A model generated the notes under the pieces. The model was not told the DNA's origin and did not search any database. It saw only the letters and a program-made list of their open reading frames with translations. From Hormiphora californensis (taxonomy: Eukaryota; Animalia; Ctenophora): a stretch of DNA of 64,000 bases. This document shows, piece after piece, positions 1 to 64,000 of the stretch. The translations under genes were made by a program, and so were the position numbers. The stretch spans positions 372,001-436,000 of the forward strand of contig CM035350.1 in the NCBI GenBank assembly GCA_020137815.1, given 5' to 3'. How positions within the stretch are numbered: the first letter of the stretch is position 1; each line of letters opens with the position of its first letter.

Positions 1-184
1 ATTTGGCTCATGAAACTATCATTAGTGGGATACCACAAGATCAAATTGTTGCCAAGTTAGACTGTTGTTCACCAGTGCATGCCTGCACCTAAATAATCAT
101 GGCCTGGCGGGCGCCCTTACAAAACAACACACGACTCCCTCGAATCTCTTCCCCACCGTCTAGAATATACTGTTGTTCCCTACC

Positions 185-478
185 CTAAACTCCCTATAAT
201 ACTACACTACACTCGACTACACTAAACTCCCTATACTACACTACACTCGACTACACTAAACTCCCTATACTACACTACACTCGACTACACTAAACTCCCT
301 ATACTACACTACACTCGACTACACTAAACTCCCTAATACTACACTACACTCGACTACACTAAACTCCCTATACTACACTACACTCGACTACACTAAACTC
401 CCTAAACTACACTACACTCGACTACACTAAACTCCCTATACTACACTAAACTCGACTACACTAAACTCCCTAATACTA
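185..478. repeat. Minisatellite, ~35-bp unit (actaaactccctatactacactacactcgactac), ~8 copies
   Basis: Tandem unit read directly from the sequence. Confidence 0.95.
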
Positions 479-1185
479 CCACATACTTGTATCATTGGTG
501 GTCGAAGGGATGTATTTGAGCAGCAAAGAAAAAGAGAAGGAGTATCATCAACAAACACACGCTAATGGACAACTGCTTCCTAGATCCACAATATATCTAC
601 CCTCTCCTTCCCCGATACCCTGTTTTTGCAGATCGTATCACATGTTTAAACGGCTCTAATTAGATAACTACAAAAGATAGAAACAATTCCAAAGTTGAAC
701 GGCAAATTTGGACGATTCTCTGTCCACTCAAGAAGTTTCCATAGCCCCAACCCTTCATATAAGGGCTGTGTTCAGGTCCTCCTTTTTGTCACTTTAAAAC
801 GTCTTTTTTGACTGTTTTGGTCATAACTCGTGATTGGATTGTCAGAACATCACCCAAATAGACAGACACTTTGGATATGCATTAGTTAACTTAAAACCGG
901 TTTCAAGATGATCCAAGCACTCTATCCGTGGGCACGACCGCGCACCAATAGTGGTCCTGACTATTATACATTTAGAGAAAACAAATCTGAAAAAGATTTG
1001 TAAAGCAGCTCAGATATCAGGTAATGACTCTCACGCTATTATAGTTCCATCGTACACACGAGAGTGACCTATTCTCGATCAGGTGGCGTGGATTCACTAA
1101 TTTTATTCTAAAGATCACGTGGATTCATTCCTTTTTTTTGTGAAAAGGCGTCTTATCAGTCATGTAGACAATGTATAATTGTTAT

Positions 1186-1960
1186 TTTACCAAAACCAAT
1201 TGAAATTAGTAGGCCGGAAAGGTTGCCTCACGATTTGAGCTACCTTAGGCACCGTAACTTTCACGGGGTATAGACAGGTTACAGATGCTTCGGTTATCTT
1301 CAAAACGGAATGTACCAGTGCCAAAGGTAGCTCAAATCGTAAGGCAACCTTTCCTGCCTACTAATTTCAATTAGTTTTGGTATAATTTGCATCATTTTTG
1401 GGATTTTTTATCCATGTAGATTTAGTAGAATAGGTACAGAGAGGTTAGAGTCGCGAAATTGAGAAATTTTCATTTTTGACGTCATTTTGACGTCATAAAA
1501 CGACGTCACGACGTTGTAACGTCAAAATTATGACGTCATATTATCGGGCCCACCTAGATGAAGATACTGACCAAGTTTGAGATCGATTGGATGAGATTTG
1601 AGTCCGCTATAGCGAAAAAACCCATAGCGTCATATCTGTTTTTAAACAGTCATAATACTTTAGATGCGTTTTAAGACCCTTATACGTCTGGTTTTCAAAA
1701 TTAACTATACAGTTTCTGAAAGTTCAGACAATTCTCTTTCCATGATATAGTCTTCGATTTTCGATTAGAATCCGTCTTCAGGGTGTAAATTGAGCTCAAA
1801 GAATTTTGGTCAGAGTCTGAAAAATGACGACTTTAAGACGTTCTGTAGGACGTTCCTGGCGATGGAAAGGGACCCCACTACAACTAATGCACACACATTC
1901 AGTAGATCTACCAGCTGTGAAAAGATGAAGTCTCTATCTCTTTTCGTTTGGCGTCACATT
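1186..1960. mobile_element. Dispersed non-autonomous repeat with a ~200-bp hairpin at one end
   Basis: Inverted arms at 1186-1250 and 1318-1386. A second copy lies at ~56805-57205, and the internal part recurs inverted at 40880-41560. Confidence 0.7.
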
Positions 1961-2089
1961 CACTTATAAGCGTTTCTCCTACGGCGTCGCGTGTGCATGC
2001 CTGTACACACTGAATTTAGGGCAAATGGGACCTGTCTGTAACTTCGGTTCCAGATGAGATAGAGACTTGAAATTTTGAACTTGAGTAAA

Positions 2090-5000
2090 AGACCCCAAGC
2101 CGGGTATACATTCCAAATTTCAAGCCAAACGGATGAAAGGGAGCCACGCTATAGCGTTCTGAAATCTGGATTTTCAGCCAAACACCCATTAAACGTATAA
2201 CTGCGTTTCTGGCGGCGCTTTTTGAAGGGGGGGGGAATGGCAACCTTTGCGCTTGCCAGCGCAGTGATAGACAATGGTCAATGTATATCTATAGTGCTAA
2301 TTAATTACCTTAATTATTATCCCCCAGGCTAGGATTATCGTGGAAGAGGAGCAGCAGGACAATGAAGCACAACAGCAGGTTTGTACAAATGAGGCACACT
2401 ACGACACTACGACAATTTGTTACCTCGGATACAGTTACAACATTACTTGTTCGTCACGTTGTATTTCGTTTCACTTTTGCTTGTCTCAGACACCAAAAAG
2501 GGCTATTTTCCTCAATAAAATGCAACCCAAATCTGTTTCTAGTTCTCATTTCCATCACACATGACCTCCCAGATACCACTGAACTGTCTTTCGAGCCTGG
2601 CCTGGTCTCATTACTAAATTACAGCTACATTTTTGTCCAATACTAGCTCTTCCTCTCACTAAAATGCAACTTAAATCCGCCTCAAATACCAATATACGAG
2701 AACATATGATCTCTCAGTCACCAGTGAGCAGTCTCCCCGGCAACGCACAGTCCAATAGTTAGTTTAGGGCAGCAATTTTGGCCAAAATCGACCAAAATTT
2801 TGGAATTTTGCATTTAATTAAATTTGGGAAACTTTGTACTTTGCCATCGCGTGTTTGATAAAGGAGCACTAACAAGTCACAGAGCAGAATTCTATTCATT
2901 ACTCGTTCGTCACGTTGTATTTCTCAGACACCAAAAAGGGCTATTTTCCTCAATAAAATGCAACTCAAAGCTGTCTCTAGTTCTCATTTCCATCACACAT
3001 GACCTCCCAGATACCACTGAACTGTCTCTCGAGCCTAGCCTGGTCTCATTACTAAATTACAGCTACATTTTTGTCCAATATTAACCCCCGCCCCACCCCC
3101 ACCCACCCAAAGACCCCAAGCCGGGTATACATTCCAAATTTCAAGCCAAACGGATGAAAGGGAGCCACGCTATAGCGTTCTGAAATCTGGATTTTCAGCC
3201 AAACACCCATTAAACGTATAACTGCGTTTCTGGCGGCGCTTTTTGAAGGGGGGGGGAATGGCAACCTTTGCGCTTGCCAGCGCAGTGATAGACAATGGTC
3301 AATGTTATCTATAGTGCTAATTATTACCTTAATTATTATCCCCCAGGCTAGGATTATCGTGGAAGAGGAGCAGCAGGACAATGAAGCACAACAGCAGGTT
3401 TGTACAAATGAGGCACACTACGACACTACGACAATTTGTTACCTCGGATACAGTTACAACATTACTTGTTCGTCACGTTGTATTTCGTTTCACTTTTGCT
3501 TGTCTCAGACACCAAAAAGGGCTATTTTCCTCAATAAAATGCAACCCAAATCTGTTTCTAGTTCTCATTTCCATCACACATGACCTCCCAGATACCACTG
3601 AACCTGTCTTTCGAGCGCTGGCCTGGTCTCATTACTAAATTACAGCTACATTTTTGTCCATACTAGCTCTTCCTCTCCACTAAAATGCAACTTAAATCCC
3701 CTCAAATCCAATATACGAGAACATATGATCTCTCAGTCACCAGTGAGCAGTCTCCCCGGCAACGCACAGTCCAATAGTAGTTTAGGCAGCAATTTTGGCC
3801 AAATCGACCAAAATTTTGGAATTTTGCATTTAATAATAATTTGGGAAACTTTGTACTTTGCCATCGCGTTTTGATAAAGGAGCACTAACAAGTCACAGAG
3901 CAGATTCTATTCATTACTTCATCGTTCCGTCTACGTTGTATTTCTCAGACACCAAAAGGGCTATTTTCCTCAATAAAATGCAACTCAAAGCTGTCTCTAG
4001 TTCTCATTTCCATCACACATGACCTCCCAGATACCACTGAACTGTCTCTCGAGCCTAGCCTGGTCTCATTACTAAATTACAGCTACATTTTTGTCCAATA
4101 TTAACCCCCGCCCCACCCCCACCCACCCAAAGACCCCAAGCCGGGTATACATTCCAAATTTCAAGCCAACGGATGAAAGGGAGCCACGCTATAGCGTTCT
4201 GAAATCTGGATTTTCAGCCAAACACCCATTAAACGTATAACTGCGTTTCTGGCGGCGCTTTTTGAAGGGGGGGGGGAATGGCAACCTTTGCGCTTGCCAG
4301 CGCAGTGATAGACAATGGTCAATGTATATCTATAGTGCTAATAATTACCTTAATTATTCATCCCCAGGCTAAATTATCGGATTCGTGGAAGAGGAGCAGC
4401 AGGACAATGAAGCACAACAGCAGGTTTGTACAAATGAGGCACACTACGACACTACGACAATTTGTTACCTCGGATCTCAGTTACAACCTTACTTGTTCGT
4501 CACGGTTTGTAGTTTCGTTCACTTTTGCTTTCTCAGACACCAAAAAGGGCTATTTCCTCAATAAAATGCAACCCAAATCTGTTTCTAGTTCTATTTCCTC
4601 ATTCCTAACACAGACCTCCAGATACCACTGAACTGTCTTTCGAGCCTGGCCTGGTCTCATACTAAATTAACAGCTACATTTTTGTCCAATACTAGCTCTT
4701 CTCTCACTAAAATGCACTTAAATCCGCCTCAAATACCAATATACGAGAACATTGATCTCTGAGTCACCAGTGAGCAGTTCTCCCCGGCACGCACAGTCCA
4801 ATAGTTAGTTTAGGGCAGCAATTTTGGCCAAAATCGACCAAAATTTTGGTGGAATTTTTGCATTTAATTAAATTTGGGAAACTTGTACTTTGCCATCGCG
4901 GGTGTTTGAATAAAGAGCACTAACACGTCACAGAGCAGAATTCTATTCTTACTCGTTCGTCACGTTGTATTTCCAGACACCAAAAAGGGTATTTGCCTCA

Positions 5001-5110
5001 ATAAATGCAACGCAACGCTGTCTCCTGTTCTCATTTCTCATCACCCAGACTCCCCGATTACCCACTGAACGTCTCTCGAGCCTCTCCTGTGGTCTCATAC
5101 TAATTTACAG
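2090..5110 (+). repeat. Tandem triplication of a ~1.02-kb unit
   Basis: aagaccccaagccgggtatac recurs at ~2090, ~3110 and ~4130. Later copies carry more indels. An inverted partial copy lies at ~9970-10410. Confidence 0.9.
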
Positions 5111-5275
5111 TGACCGTACGTTGAAATTGCTGCTTACCGGTATGCTTTAATCTGCTCTCTAATTGGGTAAATCTCGTCAAGTGATCACTTCACAAGCAAG
5201 AATACACAGTATTAGAGGCCCCTACAGTATCTTCTCACATGTTTAAACGGCTCTAATTAGATAACTACAAAAGAT

Positions 5276-5307
<32 letters not shown>

Positions 5308-5326
5308 AGTGAGTGAGTGAGAGAGA

Positions 5327-5415
<89 letters not shown>

Positions 5416-5449
5416 GGAGAAAGAGAGATAGAGAGAGAGAGAAACTGAC

Positions 5450-6753
5450 TCTGTGTACCTTGATTATGCTAAGGCGTTTGACCGAGTTGATCATAACATC
5501 TTGATTAGAAAGCTTAGAAGCTATAAGGTACATGAGGGTCTTGTGACATGGATCCAATCTTTCCTGGAAGGAAGAGTGCAGAGAGTCACGGTAGATGGAT
5601 GTCAGTCGGAGCCTGTAGGCTGTACATGTTAAGAGCGGAGTTCCCCAAGGGTCAGTTTTAGGACTGATGCTCTTTTTAATATATCTGAATGATATCACAA
5701 CGGTTGTGTCAGGAAGTACACTGCGGTTGTGTCAGGAAGTACACTGCGGTGCTTTGGAGATGACACACGAATCATGAAGAGTTTAGAGTATTGGAGGAGA
5801 AATGGATATGAAAATACTCCAACGGGACCTGGATTCGGTTACCGAGTGGTCACTGAGAAATAACATGAAACTGCATACTGATAAGTTTGAATTCCTACTA
5901 CATGGCGTTTCACGTGACCATCTCATGCACCATCTCCCTTTTACTGCTGATATCTTGAGCTACAGCACTTCAGCAGGACTGCTGAAACCTATGTCCTCGG
6001 TTAAGGATTTGGGCGTGGTTGTTCATTCTGACCTAACTTGGTCCGGTCACATCGCTACCATCGCCGAAAACGCTAAGAGGAAAGCAGCCTGGGTGTTTAG
6101 TGCGTTCAGGACCAGGGATAGAGGGGTAATGGTAACCCTCTACAAGAGCATGGTAAGAAGCCTGCTGGAATACTGCTGCGGGCTGCCCTCTTTGGAATCC
6201 TACCAAGATCCAGGATATCCAGGTTTTGGAGGGGGTGCAACGCTCCTTCACCAGACGGATCTCTGAGTGCAAGGGGATGGATTACTGGCAGAGACTGCAA
6301 TACCTGGGCCTTAGCTCCCTACAGCGCAGGAGAGAGAGATACTCCATTCTCCACATGCACGGCCTAGTCTCCAATGACCTCAAAATAAGGTTCACAACTG
6401 GAGGTCGACTTGAAGTTCCAGCTGTGGTTCCCAAATTGACCAAACTGTCCACTATGGCCAAACAAACAGCATATGACGGATCCTTTGCTGTTATGGGACC
6501 ACGACTATGGAACTGTTTACCTGCAAAACTTAATCAAATTGACGAGTTCCAGGTATTCAAAGTTCAGCTGTCAAGATACCTGACGTCGTTTTCGGACTGT
6601 CCCCCAGTTACGGGATTATATGTACGAAGCTCCAGGAACTCTATACTAGACATGAGACTGAACGACGGGGAGTTGCAAGCAAGCGATACCCCGGTCGGAG
6701 TGTAAACGGCGGCGAATTAAGAAGAAGTAAGTAACCACTAACCAGAAGTAAGT
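5450..6753 (+). mobile_element. 5'-truncated, frameshifted CR1-group LINE (RT and C-terminal region)
   Basis: Degenerate RT motifs (SGVPQGSVLG), KDLGV, YKSMVRSLLEYC, SLQRRRER and WNCLP; short repeat-like 3' tail. Confidence 0.9.
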
Positions 6754-6761
6754 TTGGCGTA

Positions 6762-7501
6762 GGGTAAACCGGGGCAATTCGAACAACCGGGGCAATTCGA
6801 ACAATGTACTGCCCGTCTCTCACCTAGTTAAGCTATCATAATGACGTCATCCTATCTCCAGAAGAAAACTAATCGTTCGAGCCTGCCCGTTACCACTAAA
6901 TAGGCTCTAGATTCGGTTGGTCAATTTCCGATTTGAAAAACCAGCTGAAACCTAATAATATTAGCTTTCAGATGGTATAAAAATTATTTAAATATTCGCA
7001 TGTTTTCATTACAAATTCTGGTAAATTAAGATTACCGGGGTAATTCGAACCACCGGGGCAATTCGAACCGGGGCAATTTGGTTAGTAAACCGGGCCAATG
7101 ATGTGCAGTTCTTTGTACCACGTGATACCGGGGCAATTAGAACTAGAACGACCAGCGTGTAGATTGCGTGGAGATTACATTGTTCGAACTGCCCCCACCT
7201 CTAACAACACAAGGCGGGAATCTTCTTCTGGTGTTGTGAGGACGTTTACGTGACTCCCACGTGACGAAATAAAGCACTCCTATTGGTGTTGTCCGAATTG
7301 CCCCGGTACCATTTTTTCCGACCAAAATTTTTAAATTAGTTATTTAGTTAAGTAAATGGTTGTCCCTAGAGTTGAAATTTATCTTATTTGAAAGATAAAA
7401 TAATGAACTTTATTTATATATATTTTTTTTCATTGTATCTTTTTTAAATGGGAGTGAGAACCGATCAAGTAAAAAGTTAACCATTTTGCCCCGGTTTAAC
7501 C
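6762..7501. mobile_element. MITE with TA target duplication (Tc1/mariner/pogo-like)
   Basis: TA|gggtaaaccggggcaa ... ttgccccggtttaacc|TA, with internal ccggggcaattcgaac repeats. Confidence 0.85.
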
Positions 7502-7539
7502 TAGATTATAATTAAAATTTTCAAATTATGAAATAATTA

Positions 7540-8260
7540 AAATACCTTTTTTTCTCTTCGCTTCCTCTTCGGTTCCTTAGATGGAACCCAATCCTGAAAT
7601 AATGATATCATGAAGATAGCTGATAAAGACGGGTGGTACCCAAAATAGATAGGACGACATGTCGTCACCATATCTATTTTGGTTAACACCCACCCTATAA
7701 CAGGATCGCAGACCCCAAAACACAGAAAATTAGGTAGGGACAGCCGACTATCAAGACAGCCGACTATCAAGACTACCAGATTGGAGTATTTCATCCTGCA
7801 GTACCTACTTTATCATTTAAATCCTCCCCCTCACTGCTATCATCTGATGTCACAGCAGATTCTTTTTAACCTGCAATAAAACAACTTGTACTTTGGATTT
7901 TATAAACAATAGATAGTGCATAGGAAGTAGAGAATTTAAAGACTCAATCTTGTCCAATTCTGAATCGGTCCACTCTCATTTTAAACACTTTACCAATTTA
8001 CCTTTCTTGACTCGGTAATTTAAACAAGTCGACCAATATTAGTTTCCTAATTGTCCACCATTGTAATAATTTGTGTACGCACGGCGTAACCTGCAATAAA
8101 ACAACTTGTACTTTGGATTTAATAAACAATAGATAGTGCATAGGAAGTAGAGAATCAGACTCAATCTTGTCCAATTCTGAATCGGTCCTCTCTCATTTTA
8201 AACACTTTACCAATTTACCTTTCTTGTTTCGGTATGAATACCCTCTGTGTTGTATATCTT
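7540..8260 (-). pseudogene. Remnant micro-exons of an unidentified gene (duplicated at ~12210-12930)
   Basis: AG/GT-flanked short exons such as DWVPSKEPKRKRREK, plus a duplicated intron-exon unit; stops interrupt the frames. Confidence 0.3.
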
Positions 8261-8296
8261 CTCCAGTTCGTAGAGAGGATCATCTAATATAACTAT

Positions 8297-9622
8297 TAGT
8301 TAGGGGCGGGAACGCCCCGAATGGGAAATTGAACGCAACCAGCCGATTTCTTCACCAATGTGTCCCTAAGGGTCCCCTATAACACCAAAAAGTTCGGTAA
8401 CATGCGGTGTGAGGTGGAACATGGTCATTTCCGGGTTGTCGTGGTACCTGTATTTTCAGCCTGTGGCCAAAAACATAAATCCTCTTAGAATAGGAGTAGC
8501 GAAAAATCCAGGGGCACTAAAGTGATCAGCGTCCTCGCATTAGTGGGGGTAGGTGCCGGAATTAAGTCTCTATCTCATCTGGTTAATTAGATAATTGGAT
8601 AATTAGGTTAGCGCATAACCGTTTATTGGCTATATGGCTATAGCCACTTAGGAAAGGAGTAGAGACAAAACCGAGGGCACTAACATGATCAGCGTCCTCG
8701 AATTAGTGGGGGTAGGTGCTGAAATTAAGTCTCTATCTCATCTGGTTAATTGGATAATTGGATAATTAGGCTTGCGCTTAACCATTTTCTGGCTATATGG
8801 CTATAGCCACTTAGGAATGGTTTAGACACTTTTCACTGGTGCCATTTTGTAGGCAATGGCCAAGTTATGGGGGGTCGACGTCGGACTTTTAAGCTCTATC
8901 TCTAACCGTTTAGCCGTTATTTGGCTTAAAAGGTGCTCAAATATGTCTTCTTACCGTTTTAGCTCATTTTGAGCATCTCTAAAGCTAAATAACGGCTAAA
9001 CGGTTAGAGATAGAGCTTAAAAGTCCGACGTCGACCCCCCATAACTTGGCCATTGCCTACAAAATGGTACCAGTGAAAAGTGTCTAAACCATTCCTAAGT
9101 TGCTATAGCCATATAGCCAGAAAATGGTTAAGCGCAAGCCTAATTATCCAATTATCCAATTAACCAGATGAGATAGAGACTTAATTTCAGCACCTACCCC
9201 CACTAATTCGAGGACGCTGATCATGTTAGTGCCCTCGGTTTTGTCTCTACTCCTTTCCTAAGTGGCTATAGCCATATTGCCAATAAACGGTTATGCGCTA
9301 ACCTAATTATCTAATTATCTATTTAACCAGATGAGATAGAGACTTAATTCCGGCACCTACCCCCACTAATGCGAGGACGCTGATCACTTTAGTGCCCCTG
9401 GATTTTTCGCTACTCCTATTCTAAGAGGATTTATGTTTTTGGCCACAGGCTGAAAATACAGGTACCACGACAACCCGGAAATGACCATGTTCCACCTCAC
9501 ACCGCATGTTACCGAACTTTTTGGTGTTATAGGGGACCCTTAGGGACACATTGGTGAAGAAATCGGCTGGTTGCGTTCAATTTCCCATTCGAGGCCTAAA
9601 ATCTCCTTCCCGCCCCTAACTA
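8297..9622. mobile_element. 1.3-kb fold-back element with TAG...CTA termini and 3-bp TAT target duplication (Academ-like, non-autonomous)
   Basis: Near-perfect ~640-bp inverted arms. tat flanks both ends (8294-8296 and 9623-9625). The empty site is visible in the paralogous copy at 12953-12966. Confidence 0.85.
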
Positions 9623-10566
9623 TATTGGGACGTGCCGTCTCTTCGATCGTCTTACACCCTGGGCCTACGATAGAGAGAGGGGTTTTCAATGAAATATAAT
9701 AATAGGAATCGAATTATGACAATCCCAGTAGGGAAAAAGCACTAGTACATTATTACATTGTAGATAGTTATAGATAAAGTACATGAAGTGTAATCATTTT
9801 CCGAGAAGTGCTATACCTGAGTTTCCTGTGTAGGCGGCCCATCCTGGGTAGCGGTATACTGCTGTATAGCCGGGACACCAGACGGTGAGAGAGCAGCAGG
9901 GAGGTCATCTCCTTCTTCCTCAGATCCATCAGTCAGTAACTTCTCTTCTTGGGGATCATGGGTTGGTGATAGTTCGGGTGTTTTCAATCAAGTGTCGTAG
10001 AGTGCTTCATTTGTACTGTCCTGCTGCTCCACTTCCACAGAGAAGGTAGGACTAGGTAGAATTACCTCCTCCTCGATAATGCTAGCCTGGGGGATAATAA
10101 TTAAGTTAATTAATTAGCACTATAGATATACATTGACCATTGTATATCACTGCGCTGGCAAGCGCAAAGGTTGCCATTCCCCCCTTCACAAAGCGCCGCC
10201 AGAAACGCAGTTATACGTTTAATGGGTGTTTGGCTGAAAATCCAGATTTCAGAAGGCTATAGCGTGGCTCCCTTTCATCCGTTTGGCTTGAAATTTGGAA
10301 TGTATACCCGGCTTGGGGTCTTTGACTCAAGTTCAAAATTTCAAGTCTCTATCTCATCTGGAACCGAAGTTACAGACAGGTCCCATTTGCCCTAAATTCA
10401 GTGTAACAGGTATGCACGCCTGTTTCCATTGTCCATAAATTTCTAAAAATTTCTAAAAATTTCCAAAAATTTCTAAAAATTTCCAATATGAAATTTCCAT
10501 TTGCCAAAAAGTGGGTATCAATGGAAATTTTTAGGGTTGAACCCCCCCCCCCCAATTCCTACTGCA

Positions 10567-11437
10567 TGGCCTTTCACGTGACCATCTCATGCACCATCTC
10601 CCTTTTGCTGCTGATATCTTGAGCTACAGCACTTCAGCAGGACTGCTGAAACCTATGTCCTCGGTTAAGGATTTGGGCGTGCTTGTTCATTCTGACCTAA
10701 CTTGGTCCGGTCACATCGCTACCATCGCCGAAAACGCTAAGAGGAAAGCAGCCTAGGTGTTTAGTGTGTTCAGGACCAGGGATAGAGGGGTTATGGTAAC
10801 CCTCTACAAGAGCATGGTAAGAAGCCTGCTGGAATACTGCTGCCCTCTTTGGAATCCTACCAAGATCCAGGATATAATCCAGGTTTTAGAGGGGGTGCAA
10901 CGCTCCTTCACCAGACGGATCTCTGAGTGCAAGGGGATGGATTACTGGCAGAGACTGCAATACCTGGGCCTTAGCAGCTAAGTTAGCTCCCTGCAGCGCA
11001 GGAGAGAGAGATACTCCATTCTCCACATGTGGAAGATCATGCACGGCCTAGTCTCCAATGACCTCAAAATAAGGTTCACAACTGGAGGTCGACTTGGAGT
11101 TCCAGCTGTGGTTCCCAAATTGACCAAACTGTCCACTATGGCCAAACAAACAGCATATGACGGATCCTTTGCTGTTATGGGACCACGACTATGGAACTGT
11201 TTACCTGCAAAACTTAATCAAATTGACGAGTTCCAGGTATTCAAAGTTCAGCTGTCAAGATACCTGACGTCGTTTTCGGACTGTCCCCCAGTTACGGGAT
11301 TATATGTACGAAGCTCCAGGAACTCTATACTAGACATGAGACTGAACGACGGGGAGTTGCAAGCAAGCGATACCCCGGTCGGAGTGTAAACGGCGGCGAA
11401 TTAAGAAGAAGTAAGTAACCACTAACCAGAAGTAAGT
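10567..11437 (+). mobile_element. CR1-group LINE 3' fragment (second copy)
   Basis: ORFs 10757-10981 and 11027-11389 are nearly identical to 6033-6705. Confidence 0.9.
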
Positions 11438-11445
11438 TTGGCGTA

Positions 11446-12174
11446 GGGTAAACCGGGGCAATTCGAACAACCGGGGCAATTCGAACAATGTACTGCCCGT
11501 CTCTCACCTAGTTAAGCTATCATAATGACGTCATCCTATCTCCAGAAGAAAACTAATCGTTCGAGCCTGCCCGTTACCACTAAATAGGCTCTAGATTCGG
11601 TTGGTCAATTTCCGATTTGAAAAACCAGCTGAAACCTAATAATATTAGCTTTCAGATGGTATAAAAATTATTTAAATATTCGCATGTTTTCATTACAAAT
11701 TCTGGTAAATTAAGATTACCGGGGTAATTCGAACCACCGGGGCAATTCGAACCGGGGCAATTTGGTTAGTGAACCGGGCCAATGATGTGCAGTTCTTTGT
11801 ACCACGTGATACCGGGGCAATTAGAACTAGAACGACCAGCGTGTAGATTACATTGTTCGAACTGCCCCCACCTCTAACAACACAAGGCGGGAATCTTCTT
11901 CTGGTGTTGTGAGGACGTTTACGTGACTCCCACGTGACGAAATAAAGCACTCCTATTGGTGTTGTCCGAATTGCCCCGGTACCATTTTTTCCGACCAATA
12001 TTTTTAAATTAGTTATTTAGTTAAGTAAATGGTTGTCCCTAGAGTTGAAATTTATCTTATTTGAAAGATAAAATAATGAACTTTATTTATATATATTTTT
12101 TTTCATTGTATCTTTTTTAAATTGGAGTGAGAACTGATTAAGTAAAAAGTTAACCATTTTGCCCCGGTTTACCC
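11446..12174. mobile_element. TA-flanked MITE (second copy)
   Basis: TA|gggtaaaccggggcaa ... ttgccccggtttaccc|TA. Confidence 0.9.
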
Positions 12175-13285
12175 TAGATTATAATTAAAATTTTCAAATT
12201 ATGAAATAATTAAAATACCTTTTCTCTTCGCTTCCTCTTCGGTTCCTTAGATGGAACCCAATCCTGAAATAATGATATCATGAAGATAGCTGATAAAGAC
12301 GGGTGGTACCCAAAATAGATAGGACGACATGTCGTCACCATATCTATTTTGGTTAACACCCACCCTACAGGATCGCAGACCCCAAAACACAGAAAATTAG
12401 GTAGGGACAGCCGACTATCAAGACAGCCGACTATCAAGACTACCAGATTGGAGTATTTCATCCTGCAGTACCTACTTTATCATTTAAATCCTCCCCCTCA
12501 CTGCTATCATCTGATGTCACAGCAGATTCTTTTTAACCTGCAATAAAACAACTTGTACTTTGGATTTTATAAACAATAGATATTGCATAGGAAGTAGAGA
12601 ATTTAAAGACTCAATCTTGTCCAATTCTGAATCGGTCCACTCTCATTTTAAACATTTTACCAATTTACCTTTCTTGACTCGGTAATTTAAACAAGTCGAC
12701 CAATATTAGTTTCCTAATTGTCCACCATTGTAATAATTTGTGTACGCACGGCGTAACCTGCAATAAAACAACTTGTACTTTGGATTTTATAAACAATAGA
12801 TAGTGCGTAGGAAGTAGAGAATTTAAAGACTCAATCTTGTCCAATTCTGAATCGGTCCACTCTCATTTTAAACACTTTACCAATTTACCTTTCTTGTTTC
12901 GGTAAGAATACCCTCTGTGTATATCTTCTCCAGCACGTAAAGAGGATTATCTATAACTATTGGGACGTGCCGTCTCTTTGATCGTCTTACACCCTGGGCC
13001 TACGATAGAGAGAGGGGTTTTCAATGAAATAATAGGAATCGAATTATGACAATCCCAGTAGGGAAAAAGCACTAGTACATTATTACATTGTAGATAGTTA
13101 TAGATAAAGTACATGAAGTGTAATCATTTTCCGAGAAGTGCTATACCTGAGTTTCCTGTGTAGGCGGCACATCCTGGGTAGCGGTATACTGCTGTATAGC
13201 CGGGACACCAGACGGTGAGAGAGCAGCAGGGAGGTCATCTCCTTCTTCCTCAGATCCATCAGTCAGTAACTTCTCTTCTTGGGGA

Positions 13286-13626
13286 TCATGGGTTGGTGAT
13301 ACTGCCCTCCTCCGTGGACACCTCCCTTCTTACGTCCCTTGGCCTTCTCCGCCTCCACAACCTGGTACAAGACGTGCTGAAGGCAGACCAGATGCAGCTG
13401 CATTTAAAGGAACTGCAGCCCGCCTTGTAGCAGGCTGAGAGGCAGCAGAGCACAACAAAGCCAATAATAATACAAATAAAAAACATAATAATAAAACTCC
13501 CGTACTCTGCAAATTGTTTCTTCACCCACGCTACAACTGCCCCCTCATCCTTCTCTAACTCCTCCTCCAACAATCCCTCTGGTCCCTCCTCCTTCTCCTC
13601 TTTCTTCTCTTTCTTCACCACTCTGC
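13286..13626 (-). CDS. Probable terminal exon of a single-pass membrane protein (acidic stalk, TM helix, Cys-rich juxtamembrane region, basic tail)
   Basis: Acceptor ttacag at 13627-13628; hydrophobic stretch FIIMFFICIIIGFVVLCCL followed by a Cys cluster and RRRRPR. Confidence 0.55.
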
Positions 13627-13769
13627 CTGTAATTGAAGGATGCATCATAATATGTTGTTTATAAGTTATGAAGCGCTACGAAGCGCTTCGTAGCGCTTCA
13701 TAACTTATAAAAGACATATTATGATGCATCCTTCAATTACAGGCAGAGTGGTGAAGAAAGAGAAGAAAG
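13600..13769. repeat. 170-bp near-perfect palindrome without spacer
   Basis: Symmetry axis at 13684/13685 (gaagc|gcttc). Confidence 0.95.
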
Positions 13770-14299
13770 CGGGCTGAGTGGGTGGCATAGGAGATTGCAC
13801 CCCTATAATTTGCCATCCTTAAACAGGCACCGGCAGGTCCAAATCAATTGGCCGGGTGTTCCCTCCTAAAAAACCGAGTAGGGGCAAGGAGCCCCTGGGG
13901 AACCCCTGCCCAATTTTCAAATAGCGACACAGGATAAGTATATCTGAATTGCACTGGAACCAACAGCTCCGTGGCCGAACGGCCACAAGTTGGGCTAAGA
14001 AACACAAGATCCCAGGTTCAAAACCCGGTCAATCTGAGATTTGTTAGACATCTTTTATTTCACTTTTGCTTGATATTGAAGCATTTAAGTTTCCGATTAT
14101 ATCGGCGATGTAACACGATAAATACCAAATACTAGACATGGAGACTAGGTGAACCGACCCTTACTATACCGTCGTACCTGAACCAAAAGAAGAACCCTAC
14201 ACCGAACAAAGTCAAGATCTAACTAAACTAACTAATTTGATCACGAAATCCGGGTTATTTAGGTGAGTCAAAGCCGACCTCCATAAGAAAATCGATTAC

Positions 14300-14500
14300 G
14301 CGGCACTGCATTATACGGCAACCCAAAAACGGCGCACCACTACATTATACGGCAACCACAAAAACGGGGCACCACTGCATTATACGACAACCCAAAAACG
14401 GGCCACCACTGCATTATACGCCAACTCTAAAAACGGGGCACCACTGCATTATACGGCAACCCCAATAACGTGGTACCACTGCATTATATACGGCAACCCC
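14300..14500. repeat. Minisatellite, ~36-bp unit (caccactgcattatacggcaacccaaaaacggg)
   Basis: About 5-6 degenerate tandem copies. Confidence 0.85.
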
Positions 14501-14949
14501 AGCAAAACTGATCACGAAGTCTATATTATTCCGATGAGTCACCAAAGGCCTACCCCCCCCCCCCTAAAAAATCGATCCGTCACAGGGAAGCCTCAACAAC
14601 AGCCAAAACGCAAAGCCCTGAGCATAACAGGTCGGATCTGAAACCAAACGGTATGCAACAGTACTGGAAACGGTAATCACAACTGCAAAGTCGCCAGCCA
14701 CTAGCAATATGGTATTGGTACCCCTATTCTAGATGGAACCCAATTACAAACAGTGCCACATGGGCCGACTCCTTCAAATGCAAATGCATGCGAACGACTC
14801 GGTGGACCGACCCCTGCCGCTATACCCAAACCACAAGGTATTAGCCATAACAAGGAAATGCGGGAGTGAAAAAATAGCGAGACGCTCTAGTTATGGAGAC
14901 GACGCTATCGTTCGGCAACTACCTACCCCTGGGACAACCCAGGAACGTA

Positions 14950-15219
14950 AGACTGACACGCTTGTGTTAGTGCATCCGCTGTCGTAGGTAGGATTTATGC
15001 AAAAACTTATTAAGTGGGATCGCCTGTCGGTCTGCATCTCTAAGGTCATCACTGTCGGAGGGGACAACAGGGAAACCCGTTTGCACACTGAAGGCGGTTT
15101 TGATCTGGGGGTGTGGGTCGGCGCCCGGGTTGTCGGTGTGTGGGCGCCAAGGGGAGATCCTGCGGAAATAAGGGCTAGCTGATCCCCAACGTCAGCAGTG
15201 TGGATGGAAGTACGGAGGT

Positions 15220-15251
<32 letters not shown>

Positions 15252-17518
15252 CCCTATAATTTAAAACACCAATATACTTACATTCGATTTTAGGGGCCGG
15301 GGGTGAGGCTTCGTAGCCCGTGCATGCGGCACACGACCATCGTGTGGCCCGCACACACTCAGGACCATATGTCACTCCGTCCATTATCATCGACGATGTT
15401 GTTACAACCATCGTCGGGACGGAGCATCTATGAGGGTGTTATCGCCTTTATCAGAGGACACGGGGAGGTCTCTCCCAGCTTCCTCCTTCTGTTTGATAGG
15501 GTGAACATTTTCTTTCTCTTCACTCCTCTTTGCAATGTGTTCCAGGGGTGGCGGTTCCTCATCATCCTCATTTCCCGGTCCTGGTTTAGTGACACTGTAC
15601 CAACACTCTTCCGAGTCATCAGGGTGGGAGTCAAGGTAGGCCGATATCTGCCGACCTAGTTTGCCCTCTAGGTTTCTGTAGGGCTTGTTCCATTTGTGGA
15701 GAAGTTTCAGTGGTACCTGGAAGGGAATAACACGTATTAATTAAATGACTAATTTCTGAACTAAAAGTGTTGATTACAAACAAAGATTACAAGCAATGAG
15801 TTAGGGGAGAGAGTGATAGAAAAAGGGAGAGAAAATGAGAAAGGAGAGCGGTAGAGAGAGAGAGAGAGAGAGAAAGAGAGATAGAGAGAGATCAGGTCCT
15901 ACCTCCCGTACCCCCTACCCCAAACTCACATCCTGTATGAATTCTTCACTGCCCCCATTACAAGGTGCACATGATGTCAGTTGAGCTCGACCCTTCTCGA
16001 AGTCACAGCTTTTCAAATTACCATTCCAACCTGAAGAGATGATCATGCCGTTAAAAGATTTGTTACTGTCGACTACTAACAGGATACGTATCGATGCCAA
16101 CTTCGCAGTTTGCACAGGATTGTCAGTTGTCACAGTCAACTTTTTTACATAGTTATGTTCAAACCCTCCTTTACATTTGTAAAAGAGGGGCACGGAGAGA
16201 GAAAGATAGTCGAACAATGCAATACTGTACATCGGTTTTTCTTACTGACCTGATTTGGTGTATTTGAATCTGTATCTTTTATAGGGTAGGAGGGGGTAAT
16301 TCGGGTCAGTTGGTAATTCGGGTCACTTGTTTGTAATTCGGGCCATTCTAATGTAACAAGATTTGGCGGGAAAGTTTGAAATACGGAATATCGTTCATTT
16401 CCCGATTTTGGATTCAATTGGTATTCCCGTGAATTTGCGGAATTTTTTCGAGAAGAAAACATATGATTTTATCCAATGGGATAATTCAGCACTTATTGGC
16501 TAAGTTTTTGAAGGAATTACGTCATTATTGATTTACCAAAATGACGTCATAAAACAGTGTGTCTAATTCGGGTCATGTTTGTAATTCGGGTCACAGGCAA
16601 ATCGGCTAATTCGGGTCACCTTATTTTTGCGATAAATCAGCAAGTTTGAGTGATTTCTGGCCCCATATTTTATGTTTTCTTCTCGATTTGGGGCCTCTGG
16701 GGGCCTTTAGGGGCCTCTTGGGGCCTCTAAGGGGCCTCTAGGGGCCTCCAGGGGCCTCTAGGGGGCCTCTGGGGGCCTCTAGGGGGCCTCTAGGGGCCTC
16801 TAGGGTCCTCTGGGGTCCTCTAGGGGCTTCTAGGGGCCTCTAAGGGCCTCTAGGGGCCTCTTGGGGCCTTTAGGGGGCCTCTAGGGGCTTCTAGGGGCCT
16901 CTGAGGGACCTCTAGGGGCTTTTAGGGGCCTCTAGGGGCCTCTTGGGGCCTTTAGGGGCCTCTAGGGGGCCTCTAGGGGGCCTTAAGGGGCCTTTAGGGG
17001 TCTCTATGGGGCCTCTAGGGGCCTCTAGGGGGCCTCTAGGGGGCCTCTAGGGGCTTCTAGGGGCCTCTAGGGGGCCTCTAGGGCCCCTAGAGGCCCCTAA
17101 AACAGCCAACCATCAGCAAACCAACAGCTGACCCGAATTACAAACACTTGACCCGAATTAACCGCATGATTTCAGCGGCAACACGCTGTGTTGGTAATTC
17201 GGGTCATTTGGTCACGTGTTTGTTTGCGAGGGCTGTGATTGGCTGAATACGCGCGTGGCCCGATTTAGCCACTGACCCGAATTACCAACAATACGCAAAC
17301 TAACGATTTCGTGGGCTTTTTTATGTGTGAAAAAGGTTGGATTTGAAAACTTCAACAGTCCAAATATCTTAACAAGTGTCACATTGGATAAATTGAATAG
17401 ATTTTATGTGCAGATATTCTGCCACAACCAAGGGAATACCACTTTAATCAAAAAGGTGACCCGAATTACCCCCGCCTACCCTACTGTTCGGAAGTCAGGT
17501 AAAAGCCAACAACAGTAC
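14950..17518 (-). pseudogene. Multi-exon gene of unknown product, disrupted by a MITE and a frameshift
   Basis: Phase-compatible GT-AG exons 17518-16250 (MITE removed), 16168-16088, 16030-15930 and 15716-15282, then a further exon from 15159. They read TVVGFYLTSEQYKRYRFKYTKSGGFEHNY...SIRWNGNLKSC...FIQDVPLKLLHKW. Confidence 0.6.
16284..17481. mobile_element. TA-flanked MITE with taattcgggtca subterminal repeats and an internal (ggggcctcta)n satellite
   Basis: TA|gggtaggagggggtaattcgggtca ... tgacccgaattacccccgcctaccc|TA. Confidence 0.9.
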
Positions 17519-17699
17519 CTAGCACGTAATTGTTTAGATCAGGACTGAAAATTCCACACAAGATCACGTATCTCTACATATCCAGCTCTCTATTATATAT
17601 TCAGAACGTTATATTGGGTTAGCCATATAATTTTTGATCTAATTGAGGGAATTTAAAACGAATTTTTTTGTAAAACAATTGTCAAACTAAATACTTGAA

Positions 17700-19890
17700 C
17701 CAAAACCAAACACGTTTGGTGGATTCCCGGGGCAACAGAACGTGAAACTATTTTATATCGAAAATAAATGATATGGAGACTCCCGGGGGCCGGGGTGCTG
17801 TCAAGTCCGCTATTCTAGGCCAGTCATATGATGCCGAAAGTAGATCAAAAATCGGCGTTCAAGTTGTAAATCTAATTCCACTTCTATGGCACTCTAATAG
17901 GTCCCTAGAACCACCAAAAAAATTCACCGCACTCTACGCGGTGGAGAACTTGACTTAATTGGGCCTAATTGGTTACAGGGTACTTTCAGCCTGAAGCCAA
18001 CACCGTAAGTGCCCTTAGAGTAGGAGTAGAGAAAAAAACAAGGGCACTTAAGTGATCAGCGCCCACACATTAGTGGGGGTAGGTGCTGGAATTAAGTCTC
18101 TATCTCATCCCGTTAATTAGATAATTGGATAATTAGATGCGCACATAGCCGTTTTATGGTTATACGGTAAAAACCATCTTAGGAAACGAGTAGAGAAAAA
18201 ACCAAGGGCACTAAAGTGTTCAGCGACCTCACATTAGTGGGGGTAGGTGCTGGAATTAATTCTCTATCTCATCTGGATAATTAGATAATTGGTTAATTAG
18301 ATGCGCACATAGCCGTTTTTGGCCATATGGCTATATCCACTTAGGAGAGGCGTAGAGACTTTTTACAGGCGCCATTTTGTAGGCAATGGCCAAGTTATGG
18401 GGGGTCTACGTCGGACTTTTAATCTCTATCTCCAACCATTTAGCCGTTATTAGGCTTTAAAGGTGCTCAAAATCGGGCTTTTTACCGTTTTTTGCTCATT
18501 TTGAGCGCCTTTAACTTCACAGTAAATCTGTTGTTTTCCCCCAGGCTCCAGCTCCGCACATAAACGCCTCATTATTCCCTGCCTATAATATTCCTTGCAT
18601 GCGGTTCTAAATCTGATCCTTTTTCACAACTTTTGGGAAATAGATCCCTCCCTTGGCCTTACCTGGTTCGTTCCTGGGTTCCCGTGTCCTGTCTGCTGTC
18701 TCTCGCTATCACTGCCACCACTACCCTACTTCCAGACCCACACTCCAGCTCCCTTATATCCCACCTATGACCTGCTGTCTAAATCCTACATCATTCCTTC
18801 CTGGAACTAAATAGTCTGCCTCCCAAGGGCACTAAAGTGTTCAGCGACCTCACATTAGTGGGGGTAGGTGCTGGAATTAATTCTCTATCTCATCTGGATA
18901 ATTAGATAATTGGTTAATTAGATGCGCACATAGCCGTTTTTGGCCATATGGCTATATCCACTTAGGAGAGGCGTAGAGACTTTTTACAGGCGCCATTTTG
19001 TAGGCAATGGCCAAGTTATGGGGGGTCTACGTCGGACTTTTAATCTCTATCTCCAACCATTTAGCCGTTATTAGGCTTTAAAGGTGCTCAAAATCGGGCT
19101 TTTTACCGTTTTTTGCTCATTTTGAGCGCCTTTAACTTCACAGTAAATCTGTTGTTTTCCCCCAGGCTCCAGCTCCGCACATAAACGCCTCATTATTCCC
19201 TGCCTATAATATTCCTTGCATGCGGTTCTAAATCTGATCCTTTTTCACAACTTTTGGGAAATAGATCCCTCCCTTGGCCTTACCTGGTTCGTTCCTGGGT
19301 TCCCGTGTCCTGTCTGCTGTCTCTCGCTATCACTGCCACCACTACCCTACTTCCAGACCCACACTCCAGCTCCCTTATATCCCACCTATGACCTGCTGTC
19401 TAAATCCTACATCATTCCTTCCTGGAACTAAATAGTCTGCCTCCCTGTCCTTACATGGTTCGCTCCTGGGCTCTCGTGTCCTGTCTGCTGTCTCTCGCCG
19501 TCACTGCCATCACGCCCTACTTCCAGACCCACACTCCAGCTCCCTTATATCCCACCTATGACCTGCTGACACAATCCTATATCATTTCTTCCTGGAACTA
19601 AATAGTCTACCTCCCTGTCCTTACCTGGTTCGTACCTAGGTTCTCGTGTCCTGTCTGCTGTCTCTCGCTACCATTGCCACCACGCCCTATTTCCAGACCC
19701 ACACTCCAGCTCCCCTATATCCCACCTATGACCTGCTTTCTCAATCCTACATCATTTCTTCCTGCAGTTCCATGGAACTAAATAGTCTGCCTCCCTGTCC
19801 TTACCTGGTTCGTTCCTGGGTTTCCCGTGTCCTAGGTGCTGTCTCTTCTTCCAGACCCTCTCTCCAGCTTCCTTGCATCCCACCTGACCT
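17700..19890. repeat. Fragments of the fold-back family, a ~620-bp tandem duplication and a ~180-bp tandem repeat
   Basis: 18205-18822 is repeated at 18823-19443; ccagacccacactccagctccc units occur through 19255-19890. Confidence 0.8.
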
Positions 19891-20347
19891 AGAAAAATTT
19901 AGGCAACTAATTGTTATAAAAGCGAAAACCACTCTACCCGACTAATTTTGATACGCTGAATCCAATGAGCAACTTACGCAAGCGCTCAGAGGTGGAGAAA
20001 GTGCCCTAATTGGCCATACTTGGGTACCTGTATTTTCAGCCTGAGGCCAAAACCATAAGTACCCTTAAAATAGGACTAAAGACAAATCTGAGGGCACTAA
20101 AGTGATCAGCGTCCTCGCATTAGTGGGGGTAGGTGCCGGAATTAAGTTTCTATCTCATCTAGTTAATTGAATAATTGGATAATTAGATATGTGCATAACC
20201 GTATTTTGGCTAAATGGCTATAGCCACTTAGGAATGGTTTAGATACGTTTCATTGGTGCCATTTTGTAGGTAATGGCCAAGTTATGGGGGGTCGACATCG
20301 GACTTCTAAGCTATATCTTCAACCGTTTAGCCGTTATTTGGCTTTAA

Positions 20348-21289
20348 AGTAAGAGTGGCGTGCTGTGTTTTCTCACAAAACTTGGTGGATGAACGGGGAG
20401 TACCACCAGGACCATTGGTACGGTATAGAAAATTTCCGATTCCGTCTCATTTATTAGTTATGACGTAATATGTTCATTATTTCAACTTTCACAAAATTGC
20501 TCTACAGAAAAATCTGGTCATTTTGGATTGAAATAGATGCTTGCATCGTTTTCAGCGTCAAAAAATAGCCGGGGTACCAAATTTTGGTGTCTACCTTGTC
20601 TGTGACGCGAGATATTGACAAATATCAAAAACGCCCAAAGTGAGAGAAAGAGAGATTGTTACAAGTGGGTGGCGCGCACAAACAACTAGCACCCAAAGAT
20701 AACAAACTCTCTCTCACCCATTTTGGGCGTTTTTCATAATTGTCGATATCTCGCGTCACAGACAAGGTAGAGACACCAAAATTTGGTATCCCGGCTATTT
20801 TTTGACGCTGAACACGATGCAAGCATCCATTTCAATCCACAATGAGCCAATTTTTCTGTAGAGCAATTTTATGAAAGTTGAAATAATGAACATATTACGT
20901 CATAACTAATGAACGAGACAGAATTAGAAATTTTCGATACCGTACCAATGGTCCTGGTGGTAAAGTCGAATTTTTTAATCAAGGGACAGGGGGCCGCGCA
21001 TTCAGAGGGGTCGCGCGGCTTTGTATTTGCGCGTGATAATCGAAATCAAGTTCCTGGCAATCTTAAGACTTGAACCCGGAAGCGTTGGAAAGATAATTTT
21101 AAGACCTTTTCAACGCAACCAAGACCAAGTCGTTATCTTATCAGGAACAGGAGATATGAGCGGAAACGTTTAGCACGCGCAAAATGACTTTTGTAGATGC
21201 GCAGCCCCTGTCCCTTGATTAAAAAATTCGACTATACTCCCCGTTCATCCACCAAGTTTTGTGAGAAAACACGGCGCGCCACTCTTACT
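20348..21289. mobile_element. Palindromic MITE with TTAA target duplication and AG...CT termini (Kolobok-like)
   Basis: TTAA|agtaagagtggcg ... cgccactcttact|TTAA. Confidence 0.85.
20963..21234. mobile_element. Small TA-flanked MITE nested in the TTAA element
   Basis: TIR agtcgaattttttaatcaagggacagggg; the uninterrupted site (ggtggtactc) is seen in the other arm and at ~33357. Confidence 0.85.
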
Positions 21290-21959
21290 TTAAAGGTACT
21301 CAAAATCGGAATTTTTATCATTTTTCGCTCATTTTGAGTACCTTTAGAGCCTAATAACGGCTAAACGGTTGAAGATAGAGCTTAGAAGTCCGTCGTCGAC
21401 CCCCCATAACTTGGCCATTGCCTACAAAATGGCACCAATGAAACGTCTCTAAACCATTCCTAAGTGGCTATAGCCATATAGCCAAAATACGGTTATGCGC
21501 ATATCTAATTATCCAATTATTCAATTAACCAGATGAGATAGAGACTTAATTCCGGCACCTACCCCCACTAATGCGAGGACGCTGATCACTTTAGTGCCCT
21601 CAGATTTGTCTTTACTCCTATTTTAAGGGTACTTATGGTTTTGGCCTCAGGCTGAAAATACAGGTACCCAAGTATGGCCAATTAGGGCACTTTCTCCACC
21701 TCTGAGCCCTTGCGTAAGTTGCTCATTGGATTCAGCGTATCAAAATTAGTCGGGTAGAGTGGTTTTCGCTTTTATAACAATTAGTTGCCTTTTTGGCTTA
21801 TTTTTGGGCAGTTTTTCCTCTACTATACTGTCTCTACTCTGCACCATTCCTTCCTATATTCCTTCCTACATCCCTTCCTACTTTCTACACCATTCCTTCC
21901 TACATCTACCTGAGACTTAGTAGAGGGACCACCTATGACTGAGTCAATGAGTTAATATT

Positions 21960-22659
21960 TTCAAGTGTGCATTTTGTGTAAATTGTTAACATTTTCTGGC
22001 CTCTGAGTTGTTTAGCTGCAGAGTTTGAGTAGCTGAGGTTCCAGACTGGCTGAGTTTTATGCCGAAGAATGAAGAAAGAAGACCATACACACCGTTTTTC
22101 TCAATACTTTTTTCTCGATAAAAAACTTGTCAAGGATACCGTTTTTCTCAATACGTTTTTCTCGATAAAAAACTTGTCAAGGACTCTTCAGTGAGTGTGT
22201 GTTTGAAGAACAGCTAATTTATTATTTATTTATTACCGAATCTGTGTGTATGTGTTTGTGATTGTCTGTTTGTCTGTGAATGTGTTTGTACGTGTGTTAG
22301 TATGTTTTTGTATTAACCGTTTTGTATTGACTGCTGATGTTGTGTTTTGCGTCTGTGACTTTGTGTATTCTGTTTAATCTGTTTTTATGTTTGTCTGCTG
22401 GTTTTGTTAGTTCGTTACCTTGTTTTCTATAACCCCTTGTTCCTCGTATTTTGTGCATCTAATGCTTTTAGGATTTGTATCACTGTCTCTAAGTATTGTT
22501 TAAACCGCTTTAGGAAACCGCTGATGTGAACTGTATATTTTCACCTCTCAGCCTTGTATCACTTTATTAGTGTATGGTGTAAGAGCGGGACGAAGTTATA
22601 TATTAATTGTGTGACTTTGTGATAAATTGTGCGTAAACTTAAACTTAAACTTAAACTTA
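21960..22659 (+). mobile_element. Possible non-coding retroelement 3' region with (AAACTT)n tail
   Basis: T/G-rich body ending in aaacttaaacttaaacttaaactta; no target duplication identified. Confidence 0.35.
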
Positions 22660-22879
22660 TGTTACGTTTCATGGGAGGGGAGTCCCAGGATAAGTATCGG
22701 ATAATTGTTTAACAATCTTTAGAAATTATACCTCCTCCCGGTTTCAATAGAGATGGTCAAAAGAAAACTCAGTTACTTTTTTTTCGATGGAAAGATTCAT
22801 AACTGAGATTCATAACTGATTAGTATAACTACCATCGATATTGAACATGGGTTAAAAATACTGCTATATATCTATATTA

Positions 22880-26960
<4,081 letters not shown>

Positions 26961-26994
26961 GGGTGAGGGGGTGGTTGGGGGGGGGGGGGGGGGG

Positions 26995-28255
26995 GGGGGG
27001 GGGTTCCAACCTATTTTTTTGTACGGTTTTGTACGGTTTTGTACGGACCATACATAAAAGTATCCGAAATTCCTGTTTTTTTTCATACAAACAATACAAA
27101 AAAATACAAAAAAATAATGAAGGATGTGGGTGCCTGATAAAAGTATAAATAATACATAGCTGGGTTCCGTTTATGTTCATGTACCACCTATCATATATGT
27201 ATATGAACGTTTTTAGTTCCATTGTCGTCCATTTTCCTGCTAAAATTACATACTAAAAAAGTGTGTAAAAGTACACGTTTTTGAAATTCTAAAAAAACGA
27301 AATCATTCATTCAGATTACCGTTACGATTACGAGAAAATTTTCTCAGTTGGAGATCACTTTCTCGGTACTAATTTCGATTCGGGATAATTTTCTCGGTAA
27401 AAATTGCGATTTGGGGAAATTTTTCGCTTAGAAAATACGATTCGAGAAATTTTGTCGGTAAGAAATTGGGATTCGGGGAAATATCTCGCTTAGAAAATAC
27501 GATTCGAGAAAATTTTTTCGGTAAGAAATTGCGATGCTAGGAAATTTCTCGCTTAGAAAATACGATTCAAGAAAATTTTCTCGTAAAGAAATTGCGATTT
27601 GGGGAAATTTCTCGCTTAGAAAATACGATTCAAAAAATTTCTCGGTAAGAAATTGCGATTCGGGAAAATTTCTCTCGCTTAGAAATTGCGATTCGATAAT
27701 ACTTTCTTGGATAGAAAGTTCGATTTGGAAAGATTTTCTCTCTTAGAAATTCCAATTTTTCGTACAGACAGTACAAAAAAAGCACAACAAATTATGGAGG
27801 TGGGTGCCTAGTAAAAGTTCATGGACGGGTTCCTTTTGTCCTAATGTACCACCTAGGAACGTTTGTCGTGTAATTATTATCTTTCATTCGAAATTCGAAA
27901 AAGTAAACATCATTGATTCAGATTTCGAAAATTTTGAATAGAATATTTCCTTGTGTTTTGATAAAAAACAATTAAAACATGATTAAAACATGTTTTTATC
28001 TTCCAATTATAAGAAAAAGTTGCTAATTTTGTATGCAACCACAGTTTAATAGGAATTTATGACACAATTATGATCATAAACTAAAGTTTCAACGATCAGA
28101 AAAGCTTTGTTTAATCGTTTATACCCCGTTTTATTTTTTTGTATTTTTTTGTATTTTTTTGTACTTTTTTGTATTTTTTTGTATTTTTTTGTTTGAGGAA
28201 ACCCGTGTTTTTTTCCGTACAAACGTACAACAAATAGGTTGCAACCCCCCCCCCT
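26995..28255. mobile_element. Non-autonomous TIR element with poly-G/poly-C ends and an internal minisatellite
   Basis: gggttccaacctattttttgtacg versus cgtacaacaaataggttgcaacccc; repeats at 27380-27750. Confidence 0.6.
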
Positions 28256-29241
28256 CCTGGGTGAGGGAGTGTGGGGATTTGGGTCAACGGATGCTCTACT
28301 TCAACAGTCAAATGTCGATAAATGTTTTCGTTCTACATAGTATTTAAAACCCCCTTTTAAAATCCTATACCTTGTCATATTTCTTGCCCGATACATCAGG
28401 TTGTTGAAGTTTTTGAAGCATCTCGGCAAGAACAACCCAGTCAATAACAGCAACCCGACACAGGCTAGAGCCATACATCGTGAAATGATCAGACTCCGCC
28501 GAGACCTAAATCATAAAGAATTAGGGAAATATGATGAGTGTTGTGAACAAGGGAGCCGCAGTGGTCACAAAGTTAAAAGGAAGGATGATCCCGGTGCCAC
28601 GTTGTCATGGTGACGAAATTGGGTGTAAAGGATAATGATGAACACTACATACGGTGTAAAGGAGGTATCCCCTATGTGATCATTACTTCTGTTAATTGAT
28701 TGATATCCATCATCCATGAGTTTCGGTTCTTTCCTGAAACACACCCCCGGTTAATATCCGGTTATGGATATTATATATCGCCAGGTTTAGTAGAATATAC
28801 AATATATTAGGTCATTCGGTAAATATCTGGACAGGTATGTTTGTGAAAGAACGGAGCTAGATAGATCCAAGCGACCTGTTCCAGCGTCTTCCTTGGACAT
28901 TTTTAGGTTGGACTAGGATGGTGGGAACCTTCGCCTGCTGGCAGTATTGCCTCACGAGCAATATGTTTCAATGCTACTCTTGCTGCCGCTTTATGCAAGA
29001 AAAAACTGTGGCACTACGGATGATTGAATATGTCATGGCATTTTCTCTATTGGGGACAGATGATAGGTTTGACCAGTGTTCCTAGATCACCTTTTTAGCC
29101 TGAAGATGATGCAACCATAATTGAAGCGTTTAGATTCCATCTTCATCCTTAAAAATTGGATTTTTGCCAAAATTGCTCCTTGCGCACTTCATGACTGTTT
29201 TTGTACGTTCTAAACGTCTAAATGACTTGAATCCACCGTTA

Positions 29242-30123
29242 AAGTAAGAGTGGCGCGCCGTGTTTTCTCACAAAACTTAGTGGATGAACGGGGAGTACCT
29301 CCAGGACCATTGGTACGGTATCGAAAATTTCCAATTCTGTCGCGTTCATTAGGTATGACGTAATATGTTCATTATTTCAACTTTTATAAAATTGCTCTAC
29401 AGAAAAATCTGTGCATTGTGGATTGAAATGGATGCTTGCATCGTGTTCAGCGTCAAAAAATAGCCGGGGTACCAAATTTTGGTGTCTCTACCTTGTCTGT
29501 GACGCGAGATATCGACAAATATCAAAAACGACCAAAGTGAGAGAAAGAGAGTTTGTTACAAGTGGGTGGCGCGCACAAACAACTAGCACCCAAAGATAAC
29601 AATCTCTCTGACTACTTGTCTCCTTACATTGTCTTTGTTTTTACTCTCGCTTCCGCTGCCATTTTGGACTATTACCGCACATAAATTGCCAGTTCTTCTT
29701 CTCCCAACTACCCAATTTCAGTAAACACTACCCCCACCCCCGGCCTTATCTTACTATATAATGCAAAAACACCCGAAACTTGATCCCACCCATGCATGTT
29801 TGGTGGTCCCTAAATCGTCGTCATCAAGATCAGATCACGTAACAAGTAGCATGCTAGGAGCACCCCACATGCATGATCAGATCACCCCACTGAGGATCAG
29901 ATCCCCCCACCCAAGATCAGATCATCCCATAGAGGATCAGATCACCCCACCCATGATCAGATCACCCCAGTGACTATCAGATCATCCCAGTGAGTATCAG
30001 ATCCCAAATTTCACCCAGTAGTCCACTGTGCGTGATGAGATCCCCCATATAGAGTGGTAAAATAGACAAAGACGTGACGACAGAGAAATTGAGATAAAAA
30101 TGAAGAGAGAGAGAAGAGAGAGA

Positions 30124-30173
<50 letters not shown>

Positions 30174-33100
30174 CGACAGAGAGAGACAGAGAGAGACTGA
30201 GAGGTGGAACTAATAAGAAACTAAGAAGTGAGAGATATGAAAAACGATCAGTTTTATGCCATCCGTAGGATGGCCTGGGTCCACTAGTTTAGTAAATGTC
30301 CCAACACACGTCTATTTCGGCAAATTTGTACTGGCCTCAAACTTCTAGGTTTGACCAGTGTTCCTAGATCACCTTTTTAGCCTGAAGATGATGCAACCAT
30401 AATTGAAGCGTTTAGATTCCATCTTCATCCTTAAAAATTGGATTTTTGCCAAAATTGCTCCTTGCGCACTTCATGACTGTTTTTGTACGTTCTAAACGTC
30501 TAAATGACTTGAATCCACCGTTAAAGTAAGAGTGGCGCGCCGTGTTTTCTCACAAAACTTAGTGGATGAACGGGGAGTACCTCCAGGACCATTGGTACGG
30601 TATCGAAAATTTCCAATTCTGTCTGGTATTGTCTGTGACGCGAGATATCGACAAATATCAAAAACGACCAAAGTGAGAGAAAGAGAGTTTGTTACAAGTG
30701 GGTGGCGCGCACAAACAACTAGCACCCAAAGATAACAATCTCTCTGACTACTTGTCTCCTTACTTTGTCTTTGTTTTTACTCTCGCTTCCGCTGCCATTT
30801 TGGACTATTACCGCACATAAATTGCCAGTTCTTCTTCTCCCAACTACCCAATTTCAGTAAACACTACCCCCACCCCCGGCCTTATTTAGTAAATGTCCCA
30901 ACACACGTCTATTTCGGCAAATTTGTACTGGCCTCAAACTTCTAGGTTTGACCAGTGTTCCTAGATCACCTTTTTAGCCTGAAGATGATGCAACCATAAT
31001 TGAAGCGTTTAGATTCCATCTTCATCCTTAAAAATTGGATTTTTGCCAAAATTGCTCCTTGCGCACTTCATGACTGTTTTTGTACGTTCTAAACGTCTAA
31101 ATGACTTGAATCCACCGTTAAAGTAAGAGTGGCGCGCCGTGTTTTCTCACAAAACTTAGTGGATGAACGGGGAGTACCTCCAGGACCATTGGTACGGTAT
31201 CGAAAATTTCCAATTCTGTCGCGTTCATTAGGTATGACGTAATATGTTCATTATTTCAACTTTTATAAAATTGCTCTACAGAAAAATCTGTGCATTGTGG
31301 ATTGAAATGGATGCTTGCATCGTGTTCAGCGTCAAAAAATAGCAGGGGTACCAAATTTTGGTGTCTCTACCTTGTCTGTGACGCGAGATATCGACAAATA
31401 TCAAAAACGACCAAAGTGAGAGAAAGAGAGTTTGTTACAAGTGGGTGGCGCGCACAAACAACTAGCACCCAAAGATAACAATCTCTCTGACTACTTGTCT
31501 CCTTACTTTGTCTTTGTTTTTACTCTCGCTTCCGCTGCCATTTTGGACTATTACCGCACATAAATTGCCAGTTCTTCTTCTCCCAACTACCCAATTTCAG
31601 TAAACACTACCCCCACCCCCGGCCTTATTTAGTAAATGTCCCAACACACGTCTATTTCGGCAAATTTGTACTGGCCTCAAACTTCTAGGTTTGACCAGTG
31701 TTCCTAGATCACCTTTTTAGCCTGAAGATGATGCAACCATAATTGAAGCGTTTAGATTCCATCTTCATCCTTAAAAATTGGATTTTTGCCAAAATTGCTC
31801 CTTGCGCACTTCATGACTGTTTTTGTACGTTCTAAACGTCTAAATGACTTGAATCCACCGTTAAAGTAAGAGTGGCGCGCCGTGTTTTCTCACAAAACTT
31901 AGTGGATGAACGGGGAGTACCTCCAGGACCATTGGTACGGTATCGAAAATTTCCAATTCTGTCTGGTATTGTCTGTGACGCGAGATATCGACAAATATCA
32001 AAAACGACCAAAGTGAGAGAAAGAGAGTTTGTTACAAGTGGGTGGCGCGCACAAACAACTAGCACCCAAAGATAACAATCTCTCTGACTACTTGTCTCCT
32101 TACATTGTCTTTGTTTTTACTCTCGCTTCCGCTGCCATTTTGGACTATTACCGCACATAAATTGCCAGTTCTTCTTCTCCCAACTACCCAATTTCAGTAA
32201 ACACTACCCCCACCCCCGGCCTTATTTAGTAAATGTCCCAACACACGTCTATTTCGGCAAATTTGTACTGGCCTCAAACTTCTACTTTCCACCTCCCACC
32301 CCCTCCACCCCTCCCCTCCGCCCCGCCCACCTCCCCCACCCTGGCCCTTCCCAATTTAGAGCAGTTTCTTATATACCTCGCTACAGAGACAATCCTTGTG
32401 TTTTGGTGCACTAAGTCGCTTATCGCGTGTAACAACTCAAAATTGTCTTATCTGCACCGCCCTTATTTGTGTTTGATCGTTCTCGTGTATCTTTACCTCT
32501 ACTGTAAAAGATATACCTCTCATCTCATCACCAAGACGTCACAGTTAGTACCCATCACATCCATCAAGGTCGTAAGTTTGTCAGTCCGTACTGTTTGTTG
32601 TTTATAAAATTAAATTCATACATCCCTTATTATACTAAAACGCTCACTCAACAGGTCGCAGTATTAGTACACAAACATTCCGCTCACCAATACTCGCTCA
32701 ACCAACAGTCAATACCATAAACTCACCAGAGTCGCTCACTAATGTATAAAAACCAATGTTTTCACTCTCAGTTTCATGTTGATAACAATTCACTCATTTA
32801 TTGTGTTGTTTATATCTTGAATTCTTCTCTTTGGTTAGACACCTAATACGTAGTACCAACGAGCAGAGCGAGTTGTGCCGGTAACGCAAAGAGTGCGGCC
32901 GTCTGCCAACACTGCAACTATCGTGGGGAAAAGTAGGCAGTGTTCTAACCCTACAAAGACAGACCTGAACACCTTAGTGAGCTATGCTCTAGACAATGAC
33001 GCCGACGACAGACGGATACAACAGTACCACCTGAGCCAGGCCCCTTTTGGGAGCAGTGCGAGGTACAGTCGAACCAAACCAAACCAAACCAAACCAAACC

Positions 33101-33416
33101 AAACAATCTCTCTCTCACCCATTTTGGTCGTTTTTGATAATTGTCGATATCTCGCGTCACAGACAAGGTAGAGACACCAAAATTTGGTACCCTGGCTATT
33201 TTTTGACGCTGAACACGATGCAAGCATCCATTTCAATCCACAATGTACAGATTTTTCTGTACAGCAATTTTATGAAAGTTGAAATAATGAACATATTACG
33301 TCATAACTAATGAACGAGACAGAATTGGAAATTTTCGATACCGTACCAATGGTCCTGGTGGTACTCCTCGTTCATCCACTAAGTTTTGTGAGAAAACATG
33401 GCGCGCCACTCTTACT
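29242..33416. mobile_element. TTAA (Kolobok-like) MITE expanded by a central retro-insertion and tandem duplications of its left part
   Basis: Left TIR copies at ~29240, 30520, 31120 and 31862; single right TIR gccactcttact|ttaa at ~33416. Confidence 0.8.
32086..33101 (+). mobile_element. ~1-kb non-autonomous non-LTR retroelement with (AACCA)n tail
   Basis: 12-bp target duplication aacaatctctct (32074-32085 and 33102-33113); uninterrupted host site at ~20700. Confidence 0.75.
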
Positions 33417-33635
33417 TTAAATGTTAGCTTATACAATTTTCAAGGTCCTATGTTAGTTTTATTACGATCGGTCAATGGGTACCTGGCTCATGGCGGCTTT
33501 TTTCAACATTTGTAAAAAAATTAAAATTCAGCTTTACCAAATCTAGCGAAAATCGCTTCCCCATGCTAAAAATTTTATCCAAAAATTTCAGGAACGTTTA
33601 AATGGAGTATCTCGAGGCATTTAATAAGCAATATA

Positions 33636-35200
33636 CAGGGTGTCCCATATATTCTGTGGGTCGGTTGGCGAGCTGTCACGCAAAAACGGTGATAGTTGTG
33701 TAAAAACAGACTACGGGAGTGTGCTGGATTAATTCCTTCCTAACTGATGGCTTTGTTTTGAAATTAAATTTCATAAGTTCATTTTTCATGAATGAACATT
33801 CCTGTAATTCATTCGTGAATTCTGAAATATTGTTTACCTTGAGTAAAAAACTTTTCTTTGGCTCGAAATTATCTTTCCAATGAGCACCATAAAAATCAAA
33901 TTGAAGCACCGGGTCGCATGGCAGGTGAGAAAATGCAAATGCATGATTTTGGCCATTCCTGCGACTTTCAATCAGCTGTATCACCGCTAATTTTTGTTCA
34001 ATCCTTTTAAAAGTTTGGGTGAACATCGGTGAAGATAAGATCTTTGCTCACAAGAAAAATCAAAGTCAAAACTCAAAGTTCATTTTTCATTTTTGGTAGT
34101 TCATTCCACTCATTCAGGAACAAACATCCCTAAAGTGACGAAAAGGTTTGGGTTTTGTTTGGCCCATGTCCTGAAACGATAGAGAGGTGTAAAAAAGTGT
34201 TTCTGGGCTAGTTAGTGGGTGTCCATGTGATCATTATGATATCTGACACCTTTGCTGAGCCATAATTAAGAGATTTTCTCAAATTCAAACATGAGATACG
34301 AGTATTCTGCGATTGGTATCGTGCACCAATAACAAGAGATCCCATAGCACCTCAAAAATTATGATTAGCTAAATGAGATGAGTTGATTTACGATTGAAAA
34401 GATTAAAACCAATGTAAAGTCGGACTAAACGAACATATTCAAACGTGAATCAACTCATTTCATTTAGCTAATCATAATTTCTGAGGTGCTATGGGATCTC
34501 TTGTTATTGGTGCACGATACCAATCGCAGAATACTCGTATCCCATGTTTGATTTTGAGAAAATCTCTTAATTATGGCTCAGCAAAGGTGTCAGATATCAT
34601 AATGATCACATGGACACCCACTAACTAGCCCGGAAACACGTTTTTACACCTCTCTGTCGTTTCAGGACATGGGCCAAACAAAACCCAAACCTTTTCGTCA
34701 CTTTAGGGATGTTTGTTCCTGAATGAGTGGAATGAACTACCAAAAATGAAAAATGAACTTTGAGTTTTGACCTTGATTTTTCTTGTGAGCAAAGATCTTA
34801 TCTTCACCGATGTTCACCCAAACTTTTAAAAGGATTGAACAAAAAGTAGCGGTGATACAGCTGATTGAAAGTCGCAGGAATGGCCAAAATCATGCATTTG
34901 CATTTTCTCACCTGCCATGCGACGCGGTGCTTCAATTTGATTTTTATGGTGCTCATTGGAAAGATAATTTCGAGCCAAAGAAAAGTTTTTTACTCAAGGT
35001 AAACAATATTTCAGAATTCACGAATGAATGACAGGAATGTTCATTCATGAAAAATGAACTTTTGAAATTTAATTTCAAAACAAAGCCATCAGTTAGGAAG
35101 GAATTAATCCAGCACACTCCCGTAGTCTGTTTTCACACAACTATCACCGTTTTTGCGTGACAGCTCGCCAACCGACCCACAGAATATATGGGACACCCCA
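33636..35200. mobile_element. 1.56-kb fold-back element with Tc1/mariner-like termini
   Basis: TA|cagggtgtcccat ... atgggacacccca|TA; ~760-bp inverted arms. Confidence 0.85.
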
Positions 35201-35783
35201 TATTTAACACCTGTATAGGGTTAAAAACTTTCCGAATGATCCGGAAGTAGGTCATATTGGTCCAAAATTGAGTGAAGAGCTAGCATAAAGCGGCAGCTAG
35301 AGTAGCATTGAAACATATTGCTCGTGAGGCAATACTGCCAGCAGGCGAAGGTTCCCACCATCCTTGTCCAACCTAAAAATGTCCAAGGAAGACGCTGGAA
35401 TAGGTCGCTTGGCTCTATCTAGCTCCGTTCTCTCACAAACATACCTGTCCAGATATTTACCGAATGACCTAATACATTAAAACTCCGATAGAATTATATC
35501 CAAGGGCAGAACTGTGCAAATTAGCGACACACTTTTGAAATTTGAATGCTGTATTTCTCAGAAAACAAAGTGTTCACATTTATAGAGAAGATGCTTCAGT
35601 AGAACAGCTGTGTGGGAAGTAATAAAGTAATAGGGAGGAGGGACATGCAATAGATATTGACAGCGAAAAATCAAATATTTGAAACCTCGATAGGTGCTTA
35701 AGGTGCGTTGTGTTGTCTGACACTATCGCTTATCCATTAGGCTGTGCTACGAGCAGCGGGACGGGGTTAGATTCGAAATGTAA

Positions 35784-37375
35784 GGGGGGGGGGGTGACAC
35801 GTAACACTTTGTAACACTTTGTAACATGTGCAGAAAACTTTTTGTGCACGTTACATGTTACAAAGTGTTACAAAGTATTACATAGTGTTACAAAGTGTTA
35901 CATAGTGTTACAAAGTGTTACAAAGTGTTACAAAGTGTTACATAGTGTTACAAAGTGTTACATAGTGTTACAAAGTGTTACATAGTGTTACAAAGTGTTA
36001 CATAGTGTTACAAAGTGTTACATAGTGTTACAAAGTGTCACAAAGTGTTACATAGTGTCACAAAGTGTTACAAAGTGTTACAAATTGTTACAAAAACACA
36101 AGGATTTGTAGCGAAGCAAATTTTCAATCTTAGACCTAAAATTGATTTTGGAAAAATTTTATTTCTTTTTCCAACAGAAACGTAGTATACTACTACATAT
36201 CATCTTATTAAGTACAAAGAATCGATTACCAATGAAAAAAAGTCGATTGGGTCACAACTCACAGGTGACTCAGCACATTGGGGGCCTCTGAGAGGCACAA
36301 TACTTCTAATATCACTCTAAAAACTTTACCGTTGTCTAAAGTTCATATTTTTCTTTACCAAATGGACTATTTCAGCCCTGATTTCCACAGTCGATGACAT
36401 CGGAGGCTCAAAACATCCGCAAATTAGTAAAAAAGTGTATGTTTTAAGTGTTACAAATTGTTACAAAAACACAAGGATTTGTAGCGAAGCAAATTTTCAA
36501 TCTTAGACCTAAAATTGATTTTGGAAAAATTTTATTTCTTTTTCCAACAGAAACGTAGTATATCATCTTATTAAGTACAAAGAATCGATTACCAATGAAA
36601 AAAAGTCGATTGGGTCACAACTCACAGGTGACTCAGCACATTGGGGGCCTCTGAGAGGCACAATACTTCTAATATCACTCTAAAAATATTGTCTAAAGTT
36701 CATATTTTTCTTTACCAAATGGACTATTTCAGCCCTGATTTCCACAGTCGATGACATCGGAGGCTCAAAACATCCGCAAATTAGTAAAAAAGTGTATGTT
36801 TTAACCCTAGAAATGATGTAAAACTTTTAGATGTGTTCTAGAAAGACACCAAAGTCGTTCAAATTACTTATTCACCAACCGTTGAAAATTTGCTTCGCTA
36901 CAAATCCTTGTGTTTTTGTAACAATTTGTAACACTTTGTAACAATTTGTAACACTTTGTAACAATTTGTAACACTTTGTAACAATTTGTAACACTTTGTG
37001 ACACTATGTAACACTTTGTAACACTATGTAACACTTTGTAACACTATGTAACACTTTGTAACACTATGTAACACTTTGTAACACTATGTAACACTTTGTA
37101 ACACTATGTAACACTTTGTAACACTATGTAACACTTTGTAACACTATGTAACACTTTGTAACACTATGTAACACTTTGTAACACTATGTAACACTTTGTA
37201 ACACTATGTAACACTTTGTAACACTATGTAACACTTTGTAACACTATGTAACACTTTGTAACACTATGTAACACTTTGTAACACTATGTAACACTTTGTA
37301 ACATGTGCAGAAAACTTTTTGTGCGCGTTACATGTTACAAAGTGTTACAAAGTGTTACGTGTCACCCCCCCCCCC
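35784..37375. mobile_element. TIR element whose arms consist of a 10-bp satellite (acaaagtgtt); apparent 7-bp target duplication
   Basis: aatgtaa at 35777-35783 and 37376-37382; ggggtgacacgtaacac termini; internal ~360-bp tandem duplication. Confidence 0.8.
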
Positions 37376-37610
37376 AATGTAAACAGGGAAATCAGTTTTT
37401 AATCAGTTGTATTCTACACGCTACCTACTTTTCCAATAATGGGGATTGGGTAGTTTTTTCAGTTGTCATATTTCTCTACTACTGAGGGAATGTAAAGGTT
37501 GTTAGTGGTTGCGGATCTAGGGTCTAATATACAGTTCAGATTTAAAAGAAACACGGTTTGATAAAAAGTTAATAAATTAGAATGTTAAAACCACGGCAAA
37601 TATAAAACTC

Positions 37611-38345
37611 TTATAAACTCTCTTTAACACCAGACTGTTTCATAAGATCCTTGTACTGCTCGGGAAACAGTGCTGGAAGGAAGGAGGTAGCTCCACACCA
37701 GGTCTCTATGTTACCCTCCGTAACACACATAAAATCGTGTGCCAGGGCCACATTATCAGGAAAGCTCTCTCCCACGATAGGGGGTAGTTTCTGGTATCGG
37801 AGACTAAAATGGGTTAGTATGGTGTAACTAGCTCCCATTTCCCTCCCAACTTCCACCGCCTGACTGACAGTTGTGTGCTTCTTAGCAGCGGACTGCTCGG
37901 CGAGGGAGTTCTGGTGTGTTGCCTCGTGGATCAAGACATCACAATCCTTGCCAGCGGCAACAAAGTCAGGGTTGGGAAGAGTGTCACCCGAGTAGGCCAC
38001 CTTCCAATCTCCCGCCTCAATAGCCACACACCAGGAATCGCGTGTGTGCATGGTGGGTGCAAGGTAAATACCCGAGATCCCCAACTTTCCCTCCTGCTCC
38101 TTCCTTATCGCAGGATCAGCGTGCAACTCACCCAGTGAGATAAGGTTAACAGGAGCACCGGGCGTTTCCGCAGTGTCTCTCAGCCAGATAAACATTCTCC
38201 CCGGACACAGGATGGTGAGGGGCTCTCCGGTCATCTCATGGTACAACCTGGCTATGGACATGGTGCCGCCACAGTGGTCAAAGTGGATGTGGGATAGATA
38301 GAGGAAGTTTAGTTTCCCAATCACCTCCCTTGTCCCCTCCATCCC
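37611..38345 (-). CDS. RNase Z (ELAC2/Trz1-like) C-terminal metallo-beta-lactamase domain, N-terminally truncated
   Basis: SHIHFDH (HxHxDH), YSGDT, HEAT, HTT and THFSLRY motifs; the PxKxRN and DCGEG motifs are absent. Confidence 0.85.
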   Translation of the reverse strand, partial: GMEGTREVIGKLNFLYLSHIHFDHCGGTMSIARLYHEMTGEPLTILCPGRMFIWLRDTAETPGAPVNLISLGELHADPAIRKEQEGKLGISGIYLAPTMHTRDSWCVAIEAGDWKVAYSGDTLPNPDFVAAGKDCDVLIHEATHQNSLAEQSAAKKHTTVSQAVEVGREMGASYTILTHFSLRYQKLPPIVGESFPDNVALAHDFMCVTEGNIETWCGATSFLPALFPEQYKDLMKQSGVKESL

Positions 38346-38346
38346 T

Positions 38347-39834
38347 CTAACTCGGATCACCGGTGACCGGTAGTGGCACACCGTCTGTGTTGAATGTGAT
38401 TTTTAAAACCGCCCCTTTCCTGTCGTGTGCTCTAACATCCCAGGTATACCCAGCTGCAATGTCCAGAAACCGACCTTTGTTTAAGATGTAACGATCTTCC
38501 TCTAGATCTATGGTTACTTCATTAAACACACACTTAACACGTATCGTTGTGTTCAATTCTTGGAGTAGACCGTCACGAGTTGATTCTGAGGAGGTTAGGA
38601 AGGGTGTGTTAGTGGGATGTACACGGGGAACCGTGTGCAGAAAGTATAGCGCGTGTCAGCACTTGGCAAATATTCCAAATATGTGGGATGGTAACCTGAT
38701 ACTATTAACTATATGTGGGATGGTAACCGGATACTATCACTGCCTGGTGATCACTATTAGCCCTCTACAGGATTCTAAATGAGGGAGTCACACTGCTTAG
38801 TGATTCCCATCAGCAACCCACATGATTCTAAATGAGGGAGTCACACTGCTTAGTGATTCCCATCAGCAACCCACAGGATTCTAAATGAGGGAGTCACACT
38901 GCTTAGTGATTCCCATCAGCAACCCACAGGATTCTCACTCAAACCTACTTAGGCGAAGGATTTTTCCAGTGAGGCAGTTCCATCACGACGAGTTGGAGAG
39001 AGGAGTTCCAGTAAAGACAGTTCCAGACTCTCTCTTTACGATCCTGATCCCGATGCTGTTCTACCCGGAAACTCTGTACAGGGAACCTATGCCCGAATAA
39101 CTTCTGCCCGGATAATCTATCCCTGGAACCTCGGCCTGAACTATGCCAGACCCTGATACTACTGTTATGCTGCGGTGCTGCTGCGACCCTATGTGAGTGG
39201 AGGCCGAGGACTACCTAAATGAGGAAGTGGATTACTGAGGACGACAACCGTAAGAGGAGCGACAACTGTGAGTGTTTTAGCCCATCATTGTGATGTATTA
39301 CTTATTCCATTTCTTGCCAATAGTCATATCGCGTGTTTACTTTGTTACCCTGGTTAGTGCATTATTCTGAGCTATTGTCTAGTGGTACGACGTTGGGAGT
39401 GTATTATTAGGAGTACACAGCGCCCAAAGTCTTACAAACAGGTTACAGTTTAAAACATAACAACACTATACTAGGGAGGCAAGGAGGGTGGTATGGAGGG
39501 GTTTTTGTCCACTAGGCGAACCAAAAAGGTCTACATTTCAGTTACCATATTCGAGACACACGATGCATCCCATCCAACCGTCATCGGGAATCTTGAGGAC
39601 GTACATATTATCATCCCCCTCATCCCCTTCTTCCACCACATGGCAGTCACCTAATTTTTCTACCTCCATCCTGACCACCTGTTGATATGTAGGTTGTTAA
39701 AGGGAGGGTATTCTACATGTATCATGTACTAACTAGTTGCTCATAGGACCTACGAATCGCATATCAAATTGCGATTTACGTTTTTGGTGTATAGTGTGAG
39801 AGGAAGAGAGAGTATGGTGCTCCAAATAGCTCAT
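38347..39834 (-). CDS. Putative 3-exon gene (~150 aa) of unknown function
   Basis: Phase-compatible exons 39834-39754, 39678-39546 and 38585-38347 with GT-AG introns; acceptor-like ttacacag 9 nt before the ATG. Confidence 0.45.
38654..39436. mobile_element. Probable solo LTR
   Basis: TGTCAG...CTTACA termini with imperfect inverted ends and internal 53-bp tandem repeats; no target duplication. Confidence 0.45.
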
Positions 39835-39933
39835 GTTGAATTTCTGTGTAAAGTTATAAAAAGCGAGCTAAAAGTTAAAAAAAAGTGAAGTGAAAACGAA
39901 GTGAAGTGAAAACAAAGTGAAGTGAAAACAAAG

Positions 39934-40626
39934 TATTCTGAATAATGAGTTCAGAGCAAGAATTAAATAGGGAAGAAAATCGAAAAATACTGGGTTTGAC
40001 AGGGAATTGAACCAGGGACCTCCAGAGAGACATGCTAAGCTACCAAACCCTATGTACTGATCGCATTTCATCGCTCTATATTCAAGATCCTGCCCTTAGC
40101 TAGACACCATGTGATAAAGGGAAGTAATTTTGATATCTCCTTCTGGTGATCAACACACACACACGCCCTCTGTACAACAGTTTAATGGGGAATCTCACAC
40201 ATACACGGGCAGAACTCGGTTAAGGAGAGATTAATTAGTATTCTGAATAATGAGTTCAGAGCAAGAATTAAATAGGGAAGAAAATCGAAAAATACTGGGT
40301 TTGACCGGGAATTGAACCAGGGACCTCCAGAGAGACATGCTCGGAGCTATAAACCACTAAGCTACCAAACCCTATGTACTGATCGCATTTCATCGCTCTA
40401 TATTCAAGATCCTGCCCTTAGCTAGACACCATGTGATAAAGGGAAGTAATTTTGATATCTCCTTCTGGTGATCAACACACACACACGCCCTCTGTACAAC
40501 AGTTTAATGGGGAATCTCACACATACACGGGCAGAACTCGGTTAAGGAGAGATTAATTAGTATTCTGAATAATGAGTTCAGAGCAAGAATTAAATAGGGA
40601 AGAAAATCGAAAAATACTGGGTTTGA
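39934..40626 (-). repeat. Tandem ~320-bp units each carrying a tRNA-like sequence, flanked by (aagtgaagtgaaaa)n
   Basis: Unit starts at ~39934, 40239 and 40561. Confidence 0.85.
40296..40372 (-). ncRNA. tRNA-like element (non-canonical; CA-TGT anticodon loop)
   Basis: GGTTTGG/TCAAACC acceptor stem, A box TAGCTTAGTGG, B box GGTTCAATTCC, downstream T5. Confidence 0.6.
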
Positions 40627-40879
40627 AAAAAAGTGAAGTGAAAACAAAGTGAAGTGAAAAAAAGTGAAGTGAAAAAAAAGTGAAGTGAAAAAAAGTGAAG
40701 TGAAAAAAGTGAAGTGAAAAAAGTGAAGTGAAAAAAAATTGAAGTGAAAAGATTTTGATTTTGATTTGACCTCTTGATGAGTCACGTGCTCTAAATGGCT
40801 CAGGTGGCTCAGGTAGGATGGACGCTTTTTATAAACCGTATTGAGGCCAAACGAAAAGAGATTGAGACTTCTAGTTTTC

Positions 40880-41560
40880 ACTAGCTGGTAGATCTACTAG
40901 ATGTGTGTGCATTAGTTGGGGTGAACTTTACCATCATCTCCAGAAACGTCCTACAGAACGTCTTAAAGTTGTCATTTTTGATACACTGACCAAACTTCTT
41001 TGAGCTCAATTTACACCTTTAAAATGGAATCTAATCGAAAAACTAAGACTAAATCATGGAAAGAGAATTGTCTGAACTTTCAGATGCTGAATTGCGAATT
41101 TTCAGAACCCGAGTTGTAAGGGTCGTAAATCGCGTCGAAAGTGTTATGACTTAGATGTTAAAATAGATATAATGACGATATGGCTTTTTTCGCCATAGTG
41201 GGTCCAAATGGGTCCATCTCAAACTTAATCAATATCTTCGACTGATATTACGTCATCAGTATGACGTCATAACTTCATGACGTCACGTTATGACGTCAAA
41301 ATGACGTCAAAAACAAAATTTTCGCTTCATTTTGACGTCATAACGTGACGTCACGACGCGACGTTATGACGTCATACTGATGACGTAATATCATCTGGAA
41401 TATCAAGTCGAAGATATTGATTAAATTTGAGATGGATTTGTTGAGATTCGGACCCGCTATGGCGAAAAAAGCTATATCGTCATATCTATTTTAAAATAGT
41501 CATAACACTTTCGACGCGATTTACGACCTTTACAACTAGGGTTCTGAAAATTCGCAATAT
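40880..41560. repeat. Partial fold-back of the repeat family seen at 1450-1930
   Basis: Inverted arms around ~41320 with tgacgtca clusters. Confidence 0.75.
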
Positions 41561-41854
41561 GGGGGGTCCAGCTCTAAAAAAAGCTAAACTAACGGCCTAA
41601 ATCAGGGTACCTTTAGCTTTTTTAGCTTTTTTTTAAAGCTTTTTTAGCCTTTTTTAGCTTTTTTATAGCTCTTTTAGCTTTTTAAGCTTTTTTAGGCTAA
41701 AAAAGCTAAAAAAAGCTAAAATTGAGATTTTAGTGGATTCATATTATATATAGGTTCGAATCCCGCTGACGCCAAATTTTTTAAAATTTTATTATAACGT
41801 TTTATAACGTTTTTTGAACTTTTTTAAAACTATTGTTATCAAATTTGAATGATA

Positions 41855-42600
41855 TTTTTTCCCTGCCCGGGTGAATGCCGAAGGCAATCACCCGGGATGA
41901 TCTTTTTAGCACGCACGTGCTAAAAAGATCATTCAGGGTTTAGAAATCAGCAGATTGTGTAGTTAACTAAAAGTGTCCGTCCGTCCGTCCGTCCGTCTTG
42001 TCGTACATTGGTCGCCCCAATACCGCTCGGAACCTTGCCTAGCTAGACAGTAGACTGTGTTTCGCACGCCCCGCACAAAGTAAAGGAGGGTTAGAGTATA
42101 ACAATCGGAACCCACGTTTTTACACCATTTTGTTAAGACCACTCGTTTTAAATAAATGTTAGTCGACAGTCGCGGTTACGAACCTGTGCTCTTGATAGTT
42201 TGTGATCCTCAAGGCTGCTGGACCGGTCAAGAGAGTTACAAAACTGATCGGTGCTAGTTCGGCGGGGTGCCGGTGGGAGAGGTGTCTCCCCGGGGTCCAC
42301 TAACTGGGCCGGAGGGGGGTGTCGATTGGATGTTGAGAAACTCGGTGTGGCATCATCCTGTAAGAAGACGAGTTCAGTTGTGACTTGTGACGGATTGTAG
42401 CAAAAATTTGTTGGGTAAGGGGTAACTCAACAACATAAAATGCGGTGTGAGCCACAAAAGGTGTGGCAGTTTCTAGGAAAAAGGGAAATACAAAACAGAC
42501 GATAGTATGTTGATAACATTGCATTGATATAACATTGATACCTGATCAGTAGCCCGTGCTATTGATATTTTTCTCGGCCCCTGCTTAGCCACACTTATGG
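41855..42600 (+). mobile_element. Possible HINE/DINE-1-like non-autonomous Helentron
   Basis: T-run followed by two GC-rich hairpins and a (GTCC)n microsatellite; right end not defined. Confidence 0.4.
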
Positions 42601-42807
42601 GCTGGAAGATCTGACGATTCTGCGTAGAATGCAAAAAACGAGACTTGAAAATATTAAAAGGGGGCCATGTTCTTCCAGTTTAAAGTTAGGTAGTTTCGTT
42701 GAAAACTTCAATTTTTGTCAAAATGGACTCCCGCTTAGCAACTACGATTAGCAAACTTCATAAGCGATGGACTTAGAATATTCAATGGCAAAAAGTAAAT
42801 AGTCGAA

Positions 42808-42852
<45 letters not shown>

Positions 42853-43039
42853 GGGGAGAGAGCGAGAGGAGAGAAAAGATAGAGAGGAAAGAGAGAGAGA
42901 GAGAGAGATAGAGGAGCTTCGACTACTCTACTAGACAGCAGGATCCTTCCATATATGATATAACCATCTCGTGTGTTTTGAATCACCATAAATCGAACAG
43001 AATATAACACGGGATGCCATGGGCCACACTCCAGCATGC

Positions 43040-46000
43040 TAGTCCCATGCTTCCAGCCCTCCCTGCCACTATTGCTGAGGAAGACCTTGTGAGGGATGTC
43101 CGAGTGAGGGGTCCTAGTCCCCTACTATGTGGCCTCTAGATTGGATTCAGTACCTCCCTGCCTTCTCCCTGCTATTCAGAGTTCCCTGCACAATTCAGAG
43201 TTCTCCTGTTTTTCACTGCTGTAGCTAGGGGCTGCCGTATATCTCCAGTAGCTAGAGAGGCCAGTCCCGTACAGCTACAATACACTACCAATCCCTCTCA
43301 ACCCGCTACCCCCAGCTCGCATCATCACATCTCAACACCGCTCACCACAGACCTCTCTCCCGCCTCCCACTCCAGACAGGCCAGCAGCATCAGGAGCTAA
43401 CCCACACACAGCACCCACAACTCTAAACTACCCCCTATCATCAAGGCATCACCCGAACAACAGAGACACCCCACCCCTGAAGTCCAGGAACAAGTCTCTC
43501 TCCATCTCCAGCTCCTATCTCTGAATCCCCGGAGATACAGGAGTCCCCAGCGAAGGAGAGACTCTAGTCTTGTTATCTCCTCCAGCGCTGCACTCCAGTC
43601 ACCGACCCAACCTTAATAACTGTTACTGGACCTCCTAAAACACCGGCTGTGTATAATGTCACTGAGACAGTGTTCCGGCTACCACCCCGGGCACCTAGCA
43701 GTAGACGGGCTCCCAGTACAGTCAGCAGACCTCCTAACACAAGACAGAGGAAGTGGAGAAGAATTCTTTCCCCAGGCTTTACACAAGTACATAAAACAAT
43801 CTTAATCTTTGAAATCTTTCTCCTGAAACAAATCTGCCTGAAAATGGCCCTGAAATCTCACGATTTAGTGTGAAACTACATTAGTTCAGTATTTCTATAC
43901 TTTCAGAGGAGACGAGTGAAGATAGAACTGGACCCGAACTCTCCCTACATGCAGGATAAGGAAAAGATAACAGAGGACATCGCCAAAATTGTAAGCCATT
44001 AACTACTTGTTTATATCTTCAATCTTGTACCAGACCCTTCCTCGCTCTGCCCAGAGAAGGTGGAGCGAGATGGTGATCCTTTGTTTGTCTACAGTCCTAA
44101 TAGCACACCTCTCTGCTATCTTCTTCAGGCGGTAGCACAACTCGTTGAACAGAGTCTAAACCCAGTCAGGGCTAAACAAGCAGCCAAGTTCCGACGGCGT
44201 ACTTTGAGAATGTCTCGTAAGAAGAAGGAATCAGAGTTAACTGAAGTTGATAAAATGAGAACAGAAGTAGTGAATAGTGTCTATCTGGGTGGTGCAACTC
44301 CTGCTGTGGTACGATTGTTACCATGGTTACCATGGTTACCATGACAGTTACCATGACCCTCCTTTTCCAAATAGTGCCCGTTACAAATCCTAACCCCCTC
44401 TCTCTCTCTCTCCACAGCCTAATTTCCTGCTGGAGGTAACGGACAGTGGAGGAGCAGGGGCAGCCTCAGATACCTCAGCTACCTCACCTGATGAGAATGA
44501 AGGGTTCGATGAGGAGAATGATGGCTGGTCTCCAGAAGATCCTCACCCAGATTAGAGACCTACCTGCCGCCACTATTGGAGAACTGAAGACATACAAGTG
44601 CCCACCCAAGGAGGTCCACGATGTAAGTACACGGGGGGCTTTGTGTATCATGGGTGTATTGGTAGTTTCAGCAGGACTCAGAAAAGGGTGTGCATGATGA
44701 GGGTATCAATATGGAGTGCTAAACTGGGTCTACCTAGCAACAGGATAGTGATGGAGAGGAGAACTACCCAGGGTACCGTCCCACCTCCACACCTACTGGT
44801 TCACATAGTGTCCGTGGTTCACCGCTACAACAAGGCCCCCGTGGTGGGTCACCAGGTGTTCGTATTGGAACTGGGTATGTTAGGCGGGGTCCCACAATCA
44901 AGGAAACGGTGGCGGAAATTAAAAGTTATGATACTCCCCCACGAGAAATAAGGGATGTAAGTCGGTCATGTGTCTTCCTTTCTAAACAACACACAACTTG
45001 TGCATGTAGCTAACGGTATCTAGTTCTCGATAAATTAACGAGGTAGCGGGTCTTTGCATGTGTGTCTTGCAAGAAATAGCTGTATGTTTCATCCCTTCAT
45101 CGTCCGATTCTCATTCACAGAGAATGTATGGGTAGATAAGAATGGTTCCGACATAGAGTTTTGGCCAAAATGAGACGGTCTTGAATCCTGGTTTTCTTGT
45201 CGGAAATATTTTGAACTCGTCTGCACGAAGGTCTAGGCAGACTTTGCATTCTGTTCTCTTCTGAATGTTATCTGTTTCTAACAACTCTTCTCCCCAATTC
45301 CTGTCTGATCATGATCCCCCTCCTTCTTTGCCAGGTAGTCAAGTGTGTCTTTATGATCCTGGGGAGAGGACCTGAACCGATTGGAGCACTGGCAGGAGGT
45401 GAGAACAATTGTATAGTCATTAGTCCAGAATATACCTTTTGCCGCCCTTCCAGTTCTACATTTCTAATTCACTTTCTACAACTCTATAACTTTTTTGATT
45501 CTTCTACCGCTTTGTCTACAATCGTATGTGTATTATTTACCACCTTGTTTCAGTGTGTGATACTGCTAAGTAAACTGGGCAGGAGGCACGTGAGAAGGAG
45601 GGTCCTGAGAATGAGAAAGAACAGGGTAACGGATGAGATCAGAGAGAATGCTAAAGATATCCTCGCTGAATGGACCTCATATGATGTGAGATATGAATCT
45701 TGATGTTTACAGAAACTAGATGGGTGTTCCCCCGTCCTAACCCGGGCCCTATTCAAGAGATTCACCCCCTCCCTCCCTCCCAGATTGCCCAGCGAAGCAG
45801 GGTTTGCGTGCTATTCTTCATCTGGTGTAAGGAGATCTGCAGCCTGAACGAGCGGCCAGAAGATAACCCCCTTCTGCCCGTTATTATTGGGAGGTTCATG
45901 CAGTCCAGACACAACAGGGGCGTCCCTGGACTTACTGACAACGGAGACCTTCCAGGTAATATTCTGATATTATATATTGGGTCAGATAGTGCTGGAGAAT

Positions 46001-46172
46001 CATGTCATTGTCACCAACACCACCCCTACTTGTAGTAAAGCCTCACGATCCCCCTTCTTCCCCAGGAGAGAGGTCGAGATCAGCAGTGGTCGGGTTTGCT
46101 GCCCGGGCCTTCAAGGCACAACTCGGACGAAACAAGCTGCCCCTTCCACCTGTCGGACAGCCCAGTGGATAA
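43040..46172 (+). pseudogene. Multi-exon gene with an S/P-rich N-terminus and a C-terminal region resembling the dynein stalk/microtubule-binding motif; frameshifted
   Basis: Exons ending 43787, then 43907-43990, 44034-44072, 44129-44308, 44418-44622, 45335-45398, 45554-45685, 45784-45955 and 46066-46172. Motif TIGELKTYKCPPKEVHDVVKCVFMILG(E)...W...LFFIW. Two exons are 1 nt too long. Confidence 0.7.
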
Positions 46173-46754
46173 TGAGAGTTGGAGAAAACAAAGACTTTGA
46201 ACATGGAGAGTCTCTAGTGGAGACCCCAACCAGTGGTTAACTCAGCCATGAATTGAAGAAAAACTAAATTTGACAATGCCAGTTGAACTGTGTTTGTTTG
46301 TGTGACTGTTATAGTACGAGCTGTGTGCTAGTTGAGCTATCGATCACATACCAAACCTTTGTGGGGATCGTGTTATTGGGATATATAGAGTTGAGTGCAA
46401 ACTGCAAAGACAATGTTATATGTACAGAATTTGAAGAGCGAGTGACATGACATGTATCTCCCGTCCGTCTGATGAAATGAAGAGTTACAGTTGGAGTTAC
46501 CACACGAGAGTATAGACGGAGTTATTGGGCGAAGATTAGAAAGTATCCATTTATTCGAAGGTGCGTGTCGGGGATCAGCAAGACAGCTGAACAAGACAGC
46601 AAGGCGCTGCAAGACAGCTAGGAACACAGCTCCACTAAATGAAAGTCTAGAACTGTGATGGGTCCACTGTGATATTGATTTGTATCTTGTTAGACTCGTG
46701 AACCACCGAGTTTTAATTTGATACTCTTTTTTACATTAAGTCTGCCAGTACATT

Positions 46755-47950
46755 GTCAGGTGCCTCGCCCTCTACAAGGCCAGGTCTGTCAGGTACCTCG
46801 CCCCCTACAAGGTCTGTTAGGTACCTCGCCCCCTACAAGGTCTGTCAGGTACCTCGCCCCCTACAAGGTCTGTCAGGTACCTCGCCCCCTACAAGGTCTG
46901 TCAGGTACCTCGCCCCCTACAAGGTATGTTAGGTACCTCGCCCCCTACAAGGTCTGTTAGGTACCTCGCCCTCTACAAGGTCTGTCAGGTACCTCGCCCC
47001 CTAAAAGGTCTGTCAGGTACCTCGCCCCCTACAAGGTCTGTCAGGTACCTCGCCCCCTACAAGGTCTGTCAGGTACCTCGCCCCCTACAAGGTATGTCAG
47101 GTACCTCGCCCCCTAAAAGGTCGGTCAGGTACCTCGCCCCCTACAAGGTCTGTCAGGTACCTCACCCCCTACAAGGTCTGTCAGGTACCTCGCCCCCTAC
47201 AAGGTCTGTTAGGTACCTCGCCCCCTACAAGGTCTGTCAGGTACCTCGCCCCCTACAAGGTCTGTCAGGTACCTCGCCCCCTAAAAGGTCTGTCAGGTAC
47301 CTCGCCCCCTACAAGGTTTGGCCACATTGATGCCTGAGTGAGATCGAGGTCGCGCAGCGACCGAGATCGATCTCACATCTAGGCCTCCGGCGCGTTATTG
47401 ATTTTAGAGCAAACTTTTTCAAAGACCTGGCTGCAAGGAACTACTGAACCGATTTGCATCTCGTTTGTTGCTCCTGGTAGATAATTGTCTCTAGTTTTAC
47501 GGAAAATACCCGCGAGTATCAGCATTTGAGGAATAGTGGGTCAAAATTGACGCTAAACATGAGCAATTCTATAAAGACCTGGCTGCAAGCTCCTACTCGG
47601 TCCTGGGACAATCTGCGGGTACTGGGGGAATCGTCATGGCCTTGTGAGTATGGGAAAATACCCGCCGATTCATCACGATGCGAAATGAGGCCATAATTGA
47701 CCTTTGAGTAGTGCTAGGTCAGCTAAAAAGGCCTCCAAAAACGGTCTATCACGCGCGATCTGCTGAAAACGTGCTTTATATCGCGCGCACGTGAGTTCTT
47801 GCTCTCAACGGGCCGGGATTATTATTCGCGGAGCGAGAATAGGATGCGATGGATCCAACTACAAGGTCTGTCAGGTACCTCGCCCCCTACAAGGTCTGTC
47901 AGGTACCTCGCCCCCTACAAGGTCTGTCAGGTACCTCGCCCCCTACAAGG
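46755..47950. repeat. 28-bp minisatellite (ggtctgtcaggtacctcgccccctacaa), ~20 plus 3 copies, interrupted by a hairpin-ended insert at ~47320-47858
   Basis: Direct tandem units with no spacers. Confidence 0.95.
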
Positions 47951-48419
47951 TGGGGGGGGGGGGGGGCGGCTGAAGTTTTTGAAGTCAACTTAGCTTCAAA
48001 AACTTCAAAGAGAAACTTAGGGTGGAAAACTTCAAAAACTTCAAAAAACTTCAAAAACTCATATCTCCTAAACCGTTGGAGATAGGCCCTATGTTGCTTC
48101 ATAACTCTTATATAAACTCGAGGCCGCTGATGATTTTGGTGTCCATATTTTGTTCACTACTCCCTTAATAAAAAATTTGCATTTTGAGAAACTGGCAAAA
48201 AGGGTGTGGCCCCAAAAAAAACTTTGAAAATTACTTCATAATTTTTAAACACTTTCTTAGCATTTTCTAGGCAACTTTTTGAGTTACAGAATGAAAATGA
48301 AATCTGTTTTTACAAAAAATTTAAATTTTTTACACCAAATTGTGCCATGGATTTCATGGCTAGAAATCATTGTAAATATCCTAATTTGTGGTAGAAAAAG
48401 GGCAGACAAGGACGGATAA

Positions 48420-49110
48420 TTTCTGATTTGCCGCATACGGCGTCTAGACGGCGTCGCAACGCCGTCTAGACGGCGTCTAGACGGTATACCGTCTGGTAAG
48501 CGGTAAATACTCACTCGGTTCTTCACATTTTTTGGACGTTTTTGGCCATAACTCAGCCATTTCTTGACCAATTTGCAAAATCTTGGGCTCATTGGAAAGA
48601 GGACATTAAGAGCTTTCCAATGAGCCCTAGAAAATGAAAATTGGCGCAAAATGCGCGGCGTTATGGCGCAAAATGCGCGTTTTCGCTATAGCGCCGCGCA
48701 TTTTGCGCCGATTTTCATTTTCTAGGGCTCATTAGAAAGCTCTTAATGTCCTCTTTCCAATGAGCCCAAGATTTTGCAATTTGGTCAAGAAATGGCTGAG
48801 TTATGGCCAAAAACGTCCAAAAAATGTGAAGAACCGAGTGAGTATTTACCGCTTACCATACCGTCTGGACGGGTTTCGGTGAAATCAGCTAAAAACGGTA
48901 CCGAAATTGCTTGAGACGGGTTATAGACGGTATCAGACGGTCTCTAGACGGGTTATAGACGGTATCAGACGGTGTTGCGACGGTATCAGACGGTCTCTAG
49001 ACGGTGTCTAGACGGTACCGTCCCGGCGTCTGGACGGCGTCTGGACGGTATCCGTCCGAAGTTGAGACGGCACGTCTGAAAATTGTACCAGACGTTGAGA
49101 CGGACTTTTA
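48420..49110. repeat. Fold-back repeat with agacgg subrepeats
   Basis: Inverted arms at 48495-48860 centred near 48685. Confidence 0.8.
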
Positions 49111-49129
49111 GAACTCCGTCTGTATTTCC

Positions 49130-50615
49130 CACCCGCATGCAAGAAACTACTTGCCAACTCACCTGGTTTCATGCTCAACCCCACATCACCCCCTCACCAA
49201 CTAGCAACCACAGCCACCATTGCACTCGAACGCACAATCTGTGCGATCAGATATGCAGCCGCCGCCGAAGCAGGATCACGGCGACAGAACGAACCCTCCA
49301 CCCCGCCAGGAAACAACCAACACCAACAACAAGAGGCACCACCATCCCTCCTCAGAGTAGCGGGAAAGTTCGAACACCTCGGCATCCAACCCCCGAGACC
49401 AGCTGATGAAGCCACCGAATCATCGATCCGTCAGCTCAGAGAACACCTCTCACCGATCCTCAAAACCAGGATCAGTTGGAAGGTTCCCAGAAACCACAAC
49501 AAAGCAGATCTGGAGAGCCTCAGGACCACAGCAGAACTAAACGATGTTACCAATGGTAATACCATCCTCCCAACGGACAAAACAAACCGTTTCTGCACAC
49601 TCCCCACAACCACATGTGAGGAAAAGCTGAAACAACACTTCTCCAATGGATGGATCCAGCTCTCGGAAGACCCCTCGCAGCCTTTCCAAACTGCGGCCAA
49701 CTCCCTAATCAAGACCTGCCTACACGAATCGGGGATACACAACAGCTACCTGCAAACACTGCTCACATCAAGATACTGCACAGCCCCTATTGTCTACCCG
49801 TTAGCAAAGGACCATAAACCTGCTTTCCCAAATACAAAGGTGCGTATGGTGCAGCCGGTAGCAGGCAGTGCAGTCGAGAAGCTGGATGTAATTGTTGCTG
49901 AGGTCCTAGCTCAACTCCTCCCTCACCTGCGGTACAGCTGGTAGACTCAAGCAAAACATTCATCAATAAGGGGAAACTCTAACTGAATGGCATCCCATTA
50001 ATGGGATCCCATCAACAGTAAAACTCTAACTGATAATGGACCACAGTGATGGTTCTTTCTCTGTATTCTCTCTGTGTGCGCGCCCGTGCCCGGGCATGCC
50101 CTATGTTTCAAACTTAAGTTCTTTCTCTGTATTCTCTCTGTAGGCAGTATTCTCTCTGTAGGCAGTACTGCCTACATCGGAACATACGTTGATGATTCGA
50201 ACTCACTATGGAGAACCCCTGAAGACGCACAGATGTTCCTCCAAAAGCTGAACAACGTATGGGGAGAAGGACAACTCTCCTTCACAATAGAGGAGCCAAG
50301 GAACCGCACCATCTCGTTTCTGGACCTCTCAATCACCATCACCATGGAGGGAAACATTACCCACCAAATGTTCCAGAAGGAGACACACTCAGGTGCATAC
50401 CTCCCCTTCTCTTCCCATTGTGAGATGAAAACCAAGCTCAATATCATCTCCACAGAAACCAGGAGAGTGCTTAGTCTCTGTTCCAGCATCGACTTGGCAT
50501 GGCCACATTTGGAGACACTCCGTAAAAACCTGGTGAACTCAGGCTACCCCCTCACCCGTGTCACCACCTCCATCAGCGAGGAAGTGAGCAAGCACAAGCG
50601 CACCACCATACACTC
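49130..50615 (+). mobile_element. Penelope-like retroelement fragment (RT N-terminal part and thumb), disrupted
   Basis: ILPTDKTN, YPLAKDHKP..RMV, YVDD, ISFLDL, QKETHS..YLPFSSH and NSGYP motifs. Confidence 0.85.
49970..50173. mobile_element. Truncated copy of the Harbinger-type MITE inserted in the Penelope-like element
   Basis: TAA|ggggaaactctaactgaatgg matches the TIR at 56344. Confidence 0.85.
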
Positions 50616-50626
50616 TTGGTGACATT

Positions 50627-51240
50627 GACACCTAGTGCGTGCGAGATCGAGCTCGCACATAGGTGTCCGCTCCGCCCCCTAAAAAAGGGTCGTGTCTTTC
50701 AAGCCAAATTGCACGTGATCCACTGGACCGATTTGCATCCGGTTTGTCGCAAAAGACTACAAATTGGTCCTAGTTTACTGGAAAATACCCGAGAAGTTTG
50801 TCTGTCAACAGGAAGTGGGTCAAAATTGACACTGAAGTCAAATCTATAATCTGGCTTCCGAGCCTTTTTGCACCACTCCCAGACGGTGTAGAATGAATCT
50901 GAGGGTATCAGAAGATAGGTTGAACTCTTGTGAGTACTGGAAAATACCCGGCATTAATAGCTGATGCTAATTGCATCAACATATATCTCCCAATATCTTC
51001 TAAATCGCATGGGCGTAGTGCAGAAACTCTTGGAAGCCAGATTATAGGTTTGACTTCAGTATCAATTTTGACCCACTTCCTGTTGACAGACAAACTTCTC
51101 GGGTATTTTCCAGTATATTAGGATTATTTGTAGTCTTTTGCGACAAACCGGATGCAAATCGGTCCAGTGGATCGCGTGCAACATCCCTTGAAAGAAACGA
51201 CCCTTTTTGAGGCGGAGCAGACACCTGTGTGTGAGCTCTA
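50627..51240. repeat. Imperfect fold-back element
   Basis: Inverted arms 50650-50850 and 51040-51240. Confidence 0.75.
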
Positions 51241-51627
51241 ATTCAATTAGTTTTTGACTTAATACATATATATATATATATAACAACAACAACAACAACA
51301 AAATGGATTTATATACCGACTAAATAGACAAGTACTCTCGATTGGTTCGAAGAGCAATTGCCATTCATAGCGGTTCTTTCATCCTATCTTGACATATTGG
51401 TTGACAAAAGGTCGTAAATGGTAACTCATACTGGTGACTTATAACTGACATATATAGTAGACTTTATTAACTCTCAACACTTGGTGACTGTGGGTGACAA
51501 GTATAATCAGAAAAAATAATAACAAAAATGATAAACTGAATAGTATCTTAGATTATAAAGAATTATGTGACAGCAGCAGGGGTGACCGTGTGAGAACGGG
51601 GACTAATGAATAACCGAAAAGAACTTA

Positions 51628-54600
51628 TTAAAGACTGATGTCGAAAACCAAATAAGGTCTTTCAGAGAAGGTAACAGTAGCATCGAACAGGTAGGTCTTC
51701 AGGCGAATACGGAAGGAGTCCTCTGAAGGTGCGTCTCTGAGGTTCTCCGGTAGGTTGTTCCAGACATGGGGGAGATATTGGGATATTCTCCTTTTTCCCA
51801 GTTTGCTCACTTTCACATTTCCAGAAAGTAGCTTTAACTTGTAATGGTCTACTTTACAGCTCTGACGAGTAGACTTCTGCACTGCAGTATTTTCATCATG
51901 TTCCACTAGATCCTGAAGGTACTGAGGGGCACTTCCATAATAGATCTTGTACCCTAGTAAACAGATTTTGAAAAATATCCTCTTTTCAATCGTAAGGATA
52001 TGGGAATCACGGTAGAAGGGGTCCAGATCAACTTTCCTCTCTCTGACTCCATGGATGTATCTTATTACTTGATTCATTAGTCCTTTCAGGGGCTTGATGG
52101 TAGAGGCCGGTAGGTTGAAATACAGGGCATTTGCATTGCAATAGTCCACTTTGGATATGACCAGCTGGGAGGCAAGCATCAGACGTAGAGGTTTATCAAT
52201 GAATCGGCGGATCTGCCAGAGGTTCCTCATAGTAACTCCAGCATTCCTCTTGACCATGGAGATTTGACGTTTCATATCCATTTGTTCATCAAGATAGACA
52301 CCAAGGGTCTTTCCCGATTTTCCAGACATGTCCATGGGGGAAATGATGTTCCCATTTAGCTCAAGAGTCAGGTCACTCTCCTCACGTACACTATCCATCT
52401 TCTTCTTCTTCCCCAGGATAAGAAACTCAGTTTTATCCTCATTAACCATCAGTCTGTTTTCAATCATCCAAGTTCTTACCTCCTCCAAACATTTCTCAAT
52501 AGTCTCCTTTGAACCTGTCCAGCCTTCCACAGGGCAGAATCCGATGTATATAGTGCTATCGTCTGCATAAAGTCGTATTGTGAGTCCATACTTCTTTACA
52601 ATAGGTTCTAGTGGTTCCACATACAGGGCAAAGAGGACAGGACCAAGGAGAGAGCCTTGGGGTACTCCATATTTGAGAAAGAGCCTAGGTGAGAGGGCAT
52701 CTCCAATTTTAACTTTATAGCTCCTGTCATTGAGATAGCAGCTAGTGAACCATTCGAGTACCGTTGATCCAATTCCAAACCGCTTCTCCAGTCTCTTCAA
52801 AAGCTGAGGGTGGTCAATGGTATCAAATGCAGCCGAAAGATCAATTTGAACGACTGCCACAACATTTCCTCTGTCCATTTCCCCAAGGACATCATCAACG
52901 ACTCGCACCATATGTGTCTCACAACTGTGGTTGGGGCGAAAACCAGATTGGCATTCACCTCGCAGGTCGTTTTTCTCCAAATGTTCATTTAGCTGTACAT
53001 TAACAGCTTTCTCCGCTAGCTTGGACAGAACACTGAGATTCGAGACTGGTCTGTAGTTCGCAAGAGAGTCCACGTCTCCAGATGTATTCTTGATTGTGGG
53101 CCTCACAATAGCCTCTTTCAGTCCTGACGGGAATACACCACTCTGCAAAGAAGTGTTCACGATTTTGGTAAGCACCGGAAGTAGAGTAGGGAGAAGCTGC
53201 TTCAGCAGAGAGGTCGGGATAGGGTCCAAGTCACAGAACTTATCCGGCAGGCTCTTTACAAGGCTTGCCACTTCATCTTCAGTCATAAGACTGAACGTCT
53301 CAAATCTTTCTGTCTCTCCTTCAAAAGCACCGGACTCCGTTGATTTCTTTTCACCCAACTCTTCAATCTTGTCACCAATCTTCTTCTGTAGTTTATCAAT
53401 CTTGGACTTGAAAAACTCTCCAAACTCAGTTGCTAGTTTCTCCGGGTTGACCATATCTGGGAGGATAACATTGGAGTTACCCAGTAGCTTGCTCAGTTGT
53501 TGGTTGAGCCTCTTTTGATCGCGTCCACAGAGTTCAATATTTCTTCTGGTGTATTCTGACCGTTTTCTGACCTCCATCTTGTTGAAAGCTGACCTTAGTT
53601 CCACATACATGGCCTTCAGCTGCGGCTTCTCCTTTGTCTTGTCCTTTCTCCACTTTCTCTCAGCACGCCGCTTCTTCCTCCGGAGGGTTAGCAGCTCTTC
53701 ATCCATCCATGGTGTATACTTCTCTTTCTTCCTTCTCTTCTTCATAGGACAGTGCTTATCAACCAGGAATAGCAACGCTTCATATAACTTCTCAACAAGG
53801 CTATCAACATCCTCTTCGTCAGCAGGTGAGGTAAACAGTCCACTGGCTTTTAGATCCTCATTAAAACTCTCCACATCCACCTTCGAGAAGTCCCGATACC
53901 AAATTGTCTCCGGCCGTTTCCTCTTACTGATCCTCGCAGTCAGTTGTAGGTCCACTGTAACAAGATGGTGGTCTGAAGTAGTTCCCTCCTCCAAGATCCT
54001 AACTGGTTCAAGACAATCTGCTACTGTAGCATCCATCAGGGCTAGGTCTAGAGTACCTCCATGTCTGTGTGTCGATATCAAGGGAACCATCTGTTTGAAG
54101 TCAAACTCCTCGATCATCTCCTGTAGCTTTTTTGGATAAAATTCATCAGGCCTTTCCATGTGAAAGTTGAAGTCTCCCATGATTAATGGTGTCCCGACTT
54201 TACAGTTTAGTTCCTCAAGGTATCCCTTGAATTCATCCAGGAAGTGGCTCTGGGTATGAGGTGCCTTCTTCGAGTACGGTGGCCTATAGATGTTTACTAG
54301 CCGGTACATCTCACTAGCATTTCCAATAGTAGTCTCTGTACACTCAAAGGTCTTGAAACACTTGGTAGGTCCAGATTTAACACCCAGGTCCGCTCTGTAT
54401 ACCATTGCTACTCCACCACCAATCCTCTGCTTCCTCGGTGCCGAGTGGATTTCCCATCCTCTTTCCTTTATCTCATGATGTTTAGCATTGTCACCTTTCC
54501 TCAGGTAGGTCTCTTGAAGAAGACAAATATCAACAAGTTGGTCCTCAAGGTGTTCCAGTACACCAGCAGTCTTATTGACAAGGGAGTTGCAGTTCAATGT

Positions 54601-54672
54601 TCCAACTCTTAGTGAGTTCTCCTTCTTTCCAAGAAGTCTCGTGCCTTCCGACTGTACTCGTTTTTTAACATC
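51628..54672 (-). CDS. LINE ORF2: APE endonuclease plus reverse transcriptase (no initiator AUG)
   Basis: LQET, YRPP, GDFN and SDH (APE); NYRPVSNL, QSGFR, DLSAAFDTIDH, GVPQGSLLGP and YADD (RT). The frame stays open up to a TGA at ~54673. Confidence 0.97.
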   Translation of the reverse strand, partial: DVKKRVQSEGTRLLGKKENSLRVGTLNCNSLVNKTAGVLEHLEDQLVDICLLQETYLRKGDNAKHHEIKERGWEIHSAPRKQRIGGGVAMVYRADLGVKSGPTKCFKTFECTETTIGNASEMYRLVNIYRPPYSKKAPHTQSHFLDEFKGYLEELNCKVGTPLIMGDFNFHMERPDEFYPKKLQEMIEEFDFKQMVPLISTHRHGGTLDLALMDATVADCLEPVRILEEGTTSDHHLVTVDLQLTARISKRKRPETIWYRDFSKVDVESFNEDLKASGLFTSPADEEDVDSLVEKLYEALLFLVDKHCPMKKRRKKEKYTPWMDEELLTLRRKKRRAERKWRKDKTKEKPQLKAMYVELRSAFNKMEVRKRSEYTRRNIELCGRDQKRLNQQLSKLLGNSNVILPDMVNPEKLATEFGEFFKSKIDKLQKKIGDKIEELGEKKSTESGAFEGETERFETFSLMTEDEVASLVKSLPDKFCDLDPIPTSLLKQLLPTLLPVLTKIVNTSLQSGVFPSGLKEAIVRPTIKNTSGDVDSLANYRPVSNLSVLSKLAEKAVNVQLNEHLEKNDLRGECQSGFRPNHSCETHMVRVVDDVLGEMDRGNVVAVVQIDLSAAFDTIDHPQLLKRLEKRFGIGSTVLEWFTSCYLNDRSYKVKIGDALSPRLFLKYGVPQGSLLGPVLFALYVEPLEPIVKKYGLTIRLYADDSTIYIGFCPVEGWTGSKETIEKCLEEVRTWMIENRLMVNEDKTEFLILGKKKKMDSVREESDLTLELNGNIISPMDMSGKSGKTLGVYLDEQMDMKRQISMVKRNAGVTMRNLWQIRRFIDKPLRLMLASQLVISKVDYCNANALYFNLPASTIKPLKGLMNQVIRYIHGVRERKVDLDPFYRDSHILTIEKRIFFKICLLGYKIYYGSAPQYLQDLVEHDENTAVQKSTRQSCKVDHYKLKLLSGNVKVSKLGKRRISQYLPHVWNNLPENLRDAPSEDSFRIRLKTYLFDATVTFSERPYLVFDISL

Positions 54673-55823
54673 TCAGCTCCGGCTGTTCTATTCATCAATC
54701 TCTCCTTCTCCATGATAAAGAAGGGACACTGGAAACTGTTCGCTGTGTGGGTGGTGGCATTGAGCTGATCGATCTTGCTTCGGCTACTCTTGCAGTTTGC
54801 ACAGCATCTGGAGTCAACTTTTCTATCCTTCTTCACTTGACAATCCTTGAAACGATGATTTCCAGCACAGTAGGTACAAACTGGATCACCGCTGTCTCTC
54901 CTGGGGCACATCACTGAGTCTGACTTGTGACCATAGCGTTGACACTTGAAACATTGAACGATATGAAATCGATCCTTCACAATGTGGATTTGAAAATCAA
55001 GGTTAATTCTGTCATTCCTTTTGCGAACAATCTCCCGTATCTTTTTTGACATCTGGACAACTGCATATCGATCCTCCTTATGAAGAAAGATGACTTTCAG
55101 TTCCTCTTGGTGACATTCAACCTGCTCTTTGATTTCCTCATTTTTCCTCAGTATTTCACTGTACACTTCCTCGGCAGTGGTGATTTCTCCAGCAATGTCT
55201 GAGATTGTAACTTTGGGATTGAGCTTCTTGGTGGTGAGAGTGGCTGTTGAAGTATCAAATTCAGATTTCAGCAGCTCTTCAGCTTTGTCTCGTTGAGACT
55301 TGTCCTTGAAAACTAGATTGGTATCCTCTTCATTCGAGCTGGTTCCATCAACTGGGATTGACTGCAGAGTCTTTCGTACCTTCGCCTTTACAACTTTCCA
55401 CTTTTCCAGCCCAACTTTCTCAAGTTTGAGGGTGTGCTTCTGTGGTGTCTTCTTAGGGCTGGGGTTGAGCAACTTTCCAGTATCATCAGTCTTCTCCTTG
55501 CCGTTTATCGCCTTCTGTATCATGTCTGGTATGTTTGCAAAACACTCCCGCATAGCCTCAAGTTCCTTGAGAACCTGTTCAGACCTATCCTGTCCCACTA
55601 CTGCTCCTTCTTCTGACTTGGTCTTCACAAGGTCTTCCTGCTGCTTGTCCATCATTCTCAATAGGTTAATAGCAAAATTCCATAGAATATCTTTAGTGAT
55701 ACCCGCTGGGGGAGCTTTTTTACCTTGCAAGATTGGGTCCATATCCACAGGTAGATTATCTTTCATAAACGTGTCCAACTCTTTCCTCGTCCATAACTTT
55801 AGCGGGATTGCCTTCAATGTCAT
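54609..55823 (-). CDS. LINE ORF1, gag-like protein with three CCHC-type zinc knuckles
   Basis: CFKCQRYGH..C, CTYCAGNH..C and CANC..H..C; ATG at 55823. Confidence 0.93.
   Translation of the reverse strand: MTLKAIPLKLWTRKELDTFMKDNLPVDMDPILQGKKAPPAGITKDILWNFAINLLRMMDKQQEDLVKTKSEEGAVVGQDRSEQVLKELEAMRECFANIPDMIQKAINGKEKTDDTGKLLNPSPKKTPQKHTLKLEKVGLEKWKVVKAKVRKTLQSIPVDGTSSNEEDTNLVFKDKSQRDKAEELLKSEFDTSTATLTTKKLNPKVTISDIAGEITTAEEVYSEILRKNEEIKEQVECHQEELKVIFLHKEDRYAVVQMSKKIREIVRKRNDRINLDFQIHIVKDRFHIVQCFKCQRYGHKSDSVMCPRRDSGDPVCTYCAGNHRFKDCQVKKDRKVDSRCCANCKSSRSKIDQLNATTHTANSFQCPFFIMEKERLMNRTAGAEMLKNEYSRKARDFLERRRTH
54660..54666 (-). promoter_or_regulatory. Putative -1 ribosomal frameshift heptamer A-AAA-AAC
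   Basis: In the correct ORF1 phase (TTA AAA AAC), within the ORF1/ORF2 overlap. Confidence 0.7.
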
Positions 55824-56036
55824 CACTAGCTACGATCTGCAGGATAAATTCAAGGCCTCGCCTAACGACAACTAGTGTCAATCCTCCGAGTAAGATCCGG
55901 TCTTCTCTTGTCTTAGGCCTTGTCTTTCTCACACAGAAACTGTTACCAGTCTCTGATAAACCCAGAAAAGACAAAACAAAAAAGTATAAAGAGCCGAATA
56001 TATACCAAAGAACTTAGCGAATTGGAAAAACGAAAC

Positions 56037-56071
56037 CTCAAATTAATTTGTTTAAAGTAGTGTTGAAAAGT
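56037..56071 (-). other. Retro-integrated ctenophore spliced-leader sequence (3' 35 nt)
   Basis: Minus strand reads ACTTTTCAACACTACTTTAAACAAATTAATTTGAG, matching the cydippid ctenophore SL as recalled from the literature (not searched). Confidence 0.85.
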
Positions 56072-56343
56072 ATATACATATATATATAAATTACCTGTTT
56101 TTTCGATGTTAATACATATTAACAAAGTTAGCCAAGTTAATGCCCCTCCCCCACGTGAGTTCTTCATCAGATGCAGAACGCCCTAAACGGTAGTCAGAAG
56201 CAAACTTCTCAAATTGTGAGTAATCATTAGAATTGAAAATCAAGGTTTTATCGGAAATTTAAGACATAGATACAGGTCATAATGATACATGGAAAGCAAC
56301 TATTACACTCTAATAAATTCTTTTTTATAAGCTATAGCAATTA

Positions 56344-56633
56344 GGGGAAACTCTAACTGAATGGCATCCCATTAATGGGGTCCCATCAACAGTAAAACTC
56401 TAACTGATAATGGACCACAGTGATGGTTCTTTCTCTGTATTCTCTTTGTAGGCAGTACATCTATGTACTGCCTACAGAGAGAATACAGAGAAAGAACTAT
56501 AGGGTATGCCCGGGCACGGGCGCGCACACAGAGAGAATACAGAGAAAGAACCATCACTGTGGTCCATTATCAGTTAGAGTTTTACTGTTGATGGGATTTC
56601 ATTAATGGGATGTCATTCAGTTAGAGTTTCCCC
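56344..56633. mobile_element. PIF/Harbinger-type palindromic MITE
   Basis: TTA|ggggaaactctaac ... gttagagtttcccc|TTA (3-bp TTA duplication). Confidence 0.9.
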
Positions 56634-57209
56634 TTACAGAACATCAGCAGTGATTCAGATACACATTAAAGATCTGCTAAATTAAGGTCATACCACATAT
56701 TTCAAACAAGTGAACTTGTTACCTCTAATTGTTTTCTTTTCAGTTCGTAATATAACTAACGTGAAACCGCAATAAGTGTTAAGTATATTATATTATAATG
56801 TATTATACCAAAACTAATTGAAACTAGTAGGCCGGAAAAGTTACCCTATGATTTGAGCTACCTTTGGCACCGTAACTTTCACGGGGTACAGACAGGGTAT
56901 GACAGATGCTTCGACTACCTTCAAAAGGAAATTTACTGGTGTCATAGGTAGCTCAAATCATAGGGCAACCTTTCTGGCCTACTAATTTCAATTAGTTTTG
57001 GTATAATTTGTATCATTTTTGGGATTTTTTATCCGATTAGATGTAGTATAACAGGAACGGAGAGAATGGAATCGCTAAATTGAAAAATTTTGACGTCATA
57101 ATATGACGTCACGACGTTATTACGTCAGAAATTATGACGTCATATCATGCATCGGGATTACCTAGATGAAGATGCTGACCAAGTTTGAGATTGATTGGAT
57201 GAGACTAGA

Positions 57210-60200
57210 TCCAAAAACCAAACAAGTTTGGTGGATAGCCGGGGCCGCAGAAATTTAAAAACATGCGAAAGTTTTGATACATGAATTTTCGGGGCCTGGG
57301 GTGCTGTTAAATTCGCGTTTCCATGATTATAACCAAACTATACGCCAGGAAAACTATCGCAATGATTGCAAGTTATCATTATTTTTGATTCCACATTAAT
57401 CATACATACAGCTCCACACATATCACGTATTTAGGTGCCGGCAGGCACCTCCGACCCGAAGAAAACAGAAAAAACGAAAGAAAAAAAATTTTGCCCCTGC
57501 ACCAAATCCAAAAAGCCGGCCCTATTTAGGTGCCGGCAGGCACCTCCGACCCGAAGAAAACAGAAAAAACGAAAGAAAAAAAAATTTTGCCCCTGCACCA
57601 AATCCAAAAAGCCGGCCCTATTTAGCCGGCCCTATTTAGGGGGGGGGGGGGGGGGGCAAATTTCAGGCAGCGATTGTGGCCACATTTTTTGAGATATCGA
57701 CCTGAAATTTTGTAGGCGTGTTCTAGTAGTATAACTACGTGTCATAACGTGGCCGGATTTTGGATTTTTTGCCTAATTAATTAATTATAGGTAATTAAAA
57801 AGTAGCCCCTGCACCGTGCCCCTGAGCATGGGGTGTTCTGTCCCCTGGGCATTGCCCCTGAGCCGAAATTATCTCCCGATCTGCTTGAAATATCGACTTG
57901 AAACTTTGTAGGAATGCTCTTCAAGCATAAAAAATGATCTACAAAAAGTTAGAATAGTCAAAATTAAGTAATCAATGAGTTATAGGCATGCAAAAATGGA
58001 CATTTCTGGTGCCCCTGAATTTTGCCCCCGAGCATTTGAAAAAACTGCCCCTGGGCATTTTAAAAATTCAAACTGTGGCCACACTGTTTGACATATCGAT
58101 CTAAAACTTTGTAGGCATGTTCTAGTGGTATAACTAAGAGTCACCACGGAGCCTGATTTTTGACTTTTTACTTAATTAATTAATTATAAGCAATTAAAAT
58201 TTTAAAATTGCCCTCGCACTAACAAAAGTGGCCCAGGGGCACCTGAGCCGCAATTATCTCCCGATCTGCTTGAAATATCGACTTGAAACTTTGTAGGAAT
58301 GCTCTTCAAGCATATAGAAAGGTCTACAAAAGGTGGGAATATTCAAAATTAATTATCCAATTAATTATAAGCAATTAAAAAATGGACATTTTTCTGGTGC
58401 CCCTGAGCATTGCCCCTGAGCATTTGAAAATATTTTCCGTTCTGCTATAAATAACGGCCTAAAATTTTGCAGTAATGTAGTTCAAGCATATAGAAAGGTC
58501 TACAAAAAGTGGGAATATTCAAAATTGATTATCAAATTAATTATAAGCAATTAAAAAAATGTGCAGTGGCAGTGCAGGGGCAAAAAATAAAGCATATATA
58601 TGGCGGGAAAATATTTTGGCGGGAAACCGAAAAAGCCCAATAAGCCAAGAACGGGGTGGGGCCAAGGTCTGGCCCACTAGCTTTTGATCACCTCATCGAG
58701 CCCGATCGAACGTGACCAATGTCGACCTCCCACGACGACCTAAACCCCTAATCCCACGTGGTGCCAGCCAACCGCCAGCCAAACGGAAAAACTGTGGCCA
58801 AACTGTTTGTTTTTTCGAGATGAAACTTTGTATGCATGTTCTAGTAGTATAACTACGAGTCATAAAAAGGCTGGATTTCTTATTTTTAATTTAACTAATT
58901 AATTATAAGTAATTAAAATTTTGCCCCTGCACCATCTTTCCCCTGCACCGCTGATTTCGACCCCCTGCACATTTCCTGAACAAGGCAACTAAAAATGGTA
59001 TATTTTCTGTTCTGCTATAAATAACGACCTAAAATTTTGTAGTAATGTAGTTCATGCATATAGAAAGATTGACAAAAAGTGGGAATAGTCAAAATTAATT
59101 ATCCAATTAATCATACTACTTACTATTCAAATTGTCAGTGCTACATCACCTAGCAACTACACCTGCACGTGCAATTATTAGAGCAACTTAGAAACCTCAC
59201 TCCCAGTTGCAGTTTTGGGTACCAAGGGCCAATTCAATTCTGCACGTGCATTCTTTTACTTCTGTCCTGATGTCTAGCTCTTCCACCCCAAGCGCTATTC
59301 GGCAACGGTTATATAGGTCCAGAAGATCTGCTGCTGTCAGGGAGCAGGCTAGAGAATATGACAGATTACGCCAACGTGTTCAAGCGAGCCAATCAACGGA
59401 CAACGACTACGGATAGCTTTACCCAACGTCGCCCAAGGGTGATTACTCCAGTCGAATATAGAAATCTCCGAATCGGCTACATAGCGGCGAAGTTTTCACG
59501 TGATGAGTTTTTGGAACAGCACTGCACCTCCATGACATTGATCTCTTAAATTCGCACCTTGACATTGTCAGGAAGCCCAGAGCGTACAACAACATGGGTA
59601 GGGAGAAAGTGAGAGAGGCTAGGAACGGATGGTGCATGTGATGTCAGCGTTCCCTAATCCAGCTACCATTTCCCCGAAATTCGCCCGTAGGGCGAACGGG
59701 CCTACTAGTTATAAGTAATTAAAATTTTGCCCCTGCACATTTTGCCCCTGCACATTTGCGGCAAATGTTGCCCCTGCACATTTTTGGTAAATTTGATATT
59801 CGAACTGTGGCCACACCGTTTGATATTTCGAAATGAGACTTTGCATGCATGTTCTAGTGGTATAACTACGAGTCATAAAAGAGCCGGATTTCTGATTTTT
59901 TAATTAATTAATTAATTATAAGTAATTAAAACTTTTGCCCCTGCACAATTTTGTTTGCCCCTGCACATTTTTTGCAACTTTGATATTCAAACTGTGGCCA
60001 AACCGTTTGTTTTTTCGAAATGAAACTGTGTATGTATGTTCTAGTAGTATAACTACGAGTCATAACGGAGCCGGATTTTTGATTTTCTAATTAATAAATT
60101 AATAATAATCAATTAAAACTTTTGCCCCTGCACCAATTTGCCACTACACAGTTTTGGCAAATTTGATATTCAAACTTTGAGCCTTTGTGAAAGTAATGAA

Positions 60201-60844
60201 AAATATTTATTTTAGGTTATGATGAACAATAAGCTATAAAAATGCCCCTTTTTGTTACACAAGCCTGTGCTTGGTATCGAGGACACCTCACACTCTGTCG
60301 CCGGGCGACCTTCGCGCGTGCGCTGGCAAGGGGTAACTTCGTAACCAAAGCCTGTGCATTGTGCACAATGAAATGGATAAATTTCATCCAGTCGCTGGCA
60401 GTAGAACTTGAAAGAGTTCGATTGATTTACCATGACAACGGATTTGGTTACCATAGCAACCAGGGAATTTGCCGTAAAATAGCCCTTTCTTGCTATAAAC
60501 TCCACCTTTAGTTCAAATTTGAGCACCTCTAAAACAAATAAGAGCATTAACTTAATTAATTATTTATTAACGTGGTGAGATAGGAAATTGATTTTGTTCT
60601 GCTCCCACTAACTACAAGGGCATTTCACATTTTGGTGCCATTATTTTTGTCTCTATTTTTAATAGGATTTACAATTTTATTTTGGTATTAGACTGAATGT
60701 ATGGGATTAGATCATTTGAGAAGTAGTGAAGATTTGAAATATGTTAGCAACTTGCCGGTTCGACAAACTAAACCCATATGATTCCAACTTCGGGTCGGAC
60801 GAGGGGAAGCTTGCCTTTTGCGAACATATATACAAACGTAGGTC

Positions 60845-60875
<31 letters not shown>

Positions 60876-62495
60876 CAAATTTCAGGCAGCGATTGTGGCC
60901 ACATTTTTTGAGATATCGACCTGAAATTTTGTAGGCGTGTTCTAGTAGTATAACTACGTGTCATAACGTGGCCGGATTTTTGATTTTTTGCCTAATTAAT
61001 TAATTATAGGTAATTAAAAAGTAGCCCCTGCACCGTGCCCCTGAGCATGGCGTGTTCGGTCCCCTGGGCATTGCCCCTGAGCCGAAATTATCTCCCGATC
61101 TGCTTGAAATATCAACTTGAAACTTTGTAGGAATGCTCTTCAAGCATAAAAAGTGATCTACAAAAAGTTAGAATAGTCAAAATTAAGTAATCAATGAGTT
61201 ATAGGCATGCAAAAATGGACATTTCTGGTGCCCCTGAATTTTGCCCCCGAGCATTTGAAAAAACTGCCCCTGGGCAATTTTAAAATTCAAATTGTGGCCA
61301 CACTGTTTGACATATCGATCTAAAACTTTGTAGGCATGTTCTAGTGGTATAACTAAGAGTCACCACGGAGCCTGATTTTTGATTTTTTACTTAATTAATT
61401 AATTATAAGCAATTAAAATTTTAAAATTGCCCTCGCACTAACAAAAGTGGCCCAGGGGCACCTGAGCCGCAATTATCTCCCGATCTGCTTGAAATATCGA
61501 CTTGAAACTTTGTAGGAATGCTCTTCAAGCATATAGAAAGGTCTACAAAAGATGGGAATATTCAAAATTAATTATCCAATTAATTATAAGCAATTAAAAA
61601 ATGGACATTTTTCTGGTGCCCCTGAGCATTGCCCCTGAGCATTTCAAAATATTTTCCGTTCTGCTATAAATAACGGCCTAAAATTTTGCAGTAATGTAGT
61701 TCAAGCATATAGAAAGGTCTACAAAAAGTGGGAATATTCAAAATTGATTATCAAATTAATTATAAGCAATTAAAAAAATGTACAGTGGCAGTGCAGGGGC
61801 AAAAAAATAAAGCATATATATGGCGGGAAAATATTTTGGCGGGAAACCGAAAAAGCCCAATAAGCCAGGAACGGGGTGGGGCCAAGGTCTGGCCCACTAG
61901 CTTTTGATCACCTCATCGAGCCCGATCGAACGCGACCAATGTCGACCTCCCACGACGACCTAAACCCCTAATCCCACGTGGTGCCAGCCAACCGCCAGCC
62001 AAACGGAAAAATCTAGTGATCCTCTATCAGCTGGTATCAAAATCTAAGCTCTAAGTGACCAGGAACTGGCATTATTAGTGCTAATTGGCGATAACGTCAT
62101 AAATCACATAATTACGACTAATTAGTGAACCGGGGGTGGTAGAGACCTGTAGGATGGTACTTTGGACTTTTTATAGAGTCCCTAATCATATCAGAAAGTC
62201 AAATTTAAAATTCCAGACCCAACTTCCCACAACCGACCCTACTATAATAAACAGGCCGCCGCGCATCAAAAAATATTTTAACAGCCTGAAGGTTGCTGTT
62301 TCGACGAATCTTCCAACTTCGGGTCGGACGAGGGAAAGCTTGCCTTTTGCGATCATAATATACTGCACACAGTGGGTCGTTTCAGAGTCTGTTTTACAGA
62401 ATAATAATGTGTTTTGAAAGAACGGCTGACTATCATGGAAACGCGAATTTAACAGCACCCCAGGCCCCGAAAGTTCATGTATCAAAACTTTCGCA
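57210..62495. mobile_element. Large non-autonomous element with terminal inverted blocks and internal gcccctg/aattaattata subrepeats
   Basis: 57265-57328 is inverted at 62432-62494; internal direct duplication 57640-58790 versus 60853-62010. Confidence 0.6.
59111..59708 (+). mobile_element. Non-autonomous Helitron
   Basis: 5' TC, 3' hairpin ttcgccc-gta-gggcgaa followed by CTAG; inserted between A and T of the host motif aattaa|ttataag; no target duplication. Confidence 0.85.
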
Positions 62496-62684
62496 GGAAC
62501 AAGATAGATAGTATCTTCACTCGCTGCATTCTCACGTTTCTCTCTTTTCTCACACAACACGCCCTACTGTACAACAGTGAAGGGGAAACATACAGCGGGC
62601 AGATCTCAGGGTGGAAGGGTCATTTGTTAATTATTATAATGAGATCTGATCAGGATTAAATAGGGAGGAAACTAGAAAAATATC

Positions 62685-62758
62685 TGGCGAGGGCCGGGCT
62701 CGAACCGACAACCTCTGCATTACATGTACATTGCTCTAACCTATTGAGCTACCTCGCC
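62685..62758 (-). tRNA. tRNA-like gene or pseudogene, Thr(TGT)-type with non-canonical A33
   Basis: GGCGAGG/CCTCGCC-A acceptor, GCTC/GAGC D stem, GTCGG-TTCGAGC-CCGGC T arm, loop CA-TGT-AA. Confidence 0.6.
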
Positions 62759-63019
62759 TACAATTTATCTACATTTCCTCTCTCTATATCACTGATCATG
62801 CCCTTAGATATTGCAGCTGTAACTCATATAGGAACAAGATAGATAGTATCTTCACTCGCTGCATTCTCACGTTTCTCTCTTTTCTCACACAACACGCCCT
62901 ACTGTACAACAGTGAAGGGGAAACATACAGCGGGCAGATCTCAGGGTGGAAGGGTCATTTGTTAATTATTATAATGAGATCTGATCAGGATTAAATAGGG
63001 AGGAAACTAGAAAAATATC

Positions 63020-63093
63020 TGGCGAGGGCCGGGCTCGAACCGACAACCTCTGCATTACATGTACATTGCTCTAACCTATTGAGCTACCTCGCC
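63020..63093 (-). tRNA. Identical second tRNA-like copy
   Basis: Same sequence as 62685-62758. Confidence 0.6.
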
Positions 63094-64000
63094 TACAATT
63101 TATCTACATTTCCTCTCTCTATATCACTGATCATGCCCTTAGATATTGCAGCTGTAACTCATATAGGAACAAGATAGATAGTATCTTCACTCGCTGCATT
63201 CTCACGTTTCTCTCTTTTCTCACACAACACGCCCTTTTTGGATCTAGTATCAGGCATTTTGTTATACTACTTAGCTGAGTTTAATAAACGTGGACTGGGG
63301 ATTCACGGACTTTTTCAATCGCAGATATCCAATCTCGGATATCAATTGCGAATAACGAATATTATAGTAATCGCGGACAACCAATCGCGGATAACTGATC
63401 ACGAATCCGTTATAAGTTATCGCGATTAATTATCGCGATTAGCTATCGCGATTAGCTATATATAGTGCGATTAGCTATCCGCGATTGGTAACTATCATAT
63501 TACTCATTCGCGATGAGTTGTCGCATGGTTAGTTATCCGCGATTATTCTCTGATTTTGATACGGATAACGATCACGGATAAGCATTGATAATCAAATATA
63601 TCTGATACAATCAGGTTCTAGATGCTAATTCGCTCTTTTCTCGGTTTTTTTAATAAATCGTCTTATATTTAAGACAGTCATAACTCTAGATATGACTACC
63701 CATTATAACTGAAAATGCGGCAGTAAACATTATTTTATAAAATAAATCTGATTCAATTTTAATTTAGACTCTGAAATGCTTCTTTCTAGGCGTTTTTAAA
63801 ATCGTCTTAAATTTAAGACAGTCATAAATCTAGATATGACTTCCAATTATATCTGAAAATACAGCAATTGACCAACGTTGGCAAAAATATATGTGATAAA
63901 ATCATGATTTATAGTTTAATTTGCTCTTTTCTAGGTTTTTTTGAAAATCGTCTTAAATCTTAATACAGTCAGATGCCCGTAACTGAAGAACCGTAATTCG

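Follow-up and report, generated by a model that had tools for sequence, protein, structure and literature searches.

It has long been asked how a LINE recovers a full, capped 5′ end with every round of copying; internal promoters and 5′ ribozymes are the answers known so far. The question arises in a particular form for a LINE of the ctenophore Hormiphora californensis, whose DNA begins with a copy of the host spliced leader (SL). The element lies within a 64,000-nt stretch of contig CM035350.1 (positions 372,001 to 436,000), which is referred to here as the window. The preliminary description of this locus had reported, on the minus strand, a 35-mer at 56071-56037 followed by a UTR of ~213 nt, ORF1, ORF2 and a TTG tail. 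All of these parts were found, and with the target duplication they make up an intact element of 4.8 kb:

56074-56088, minus strand: 5′ copy of the target-site duplication, TATATATATATGTAT, a 15-nt exact match to 51276-51262
56037-56071, minus strand: DNA copy of the 43-nt host SL from nt 9 to its 3′ end (35 nt, the first 8 being absent), identical to the SL RNA gene exon
55824-56036, minus strand: 5′ UTR of 213 nt, starting GTTTCG right after the terminal AG of the leader, as read from the sequence
54609-55823, minus strand: ORF1, encoding 404 aa, with knuckle-like Cys/His motifs close to the C-terminal end, from reading of the ORF
54660-54666, minus strand: A_AAA_AAC heptamer in the ORF1 frame, inside the ORF1/ORF2 overlap, read from the sequence
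51628-54672, minus strand: ORF2 frame, open from 54672 with its stop at 51628 (PF03372, PF14529, PF00078)
about 54594-53959, minus strand: AP-type endonuclease of ORF2 (PF03372 Exo_endo_phos, aa 2-210, E 1.4e-9)
about 53064-52399, minus strand: reverse transcriptase of ORF2 (PF00078 RVT_1, aa 512-733, E 4.5e-31)
51302-51627, minus strand: 3′ UTR, where all 5′-truncated copies end (query position about 4869)
51284-51301, minus strand: (TTG)6 tail, from the sequence
51262-51276, minus strand: 3′ copy of the target-site duplication, the 15-nt direct repeat TATATATATATGTAT

The 15-nt repeats at 56088-56074 and 51276-51262 enclose the leader, as had been claimed, and two extra nucleotides (AT) separate the leader from the 5′ copy; the repeat is a low-complexity TA sequence and is weak evidence taken alone. 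ORF2 encodes an AP-like endonuclease and then a reverse transcriptase, the arrangement of an APE-type LINE. Among proteins with the same domains, one relative of ORF2 was found at 94% and many at 43-46%; another relative stood at 72%, and the nearest solved reverse transcriptases were R2 proteins. A Pfam search with ORF1 gave no match, and in the ESM Atlas it lies nearest to clusters of hypothetical proteins from eukaryotes, a few of which carry zf-CCHC or PRE_C2HC. Relative to ORF1, ORF2 occupies the -1 frame and lacks a separate ATG in the overlap, where the A_AAA_AAC heptamer is conserved in every copy with an intact ORF1. As to clade, the PF14529 match, the knuckle motifs of ORF1 and the microsatellite tail indicate the Jockey/CR1/I group and nothing narrower. 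An Rfam search of 51000-56400 at E up to 1 returned no match, HDV-like and other self-cleaving ribozymes included. The neighbouring ORFs at 44-51 kb are mostly on the plus strand, and Pfam matches there offered nothing usable.

The 35-mer, previously taken to be the 3′ part of the host SL, equals the last 35 nt of the published 43-nt H. californensis leader (PMC8527503). Across the genome searched (110.7 Mb, 45 contigs) we located about 16 SL RNA genes. These read GAG/GTAAGC (the slash marking the end of the leader), continue into one or more hairpins and an Sm-like CUUUUGG, and share a conserved upstream promoter consisting of a CACGTGAC pair, a CC(A/T)6GG box, CACCTGCAC and CCATCAGC. At the window LINE, where GAG/GTTTCG leads into the element, the SL-gene intron, the Sm-like site and the upstream promoter motifs are absent. 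We also compared RNA libraries, which were environmental and consisted of assembled contigs. There the leader extends past 56071 with the reverse complement of AGTTTCAA, the 43-nt unit starting AGTTTCAA reaches a depth of up to about 35,000, and many other RNAs are joined to the leader in the environmental contigs aligned to the window. No contig in these environmental libraries spans the leader into the LINE UTR (depth 0 at 55762-55948), and the LINE body reaches a depth of only 2-6 in libraries that may contain DNA.

The window copy is intact and belongs to a young H. californensis family of APE+RT LINEs. In this family 8 copies are full-length, 4 have internal deletions and no fewer than 25 are 5′-truncated; they are 96-100% identical and have a common 3′ end. 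The truncated copies start at scattered points from query position 678 to 4716; this common 3′ end of truncated copies, together with the duplication and simple-repeat tail of the window copy, is typical of a LINE. Several other copies sit in TTG/TTTG-rich target sequence. All 13 candidates were scored for their 5′ end, of which 12 carry the SL and one is truncated. In every one of the 12 genomic copies that keep the 5′ UTR, the leader meets the element at the identical GAG/GTTTCG junction, with leader lengths of 43, 42 (six copies), 41, 39 (two copies), 36 and 35 nt and a single leader variant common to the whole family; ORF1 is intact in 10 of these 12. L080 has the same leader junction and an intact ORF1, and an environmental (metagenome) contig that is 95% identical shows this junction beside a different flank. 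The flanks of all 13 copies differ from one another and from SL genes, and no 5′ transduction was found in the family, flanks not being carried along. The preliminary description had predicted leaders variably truncated at the 5′ end and joined at one GTTTCG junction in independent loci, and this is the pattern of the 12 copies, with 35-43 nt of leader and unrelated flanks. The outcomes that it had named as contrary did not occur: no SL-less 5′-complete copy and no copy with a longer 5′ end was present among the 13 candidates, and the flanks do not match an SL RNA gene. Since every 5′-complete copy in the assembly is leader-headed, new copies come from leader-headed copies. The unit is retro-inserted and intronless, and the DNA leader abuts its 5′ end, as in SL-tagged retrocopies of the dinoflagellate type. 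The proposal of trans-splicing of the LINE RNA followed by reverse transcription nearly as far as the cap is thus supported by the SL head and shared junction of all 12 copies with a 5′ UTR.

The leader is not confined to this family. A genome search with the 35-mer, allowing up to 3 mismatches, gave 608 matches, compared with 0 for the reversed control, so that the match is not due to chance. The sequences downstream of the leader fall into at least 30 unrelated groups. None of 30 unselected leader sites was an SL gene, and at 16 of them an ORF of at least 200 aa begins no more than 120 nt from the leader; most of the 30 sampled sites head unrelated intronless retroelement ORFs. Pairs of leaders in tandem within 30 nt were absent from the whole genome, and Rfam at the gathering threshold found nothing at 20 leader-headed loci. 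In two other families, the junctions of the copies differ by exactly one YAG unit (CAG or TTTCAG), the pattern expected from alternative acceptor use. Another 39 heads keep a canonical TTTCAG directly after the leader, which is compatible either with a first-AG rule or with no re-splicing. A longer leader variant ending in TTTCAG, considered as the source of these heads, was rejected, such an exon being absent from the SL genes.

Collectively, we consider it highly probable that this is a young APE+RT LINE whose RNA was trans-spliced and copied almost to the cap, with re-splicing at the AG of the integrated leader as the putative continuation. The host 43-nt SL was added to the family RNA by SL trans-splicing at a fixed site, leader AG/GTTTCG, and target-primed reverse transcription almost to the cap produced 5′-complete insertions starting with 35-43 nt of leader. 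In the proposed continuation, a leader-headed copy would be transcribed from upstream, through read-through or from any nearby promoter, and the resulting RNA would be trans-spliced anew at the AG ending the integrated leader. The old leader and its flank would thereby give way, at the same nucleotide, to a new leader with its cap, an exchange that would leave a fixed junction, no tandem leaders and no flank carried along. Such recycling fits the lack of an SL-less master, of tandems and of 5′ transduction. A wider idea casts the integrated leader as a trans-splice cassette that renews itself, every transcript running into a copy being cut at the terminal AG of the leader and given a new capped one; the LINE and dozens of other retroelement families of this genome would then be promoter-free, with an exact 5′ end in each cycle. 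This is a real possibility that we put forward tentatively.

Evidence on renewal of the leader lies on both sides. Within the leader, no AG occurs after position 2 until the very end, which makes the terminal AG the first one downstream of any branch point inside the leader; this counts for renewal, as do the absence of SL-less 5′-complete copies, the absence of tandem leaders within 30 nt genome-wide and the one-YAG shifts in two families. In the family tree, truncated leaders are confined to terminal twigs beside copies with full-length leaders, and the two 39-nt copies are not sisters. The restriction to twigs was likewise counted in favour, and the compatibility of the tree with other models was counted against, as it fits renewal, inheritance and full-leader copies as the sole sources. 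The acceptor itself also weighs against renewal: the last three nucleotides of the leader are GAG, a poor acceptor, since position -3 of a 3′ splice site disfavours G more than any other base. Conservation of the leader adds to this side, as its 0 variable columns of 35 do not differ significantly from 13 of 213 in the UTR (P about 0.12). The environmental contigs also count on this side, none of them joining the leader to the UTR of this family.

These observations must also be set against explanations in which the leader is not renewed by splicing. The leader, perhaps together with the UTR, may be a portable initiator or promoter acquired in a first capture by trans-splicing, with Pol II starting at or near leader position 1, progeny inheriting the leader and shorter leaders reflecting incomplete reverse transcription. 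We regard this as unlikely but as a serious rival, for it would equally give a fixed junction without tandem leaders or 5′ transduction, and would accommodate both truncated-leader copies without detected progeny and the unused TTTCAG kept directly after the leader in 39 heads. Precedents are also available: from internal promoters of the jockey/I type, transcription begins at +1, and in Ascaris the SL sequence works as a promoter element within the gene. Retroposed DinoSL has likewise been proposed as a promoter (PMC6050394). However, in the SL RNA genes the conserved promoter elements are located upstream of the leader, and the LINE lacks them, the leader would have to work as a promoter for at least 30 unrelated families, and the one-YAG shifts point to repeated splicing. 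A single capture, in which one ancestral RNA was trans-spliced, an internal promoter in the 213-nt UTR drives expression and the leader is neutral baggage, appears improbable. One junction and one leader variant in all copies would follow from it, and leader conservation not significantly above that of the UTR agrees with it; yet an unchanged start downstream of the junction would yield leader-less transcripts, whereas 12 of 12 copies and the 95%-identical lineage retain the leader, and the same head recurs in at least 30 unrelated groups.

The remaining two explanations concern how the leader and the LINE were joined. Abundant SL RNA and the U6/L1 chimeras known for L1 would suit a template switch in which the reverse transcriptase, on reaching the 5′ end of its LINE template, jumped to SL RNA. 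The join, however, falls exactly at the end of the leader exon, is identical in all copies and includes none of the SL RNA intron (GTAAGC...), making such a switch highly improbable. A site-specific LINE of the CRE/SLACS or NeSL kind, landing in an SL RNA gene, has only the presence of leader sequence in its favour and is barely conceivable, given that the 13 flanks are unrelated to each other or to SL genes, the leader is enclosed by the target duplication and the endonuclease is AP-type, not restriction-like.

Trans-splicing of the LINE RNA and its copying almost to the cap, our preferred reading, has a close counterpart in the DinoSL retrogenes and recycled cDNAs of dinoflagellates (Slamovits & Keeling 2008; review PMC6050394), in which a trans-spliced leader was likewise reverse-transcribed and is DNA-encoded at the 5′ end of the retrocopy; there, too, the role of the integrated leader in the next round of expression is debated (PMC6050394). 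Those cases concern host genes and include tandem relict leaders, whereas Hormiphora is an animal, its leader is 43 nt long, the element involved is an autonomous LINE alongside many other retroelement families, and the genome has no tandem within 30 nt. Transposon RNAs of Hydra also use the host SL trans-splicing machinery, with about 30% of TE Iso-Seq reads carrying the SL (PMC12220107); the part of that report considered here describes RNA reads and mentions no leader fixed in DNA at every full-length LINE copy. The HDV-like ribozymes of R2 and L1Tc (PMC3185411, PMC4035085) similarly derive a 5′ end from processing of a longer host transcript, without strictly requiring a promoter of their own. 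In contrast, the Hormiphora LINE has no Rfam ribozyme, and its processing would be spliceosomal SL addition, which would also give a cap. CRE1/2, SLACS, CZAR and NeSL-1 are retroelements physically tied to spliced-leader sequence as well, but they use a restriction-like endonuclease and insert in SL RNA genes, whereas the Hormiphora LINE encodes an AP endonuclease, occurs at dispersed sites and bears a leader that belonged to its own RNA when this was copied. Leader-headed LINEs in ctenophores did not come up in our literature search. The H. californensis genome paper listed 718 leader sequences and shared first exons, treated as spliced-leader loci (PMC8527503); for these same genomic leader copies, our analysis recognizes about 16 SL RNA genes, the other sampled ones being retrocopy heads.

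The Hormiphora family would represent, in an animal, a third route by which a LINE regains its 5′ end: use of the host SL machinery, which has left its record in the DNA of all full-length copies. Of the roughly 700 "leader loci" of H. californensis, most can be reread as heads of retroelements, which would explain the apparent gene clusters with a common first exon, and the leader marks full-length retrocopies.

The LINE on the minus strand is bounded by a 15-nt direct repeat and headed by a 35-mer, with the following layout:

56088-51262, minus strand: whole element
56088-56074 and 51276-51262, minus strand: 15-nt direct repeat TATATATATATGTAT
56071-56037, minus strand: the 35-mer, separated from the repeat by 2 extra nt
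directly after the 35-mer, minus strand: 213-nt UTR starting with GTTTCG
55823-54609, minus strand: ORF1, 404 aa
54672 (open from) to 51628 (stop), minus strand: ORF2, -1 frame
51301-51284, minus strand: (TTG)6, preceded by a 326-nt 3′ UTR

Pfam assigned an AP-type endonuclease and a reverse transcriptase to ORF2 and returned no match for ORF1, which looks like a knuckle-type LINE ORF1 protein; an Rfam search of the LINE yielded neither a ribozyme nor any other known RNA family. In the region 54660-54672 (minus strand), ORF2 lacks its own ATG, its -1 frame overlapping the last part of ORF1. An A_AAA_AAC heptamer in the ORF1 frame, kept in every copy with an intact ORF1 and in an environmental copy (L080), is a likely -1 frameshift site. 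On both sides of the insert, positions 50900-51273 and 56323-56500 were covered at ~91% identity by contigs of an oligo-dT RNA library from a marine sample, so both flanks may belong to host sequence that is transcribed and conserved.

The preliminary description had taken the 35-mer for the host spliced leader (SL), and it is indeed the last 35 nt of the published H. californensis leader, in a genome paper that counted 718 genomic leader sequences and in which 56% of Iso-Seq reads carried it (PMC8527503). Environmental RNA libraries, compared as contigs with the window, covered these 35 nt at a depth of up to ~35,000. On the upstream side, the reverse complement of AGTTTCAA extended the 35-mer in these reads; on the downstream side, past 56037, the reads diverged into many different sequences. 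Given this upstream extension, the leader is 43 nt long and starts with AGTTTC; the published 44-mer probably owes its extra G to the cap or an adapter. None of the environmental RNA contigs joined the leader to the LINE UTR.

With only the UTR as query, 13 places were recovered, all of which were scored: 12 were 5′-complete and one was truncated. In all 12, the leader met the UTR at one and the same GAG|GTTTCG junction and the flanks were unrelated, the pattern anticipated in the preliminary description, with leader lengths of 43, 42 (six copies), 41, 39 (two), 36 and 35 nt. Because the 35-mer belongs to the host, every 5′-complete copy is leader-headed and the flanks lack SL-gene features, none of the outcomes named beforehand as contrary to that description was observed, and the LINE head very probably arose by trans-splicing. 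ORF1 was intact in 10 of the 12 copies, and several flanks were TTG/TTTG-rich, resembling the LINE tail. The whole-element search, in which 40 of 932 candidates were scored, gave at least 8 full-length copies, at least 4 internally deleted ones and at least 25 5′-truncated copies, the last sharing one 3′ end position; identity among the copies was 96-100%. Furthermore, L080 (JGI metagenome contig Ga0233438_10058863) represents a LINE lineage 95% identical to all twelve reference copies, with the same junction, a 35-nt leader and an intact ORF1. Its flank matched contig 2 of the genome assembly (1078738-1078839) at only 83% identity, at a site without a LINE copy; its source may be a diverged population or a sister species; alternatively, the flank may have matched a paralogue.

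Fifteen loci had the structure of true SL RNA genes, in which the leader is followed directly by GTAAGCTGAG, a hairpin, a CUUUUGG Sm-like site and a terminal hairpin; in one more copy, in the chromosome-13 array, T replaces the C of GTTTCAAAC. In the assembly, these genes are arranged as follows:

contig 13, 3.18-3.195 Mb: tandem array, period ~745 bp (L074, L075)
contigs 5, 9 and 11: divergent, head-to-head pairs, 530-610 bp apart
contig 12: a single gene

True SL RNA gene loci other than those of the array are L071/L072, L076 and L077, and some array members have exon deletions of 1-2 nt. Common to the SL genes are two upstream CACGTGAC boxes, a CC(A/T)6GG box (CCATATTTGG), CACCTGCAC and CCATCAGC, the last just before +1. 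The window locus has neither the SL-gene intron nor these boxes, which excludes an SL gene as the insertion site of the LINE and also a template switch to SL RNA.

Across the 110.7 Mb of the genome (45 contigs), the 35-mer occurred 608 times, compared to none for the reversed control. The first 30 sites on contig 1 included no SL gene, and 16 of them preceded an intronless ORF of at least 200 aa starting within 120 nt of the leader; leader lengths were 43 (eight), 42 (eight), 41 (seven), 40, 39 (two), 37, 36 and 35 nt (two). The post-leader sequences formed at least 30 unrelated groups, some encoding RVT_1, PHD fingers, or AlkB-like and GDSL domains together; in L056 and L068 the first ORF lies 57 nt after the leader and carries AlkB-like 2OG-Fe(II) oxygenase and GDSL-type esterase domains. 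Thus, judging from the sampled sites, the leader loci of this genome mostly represent heads of retrocopies.

Several leader-headed loci had further peculiarities. [quoted passage not shown] These units start with a CUGAUGA/CUGAAGA...GAAAC motif resembling a hammerhead core, and Rfam returned no match for them. L003, L022 and L025 (downstream of position 1535) belong to a short non-coding repeat family with ~130-190 nt in common after the leader, and a 10-nt duplication (TAGATACTAG) borders L003. All three resemble leader-carrying retrocopies of SINE-like or small-RNA type. A 5′ UTR pattern, G(T)GG..CC...CCTCAA...YAG, recurs in several otherwise different families (L009, L047, L049, L050, L054, L066, L078), where it falls in the 40 nt that follow the leader and precedes the ATG by a few nt.

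None of the 13 scored UTR matches was a 5′-complete copy without SL, so source copies must themselves be leader-headed. The leader/UTR junction is unchanged across the 5% divergence between the reference copies and L080, flank sequence was not co-copied in the 12 5′-complete copies, and direct leader-leader tandems are absent from the whole genome. Three accounts of persistence fit these data. As the preliminary description proposed, transcription would start upstream of a leader-headed copy and the transcript would be re-spliced at the terminal AG of the integrated leader. In keeping with this, the promoter of SL genes sits upstream and is not carried with the LINE, and no AG lies between leader position 2 and the leader end, which makes the terminal AG the first after any branch point inside. 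In two other families, CAG or TTTCAG is precisely what separates the copies at the junction, as if transcripts containing the leader region had been spliced at alternative acceptors; L010 lacks the TTTCAG of its relative L020, and L002 lacks a CAG relative to L013, L017 and L026. However, GAG is a poor acceptor, truncated-leader copies occur as terminal twigs only, leader conservation is not significantly above that of the UTR, and 39 heads in the assembly (e.g. L006, L008, L020) retain a perfect TTTCAG, an acceptor-like hexamer, directly after the leader, versus ~0.15 expected by chance. A longer leader exon ending in TTTCAG was rejected as the source of these heads, since no SL gene has one. 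We favor re-splicing at the integrated leader only tentatively, as a realistic possibility.

Alternatively, the leader itself might direct initiation at its position 1, which we consider unlikely; a leader-as-promoter idea has also been raised for the dinoflagellate DinoSL (PMC6050394). Passive inheritance of the leader with a promoter in the UTR is very improbable, because such a promoter should give leaderless transcripts.

Close precedents for the leader-headed LINE are the DNA-encoded DinoSL of dinoflagellate retrogenes (PMC6050394), ribozyme-processed LINEs and Hydra TE transcripts, ~30% of which carry SL (PMC12220107). In contrast, CRE, SLACS and NeSL sit in SL genes and differ in mechanism. 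Our literature search retrieved no description of ctenophore LINE families headed by the leader, and the element is of clear interest to researchers of transposons and trans-splicing.
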